Program-made: the position numbers and the translations under genes
Shown: positions 1-22,329 of the stretch, piece by piece
Layout of the letters: each line of letters begins with the position of its first letter
Numbering within the stretch: the stretch's first letter is position 1
The notes under the pieces: model-generated
What the model was told of the DNA's origin: nothing
The model's input: only the letters and a program-made list of their open reading frames with translations
Database searches by the model: none
DNA from: Thermoproteota archaeon
GTDB lineage: Archaea > Korarchaeota > Korarchaeia > B14-G2
Direction: 5' to 3'
Assembly (NCBI GenBank): GCA_037917675.1
Contig: JAVCBW010000029.1
Span: 1 to 22,329, forward strand
Length of the DNA stretch: 22,329 bases

Positions 1-3
1 CAG

Positions 4-1383
4 CTACCACCAGCCCTCTAATGTCCCTTTTCTCTTGCCTACTATCTCTGTGAACTTGTCTCTCACAGGCTTATAGACTTGGCTGAAGAACTTCTGCTGG
101 CTTAGCAGGGTCTCTCTTGGGAAGCTCTTCAGGTAGCTTAAGGCTGCCTTCCATGCCTCATCATAGCTCATGACAGACTCTATCCTAGGCTTTATCTGTC
201 TGTCATATTCTTCTGGAGTCTGCTCCATGTCTCCTATCTTGAACCAGCCTCTCTCAGAGACTATGGCTCCCTCGTCTCCGATGTATACCGTCCTCTCGCC
301 TGCCTCCTCTCCTCTAGCAGCCTCACCCCTCTCTGCTAGCATGGGTATAGGCCTCCTCCCTCTAGGCTTCCCTCTAGGGCCATAGTGCTTTGCCCAAGCA
401 TAGAATATAGCTCTGTTTAAGCCAAAGGACTTGGCTTTCTCGACGTCTCCTGTGAGCAGGTAGTATCTTGCTGCCTGAAGGAGCGCCATCACCTGGAATC
501 TCCCTAACTTACCTCCTTTAGCCACCTTACGCCTCCCTGTAGCAGGCTGAGCTCTTGTTCTAGGTGAGCTAGGCCAACCTGGGTAGCCTCCTATGGCAGC
601 TAGAGCCTTCTCAGCTAGGTGGTCTAGCTCCCCTTCCCTATGCTTCCTCCAGTCTATGCTGTGCCTTGGGCTCTGTGGGTCAGCCCACTCTAGCTCAAAG
701 CTGTCTAGCTCACTTGGCTTGAAGCACACGCAGCAGAGGTCTAGCTTCCTGTGTAGTGAGAGGGGGGCTGTAAAAACCCTCTTCAAGTCCATCATGTTCT
801 CTAGCTTAACCCCCCTATCAGCTAGCTTGCTGACTCTGCTCTGGACGCCTCTAGCTACATACTCTACAACAGAGTATGCTAGGTCTAGTGGGGAAGCTCT
901 CTGCAGTAAGCTCTGGGAGAATGCCTTCTCATGGATATGGACGTGTATGCCTTCACCACTCCACTTCAGGTATACTGACTCAGATACCCCAGCCTTCTCA
1001 AGGTAGTCTACTACAGCTCTAGCTGCCTCTAGCGCAGCCTTCCAGTCGCTTAGGCTACAGTCTATGTCCCACGTCGGAGTACATAGCTTGATGTTCTCCT
1101 TAGCCTCAGTATCCTCCTGCTTCTCAAGCTTCTCATACATGTTGGCTGAGGCATAGATAGATCTCGGCTTAAGCCCCCTATACCTGGTGAGAAGCTGGTC
1201 AAGCTCTCCTTCACTCGATAAGCTGAGAGGCCTCTGCTTCCTATCATATCTGAGGAAGAGCCTCCCCTCTCTGCTATAGCACTCTAGCGCAACCCATCTC
1301 CCTCTACAGAAGTCTGTGACCTCCTTCTTGACGAGCTCTCTGCTATAGTGCCTGAGAGCATCCTCAGGGTTCAAGGAAGCCAC
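4..1383 (-). CDS. AEP-superfamily (PriS/LigD-Pol-like) primase-polymerase domain fused to an uncharacterised C-terminal domain
   Basis: Motif I TWDID (hhhDxD), motif II KWSGEGIHVH (SGxGxH), and a motif III region ENMMDLKRVFTAPLSLH resembling the PriS DxxRxxxxPxSLH. A Pro/Arg/Lys-rich linker precedes about 165 extra aa. The start may be the TTG at 1374, with AGGTGG upstream. Confidence 0.8.
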   Translation of the reverse strand: MASLNPEDALRHYSRELVKKEVTDFCRGRWVALECYSREGRLFLRYDRKQRPLSLSSEGELDQLLTRYRGLKPRSIYASANMYEKLEKQEDTEAKENIKLCTPTWDIDCSLSDWKAALEAARAVVDYLEKAGVSESVYLKWSGEGIHVHIHEKAFSQSLLQRASPLDLAYSVVEYVARGVQSRVSKLADRGVKLENMMDLKRVFTAPLSLHRKLDLCCVCFKPSELDSFELEWADPQSPRHSIDWRKHREGELDHLAEKALAAIGGYPGWPSSPRTRAQPATGRRKVAKGGKLGRFQVMALLQAARYYLLTGDVEKAKSFGLNRAIFYAWAKHYGPRGKPRGRRPIPMLAERGEAARGEEAGERTVYIGDEGAIVSERGWFKIGDMEQTPEEYDRQIKPRIESVMSYDEAWKAALSYLKSFPRETLLSQQKFFSQVYKPVRDKFTEIVGKRKGTLEGWW

Positions 1384-1648
1384 CTAGATGAAGCTAGGTG
1401 CAGCTTCACAGCCTATGGGGAGGAGGCCTGCTGTAGCTGTAGGCGCTGAGAGCTTAGCTGCGTCTACTGCTATATCCGCTAGGATAGCATCCTCAATCCA
1501 AGGGTGGCTAGGGCAGAGCCTCCAGGAAGCAGCCATATCTGGTATGTAAGCTTGCTTTAGCTTACCTGAGAGAGCTTCACATCTGGCTGAGAGCATGAGG
1601 CTAGGAGTCTTAGCTAGGGTTATAGTAGGTAGCTTAGCAGGATTCCAC

Positions 1649-1807
1649 CTATCTCCTTGCTGCTGGAACCTCATATAAGACTCCTTCCTCAGAGAGAACT
1701 AGCACAGCACCACACTTCCTACACTTAAAGTACTTGTTGACTCCTCTTGATCCTCTCTCAGTTCCGAGAAGCACTACATCACCATGCTCACACCGTGCTT
1801 CAGCCAA
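1649..1807 (-). CDS. small zinc-ribbon protein, 52 aa (below the ORF-track cutoff)
   Basis: Hand translation MAEARCEHGDVVLLGTERGSRGVNKYFKCRKCGAVLVLSEEGVLYEVPAARR*, with CxH...CxxC knuckles. TTG start with GGTG upstream; TATA-like TTAAAAATA at 1845-1837; host-like codon usage. Confidence 0.75.
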   Translation of the reverse strand: MAEARCEHGDVVLLGTERGSRGVNKYFKCRKCGAVLVLSEEGVLYEVPAARR

Positions 1808-1836
1808 TTCATGCACCAGTCATCTAAGCTTGCAGC

Positions 1837-1846
1837 TATTTTTAAG
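1837..1846 (-). promoter_or_regulatory. TATA-like box for the small zinc-ribbon gene
   Basis: CTTAAAAATA on the minus strand, about 30 bp upstream of the TTG at 1807. Confidence 0.5.
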
Positions 1847-1978
1847 AGTTGTGTCCTGAGTAAGCTTGCTTGAGGCCTGTGGAGCATGCTAAGATAGCTC
1901 TCGCTACAGATGTAGGAGGCTACCTGGAGCATATGGTAATGCTTAAGCTTCAGCTTCCAGCTACCTACGGGTACTAGC

Positions 1979-2419
1979 TTGAGGGTTGTTGTTGAACGTG
2001 TTGTTGAAGCCCCTATACAGAGGGTCTTCTGGTTTACTACAGATGGCGAGAACGCTCCAAAGTGGATGGAGCCTATATATGAGGCTAGGAGGGTTGCAGG
2101 GAGGGTTGAGAAGGGTTCTAGAGTGCGGTATTGGGGTGAGCTGGCTGGAATGGAGTTTGAGTTCATAGCAGAGACTGTAGAGCTGGAGCCTCATAGGAGG
2201 TTTAAGGAGGTCATGGTTAAGAGGATTAGAGGCTCTCTTAGAGAGTACTCTCTTGAAGGCTTGTATGAGCAGGTCAGCTCAGATAGGACTAGAGTGCAGC
2301 TCATGCTGGAGTTTCAGCTGGACATGCCTCAGCCAGCTAAAGCACTTCTAGAGAGGCTGATTGCCTACAGGCTCAGGGGTAAGCTCATGGAGAGCCTTAG
2401 GAAGCTAGATGGCCTTTGA
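1979..2419 (+). CDS. SRPBCC (START/polyketide cyclase-like) ligand-binding protein
   Basis: N-terminal VERVVEAPIQRVFWFTTDGENAPKW pattern, beta-rich core and C-terminal helix, 146 aa. Convergent 23-bp overlap with the next gene. Confidence 0.8.
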   Translation: MRVVVERVVEAPIQRVFWFTTDGENAPKWMEPIYEARRVAGRVEKGSRVRYWGELAGMEFEFIAETVELEPHRRFKEVMVKRIRGSLREYSLEGLYEQVSSDRTRVQLMLEFQLDMPQPAKALLERLIAYRLRGKLMESLRKLDGL

Positions 2420-3314
2420 TGGCAGACTTAACCTTGCAGTACCCACAGACCTCCTGAGAGCTAGGCTCTCCACAGAGCTTACACTCCCTGAGGTCAGCTA
2501 GCTCAGTATGCTCTTCAGCTATAGGCTGGAAGACTCTGAGGTGAGTTGATAGGAGCGTGTGCCTGAACCCAGGGATCTCATCTGATATCTTATCTATCAG
2601 CTTCCTTCTCCTCAGGCTCCTGGAGCCTCTTCCAAGAGGGCACTTGGAGCTGGTAAATGGGAGGCCTAAGATCCTAGCGTACTCTAGGGTCTCCTGGCTG
2701 GTGAGCGATATCAGGGGCTTTACCCTGGCTATGAGCTTGCCTCTAGCTGGTAGAGCAGGCCTGAGCCTAGCTATGGTCTCCAGGTCTCCAGTCAGGTAGG
2801 CGTTGAACAGCACTTCAACAGTATCATCTAGGTGGTGGCCTGTAGCTAAAGCTTGAGCACCAAGCTCTCTGGCAAGCTTATTGAGCCAGTATCTCTTTAC
2901 TGTACTGCATGCAGCGCAAGCTCTCCTTCCAAGCCTGGTTTCACCTAGCATCCCGATGGTGAAGCCTTCCTTCTCAAGCTTGAAAACATGGAGCTCGAGG
3001 TCAAGGAGGCTAGTGAGCTCTCTAGCCTTCCTCTCACACTCGCTGGAGTGGCCTGGGATCCCTAGGTTGATGTGTATGGGCGTCAGGTCAGCGTCCAGCT
3101 TGATCCTCTTGAGGGCAGCAAGCAGGGCTGCGCTGTCTTTTCCACCTGAGATGGCTACAGCAAGCCTCCTGACTCCCTTGAGCATCCTATGCCTCTCAGC
3201 TGTCCTCTTAACCTTCCTCTCAAAGAAGCTTGTGAAGCAGTCCTTGCAGAGCCAGATGCGAGCATAGCTTACCTTGATCTCACCGCCGCTGCCACAGTGC
3301 CTGCACTTCTTCAA
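2397..3314 (-). CDS. ttuA: TtuA/NcsA/Ncs6-type tRNA 2-thiolation protein (PP-loop ATPase, TtcA/TtuA family)
   Basis: PP-loop SGGKDS; N-terminal CRHC..CKDC and C-terminal CKLC..CGYC zinc fingers; central CAAC plus SKCP (Fe-S ligand pattern); ATGHHLDD; RVKPL. Confidence 0.85.
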   Translation of the reverse strand: MKKCRHCGSGGEIKVSYARIWLCKDCFTSFFERKVKRTAERHRMLKGVRRLAVAISGGKDSAALLAALKRIKLDADLTPIHINLGIPGHSSECERKARELTSLLDLELHVFKLEKEGFTIGMLGETRLGRRACAACSTVKRYWLNKLARELGAQALATGHHLDDTVEVLFNAYLTGDLETIARLRPALPARGKLIARVKPLISLTSQETLEYARILGLPFTSSKCPLGRGSRSLRRRKLIDKISDEIPGFRHTLLSTHLRVFQPIAEEHTELADLRECKLCGEPSSQEVCGYCKVKSAIKGHLAS

Positions 3315-3323
3315 CTAAAGCAC

Positions 3324-3803
3324 CTAGCTATAGTAGTCCATGAGCTCACTGTCGACTCCGAGAACCACTTCAACCCCTCCTCCAGATGGTATTGGAATCC
3401 TCTTCAGCTTAGCCAGCACGATCCTAAGCCCGTTTACAGCAATCCTAGTTGAAAGGTGGTCTCTCCCAAGCTTCTTGCTACAGACCTCAGCTGCAAGCTC
3501 CTCAACAACATCATCAGACACATACCCTAGAGTATGTAGGTACTCGTGGAGGAGCACATAGAACAGGTAGGCATTGAACTCGATGCGTGTCAGGCTTTCT
3601 CCGAGAGCTCTCAGCAGAGTCTTGTTCAAGACTATGGTTCCATCAGGCATGGAGGCTGCTGCAATGGATGCAGGTAGCTCAGTGAGCGTGAGGGAGATGC
3701 CAGCTCTCTCTCTACCTAAAACCTCCCTGACACACTGCTTTACAAGCCTAAACACACACCTGAAGTCAGTGCACTCACTCAGCCTCTTAGCGACATCCAT
3801 CAC
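3324..3803 (-). CDS. HEXXH zincin-like putative metallopeptidase
   Basis: YVLLHEYLHTLG motif preceded by a GTIVLN strand. 9-bp gap to the ttuA-like gene suggests an operon. ATG at 3800 is an alternative start. Confidence 0.7.
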   Translation of the reverse strand: MMDVAKRLSECTDFRCVFRLVKQCVREVLGRERAGISLTLTELPASIAAASMPDGTIVLNKTLLRALGESLTRIEFNAYLFYVLLHEYLHTLGYVSDDVVEELAAEVCSKKLGRDHLSTRIAVNGLRIVLAKLKRIPIPSGGGVEVVLGVDSELMDYYS

Positions 3804-3820
3804 ATTAGTGAGTGCACCAG

Positions 3821-3830
3821 CATATATATG
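3821..3830. promoter_or_regulatory. palindromic TATA box, possibly bidirectional
   Basis: CATATATATG lies between the divergent starts at 3800/3803 (-) and 3854 (+). Confidence 0.5.
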
Positions 3831-3853
3831 CCTTGTGACCTTGTGGAGACATC

Positions 3854-4183
3854 ATGATGCCGGAAAGCTATGGTCTCAGAGATAAGACTAGGGTATATGA
3901 GGACAGGAGAGATGGAGGAGAGCTCTAGCATGGCTATTGAAGCAAGCTGGGATAGAGGTGGACGCTGCCTTAGCTATGCCAGCTGGAGGAGCGCCCGTAG
4001 CAGCTGAAGTCGCATCAGCTCTAAAGGCTCCAGCTAGAGCTGCTGTAGCCAGAGGGTGCTCTACCCATGGGCTACTGAAGCAGGCTTGGAGCGGCATGGC
4101 TAGGAGACATACATGTCGACTGGAATCTAGCTGAGCTGGCAGCCCTAGTCTCAGGGCAGGTAGAGGATTGTGTGCAGCTCTAA
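3854..4183 (+). pseudogene. degraded 5' part of a putative phosphoribosyltransferase (type I PRT, COG1926-like)
   Basis: Pieces read in shifting frames: LRDKTRVYEDRRDGGE / LAWLLKQAGIEVDAALAMPAGGAPVAAEVASALKAP / LYPWATEAG / GAAWLGDIHVDWNL. These match the recalled family pattern F.DR..AG..LA...LAIP.GGVPVA..VA..L.....P...E...GA. Several frameshifts; the C-terminal half is absent. Confidence 0.7.
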
Positions 4184-4214
4184 GATCTCTAGAGCTTGAG
4201 GGCAGCTCATCTGC

Positions 4215-5072
4215 CTAGGATTCGCCTCTCTCCTTCTCCTCTTCAGCCTCCACCTCCACTCTGACAGCCTCCTCTCCTATCTCCTTCTTTATGCTCTCTA
4301 TTTCGCTTCTGATAGCATCCTGGATCTCCATGAGCTCCTTTACTTTGTCCTTGACTTTCTCAAGCCACCCTCTTGAGGCCTGGATGCCCTTGTGCGTGAA
4401 GTAGGCTATGGCCTCGCTTCTGCTTGAGAATACTCCTGCATCTGTCAGGAAGTCTATGAGCTTTGCATCAGATTCAGGGATCCTGATGGATGACACGACT
4501 CTAGTCCCTGTAGCTGACCTAGCTTCCTCAAGCCCCTTGAGTGCATGAGACAGTGCTTCCTCAACTATCTTGCTGACATCAGGTATCTTGATCTCAGGGA
4601 TTCTTATCGAGAAGGCAGGCCTATCTCCTCTAATCCTACTCACGAGGACCATGGGCTTCCCTTCCTCTCCTCTCACGAGGATCATAGGCTTCCTCTCCTC
4701 TACGCTCCTCCTTAGCTCTCTAATCATCTCTTTTTTAGCCTCCTTGACGTCCTCTATGAAATCTTCTACGATATCTCTCAGCTCCTCAAAGTGCTTCTCG
4801 ACGTCGCTGAGCGCCTTCCTTAGCTCGCTGTCTGATGGCTTCTCAGCAAGCTCAGAGAGAGCCTCAGAGAGCTTAGCTCTGAACTCCAGGGACCTAGCTC
4901 TCAAAGCCCTCTTGCAACTGTCTATTATCCTTTCCATTTCAGCTATCTTTCTCTCATCTGAGATCTCTGAGGAAGATATTCTCTGGAACTCCTCAGTAAG
5001 CTTCCTTAGGTCTCCTCTAAGCTTTTGGGCTACTTCACGAACCTTCTCAATGATGTCCTCCTGCCCACCCAT
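4215..5072 (-). CDS. coiled-coil protein with a C-terminal ribbon-helix-helix (CopG/MetJ-like) DNA-binding domain
   Basis: Long E/K/R-rich heptad N-terminus, then VVSSIRIPESDAKLIDFLTDAGVFSSRSEAIAYF, an RHH pattern. Start moved to ATG 5072 because a TATA-like CATATAAG lies at about 5107-5114. Confidence 0.7.
   Translation of the reverse strand: MGGQEDIIEKVREVAQKLRGDLRKLTEEFQRISSSEISDERKIAEMERIIDSCKRALRARSLEFRAKLSEALSELAEKPSDSELRKALSDVEKHFEELRDIVEDFIEDVKEAKKEMIRELRRSVEERKPMILVRGEEGKPMVLVSRIRGDRPAFSIRIPEIKIPDVSKIVEEALSHALKGLEEARSATGTRVVSSIRIPESDAKLIDFLTDAGVFSSRSEAIAYFTHKGIQASRGWLEKVKDKVKELMEIQDAIRSEIESIKKEIGEEAVRVEVEAEEEKERGES
4639..4701. repeat. 33-bp-period intragenic tandem duplication (EERKPMILV / EEGKPMVLV)
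   Basis: ctcacgaggaccatgggcttcccttcctct at 4639 vs ctcacgaggatcataggcttcctctcctct at 4672. Confidence 0.75.
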
Positions 5073-5114
5073 ACACGACTCCCAGATACATGTATCCTCA
5101 ATACACTTATATGT
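5071..5114 (-). promoter_or_regulatory. promoter with candidate operator repeats upstream of the RHH gene
   Basis: ATACA(C/T) at 5071, 5086 and 5101 (15-bp period); perfect palindrome GATACATGTATC at 5085-5096; TGTAT-N5-ATACA at 5091-5105, next to the TATA-like box. Confidence 0.55.
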
Positions 5115-5225
5115 TTTGCTATGCCGCATGCAGTGTTCTAGTAGCCACAGCTACCCTAGCCTCATGTCATGTAGCTGGCTAGCAGTAGGCTGGAGCCTAC
5201 AGTACAGGCTTCTCCACTTCACGGC

Positions 5226-5951
5226 CTAGAGCTCCATGGCTCTCCTAACGTCTTCAGGTCTGATGAGCATGTCTTGGAGAGCTGTGGCGACTAGGACGCC
5301 GGAGGCTCCTGCTTCCCTTAGAGCTATGAGGTCGCTGAAGTCTCTGACGCCTCCGCCAGCTAGAGTCTCACGTTTAAGTATGCTTGAGGCAGCCTTAACA
5401 AGGTCTAGAGCAGGCCCTCTGAGGGTACCGACTCTGGAGAGCTCCAGTACGATGACCTCGTAGACAGGAGTGTCATAGAAGGCTTCAGCAGCCTCTCTAT
5501 AGCTCAGTCCTCTAAGCTCTCCTCTAGAGAGTAGCCTTCCCCCTCTGAAGTCTAGGCTTAAAGCCACGTTGCTCCATCCGACAGCTTCACCGACATCCCA
5601 GAGGCTGCTAGTGCTCCTCAGGGTTTCAGTTCCAACTACAACTCTAGCTCCAGCCTCCACGACCCTCAAAGCTTCTTCAGCAGAGCTGGCTCCAGTATCA
5701 GCCATGACTCTGAACCCTGTGTCAGTAAGCTTCCTGATGACACCTAGACTAGAGCCATGCTCCATGATAGCATCTAGGTCAGCTACATAGATTTCCTCAA
5801 TCCCATAGACTCTCCTATAGCCTTCAGCGATCTCAATGGGGTCACATCCCTCACATAGCTTACACCTGACAGGCCTATATCTCTCTCTGATACCACCGAC
5901 AGCTCGGACAGCAACACCATTCATCACATCAATGACGCCAATTACTCTCAA
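5226..5951 (-). CDS. HisA/HisF-related TIM-barrel protein (hisAF-related type, probably not the canonical HisA)
   Basis: RVIGVIDVMNGVAVRAVGG..Y, IYVADLDAI, VVGTETL, LSRVGT..GP, GGGVR and VLVATAL. Likely TTG start at 5951; the track starts at 5966. Confidence 0.8.
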   Translation of the reverse strand: MRVIGVIDVMNGVAVRAVGGIRERYRPVRCKLCEGCDPIEIAEGYRRVYGIEEIYVADLDAIMEHGSSLGVIRKLTDTGFRVMADTGASSAEEALRVVEAGARVVVGTETLRSTSSLWDVGEAVGWSNVALSLDFRGGRLLSRGELRGLSYREAAEAFYDTPVYEVIVLELSRVGTLRGPALDLVKAASSILKRETLAGGGVRDFSDLIALREAGASGVLVATALQDMLIRPEDVRRAMEL

Positions 5952-6091
5952 TGCCAGCCCCCGCATCTGCCTCCATGGGGTGAGAATAGCAGCCTAGCTG
6001 GAGCTGTGGCGCTAATGTCTGTAGTCCAGCTATAGCTGAGTGCTCTAGGCTCCCTCAGCTTGAATGCTGCTATCTCCCGCATCCTCTGGCT

Positions 6092-6793
6092 TCACCTCGA
6101 CTCCGCTGGCTCCAGAGCTCTGGCTTCATCCTCTGCATGGTTTTTAGCTGACGTCTGCTGCTTCAGCTGCTTTAGGAGCTGCTCTATCTTCTGTACAGCT
6201 TGCATCGCGTCTGCTGCATATGCGTCTGCACCAATCTGCTTTGCCCACTTCTCTGTCACTGGTGCGCCTCCTACTATGACTTTCACCTTTCCTCTGATGC
6301 CTGCCTTCTCTAGCTCTTCTATAACCTCCTTTTGCTTCGGCATGGTTGTCGTTAGGAGTGCTGATACCCCGATCACCTGGGCTTTATGCTTTACTGCTGC
6401 CTCTACGAACTCTCTAGGCTTCTTGTCTCTGCCTATGTTAACTACCTTGAAGCCTGCTGCCTTGAGTACTGCCTCTACAATCCTTATACCTATGTCATGT
6501 ATGTCTCCTTCTACTGTACCTAGGATTACTGTACCCTTCGAGGTTTCTGCGTCTCCTCCTCTGCTCATGGGTTGAGTGAGCTCTCTGGTTAATACATCCA
6601 TTACGTGGCCTGCTGCCATCAGGTCTGTCAGGAAAAGCTTTCCTCTCTCATATTCTTCACCTATCTCCTTAAGCTCCTCTGAGAGCGCAGCTATTATGGC
6701 AGCTGGCGTGTAGCCTTTCTTCAGGAGCTCTCTCACCTCTGCTCTGGCCTCCTCTGCTCTGCCTAGCCTCAGGAGCTTTAGAAGCCTATCCAT
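6092..6793 (-). CDS. methyltransferase-associated corrinoid (B12-binding) protein, MtaC/MtbC/MttC family
   Basis: Cap domain IGEEYERGKLFLTDL; TVEGDIHDIG (DxHxxG); VSALLTTTM; IVGGAPVT; IGADAYAADA. ATG 6793 has GGTGAG upstream. Confidence 0.92.
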   Translation of the reverse strand: MDRLLKLLRLGRAEEARAEVRELLKKGYTPAAIIAALSEELKEIGEEYERGKLFLTDLMAAGHVMDVLTRELTQPMSRGGDAETSKGTVILGTVEGDIHDIGIRIVEAVLKAAGFKVVNIGRDKKPREFVEAAVKHKAQVIGVSALLTTTMPKQKEVIEELEKAGIRGKVKVIVGGAPVTEKWAKQIGADAYAADAMQAVQKIEQLLKQLKQQTSAKNHAEDEARALEPAESR

Positions 6794-7172
6794 GCTCACC
6801 TACCTTCATCTTGAGCCTTATCCCAGAGTACGTATAGGCATGAGTTGAAGCTAAGGTGTATGGTGGCGTCGATATCAGCAGCAATATGCCTATCATCGAG
6901 TTTAAGTCTTGAGTTGAAGGGATGTAGCTGCCTGAGGGATGTGAGTGGGCTGCCCCAATCACTCTTACTGGAGGCAGATGCACTATGCTGAACTGGGCGT
7001 ATGTTGACCCATGGACTGCGAATGGGGGTATGTAGACGTCCTCCACGTGGGCTATATGCCTCCTCCTATAGCCTGATAGGATCAGCAAAGCTTCTCTAGG
7101 GTGGTTTGCCCTGAAGTAGTCTAAGATGAACTCGAGCTGCTCCCTTGTAAGATGAACTTCCTTAAGCTCCAT
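6786..7172 (-). CDS. JAMM/MPN+ zinc metalloprotease (Mov34/JAB family)
   Basis: Complete motif E(HPRE)...HSH-x7-S-x2-D (HSHPSGSYIPSTQD). The stop overlaps the corrinoid gene start. Confidence 0.88.
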   Translation of the reverse strand: MELKEVHLTREQLEFILDYFRANHPREALLILSGYRRRHIAHVEDVYIPPFAVHGSTYAQFSIVHLPPVRVIGAAHSHPSGSYIPSTQDLNSMIGILLLISTPPYTLASTHAYTYSGIRLKMKVGEHG

Positions 7173-7181
7173 AGCTACTCC

Positions 7182-7871
7182 TCAAGTCGTATAGACCTTT
7201 ACACCAAGCTTCTCTGCTAGAGCCTTAGCATCCTCCCTTATATACGGGGTTACCACAGCTAGAATAGGCTTCACACCCCTCTTCCTATAGTATAGCTCTC
7301 CCTTCCTCACTAGAGCAGCTATGTTTCCTACAGATATACTTGCCTTAACCTCTATCAGCATGTGCTCCCTGTCTCTCACAGCTAGGTCAGCTTCAACCTG
7401 AGATGGATGCTTATATACAAGACCCTCCTCATACTCAACCCACCTACTGACCTCTACTCCAGCTATCTCTGAAGCAACCTCAATCGCATTTCTGAAAGCC
7501 TTCTCACTCAGAATGCCCCACCTAGCTCCAATTCCCTTAACACTGCGGTCTAGAGCCCTAACCAGGGTCTCAACTCTATCCATCCTCTTTAGCACCTTGT
7601 TGAAGTCTTCACGCAACCTTACTTGCTCTCTTGAGAGCTTCTCTAGCCTCTCTTCGACTGCCTCTATCCTCTTTAGCATCTTGTTGAAGTCTTCACGCAG
7701 CCTTACTTGCTCCTTACCTTGCTTCTCTATTGCCTTGGTAGCTGCTGCTAGCTCTGCTAGTATCTGGGCTGCTGGCTGCGCCTCTGCTTTCCCCGTGATT
7801 TTCCTCCAGAGCTCTGCTGCTAGCTCTGGCTTCTCCTCTATTTCTCTGATCAAGGCCTCTATGATCTCCAT
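7182..7871 (-). CDS. archaeal coiled-coil repeat + PD-(D/E)xK nuclease-fold protein (DUF3782/paREP-like)
   Basis: Heptad repeats, GARWGILSEKAFRNA, EADL...IEVKAS nuclease-like motif and C-terminal VTPYI...AEKLGVKVY. Confidence 0.8.
   Translation of the reverse strand: MEIIEALIREIEEKPELAAELWRKITGKAEAQPAAQILAELAAATKAIEKQGKEQVRLREDFNKMLKRIEAVEERLEKLSREQVRLREDFNKVLKRMDRVETLVRALDRSVKGIGARWGILSEKAFRNAIEVASEIAGVEVSRWVEYEEGLVYKHPSQVEADLAVRDREHMLIEVKASISVGNIAALVRKGELYYRKRGVKPILAVVTPYIREDAKALAEKLGVKVYTT
7582..7712. repeat. 47-bp direct repeat with 84-bp (28-aa, four-heptad) period inside the coiled coil
   Basis: Copies at 7582-7628 and 7666-7712 differ at 2 positions and encode EQVRLREDFNK(M/V)LKR. 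Confidence 0.9.
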
Positions 7872-7899
7872 GTCTCCCAGGTGTTTTTGCTAGCTACTC

Positions 7900-7907
7900 T
7901 TTTAAAG
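7900..7907. promoter_or_regulatory. candidate bidirectional TATA box
   Basis: TTTTAAAG lies about 30 bp from both the minus start at 7871 and the proposed plus start at 7938. Confidence 0.5.
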
Positions 7908-7937
7908 CTTGCTTTTGAGGGTGTGTTTGGGTGGCTA

Positions 7938-8870
7938 TTGCTGCTTGATGCTGTGCGGGAGGGTAGGCTTCAGGCTGCTCCGTTCATAGGGTATCCTGGA
8001 GCTAGAGCTGCTGGCATTAAGGCTGCAGATGCCCTTAGGGACTGGAGGCTACATGTTAAGGCTGCTAGAGCCTCGGTTGAGAGGTTTGGTGTCGACTTGC
8101 TGCTTCCTCTGCTAGACTTGACTGCTGAGGCTGAGGCTCTTGGGGCTGATGTGAGCTTCAGAGAGCTTGAGCCTCCTCATGTGAGCAGGCATATCAGCTT
8201 GAGTGAGCTGGCTTCTACTGAGCCTAATCTAGGTGGTAGGCTCTGGGATATGCTTAAGGTTGCTAGGGAGCTTGGCTCTCTTGGCCTCTCTGGGTTCTAT
8301 GCATCTGGCCCTCTTACCATAGCTGCTCAAGCTGCTGGCTTAGGTAAGCTGTTCTCTGCTGTTCTTAAGGGTGAGGCTGATAGAGCTATTGAGGTCTGTG
8401 GTGAGCTTTTCCTGGAGTATGCTGGAGCCCTATCTGAGCTTGTTGACATTGTGGTTGTAGCTGAGCCTGTCGCCTCTCTTGTCCCACCTGATGTGTTTGA
8501 GAGGCTTTCGCTCCCCTACTTGAGGAGGCTTAAGGAGTGTGTTATACATGTCTGTGGTGATGCATGGCATGTCCTACCTTACCTAGCTGAGTTCGCTGCT
8601 GGCGTGAGTGTTGACAGCAAGGTTGACTTGAGGGAGGCCTGTAGACGCTGGAGGAACGTGGTGTGGATTGGGAACTATCCTCCTGCTAGCCTTGTTGTCA
8701 AGAGCCCTAGTGAGGTCTATGAGGAGGTCTTCAGCCTGTACTCAGGGCTCAGGGGGCTCGGGGACATCGTGGCCTGCACTGGCTGCGATGTGCCTGCTAG
8801 AGCGAGCTTCAGCTGCATCGAGAGCTTCATGGAGGCTGCTAGAAGGGCTTTCAGCTCACCTGTGGCCTGA
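7938..8870 (+). CDS. uroporphyrinogen decarboxylase-family protein, MtaA/CmuA-like methylcobamide:thiol methyltransferase
   Basis: DLTAEAEALGA, GPLTIA, AEPVAS, zinc motif HVCG plus a distal TGCD cysteine, WIGN. Start moved to TTG 7938 (GGGTGG upstream); the track starts at 7881. Confidence 0.75.
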   Translation: MLLDAVREGRLQAAPFIGYPGARAAGIKAADALRDWRLHVKAARASVERFGVDLLLPLLDLTAEAEALGADVSFRELEPPHVSRHISLSELASTEPNLGGRLWDMLKVARELGSLGLSGFYASGPLTIAAQAAGLGKLFSAVLKGEADRAIEVCGELFLEYAGALSELVDIVVVAEPVASLVPPDVFERLSLPYLRRLKECVIHVCGDAWHVLPYLAEFAAGVSVDSKVDLREACRRWRNVVWIGNYPPASLVVKSPSEVYEEVFSLYSGLRGLGDIVACTGCDVPARASFSCIESFMEAARRAFSSPVA

Positions 8871-8876
8871 GCTAAC

Positions 8877-8884
8877 TTTTAAAA
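8877..8884 (+). promoter_or_regulatory. TATA box for the CoA-transferase genes
   Basis: TTTTAAAA 30 bp upstream of TTG 8914. Confidence 0.55.
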
Positions 8885-8913
8885 GCTCTTGGCCTCAGCC
8901 TCTGGTGCCTAGC

Positions 8914-9921
8914 TTGGAGGTGCTGCTTGAAGGTGAAGGTGAGCTCCTAGCTTGGCATGACCCTGATGAGATGAGGAGGTGGGCTGCTGAGAACAAGAGT
9001 AAGGAGCTTGTCGACAAGAGGATGGGCTTGAGGGAGGCTGTGAAGAAGTTTGTGAGCGACGGCTGCTACATAGCCTTCGGTGGCTTCGGGCATGTCAGGG
9101 TTTCGATGGCTGTGATCTACGAGATCATCAGACAGAGGAAGCGTAGGCTTGTGATGGCTGGGAAGACTGCAGTCCATGATGTGGACATCCTTGTTGCAGC
9201 AGGCTGCGTAGACAAGGTTGAGGTAGCCTACAGCTTTGGACATGAGCTCAGAGGGCTGAGCCCAGCTTCAAGGCGAGCAGTAGAGCAGGGTAGAGTCAAG
9301 GTTGCTTCAGAGTGGTCTAATGCAGCATTCCAGTGGAGGTTCCTTGCTGCAGCAATGGGGCTGCCATTCATGCCAACCAGAGTGATGCTTGGCACAGACA
9401 CCTTGAGGAAGAGCTCAGCTAAGGTAGTCAGAGACCCATTTACTGGGAAGCCTATATGCCTGCTTCCAGCATGCTATCCTGACGTGGCTGTGATCCATGT
9501 GCACCGCTGCGACATCTATGGGAACTGCCAGATCGACGGGATCTCAGTTGAGGACTTCGAGCTAGCTAGGGCAGCTAAGAGGCTCATAGTGACCACAGAA
9601 GAGATAATCGACCATGAGCTGATAAGGAGGGAGCCACATCGAACTATAATACCATACTTCCTAGTAGATGCTGTAGTAGAGGTCCCCTGGGGAGCTCACC
9701 CCTGCAACATGCCATACATGTACTACTTTGATGAGGAGCACATAGCTGAGTGGCTCAGTCTCTCTAAGACTGAAGATGGTGTCAGGGAGTACCTAGACAA
9801 GTACGTCTATAGCGTGGACTCTTTCGAGGAGTATCTGGAGCTCATTGGTGGAGTGAGGAAGCTAGAGTACCTAAAGAGGCTAGAGCAGCTGAGAGAAGAG
9901 CTCAAGATCCCTGGGAGGTGA
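8914..9921 (+). CDS. family I CoA-transferase subunit A (glutaconate CoA-transferase GctA-like)
   Basis: LREAVKKFVSDG, IAFGGFG, AAAMGLPFMP, PDVAVIHVHRCDIYGN, VDAVVEVPWGAHP. The true start is probably TTG 8914 (GGTG site and TATA box); the track's 82-codon extension overlaps the upstream gene. Confidence 0.9.
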   Translation: MEVLLEGEGELLAWHDPDEMRRWAAENKSKELVDKRMGLREAVKKFVSDGCYIAFGGFGHVRVSMAVIYEIIRQRKRRLVMAGKTAVHDVDILVAAGCVDKVEVAYSFGHELRGLSPASRRAVEQGRVKVASEWSNAAFQWRFLAAAMGLPFMPTRVMLGTDTLRKSSAKVVRDPFTGKPICLLPACYPDVAVIHVHRCDIYGNCQIDGISVEDFELARAAKRLIVTTEEIIDHELIRREPHRTIIPYFLVDAVVEVPWGAHPCNMPYMYYFDEEHIAEWLSLSKTEDGVREYLDKYVYSVDSFEEYLELIGGVRKLEYLKRLEQLREELKIPGR

Positions 9922-9925
9922 TCAC

Positions 9926-10699
9926 GTGAGTGAGCCTAGGTACACTACAATAGAGCTCATGGCCTGTGTAGCCTCTAGGCTGCTGGAGGACAGGAAAACT
10001 GTCTTCGTTGGCACTGGGCTTCCGATGATAGCTGCAGCCCTAGCTCAGAGAACCCATGCACCAAACCTGGTTATAGTCTTTGAGGCAGGTGGAGTAGGCC
10101 CTAGGATACCTACCCTACCGATATCAGTAGGAGACTCTAGGACATTCCACATGGCTGTGATGGCGTCATCGATGCATGATGTGATGTCTATCGCTCAGAG
10201 AGGGTACTTAGACTACGGGTTCCTAGGTGGAGCTCAGATCGACATGTATGGGAACCTGAACACGACAGTCATAGGCCCGTGGGAAAAGCCTAAAGTGAGG
10301 CTCCCTGGGAGTGGTGGAGCAAACGACGTCGGCTCCCTCTGCAGGAGGACAATAATCCTCATGAGACAGGACCTAAGGAGGTTCGTCAAGAAGCTAGACT
10401 TCATAACGACACCAGGCTACCTGACTGGCCCAGGAGCTAGAGAGGAAGCTGGTCTGCCAGAGGGTACTGGCCCATATAGAGTCATTACTCAGCTCGGTGT
10501 CTATGGCTTCGATGAGGAGACAAAGAGGATGAAGCTGCTCTCAGTCCACCCAGGTGTCACAGTAGAGGACATAAAGGCTAATAGCCAGTTTGAGATCTTG
10601 ATCCCAGACAGGATAGAGGAGACTGAGCCTCCAAGCATAGAGGAGCTTAAGATACTCAGGGAAATAGACAGAGCTGGGCTAGTCATAGGGAGGAAATAG
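9926..10699 (+). CDS. family I CoA-transferase subunit B (GctB-like)
   Basis: VFVGTGLP, FEAG carrying the likely catalytic Glu, GFLGGAQIDMYGNLNTT, RLPGSGGAND. 4-bp gap after subunit A. Confidence 0.92.
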   Translation: MSEPRYTTIELMACVASRLLEDRKTVFVGTGLPMIAAALAQRTHAPNLVIVFEAGGVGPRIPTLPISVGDSRTFHMAVMASSMHDVMSIAQRGYLDYGFLGGAQIDMYGNLNTTVIGPWEKPKVRLPGSGGANDVGSLCRRTIILMRQDLRRFVKKLDFITTPGYLTGPGAREEAGLPEGTGPYRVITQLGVYGFDEETKRMKLLSVHPGVTVEDIKANSQFEILIPDRIEETEPPSIEELKILREIDRAGLVIGRK

Positions 10700-10755
10700 C
10701 CTCCAGCCTCACTGCCTCCACCAAAACTTTTAACTTGAAGCTATACTTGAAGTCT

Positions 10756-13425
10756 ATGCTATGGCACTCAATGGATGTCAGTGAGGTCATTGAGAGGCTT
10801 AAGACGAGCCCAAGAGGCCTGAGCACAGAGGAAGCTGAGAGGAGGCTCTTAGAGCATGGCCCAAATGAGATAAGGAGAGAGGGGAGGAGGAGCCCTCTCT
10901 CGATACTCCTAGATCAGTTCAAGAGCTTCCTTACGATAATACTCCTAGCTGCAACTGTGGCGTCACTTCTACTAGGTGAGCACATCGATGCCATGGCAAT
11001 ACTATCAATTGTCTTCATGTGCGCCATCCTAGGGTTCATCGAGGAGTATAGGAGTGAGAAGGCTGTTGAGAAGCTCAGGGAGATGGCTGCTCCGACAGCT
11101 ACCGTGATCAGGGATGGTGTTGAGTCTATAATCCCAGCTAGAGAGCTCGTCCCAGGAGACATCGTCGTCCTGAGGACTGGAGATAAGGTTCCAGCTGACA
11201 TAAGGCTAGCTGAAGCTTTCAGCCTGAAAGTCGATGAGAGCTCTCTGACAGGCGAGTCTAGCCCTGTACTGAAGTCAACTGAGCCTCTAGATGAGGCCAC
11301 ACCTCTACCTGACAGAGTAAACATGGCTTATAGCGGGACAGTCGTGACATATGGTCGTGGCTGGGGTGTTGTTGTTGAAACAGGGATGAAGACTGAGCTA
11401 GGTAAGATAGCTAAGATGATCCAGGAGGCTAGAGAGGAGAAGACCCCTCTAGAGAAGAGGATGGAGCACGTAGGTAAGTGGCTTGGTGCGCTCAGCTTAG
11501 CAGTATGTGCTGTGGTAGCTACACTAGGTGCCTTCAGAGGCTATGGAGCTCTCGAGATGCTGATATGGGGTGTGAGCTTAGCTGTGGCAGCAGTCCCAGA
11601 AGCTCTGCCAGCTGTAGTCACTGGAGCTCTAGCTATAGGAATGAGGGAGATGGCTAAGAGAAACGCCATAGTGAGGAGGATGCCTGCAGTCGAAACCCTA
11701 GGCTGCACCACAGTCATATGCTCAGATAAGACAGGTACGATCACAAAGAATGAGATGACTGTCAGGAGAGTAATCCTCCCAGACACGGAGATCGAGGTGA
11801 CTGGGCTAGGGTTCGAGCCAGCTGGAGAGCTCAAGGTAGGCGGCAGGAAAGCTGACTTAAGGAGCCTATGGCACCTCGACTTGCTCCTGAAGGCTGGAGC
11901 CCTCTGCAGCGACGCTAAGCTAGTGAAGCAGGCTGGAGGCTGGCATATCCTAGGAGACCCAACTGAGGGGGCTCTCGTGGTCTTAGCTGCTAAAGCAGGA
12001 TACAGCAAGGAGGCCCTAGACTCCAAGTACAAGAGGATAGGTGAGATCCCATTCACATCAGAGCGTAAGAGGATGACCACCATACATGAGTTCAACAGGA
12101 GGCTCATGGCCTTCATGAAAGGAGCACCAGAAGTCGTCCTCGAGAAGTGCAGCAAGGCAGCTACCTCAAGTGGAGTCATAGAGCTGACGCCAGAACTCAA
12201 GGAAAAGATCCTAGAGGCCAACGACGAGCTTGCCTCAAGAGCCTACAGGAACCTCTGCATAGCCTACAGGGAAGTTGAGCCTATGAGAGAGTACACTGAG
12301 GAAATAGAGGAGGACCTCACTCTGCTAGGCCTAGTAGCCATGATCGACCCTCCAAGAGAGGAGGTCAGGGAGGCAATAGAGCTCTGTAAGAGAGCTGGAA
12401 TCAAGGTTGTGATGATAACAGGAGACCACAAGCTTACAGCCATGGCCATAGCATCAGAGATAGGGCTAAGTGAAGGCAGAGTCATGACCGGATCTGAGCT
12501 AGAGGAGATAACGACTGAAGAGCTCACGAAGCAAGCTGAAGAGATCTCAATATACGCTAGAGTTTCTCCTGAGCACAAGGTCAAGATAGTAGATGCACTG
12601 AAGTCTAGAGGCCACATAGTAGCCATGACAGGAGATGGTGTGAACGACGCGCCAGCCCTAAAGAAGGCCGACATAGGGATGTCAATGGGGGTCAAGGGGA
12701 CTGATGTAGCTAAGGAGGCATCTGACATGGTGCTTGCAGACGACAACTTCGCTACAATAGTAGCTGCAGTCAAGGAAGGCAGAAGGATATTCGATAACAT
12801 CAAGAAATACCTAGCATACCTGCTACAGTGCAATATAGCTGAGATCCTTGTGATGCTCTTCTCCTCACTACTGAACTGGGACCTCCCACTCACAGCAGTC
12901 CAGCTCCTCTGGGTAAACCTCACGACAGACGGCCTCCCAGCTCTAGCTCTAGGAGTAGATCCAGCTGAGCCAGATGTCATGGACAGGCCCCCGCGGAGGC
13001 CCGAGGAGGGCGTATTCACCAGAGAGGTCAAGGCATACCTGTTCTCAGCCCCTCTACTGGTGACAGCTCTCCTCCTAGCCCTCTACTGGAGGCATGGTGG
13101 CGCAGCCACACTCAAAGCCAGGACACAGCTCTTCACCACAATGGTCTTCATAGAGCTAGCCATAGCAGCAACCTGTAGATCACTGAAGCACCCGATAATC
13201 AAGGTAGGTATCATGGAGAACAAGCTTCTCTGGGCTGCCATAGCTGCATCAGCAGCACTTCAGCTACTAGTCCTCTATACTCCAGCCCTCTATATGGCAT
13301 TCGACGTCCAAAAGCCTACGCTAGGAGACCTAGCGCTCTCAGCCACTCTTGCCATAGCGGTTTTTGCCACAATAGAGGGGGCTAAGCTACTCTATGAGCT
13401 CAAGTCTAGAGAGGCAAGCAGCTAA
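10756..13425 (+). CDS. cation-transporting P-type ATPase, P2A (Ca2+/SPCA-SERCA-like)
   Basis: DESSLTGES, VAAVPEAL, CSDKTGT, KGAPE, MITGD, TGDGVNDAPALK, QLLWVNLTTDGLPALAL. ATG 10756 follows AAAACTTTTAA (10723-10733). Confidence 0.95.
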   Translation: MLWHSMDVSEVIERLKTSPRGLSTEEAERRLLEHGPNEIRREGRRSPLSILLDQFKSFLTIILLAATVASLLLGEHIDAMAILSIVFMCAILGFIEEYRSEKAVEKLREMAAPTATVIRDGVESIIPARELVPGDIVVLRTGDKVPADIRLAEAFSLKVDESSLTGESSPVLKSTEPLDEATPLPDRVNMAYSGTVVTYGRGWGVVVETGMKTELGKIAKMIQEAREEKTPLEKRMEHVGKWLGALSLAVCAVVATLGAFRGYGALEMLIWGVSLAVAAVPEALPAVVTGALAIGMREMAKRNAIVRRMPAVETLGCTTVICSDKTGTITKNEMTVRRVILPDTEIEVTGLGFEPAGELKVGGRKADLRSLWHLDLLLKAGALCSDAKLVKQAGGWHILGDPTEGALVVLAAKAGYSKEALDSKYKRIGEIPFTSERKRMTTIHEFNRRLMAFMKGAPEVVLEKCSKAATSSGVIELTPELKEKILEANDELASRAYRNLCIAYREVEPMREYTEEIEEDLTLLGLVAMIDPPREEVREAIELCKRAGIKVVMITGDHKLTAMAIASEIGLSEGRVMTGSELEEITTEELTKQAEEISIYARVSPEHKVKIVDALKSRGHIVAMTGDGVNDAPALKKADIGMSMGVKGTDVAKEASDMVLADDNFATIVAAVKEGRRIFDNIKKYLAYLLQCNIAEILVMLFSSLLNWDLPLTAVQLLWVNLTTDGLPALALGVDPAEPDVMDRPPRRPEEGVFTREVKAYLFSAPLLVTALLLALYWRHGGAATLKARTQLFTTMVFIELAIAATCRSLKHPIIKVGIMENKLLWAAIAASAALQLLVLYTPALYMAFDVQKPTLGDLALSATLAIAVFATIEGAKLLYELKSREASS

Positions 13426-13653
13426 ACACTCAAGGACAGTGGCATGCGTATACACAGAGAGCAGTAATGAGGTACTCTAGCCTGAGCTATGAGAGCTTAC
13501 CAACTACTGTCATGACCTTGGCAATTTATAGCGACAAAGCTTGTGAGATGTGGTGTGTTCCAGCTATCCCATGCTACATTACACTTTTCATCTTGGCTGG
13601 CCAAGAACCTAGCCCTCATAATTAAGCTTCCAGAAGGATCCAGCAGTTTAGAC

Positions 13654-13667
13654 AAAAGATTATTAAG
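13654..13667 (+). promoter_or_regulatory. BRE/TATA promoter of the M24 gene
   Basis: AAAAGATTATTAAG about 23 bp upstream of ATG 13690, consistent with a leaderless transcript. Confidence 0.55.
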
Positions 13668-13689
13668 ATACCGAAGCTACCGGGTTTTT

Positions 13690-14895
13690 ATGTGGAGAGA
13701 GGTTATAGATACGTTTGACATCGAGCTTGAGCGTAGAGTAGATTGGAAGATGCTGAGAAGAATACGCCTAGAGAAGCTCTGGGATCTAATAGATACTAGA
13801 AACCTTGATGCTCTGCTTCTCACCCTATCATATAACATCAGGTATGCAACAGACTTCCGTCCTCTCTTTGGCCCATTCTATGTATATGATAGGTATACTG
13901 CCGTGGTTCCAAAGAGGAAGGAGCCAATATTGTTTATGACAGAGCCTGAGGTGGCATTAGGCTGTGTTAAGAGGAGGATGCCTTGGATAAGAGACTATAG
14001 GAGAGTCTATCAATTCTCCTCTACGCTATATGCTATTGACAAGTGGGTTGATGGTGTTAAGGAGGTGCTAGAGGAATATGGTGTGAAGGGTGGTCGGGTG
14101 GGTGTAGATTATATGTCTTTTATGGTATACCAGAAGCTTGAGAATTCGATGCCTGATACTGAGTTTGTACCTGCATTCGCTGAGATAGCTGAGGCTAGGA
14201 TGATTAAACACCCTGAGGAGCTTAAAGTCATGATTGAGGCTGTACAGGTTGTCGAAATTGGTATGAGAGAGGCACTAGATAACATCAGAGAAGGTATCAG
14301 AGAATATGAGGTCGGAGCTTTTGCGCTCAAAGCCATGGCTGAAGCTGGTATGGAAGTTGTTACGCACAGTCCCTCTGTGAGAGCGGGGGAGAATGCAGCT
14401 ATATTCCAGCGGACAGCTACAGGTAAGAGAATTAGAAGTGGAGAGACTGTTATAATAGACTTAGGAGCAGTCGTTAATGGATACTGTGCTGACTTCTGTA
14501 GGACCACAGTTTGCGGCACAGCTAGTGATAAGCATAAGGACATGTTTAAGGCTCTTCTCACGGCGCATCTAAATGCTATACGGTCTATACGACCTGGGTT
14601 ACACACTTCAGAACTAGATAGGATGATTAGAGAAGGTATTAAGAGGGCTGGCTACCCTGACTACCCAGGTGGGACAGGGCATGGCATAGGTATGGCCTTG
14701 GGAGAACCTCCTGTGATACCACCTCCCTCAGAAGAGGCTGACCTGGCTCTGAAGCCTGGAATGGTCGTTTGCTTGGAGCCTGGCATATTTATACCAGGGA
14801 CTGCAGGAGTTAAAGTCGAGGATATGGTGCTTGTTACAGACTATGGTGCAGAGGTCTTAACTAAAACAGAGTATGAGGAGAGGCTGCTAGGCTGA
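13690..14895 (+). CDS. M24 family Xaa-Pro peptidase-like protein with the canonical metal-ligand set
   Basis: Creatinase-like N-domain; IDLG..YCADFCRT (D,D), TGHGIG (H), LEPG (E), KVEDMV (E). Start moved to ATG 13690. Confidence 0.9.
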   Translation: MWREVIDTFDIELERRVDWKMLRRIRLEKLWDLIDTRNLDALLLTLSYNIRYATDFRPLFGPFYVYDRYTAVVPKRKEPILFMTEPEVALGCVKRRMPWIRDYRRVYQFSSTLYAIDKWVDGVKEVLEEYGVKGGRVGVDYMSFMVYQKLENSMPDTEFVPAFAEIAEARMIKHPEELKVMIEAVQVVEIGMREALDNIREGIREYEVGAFALKAMAEAGMEVVTHSPSVRAGENAAIFQRTATGKRIRSGETVIIDLGAVVNGYCADFCRTTVCGTASDKHKDMFKALLTAHLNAIRSIRPGLHTSELDRMIREGIKRAGYPDYPGGTGHGIGMALGEPPVIPPPSEEADLALKPGMVVCLEPGIFIPGTAGVKVEDMVLVTDYGAEVLTKTEYEERLLG

Positions 14896-14896
14896 A

Positions 14897-16111
14897 CTAC
14901 GCCTCTATGGTAAGAGTCTCTAAGTCTGTTGGATAGTAGTCTAGTATCTCATAGCCCTCCTCTGTGACGACTACTGTATCACAGTGCCTGAAGCAGGCCT
15001 TCCCAGGTAAGTATATTCCAGGCTCAACTGTGAAGACCATGCCTGGCCTAAGGATTGTACTGTCACCTTCAACCAGGAATGGAGGCTCAAAGTGCTCTAA
15101 ACCCAGGCCATGTCCTGATCTATGTTTCAGGAGCATCTCCGGGTTATATCCCTCTTCCCTTATCCGTCTCACAACAGCTCTATGGACGTCTTCGGCCTTG
15201 ATATCTGGCTTCACAGCTTCCAGAGCAGCTTCTCTAGCTTTTAGCATGAGCTCAAAATACTTCACAAACTCTTGGTTAGGCTCCCCTACAAACATCGTCC
15301 TTTCTAGGTGGTTCCCATATCCCCCAATCCTCCCCTCCGCAGCAGTTTCTATAACGTCTCCTCTTCTCACTCTTCTATTAGCTAAGAGCCCATGTGGTAG
15401 AGATGTTCTTGAGCCAGCTTTAAACCTTGCCCAACAGCTATACCAGTATAAGTCGAATGGCTCATACTCCGGTCCCAGAGTCTTTAGCATCTCTCTAGTT
15501 GCTAGGTGTGTGGCTAGTGATGATGCTTCCATCTCAGAGATTCCAGGCTCAATCACCTCCTGAAGGTATGTGTGAGCTAAGTTAGCCCACTTAGCTGCCT
15601 CTCTGAGAAGTTCTACCTCTTCCCTCGACTTTATCAGCCTCATGCTATCGACTATCTTCTTTGCATGTACGAGTCTAGCATCAGGCAACACTTTATCTAA
15701 AGTTATGTCATCTAGGTTTGGTATTGGAGTAAGTGCCATCTGATCTACCCCTATGACACCTGATGAGAGCCTCCTCTCATCGATAGCTCTACGGATCACC
15801 TTGTGAGCTGGTTCCTCACCATGAGGATACTCCCAGTAGACTATGATGTCCCTGACCCAATGTCTCCTGAACAGCTTAACATGATCCTCCTCTAGCTTCG
15901 GGACTATCAGGAACAGCTCTCCTTCCTTGGGGATTCCCAAGACAAATACTCTGCTTCCTTCTATATAGGGGAAGCCTGTCAAATAGAATATTCTAGGCTT
16001 GCTTAGGAGCAACAGGAGGTCTAGGCCATATTCCTCCATTCTCTCTCTGACTTTTTCAACCCTCTGCTTATGCTCTCTCTCAGATACCTTAAGCTTAACC
16101 CTACAGATCAC
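14897..16111 (-). CDS. M24/creatinase-fold hydrolase with non-canonical metal ligands
   Basis: Fold motifs MRLIKS.EE, LPHG, SGHGLG and VEPG are present. The two Asp ligands appear replaced (ETAAEG...NHLERT) and the last Glu is replaced (RHCDTV). Confidence 0.85.
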   Translation of the reverse strand: MICRVKLKVSEREHKQRVEKVRERMEEYGLDLLLLLSKPRIFYLTGFPYIEGSRVFVLGIPKEGELFLIVPKLEEDHVKLFRRHWVRDIIVYWEYPHGEEPAHKVIRRAIDERRLSSGVIGVDQMALTPIPNLDDITLDKVLPDARLVHAKKIVDSMRLIKSREEVELLREAAKWANLAHTYLQEVIEPGISEMEASSLATHLATREMLKTLGPEYEPFDLYWYSCWARFKAGSRTSLPHGLLANRRVRRGDVIETAAEGRIGGYGNHLERTMFVGEPNQEFVKYFELMLKAREAALEAVKPDIKAEDVHRAVVRRIREEGYNPEMLLKHRSGHGLGLEHFEPPFLVEGDSTILRPGMVFTVEPGIYLPGKACFRHCDTVVVTEEGYEILDYYPTDLETLTIEA

Positions 16112-16127
16112 CTCATACCCTGTGATT

Positions 16128-17318
16128 TCACATGCTCTTAAAGAGTATCTTGAGGAACTCCTTCACTAGTATGATGTCCTTGACATAGACGAATTCGTTT
16201 GCTCCATGGATGTTGTTTTCCCTTCTTATGGCTCCGAAGCCAACGGTTGGAATCCCTTTGTTTGAGAAGCAGTATCCATCGTCTGCTCCAAGCCCAGCAG
16301 CGATTCCTCTGAAGACCTTGTCTCCTCCCTCGCCATATACAGCTCTGTAAGCTGCCCTGGCGGCGCTACATGCTTCAGAGACAAGCTGGTGGTTCCTGTC
16401 TGTAAGCCATCCTGTGTTTATCATCTCGTAGTCTATCTGGATCTCTCCCCTCAGCCCATGCTTTACTCTAGCATAGTTGAAGTAGGACACGAGTTCCTCA
16501 ATGACTTCATCGAGATTCTCTCCTGGTATTATTCTCAGATCGAATGCAGCTTCTGCTATATCAGGTATTACATTCTGCTTTGATCCAGCTTTCAGCATGG
16601 TAATGCTGAATCTTCCCCACACATATGGTACTGGAGACCCTGGTGGTGCAGGTACATCTGAGGGCTTAGACGCCCTCTTAGCTGAGAACCTCCTAAGCTC
16701 AGTTATTAATTCAGCTAGACCCCAGATTGGGTTCTCACAGAGGTGTGGGTAGCCAGCATGCCCCCCCTTTCCATAGACTCTTATCCACCCATGTACTACA
16801 CCTGAAGCTCCTATCTCAACATAGTCTGCTAGAGCATCCAAAATGACAGCTCCATCGAACTTATAGCCTAAGCTGAGCACTTCTCTCATACCGATGCCAC
16901 CGACTTCCTCGTCGCCTACAACTATCACAACAGGGTTGTACCTGAGCTCCACTTCCTTCAGCTCTCTGATAGCTCCTAATGTAGCAGCTATGCCAGATTT
17001 GTTATCAGCAGCTCCTCTCCCATAAATTCTTCCATCAACCTCAACTGGCTTGAAGGGATCAACTTCAAGGCCGTTAACGTGCCAGGAGCCTTCAGCTGGC
17101 ACTACATCATAATGGCTTACGACAGCTATATCTTTGTCACACCCTGCATCGAGCTTAGCAACTACATTAGGAACTCTTTTCCCAATTATCTCAGCATCGA
17201 CTCCTAGCTCTTCAAGCATTGAGGCTATGAGCTCAGCTGCCTCTCTATAGTTCAGCTTACTGGTGGCATCTGTGTTCAGCTTCAGAAGGCTTTTCAGGGC
17301 ATTAACCTCGTAGGACAC
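16128..17318 (-). CDS. M20 family metallo-hydrolase (ArgE/DapE/Acy1-like deacylase)
   Basis: SHYDVVP, YGRGAADNK, GDEEVGG, GKGGHAGYP, NVIPD, NIHGANE. Confidence 0.92.
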   Translation of the reverse strand: MSYEVNALKSLLKLNTDATSKLNYREAAELIASMLEELGVDAEIIGKRVPNVVAKLDAGCDKDIAVVSHYDVVPAEGSWHVNGLEVDPFKPVEVDGRIYGRGAADNKSGIAATLGAIRELKEVELRYNPVVIVVGDEEVGGIGMREVLSLGYKFDGAVILDALADYVEIGASGVVHGWIRVYGKGGHAGYPHLCENPIWGLAELITELRRFSAKRASKPSDVPAPPGSPVPYVWGRFSITMLKAGSKQNVIPDIAEAAFDLRIIPGENLDEVIEELVSYFNYARVKHGLRGEIQIDYEMINTGWLTDRNHQLVSEACSAARAAYRAVYGEGGDKVFRGIAAGLGADDGYCFSNKGIPTVGFGAIRRENNIHGANEFVYVKDIILVKEFLKILFKSM

Positions 17319-17349
17319 CGGCAGATCACCGGCAATAGAAAGCTGCCAG

Positions 17350-17364
17350 ATTAATAAGCTTTAA
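17350..17364 (-). promoter_or_regulatory. internal BRE/TATA-like promoter upstream of the M20 gene
   Basis: TTAAAGCTTATTAAT on the minus strand, about 32 bp upstream of 17318. It shares the TTATTAA core with the 13660 box. Confidence 0.45.
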
Positions 17365-17396
17365 CCTTGAGGTGAAGCTTGCTATAGGCTGGTAGT

Positions 17397-18794
17397 TCAC
17401 ACTGTATGGTGTTTGCTTATAGCCTCCACTAGCTCTCTGATGTCAGCTTTCTCTACACTGAGTATCATGCTGATCAGCTCCTTAGAGAGGTTCTCTTCTA
17501 CCAGCAAACTGAGAAGCTCGGCTGCCTTCTTTTTCACATCCTCCTCTGAGGCTGGGTTCCATGGGCTCCCACTAGCATACTCCTGATACTCCTCTAGTGT
17601 ACTTCCATCTCTAAGCCTCACAACAACTCTTGAGGGAATGTAGTCTGCATAGTATACTCTTCTCTTTGCTCTGAATTCTCTTGTGAACCTTCTGTTTGGG
17701 ACTATTCTGACCTTCTTAAGCTGCTCCCTTATCTTAGAGCTGTATAGTACCTCTCTACTATACCACCTGGCTCTCGGCACTTTATTGAGTACCATTATCA
17801 CAGCATAGGGCAAGCTGAACTCTGCATCAACCATGTTGAGTGGGTTGTAATCCGAGAAGCCCTTGTAGAACTCCTGTATCGAGTGGACCTCTATCTTGCT
17901 GACCCTGTTAGGCGTCAGCTCCCCTTCTTCTACAAGCCTAGAGAGGGCATCTAGCGTCGTATGGAGCCATCTGCAGCAGGGATAGAGCTTAATTGATACT
18001 CTCATGGTCCAGTACCTCTTGAAGTCTAGTATATTCCTGTAGCTGAATCTATCAGAGCAGACCATCCTCCAGTAGCCTGTATCACCATCTAGAATGCTTC
18101 TACTCCCTATGAACCCCTGTGACACGAGGTTAGCTGAGACCACACCTGCTAAGCTAGCCCAGGCCACATTGTCCTTAACCCATGCTATGGGCCTCTCGGT
18201 CAGCCCAAATTTCCCGCCACATGGAACTGGAGAGAAAGCTGCTGCAACGCCAAGTACGTTCAGTGTCTCCTCTAGGCTTAAACCCATAGCCTTAGCACAT
18301 GCAGATGCAGCACCAAGTGTCTGGTGGCTCTTTCCATGCACCTTTACATATCTCCTCCAAGTTGGCTGGATGGCGCTCCCAACTCTCTCAGAGACCTCAT
18401 AGCCGATTATTGAGGAGATGAGCAGAGAGCTTCCATCTAGCTTCAGCTTCTCAGCAGCTGCCAGCGCAGCTGGGATAACTGTAGCTCCACTATGCCCTCC
18501 TGCGCCAGTGTCATCGTAGTCCATTGCGTTAGATAGCACAGAGTTGGTGAATGCTGCCATAAAGTCAGGGTTCTTCCAGTTTCCTCCTATGACTGTAGAC
18601 TCGCCTGGATATCTGTACGTTGATGAGAAGGAGAGTATTTTCTCACCGAGTTCAGTTTTGGCTCCTCCAGCCATGCATGCTATGGAGTCTAATAATAGAA
18701 GCTTCGCCTTTGAGATAACCCCCTCCGGAAGCTCTCTGAGCTTTAAATATGATATGAACTCCGCTAGAGCTCTTGTGACGCTCACATGAGGCAC
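17397..18794 (-). CDS. MmgE/PrpD family protein (2-methylcitrate dehydratase / iminodisuccinate epimerase fold)
   Basis: LLDSIAC, NAMDYDDT...GH, IIGYEV, KLYPCCRWLH, AEFSLPY, GSPWNP. Confidence 0.9.
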   Translation of the reverse strand: MPHVSVTRALAEFISYLKLRELPEGVISKAKLLLLDSIACMAGGAKTELGEKILSFSSTYRYPGESTVIGGNWKNPDFMAAFTNSVLSNAMDYDDTGAGGHSGATVIPAALAAAEKLKLDGSSLLISSIIGYEVSERVGSAIQPTWRRYVKVHGKSHQTLGAASACAKAMGLSLEETLNVLGVAAAFSPVPCGGKFGLTERPIAWVKDNVAWASLAGVVSANLVSQGFIGSRSILDGDTGYWRMVCSDRFSYRNILDFKRYWTMRVSIKLYPCCRWLHTTLDALSRLVEEGELTPNRVSKIEVHSIQEFYKGFSDYNPLNMVDAEFSLPYAVIMVLNKVPRARWYSREVLYSSKIREQLKKVRIVPNRRFTREFRAKRRVYYADYIPSRVVVRLRDGSTLEEYQEYASGSPWNPASEEDVKKKAAELLSLLVEENLSKELISMILSVEKADIRELVEAISKHHTV

Positions 18795-18798
18795 CCAA

Positions 18799-19653
18799 CT
18801 AGTATTCTTCTCTGCTCTTAGGGTTCAGTATGAGGTTTAGGGTTTCTCCAAGCTGGAGGAATAGATAAGTGTTGACTATTATCGCCAGTCCAGGAAAGAC
18901 AGCCATCCACCAAGCCCCGCTAGTTACAAATTCTCTTGCAGTAGAGAGGTCCGTTCCCCATTCTGGTGTCGGAGGCTCTACTCCAAGCCCTAAGAAGCCT
19001 AGTGAAGCTAGGAGGAGTATGGAGTCTCCTATGGTCATCGCTGACAGTACTATTATCGAGATTCTGACATGGTAAAAGATATGCTTAGACAGTATTCTTA
19101 AGCCTGTGACGCCTGAGGCTCTGGCTGCTTCAACAAATAGCCTCTCCTTGACAGAGAGCGTTATGCTCCTAGCAACTCTAAAGAAGCTCGGTATGGTAGC
19201 TACTGCTATGGCTAGAGCACTTAAGTGCAGTTCTCTGCCAAGCAGAAAGGCTATGAGGATGGCCAGTATCAGCCTTGGGAGGGTATAGACAGAGTCCATC
19301 ACGACTGTGAGAAGCTTATCTATATATCCTCCCCTAAAAGCTGAGGCCATACCAAGCGGAACAGCTACTACAGCTGTTATAGCCACAGATAGCACGGCTA
19401 CATATAATGAAACCTTAAAGCCTGCTATGACACGGCTAAAGATGTCTCTACCAAGGTGGTCTGTTCCAAAGAGATGTGTAAGCGACGGCGGCTGATATCT
19501 AGACTTCAAGTCTATCTTGATAGGGTCATATGGAGTCAATCCTGCAACTGAAATGACCAGTTGAGCAAGTATGAGGATCAAGGGGACTACTAGAGAGATC
19601 TTCTCTCTTCTGGTGAGCAGCTCCCATCTAAGGGCCTCTCTAAGCCTAAACAT
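18799..19653 (-). CDS. dppC: peptide/nickel ABC transporter permease (DppC/OppC)
   Basis: HLFGTDHLGRDIFSRV, FVEAARASG (EAA loop), LGFLGLG..PPTPEWG, WWMAVFPG. Confidence 0.93.
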   Translation of the reverse strand: MFRLREALRWELLTRREKISLVVPLILILAQLVISVAGLTPYDPIKIDLKSRYQPPSLTHLFGTDHLGRDIFSRVIAGFKVSLYVAVLSVAITAVVAVPLGMASAFRGGYIDKLLTVVMDSVYTLPRLILAILIAFLLGRELHLSALAIAVATIPSFFRVARSITLSVKERLFVEAARASGVTGLRILSKHIFYHVRISIIVLSAMTIGDSILLLASLGFLGLGVEPPTPEWGTDLSTAREFVTSGAWWMAVFPGLAIIVNTYLFLQLGETLNLILNPKSREEY

Positions 19654-19661
19654 AATCTTCC

Positions 19662-20675
19662 CTAGAACTTTATCCTAGGGTCTACGTAGGCTAGCAGGAC
19701 GTCTATGGCGAGGGAGACAGCTGCTATTATGCCAACAAACCATATCATGAGGCCTTGGACCATCGGATAATCCCTATTGAGAATAGACTCATATAGCAGT
19801 CTTCCCATTCCAGGTATGTTGAAGACTGTCTCAGTTAAGACAACGCCAGCTAGAGCTCTGGCGAACTGGAGACCCATAAGTGTGAGCATCGGTATTATAG
19901 CATTTCTAAGAGCATGTTTAAAGACTATCCTTCTCTCTGGAAGCCCCTTTGCAATGGCGGTTGCGATGTAGGGCTGGCTGAGAACCTCAATCATATCAGC
20001 TCTCAGCACCCTAGAGTTAACTGATGAATACCATATTGTCAGTGTAAGCCAGGGTAGAGTGTAGTGGGCTAGTCCATCTACTAGAGCTTCAAAGTTCCCT
20101 GTGATTATACTGTCCAGTATCACAGATCCTGTCACCCTTTTTAGCTCTATCATAGGGCTCAGTATGCCTTGGACTGGTAAGAGAGCTAGCTTAACAGAGA
20201 ACGCTGTCTGGAGTATCATACCTAGCCAGAAGACTGGTATACAGTAGCCCAGTACAGAGTAGACTCTGCTTACAGAATCCACTAGCCCCCCCTTCACAGC
20301 ACTAACTGATCCTATGAGCACAGCCAGTAAATTGCCTAACACGAAGCTGACTAGGATTAGTTCGAGCGTCATCGGAAGCCTGCTTAAGATCTCTCCAGTG
20401 ACACTAGATCCTACTCTAAGAGACCTGCCTAGGTTACCTGTGAGAACTCCCTTCCACATATCTATGTACTGGACGTAAAGTGGCTTGTTGAGCCCCATAA
20501 TCTCCTCGAGAGCCTTTACAGCTTCAGGTGTAGCTTCCTCACCGAGTATGGCGAGAGCAGGGTTGCCAGGGAGTATCCGCAGTAGAAGGAATATCAAACT
20601 GACCATTATGAAGACCATAGGTGGCACTAACATTACTCTGAACGCTACATACCTTCTAAAGGTCAAAGTCAGCAC
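19662..20675 (-). CDS. dppB: peptide/nickel ABC transporter permease (DppB/OppB)
   Basis: LPGNPA, GLNKPLYVQY, GNLGRS, YIATAIAKGL, KHALRNA, TETVFNIPGMG, RDYP, DPRIK. An alternative TTG start at 20666 follows GGAGGTG. Confidence 0.93.
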   Translation of the reverse strand: MLTLTFRRYVAFRVMLVPPMVFIMVSLIFLLLRILPGNPALAILGEEATPEAVKALEEIMGLNKPLYVQYIDMWKGVLTGNLGRSLRVGSSVTGEILSRLPMTLELILVSFVLGNLLAVLIGSVSAVKGGLVDSVSRVYSVLGYCIPVFWLGMILQTAFSVKLALLPVQGILSPMIELKRVTGSVILDSIITGNFEALVDGLAHYTLPWLTLTIWYSSVNSRVLRADMIEVLSQPYIATAIAKGLPERRIVFKHALRNAIIPMLTLMGLQFARALAGVVLTETVFNIPGMGRLLYESILNRDYPMVQGLMIWFVGIIAAVSLAIDVLLAYVDPRIKF

Positions 20676-20677
20676 CT

Positions 20678-20695
20678 CCCCTAAAAAATTAGGGG
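20678..20695 (-). terminator. hairpin with oligo-T between dppA and dppB (partial terminator or stabiliser)
   Basis: Minus-strand CCCCTAA-TTTT-TTAGGGG, a 7-bp stem containing T6, immediately after the dppA stop. Confidence 0.55.
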
Positions 20696-20697
20696 GT

Positions 20698-22323
20698 TTA
20701 TGACTTTGTCTTCACAACCCACCCCAAGTACATGTGCATCAGTGGATAGTCTTCTGGTATCCCGGTTATGTACTTCTGTAGCACCCAGTATGTGTATGGT
20801 GTGTAAAGTGGTATTGCAGGCAAGTCTTCAGCTAAGATCTCCCAGGCTTTAGTGTAGAGCTTCACTCTTTCATCCATGTCTCTAGTTTCCAGAGCCTTGT
20901 AGACTATCTCCTCATACTCAGAGTTATAGTAGTGGGCGTTGTTCGGGTATGGTATGCTTTCCTTTAGGAAGAAGCTGGCGAAACCATGGGGGTCATAGTA
21001 GAGAGCTGTCCAGGCTGATATCTGGATGTCATTTGCTCCAGTCTCATATGTCTCCATCCAGGCAGCTAGCTCATAGGACTTGATCTCTATCTCGATACCT
21101 ATCTTAGCTAAGTCTTCCTTCATCATCAGGAAGATGTCTCTCCTTATGGTAGCTCTAGAGTAGTATCCTGCTATCAGCTTTATCGGGGTCTTCAGACCTG
21201 ACTTCCTGATATACTCCTTGGCTTTCGTTAGGTTATAGTCGTATTTCTGCAAGACTGGCGTGTAGCTCGGTATCCTTGGAAGCGTGTAGCAGAGTGGCCT
21301 CATTCCATAGCCATGTAGGAGCTCCCTGATTATCGCATCATAGTTTATTGCGTGTGCTATAGCCTTCCTCAGATACACGTTAGCAGTCGGCCTCTCTGGG
21401 TCTGGAAGCCAGAAGAACAGGAAGGTTATTGTTAGCTTTGGACATGGAAGTAGGTTGAACTTAGGTGAGGATTTGTAGTAGTCCAGGTCTGTTGGAGGCG
21501 TTATTCCAAGACCGTCATAGAGCAGATCTATCTCTCCCCTCTCCAATGCTAGCCTAGCTGTCTGGGCATCTGGGAATATCTTTATGACTATCCTCTTAAA
21601 TCTTGGGAGCCCCTTCCAGTACTCGTCAAAGGACTCTAGTGTAACATGGTCGTCTTTAACCCACTCTACAAACTTGTATGGCCCTGTCCCAACAGGATGC
21701 TCGCTCAAGTTACCGTACTTCTTCACTGCAGTAGGGCTTACAATGAAGAACATAGCCTTTGGGATCCCTGCTAGCAGCCATTCGAATGGTGGGAAGGGCT
21801 GCTTAAGAGTAACCTTCAGGGTATAGTCATCTACGACATCTATGCTCTCTATGAGCTTGAAGTACCCCTTTCCAGGCCCTTCTTTAACTCTCTCCATGCT
21901 GAATTTGATAGCGTGAGCATCTAGTATGGTGCCATCGTGGAACTTCACACCCCTTCTGATATGGAACGTGTATGTCCTCCCATCCTCTGAGACTTCCCAC
22001 CTTTCAGCTAGCGCCCCCTTAAGTTCCTTGGTCTCAGGGTCATACTCAAGAAGTCCTTCATATATCTGAGCATAGACATTAGCATCGTCGCTCAGCTTGG
22101 TCAAAGCTGGGTCTAGGCAGCGGATGTTCTGAAGTACTCCGACGACTAGGGTAGGTCTTTCCTTAGTTGGTGTTGGGGTAGGCTTTAGCGTAGGTGTAGG
22201 CGTAGGTGTAGGCGTAGGTGTAGGCGTAGGTGTTGGGGTTGGCTTCTGCCCTATACAGCCTGGAAGCACTATGAGTGCTAGGATAGCGAGCAGAATCAAG
22301 ACCTGTACTCTAGCTTTCCTCAT
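20698..22323 (-). CDS. dppA: family 5 (Dpp/Opp) ABC substrate-binding lipoprotein
   Basis: Signal peptide with lipobox LPGC, PT linker, CLDPA, IYEGL, LAERWEVS.DG..YTFHIR.GVKFHDG, PVGTGPYK. Confidence 0.93.
   Translation of the reverse strand: MRKARVQVLILLAILALIVLPGCIGQKPTPTPTPTPTPTPTPTPTLKPTPTPTKERPTLVVGVLQNIRCLDPALTKLSDDANVYAQIYEGLLEYDPETKELKGALAERWEVSEDGRTYTFHIRRGVKFHDGTILDAHAIKFSMERVKEGPGKGYFKLIESIDVVDDYTLKVTLKQPFPPFEWLLAGIPKAMFFIVSPTAVKKYGNLSEHPVGTGPYKFVEWVKDDHVTLESFDEYWKGLPRFKRIVIKIFPDAQTARLALERGEIDLLYDGLGITPPTDLDYYKSSPKFNLLPCPKLTITFLFFWLPDPERPTANVYLRKAIAHAINYDAIIRELLHGYGMRPLCYTLPRIPSYTPVLQKYDYNLTKAKEYIRKSGLKTPIKLIAGYYSRATIRRDIFLMMKEDLAKIGIEIEIKSYELAAWMETYETGANDIQISAWTALYYDPHGFASFFLKESIPYPNNAHYYNSEYEEIVYKALETRDMDERVKLYTKAWEILAEDLPAIPLYTPYTYWVLQKYITGIPEDYPLMHMYLGWVVKTKS
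22165..22242. repeat. tandem repeat encoding the (PT)n linker
   Basis: The 12-bp unit GCGTAGGTGTAG occurs about 3.8 times at 22188-22233, with degenerate flanking PT codons. Confidence 0.95.
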
Positions 22324-22329
22324 ATGAGG

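Follow-up and report, generated by a model that had tools for sequence, protein, structure and literature searches.

The protein encoded at positions 4 to 1,383 of the window (the whole stretch of 22,329 nucleotides analysed here) belongs to an unnamed AEP family and ends in the peptide KGTLEGWW, for which the best reading is a PCNA-interacting (PIP-type) motif that would tether the protein to PCNA. Judging from sequence patterns and structure predictions, we give this reading a probability of about 0.6. PCNA-interacting peptides and AEP repair polymerases are each already well known, and the new element would be an AEP bearing such a peptide. Our literature search found no paper on this AEP family, nor on any AEP with a PCNA-interacting peptide. 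The accessible text of a bioRxiv paper on Asgard primases (10.1101/2025.10.19.683342) covers canonical PriS/PriL only, and the term 'PCNA' occurs 0 times in the accessible text of Kazlauskas 2018 (PMC5862659) and of PMC11724360, the supplementary family lists of which may still contain the AEP family.

The features of the gene are as follows.

4..1383, minus strand: complete ORF with stop codon, GTG start, 459 aa; unnamed AEP family member
574..1383, minus strand: AEP catalytic domain, residues 1-270 (Foldseek E 2.3e-7 and Z 20.2 to Prim-PolC)
1060..1068, minus strand: AEP motif I, D106-I-D108 (neither Asp varies across 60 aligned sequences)
943..960, minus strand: AEP motif II, S142-G-E-G-I-H147 (S142, G143, G145 and H147 never vary across 60 aligned sequences)
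778..789, minus strand: AEP motif III region, D199-L-K-R202 (D199 and R202 invariant in 60 aligned sequences)
520..561, minus strand: disordered interdomain linker, residues 275-288 (pLDDT <50)
34..519, minus strand: C-terminal domain, residues 289-450 (made up of a pair of long helices, one small beta unit and a bundle of helices)
28..36, minus strand: basic patch K450-R451-K452, just before and overlapping the PIP-like motif (from the translation; family positions -7 to -2 are K/R-rich)
7..30, minus strand: PIP-like motif K452-G-T-L455-E-G-W458-W459 at the extreme C-terminus (pLDDT <50 for 453-459)

The gene and its C-terminal end

The reverse complement of positions 4..36 reads AAG AGA AAA GGG ACA TTA GAG GGC TGG TGG TAG, which translates to K R K G T L E G W W followed by a stop, and the translated ORF ends in GKRKGTLEGWW; the tail reported in the initial annotation is thus confirmed at both levels. 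The gene caller's version of the protein is 456 aa long. The stop codon falls inside the contig, 3 nt short of the edge, and in relatives of about 80% identity (L033 and L126) a matching terminus, KRKRTLEDWW plus stop, is found mid-contig. This shows the C-terminus to be real, and a truncation by the contig end was rejected. An Rfam search of the window gave 0 matches. Among 80 loci of the family no family-wide operon was seen, the commonest neighbour cluster occurring in 8 of them, and no conserved ligase neighbour was observed in the same set.

The AEP catalytic domain

All three catalytic motifs of the AEP superfamily, namely I (DxD), II (SGxGxH) and III (an acidic residue), are present in the 459-aa protein, and D106, D108, S142, G143, G145, H147, D199 and R202 are invariant among 60 aligned family members. 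The top Foldseek matches of the AF2 model (pLDDT 89.3) are all AEPs, with E values from 2.3e-7 upwards, and VIA structural alignment of this predicted model gave Z scores of 20.2 to 12.6 for Prim-PolC, LigD polymerase, PriS/Pri1 and CAPP. The predicted AEP domain aligns with Prim-PolC (6sa0_A) at Z 20.2 (rmsd 3.2, 247 residues aligned), with the LigD-type polymerase domains 2fao, 5dmu and 2iry at Z 19-19.8, and with PriS/Pri1 at Z 15-16; on this model, the closest fold among AEPs is that of the Prim-PolC and LigD polymerase domains, ahead of PriS/Pri1.

Sequence searches reach much less far. Pfam and NCBIfam gave AEP matches for the protein below threshold only, with PF21686 (LigD_Prim-Pol) at 14.5 bits against a gathering cut-off of 27.4 (E 0.026, residues 106-164 only) and TIGR00335 at 13.9 bits against a cut-off of 143.5; PF01896 was absent among the Pfam matches at E up to 1. 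Searching the sequences of solved structures with the whole protein gave 0 matches at E up to 10, and hhalign of the family profile against the genome's own PriS aligned motif III only, at a probability of 2%. The label 'AEP protein' in the initial annotation is upheld by fold and motifs, although the Pfam and NCBIfam thresholds are not reached.

The best structural matches of the domain, Prim-PolC of Mycobacterium smegmatis and the LigD polymerase domains including the Methanocella NHEJ polymerase, share 13-16% sequence identity with it and, like the 459-aa protein, are without a Zn-knuckle. Unlike them, the protein carries an extra 160-residue domain matching no known fold and a PIP-like tail, its family is archaeal in taxonomic range (TACK and Asgard), and its genome is without detected Ku. 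With PriS/Pri1 (PF01896, TIGR00335) it shares the AEP fold and catalytic motifs I-III, whereas the family has no Zn-binding insert and falls far under the PriS family thresholds. The Zn-binding Cys cluster is absent from the family, in which C220 is the sole invariant Cys and no CxxC pair occurs, while the genome's own PriS has several CxxC pairs.

PCNA, PriL and PriS are encoded together, as a canonical operon, on another contig of the genome. The 459-aa protein is a paralogue of the replicative primase and not its replacement, and its candidacy as the organism's replicative PriS was rejected on account of this operon. The same genome also encodes a 298-aa paralogue consisting of the AEP domain only (46% identity, E 2e-82). 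Human PrimPol is likewise an AEP paralogue beside a replicative primase, used for damage tolerance according to the accessible parts of PMC4333378 and PMC5536071; PrimPol has a UL52-type zinc finger (PMC4027207, accessible part), whereas the 459-aa protein has no such domain and no detectable sequence similarity to it.

The C-terminal domain

The C-terminal domain bears the invariant segment GRFQVM..QAARYY..KAKSFGLNRAIFYAWAK and, modelled alone, reaches a pLDDT of 85.8. Foldseek gave a best E of 1.2 against the PDB and of 0.52 against the viral BFVD, the ESM Atlas contained no usable match, and VIA-align against 48,161 chains gave a best Z of 4.0 (MukF and SegC), which is within the noise range of the tool. 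The domain is confidently predicted and matches no known fold in these searches; a new fold is not thereby proven. In one genus of the phylum this domain and the tail form a separate protein, evidence of a modular system, the parts of which may interact in trans.

The PIP-like tail

The PIP box is defined as QXXhXXaa, with F/Y at the aromatic positions, in the accessible part of a review of archaeal PCNA partners (PMC4929162). In this numbering Leu455 of the 459-aa protein occupies position 4, where L/I/M is expected, and Trp458 and Trp459 provide the two aromatics of positions 7-8, at which the review's definition names F/Y; Lys452 takes the place of the canonical Gln at position 1. The translation bears out each of these residues, as well as the basic patch, as the initial annotation had described them. 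In the predicted model residues 453-459 have a pLDDT <50 behind a confident domain, as expected of an exposed flexible terminus.

The placement of the peptide at the extreme C-terminus is that of archaeal PCNA clients (PolB, PolD DP2, Fen1, RFC and RNase HII, and the non-core NucS and NreA), which also share the preceding basic, poorly ordered stretch, the Leu at position 4 and the two aromatics at positions 7-8. The AEP tail differs from them in its Lys for Gln, its Trp-Trp for the F/Y pair and its very short linker. Only 4 residues separate the last helix from the motif, the shortest such distance in the set, and docking would require the folded domain to lie right against the face of the clamp. 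The carrier is also of a kind not found among the partners in the accessible part of the review, where primase is not mentioned (PMC4929162), and according to the accessible part of PMC4333378 human PrimPol does not interact with PCNA. Both fit the earlier remark that clamp recruitment would be atypical for a primase.

Recurrence of the tail in the family

At least 407 archaeal species genomes of the TACK and Asgard lineages encode a relative, among them the cultured Pyrofollis japonicus (PYJP_08250). The family is annotated as 'hypothetical' almost everywhere and no Pfam or NCBIfam model scores above threshold.

Counted over sets of related sequences that were the best matches of two queries, so that independence is overstated, an h-x-x-aromatic-hydrophobic pattern beyond the last helix occurs in 30 of 80 species-representative loci (shuffle mean 2.7, maximum 9, 2000 shuffles), a PIP-like tail in 143 of 272 non-identical full-length members (12.1 expected, maximum 26, 1000 shuffles; about 11-fold), and a match in 54 of 82 members of a Desulfurococcales-centred set, the rest of which are mostly h-x-x-W-V variants. 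In one of the 30 loci (L104) the motif lies behind an in-frame stop. The family element begins with a basic linker, made up mainly of K and R over positions -7 to -2; after it comes [T/G/S]-L-x-x-[W/F]-[L/F/M], and then usually K/G. Among the 143 tails, L is found in 134 and W/F in 122, Gln at position 1 in 14, and Trp at position 7 in 64; Trp at position 8 is rare (3/143). The linker that leads from the last helix to the motif ranges in length between 4 and 42 residues (median 11) with the motif itself retained, a hallmark of short linear motifs.

The tail is far from universal. No PIP-like motif is present in 40 of the 80 tree rows, and in 54 of the 272 members the tail is no longer than 12 residues; with about half of the members lacking the motif, clamp docking cannot be essential to the core function of the family. 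The window's protein and its close relative stand on the tree amid rows without tail aromatics, the sister genera ending in QKQARLEL, in KRPGGLEEA or without a tail, and the WW tail is genus-specific within this lineage. The relatives of about 80% identity retain the KRK patch along with T, L, W and W, and differ only at PIP positions 2 and 6. Conservation of TLxxW/F-W/F, proposed earlier as a check on the reading, is therefore found in about half of the homologues but fails in the sister genera of the window's own clade.

The same motif in other proteins of the genome

Among the 1643 ORFs of at least 100 aa in the genome, the motif class [ST][LIM]xx[FWY][FWYLI] begins at 255 of 505,859 positions, a density from which about 0.25% of the proteins, some 4.1 in all, would be expected to carry it in their last 10 residues; 7 do. 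A single tail match is by itself unremarkable, and the observed number is little above the expected. What raises the tail above chance is the identity of the other carriers together with the recurrence across the family. Besides the 459-aa AEP, the carriers are PolB (TATLDQFF), PolD DP2 (QSTLDQFI), Fen1 (RRSLEAWFK), UDG (EATLESFYT), a Hel308-type helicase (KRTLSDFLGS) and one PIN_9 protein. UDG and Hel308 are PCNA partners. PolB, PolD and Fen1 belong to the core PCNA partners of archaea in the accessible part of PMC4929162.

The AEP tail is in the style of the PolB, PolD, Fen1, UDG and Hel308-type helicase tails of its own genome. Gln at position 1 is retained by DP2 alone, being missing in the PolB, Fen1, UDG and Hel308-type tails, so a Lys at this position is normal here. 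Trp at position 7 is also found in Fen1 (AWF).

Co-folding of the tail with PCNA

PCNA (alignment A2) was co-folded with residues 420-459 (alignment A1) in three runs and with 3 controls. The runs gave ipSAE values of 0.44, 0.45 and 0.41 against 0.00 for the best of the controls, a result graded as weak support. In the calibration, 58 of 80 solved complexes passed the mark, as did 2 of 110 mismatched pairs; passes at 0.60 or less comprise only 7 of those 80 complexes along with both passing mismatches. The partner pLDDT was at least 44 and the runs agreed in at least 68% of contacts. PCNA-PIP peptide complexes such as 1RXM have been solved (PMC4929162, accessible part), and the pass of the modelled complex may reflect likeness to, or memory of, these structures. 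Co-folding with the host PCNA, which the initial annotation had suggested, hence comes out on the positive side but with this reservation.

Proposed function and alternative readings

Taken together, recruitment of the AEP by the clamp, as first proposed from the sequence, is favoured by the family recurrence, the PIP style shared within the genome, the low-pLDDT tail and the weakly passed co-fold, while the homologues without the motif, about half, speak against it. The protein would comprise three modules, an intact AEP catalytic domain, a conserved C-terminal domain and the terminal peptide KGTLEGWW. Leu455 together with Trp458 and Trp459 would plug into the hydrophobic pocket of the organism's single PCNA with the aid of the KRK patch, and the AEP would thereby be held at clamp-loaded primer-template junctions, where it would most likely carry out short PCNA-bound repair synthesis, whether for filling gaps, bypassing lesions or restart.

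A repair role of this kind, put forward in the initial annotation as gap-filling or translesion synthesis, is a tentative part of the proposal to which we give somewhat less than even odds. It is suggested by the modelled AEP domain being closer to Prim-PolC/LigD than to PriS, by the canonical PCNA-PriL-PriS operon lying elsewhere, and by the Y-family polymerase (PF00817) not being found in the genome, which is 92.7% complete. Of 43 genomes examined in the phylum, 3 have matches to PF00817, and the two with a full-length PolY also carry the AEP family. Membership in NHEJ was rejected, as Ku (PF02735) gave 0 matches in the 92.7% complete genome.

The tail might bind PCNA while the enzyme is a strict primase, in a back-up or specialised capacity such as repriming before lesions or the priming of mobile elements. 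AEPs commonly combine priming with extension, all three AEP catalytic motifs are intact, and the C-terminal domain could act for this protein as PriL/PriX do for PriS, in holding the initiating nucleotide or the template. However, the protein is without the Zn-knuckle of the genome's own PriS, its predicted fold is nearer to Prim-PolC/LigD (Z 20 against 15-16), no conserved mobile-element neighbourhood was seen (the commonest neighbour cluster being limited to 8 of 80 loci), and PCNA, being loaded on existing primer ends, would suit extension over de novo priming. We consider a strict primase unlikely.

Less likely again is a genuine docking peptide with a partner other than PCNA, such as PriL/PriS, RPA, the AEP-only paralogue or another replisome protein. 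PIP-type peptides can serve other partners, since the C-terminal PIP of Thermococcus kodakarensis DP2 is critical for primase binding before PCNA takes over (PMC8096248, accessible part). The 298-aa AEP-only paralogue, the stand-alone C-terminal domain with tail in one genus and the weakness of the PCNA co-fold point in the same direction. Against this, PolB, PolD DP2, Fen1 and UDG of the genome share the motif style, and their common known partner is PCNA (PolB, PolD and Fen1 in the accessible part of PMC4929162); the 0.00 of the co-fold controls also argues against it.

That the WW ending is a lineage-specific feature with no binding function, whether it matches by chance or is left over, decayed or drifting, from an ancestral tail, is the least probable of the three, because the endings of the sister genera, the motif-free half of the tree, the approximately 4 matches expected by density in 1643 ORFs, the rarity of Trp at position 8 and the shortest linker are outweighed by the retention of T, L, W, W and KRK in the relatives of about 80% identity, the 11-fold recurrence and the fact that 5 of the 6 other carriers in the genome are DNA replication or repair enzymes.

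Implications

If PCNA docking of the tail is accepted, a wider and rather doubtful extension is that the family represents a third AEP system of TACK and Asgard archaea, in which a repair-type primase-polymerase would be combined with a new-fold accessory domain that its PIP tail would turn into a clamp adaptor, either fused to the AEP, as in the 459-aa protein, or as a stand-alone protein, as in one genus of the phylum, serving an AEP-only paralogue in trans. Such a system might be the missing PCNA-guided gap-filling and lesion-bypass polymerase of the many archaea lacking a Y-family polymerase. The C-terminal domain, confidently predicted but structurally unmatched, deserves study for its own sake, and biochemistry is feasible as a cultured carrier, Pyrofollis japonicus, exists.

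Should the tail dock on PCNA, a clamp-guided primase-polymerase would exist beside the replicative primase in many thermophilic and Asgard archaea. This would add a new member to the archaeal PCNA interactome and would provide a concrete candidate for gap filling or lesion passage in lineages without Y-family polymerases.

The C-terminal end of the AEP protein

The PIP-like (putatively PCNA-docking) tail of the primase-polymerase-type AEP protein is encoded at the very beginning of the window, where we annotated the following features:

4..1383 (-), ORF of 459 aa, the AEP protein
4..36 (-), end of this ORF, K-R-K-G-T-L-E-G-W-W-stop
1387-1596 (-), remnant of an ATPase gene within a 96-aa ORF (1384..1674)

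The window is one entire contig of a genome of 1.78 Mb in 62 contigs (92.7% complete), and the contig ends 3 nt beyond the stop of the AEP gene. The C-terminus is nevertheless genuine, because the stop codon lies inside the contig and proteins about 80% identical to it have the same kind of end (KRKRTLEDWW) in mid-contig. The tail described in the initial annotation is thus real.

The remnant directly upstream matches the first ~81 codons of a KaiC/GvpD-like P-loop ATPase (34.5% identity, E 3e-5) that is intact (437 aa) at the equivalent place in an 80%-identical relative (L033, 2676-3989). About 1.1 kb of this gene seems to have been lost from the window.

Family and fold

Only sub-threshold AEP hits were obtained in Pfam and NCBIfam (LigD_Prim-Pol, 14.5 bits against a cut-off of 27.4; PriS TIGR00335, 13.9 against 143.5), and a sequence search of solved structures gave no match. 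The family is large and well conserved, with 633 proteins in a word-indexed search (746 after a second query), 265 clusters in an exhaustive representative search and relatives encoded in at least 407 species-representative genomes. Named records comprise MAGs labelled as Bathyarchaeia, Methanomethylicia, Nezhaarchaeales, Thermofilaceae, Desulfurococcales, Nitrososphaeria, Brockarchaeota and 'Kor' isolates, together with Asgard carriers (Baldr-, Njord- and Odinarchaeota, Asgardarchaeum, Promethearchaeati); one cultured species, Pyrofollis japonicus (PYJP_08250), was found. Nearly all members are annotated as 'hypothetical protein'.

The AEP motifs W105-D106-x-D108, S142-G-x-G-x-H147, D199..R202 and H211 are invariant in a 60-sequence alignment, from which a confident AlphaFold2 model (pLDDT 89.3) was obtained:

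Residues 1-270, AEP domain
Residues 275-288, disordered linker
Residues about 289-450, second (C-terminal) domain
Residues 453-459, final stretch with pLDDT < 50

The top Foldseek matches of the model are AEPs throughout. On re-alignment with VIA-align the best was Prim-PolC (Z 20.2, rmsd 3.2, 247 residues), followed by LigD-type polymerase domains including the Methanocella NHEJ polymerase (Z 19-19.8), with PriS and Pri1 at Z 15-16. This ranking places the predicted AEP domain nearer to gap-filling/NHEJ polymerases than to PriS. The PriS of the same genome has a Zn-knuckle, whereas the family is without one of that kind.

Family copies with in-frame stops occur in some genomes of the phylum (one TAG in G012, L139; three TGA and one TAG in G008:C3:30419-31468; several in G035:C37:9756-11076) and are probable pseudogenes or assembly errors.

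The tail across the family

Beyond the last conserved helix (..VRDxFxExV) the family sequences diverge in length and composition, with one recurring terminal element in about half of the family (QATLDELFK, PEGLFKWLGG, RDLTRWF, KTLLDFFG, RTLDEIFG, TLLDWMKK, SILDFIGG). An h-x-x-(aromatic)(hydrophobic) tail was found in 30 of 80 species-representative loci, whereas 2000 shuffles averaged 2.7 and never exceeded 9. One of the 30 (L104) is to be discounted, as it comes after an in-frame stop. Pooling the hits of at least 400 aa from the word-indexed, representative and second-query searches with 79 loci gave 272 non-identical full-length members; 143 carry the motif against 12.1 in shuffled tails (maximum 26), and 54 tails are too short for any motif. 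These counts overstate independence, as the sequences are related and are the best hits of two queries. The motif profile (n=143) is K/R-rich, then T/G/S, L (134/143), x, D/K/E, W/F (122/143) and L/F/M, often followed by K-K; Gln occupies the canonical position in only 14. The spacer between helix and motif spans 4 to 42 residues. Short linear motifs carried by flexible linkers typically behave in this way.

In a FastTree tree calculated with the tails excluded, motif-bearing rows occur in at least seven separate places on both sides of the root, which suggests an old feature that may have been lost repeatedly, the root being a midpoint and not an established one. The window's protein and its 80% relative form one clade (100% support), the neighbours of which end in QKQARLEL, KRPGGLEEA or without a tail; the WW version is therefore genus-specific in this lineage. 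Conservation of TLxxW/F-W/F among homologues, proposed as a check in the initial annotation, thus holds as a PIP-like tail in about half of the family but fails in the sister genera.

The RNase HII of the genome (L156, G000:C57:23740-24330) ends in ..RQSRLELSDY, resembling the ..QKQARLEL/ARLEF AEP tails of sister genera (L129, L132-L134). Q-x-R-L-E-L may be a non-aromatic variant of the clamp motif in this phylum.

The tail in its own genome and its probable binding to PCNA

In 1643 non-overlapping ORFs (minimum length 100 aa), the class [ST][LIM]xx[FWY][FWYLI] occurs seven times within the last 10 residues, against 4.1 expected from motif density.

Matches of the motif scan, identified by Pfam except for the AEP protein
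PolB, ..TATLDQFF
PolD DP2, ..QSTLDQFI
Fen1, ..RRSLEAWFK
Family-4/5-type UDG, ..EATLESFYT
Hel308-type helicase, ..KRTLSDFLGS
Small PIN_9 protein, tail matching the scan class
AEP protein, ..KGTLEGWW

Archaeal UDG and Hel308/Hjm bind PCNA. Given PolB, DP2, Fen1, UDG and the Hel308-type helicase as carriers, the AEP tail is exactly in the local PIP style. Lys does replace Gln, as first noted, yet this is no weakness here since DP2 alone among the local carriers keeps Gln.

Co-folding of PCNA (18-row alignment from the phylum) with AEP residues 420-459 gave ipSAE values of 0.44, 0.45 and 0.41 in three runs against 0.00 for the best of three controls, with partner pLDDT of at least 44 and contacts agreeing by at least 68% between runs; the tool grades this as 'weak support', and the pass may reflect likeness and not binding, because PCNA-PIP peptide complexes are already solved. 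When the tool was calibrated, 58 of 80 solved complexes attained this mark, as did 2 of 110 mismatched pairs; only 7 of those 80, but both passing mismatches, lay at or below 0.60. The co-fold suggested at the outset therefore favours the tether, at a weak grade.

PIP-type tails can have partners other than PCNA; in T. kodakarensis, primase is reported to be bound by the PIP motif at the C-terminus of DP2 (PMC8096248). Against this, the local carriers PolB, PolD and Fen1 are among the core archaeal PCNA partners in the review that defines the motif as QXXhXXaa (PMC4929162). Tethering to PCNA is the best-supported explanation, with a probability of roughly 0.6. The proposed recruitment by the clamp gains from family recurrence, local PIP style and the weak co-fold, while half of the family is without the motif and Trp at position 8 is rare (3/143). 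The spacer of the AEP protein, with 4 residues, is also the shortest of all and would force the folded domain onto the clamp face, which counts against the tether.

Paralogues, split forms and the C-terminal domain

The canonical primase is encoded elsewhere in the genome, where PriL (316 aa) and PriS (406 aa) are clustered with the single PCNA found, on contig C57. The AEP protein is a paralogue of primase, and its candidacy as the replicative primase was rejected given this cluster. In the PCNA gene (L001, 1473-1603) the frame is open from 1480, the first ATG/GTG/TTG being at 1603 within the Pfam match; the ATG at 1473 lies out of frame, and the PCNA of the sister genome begins MLLGSV... The probable cause is either an assembly error of 1 nt (an indel) close to the start or a start codon of an unusual type.

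A third AEP, an AEP-only paralogue of 298 aa (G000:C58:1244-2140, +; L155), shares 46% identity over the catalytic domain (query residues 8-295, E 2e-82) and is without a Pfam hit; its C-terminus is a basic stretch followed by ..KLDEMIRRSLREF. Its neighbours are a KaiC-like-looking ORF, an ORF of 628 aa that has a P-loop and a long coiled-coil and by eye looks SMC/Rad50-like, and a DEAD-type helicase fragment.

Family matches occur in 39 of 43 genomes of the phylum, near full-length in 16 of these. In genus g5 (L143-L154) the AEP-only protein (~280-300 aa) and the C-terminal domain, here a protein of its own (~165-190 aa), are encoded at separate loci hundreds of kb apart (e.g. G013:C1:760793-761551 and G013:C1:361281-361760), also in a one-contig genome, which suggests that this domain can work in trans. 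The stand-alone domains retain a tail (GGLDELLS, GLDEYV); the tail therefore travels with the C-terminal domain.

Folded alone, the C-terminal domain gave a confident model (pLDDT 85.8, pTM 0.81). Nothing resembling it was found in the PDB by Foldseek (best E 1.2), on scanning 48,161 chains independently of Foldseek (best Z 4.0) or among viral models (best E 0.52), and the ESM Atlas gave no usable match. Its basic and aromatic helices, which are invariant, would be suited to binding nucleic acid or a partner. Four proteins of 366-432 aa (P0181, P0183, P0198, P0203) have this domain at their end behind ~200 N-terminal residues unlike the AEP domain of the query, also with PIP-like tails (e.g. 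..SLEEFFRR, ..ATLSDFFQRG); in these the C-terminal module would have a further fusion partner.

Role of the AEP protein

Neither Ku nor a Y-family polymerase was found in the 92.7% complete genome; of 43 genomes in the phylum, just 3 have a match to the latter. No family-wide conserved operon was seen in the neighbourhoods of 80 loci. A PCNA-guided repair or damage-tolerance polymerase is plausible and fits the AEP fold ranking, the separate primase and the lack of Ku and Y-family hits. According to PMC4333378, PCNA is not an interaction partner of human PrimPol, the best known of the damage-tolerance AEPs. Neither a PIP-tailed AEP nor this family came up in literature searches or in the searchable text of two AEP-family papers and of a review on archaeal PCNA partners. 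The AEP protein would combine two known kinds of protein, being at once a PIP client and a repair polymerase of the AEP type.
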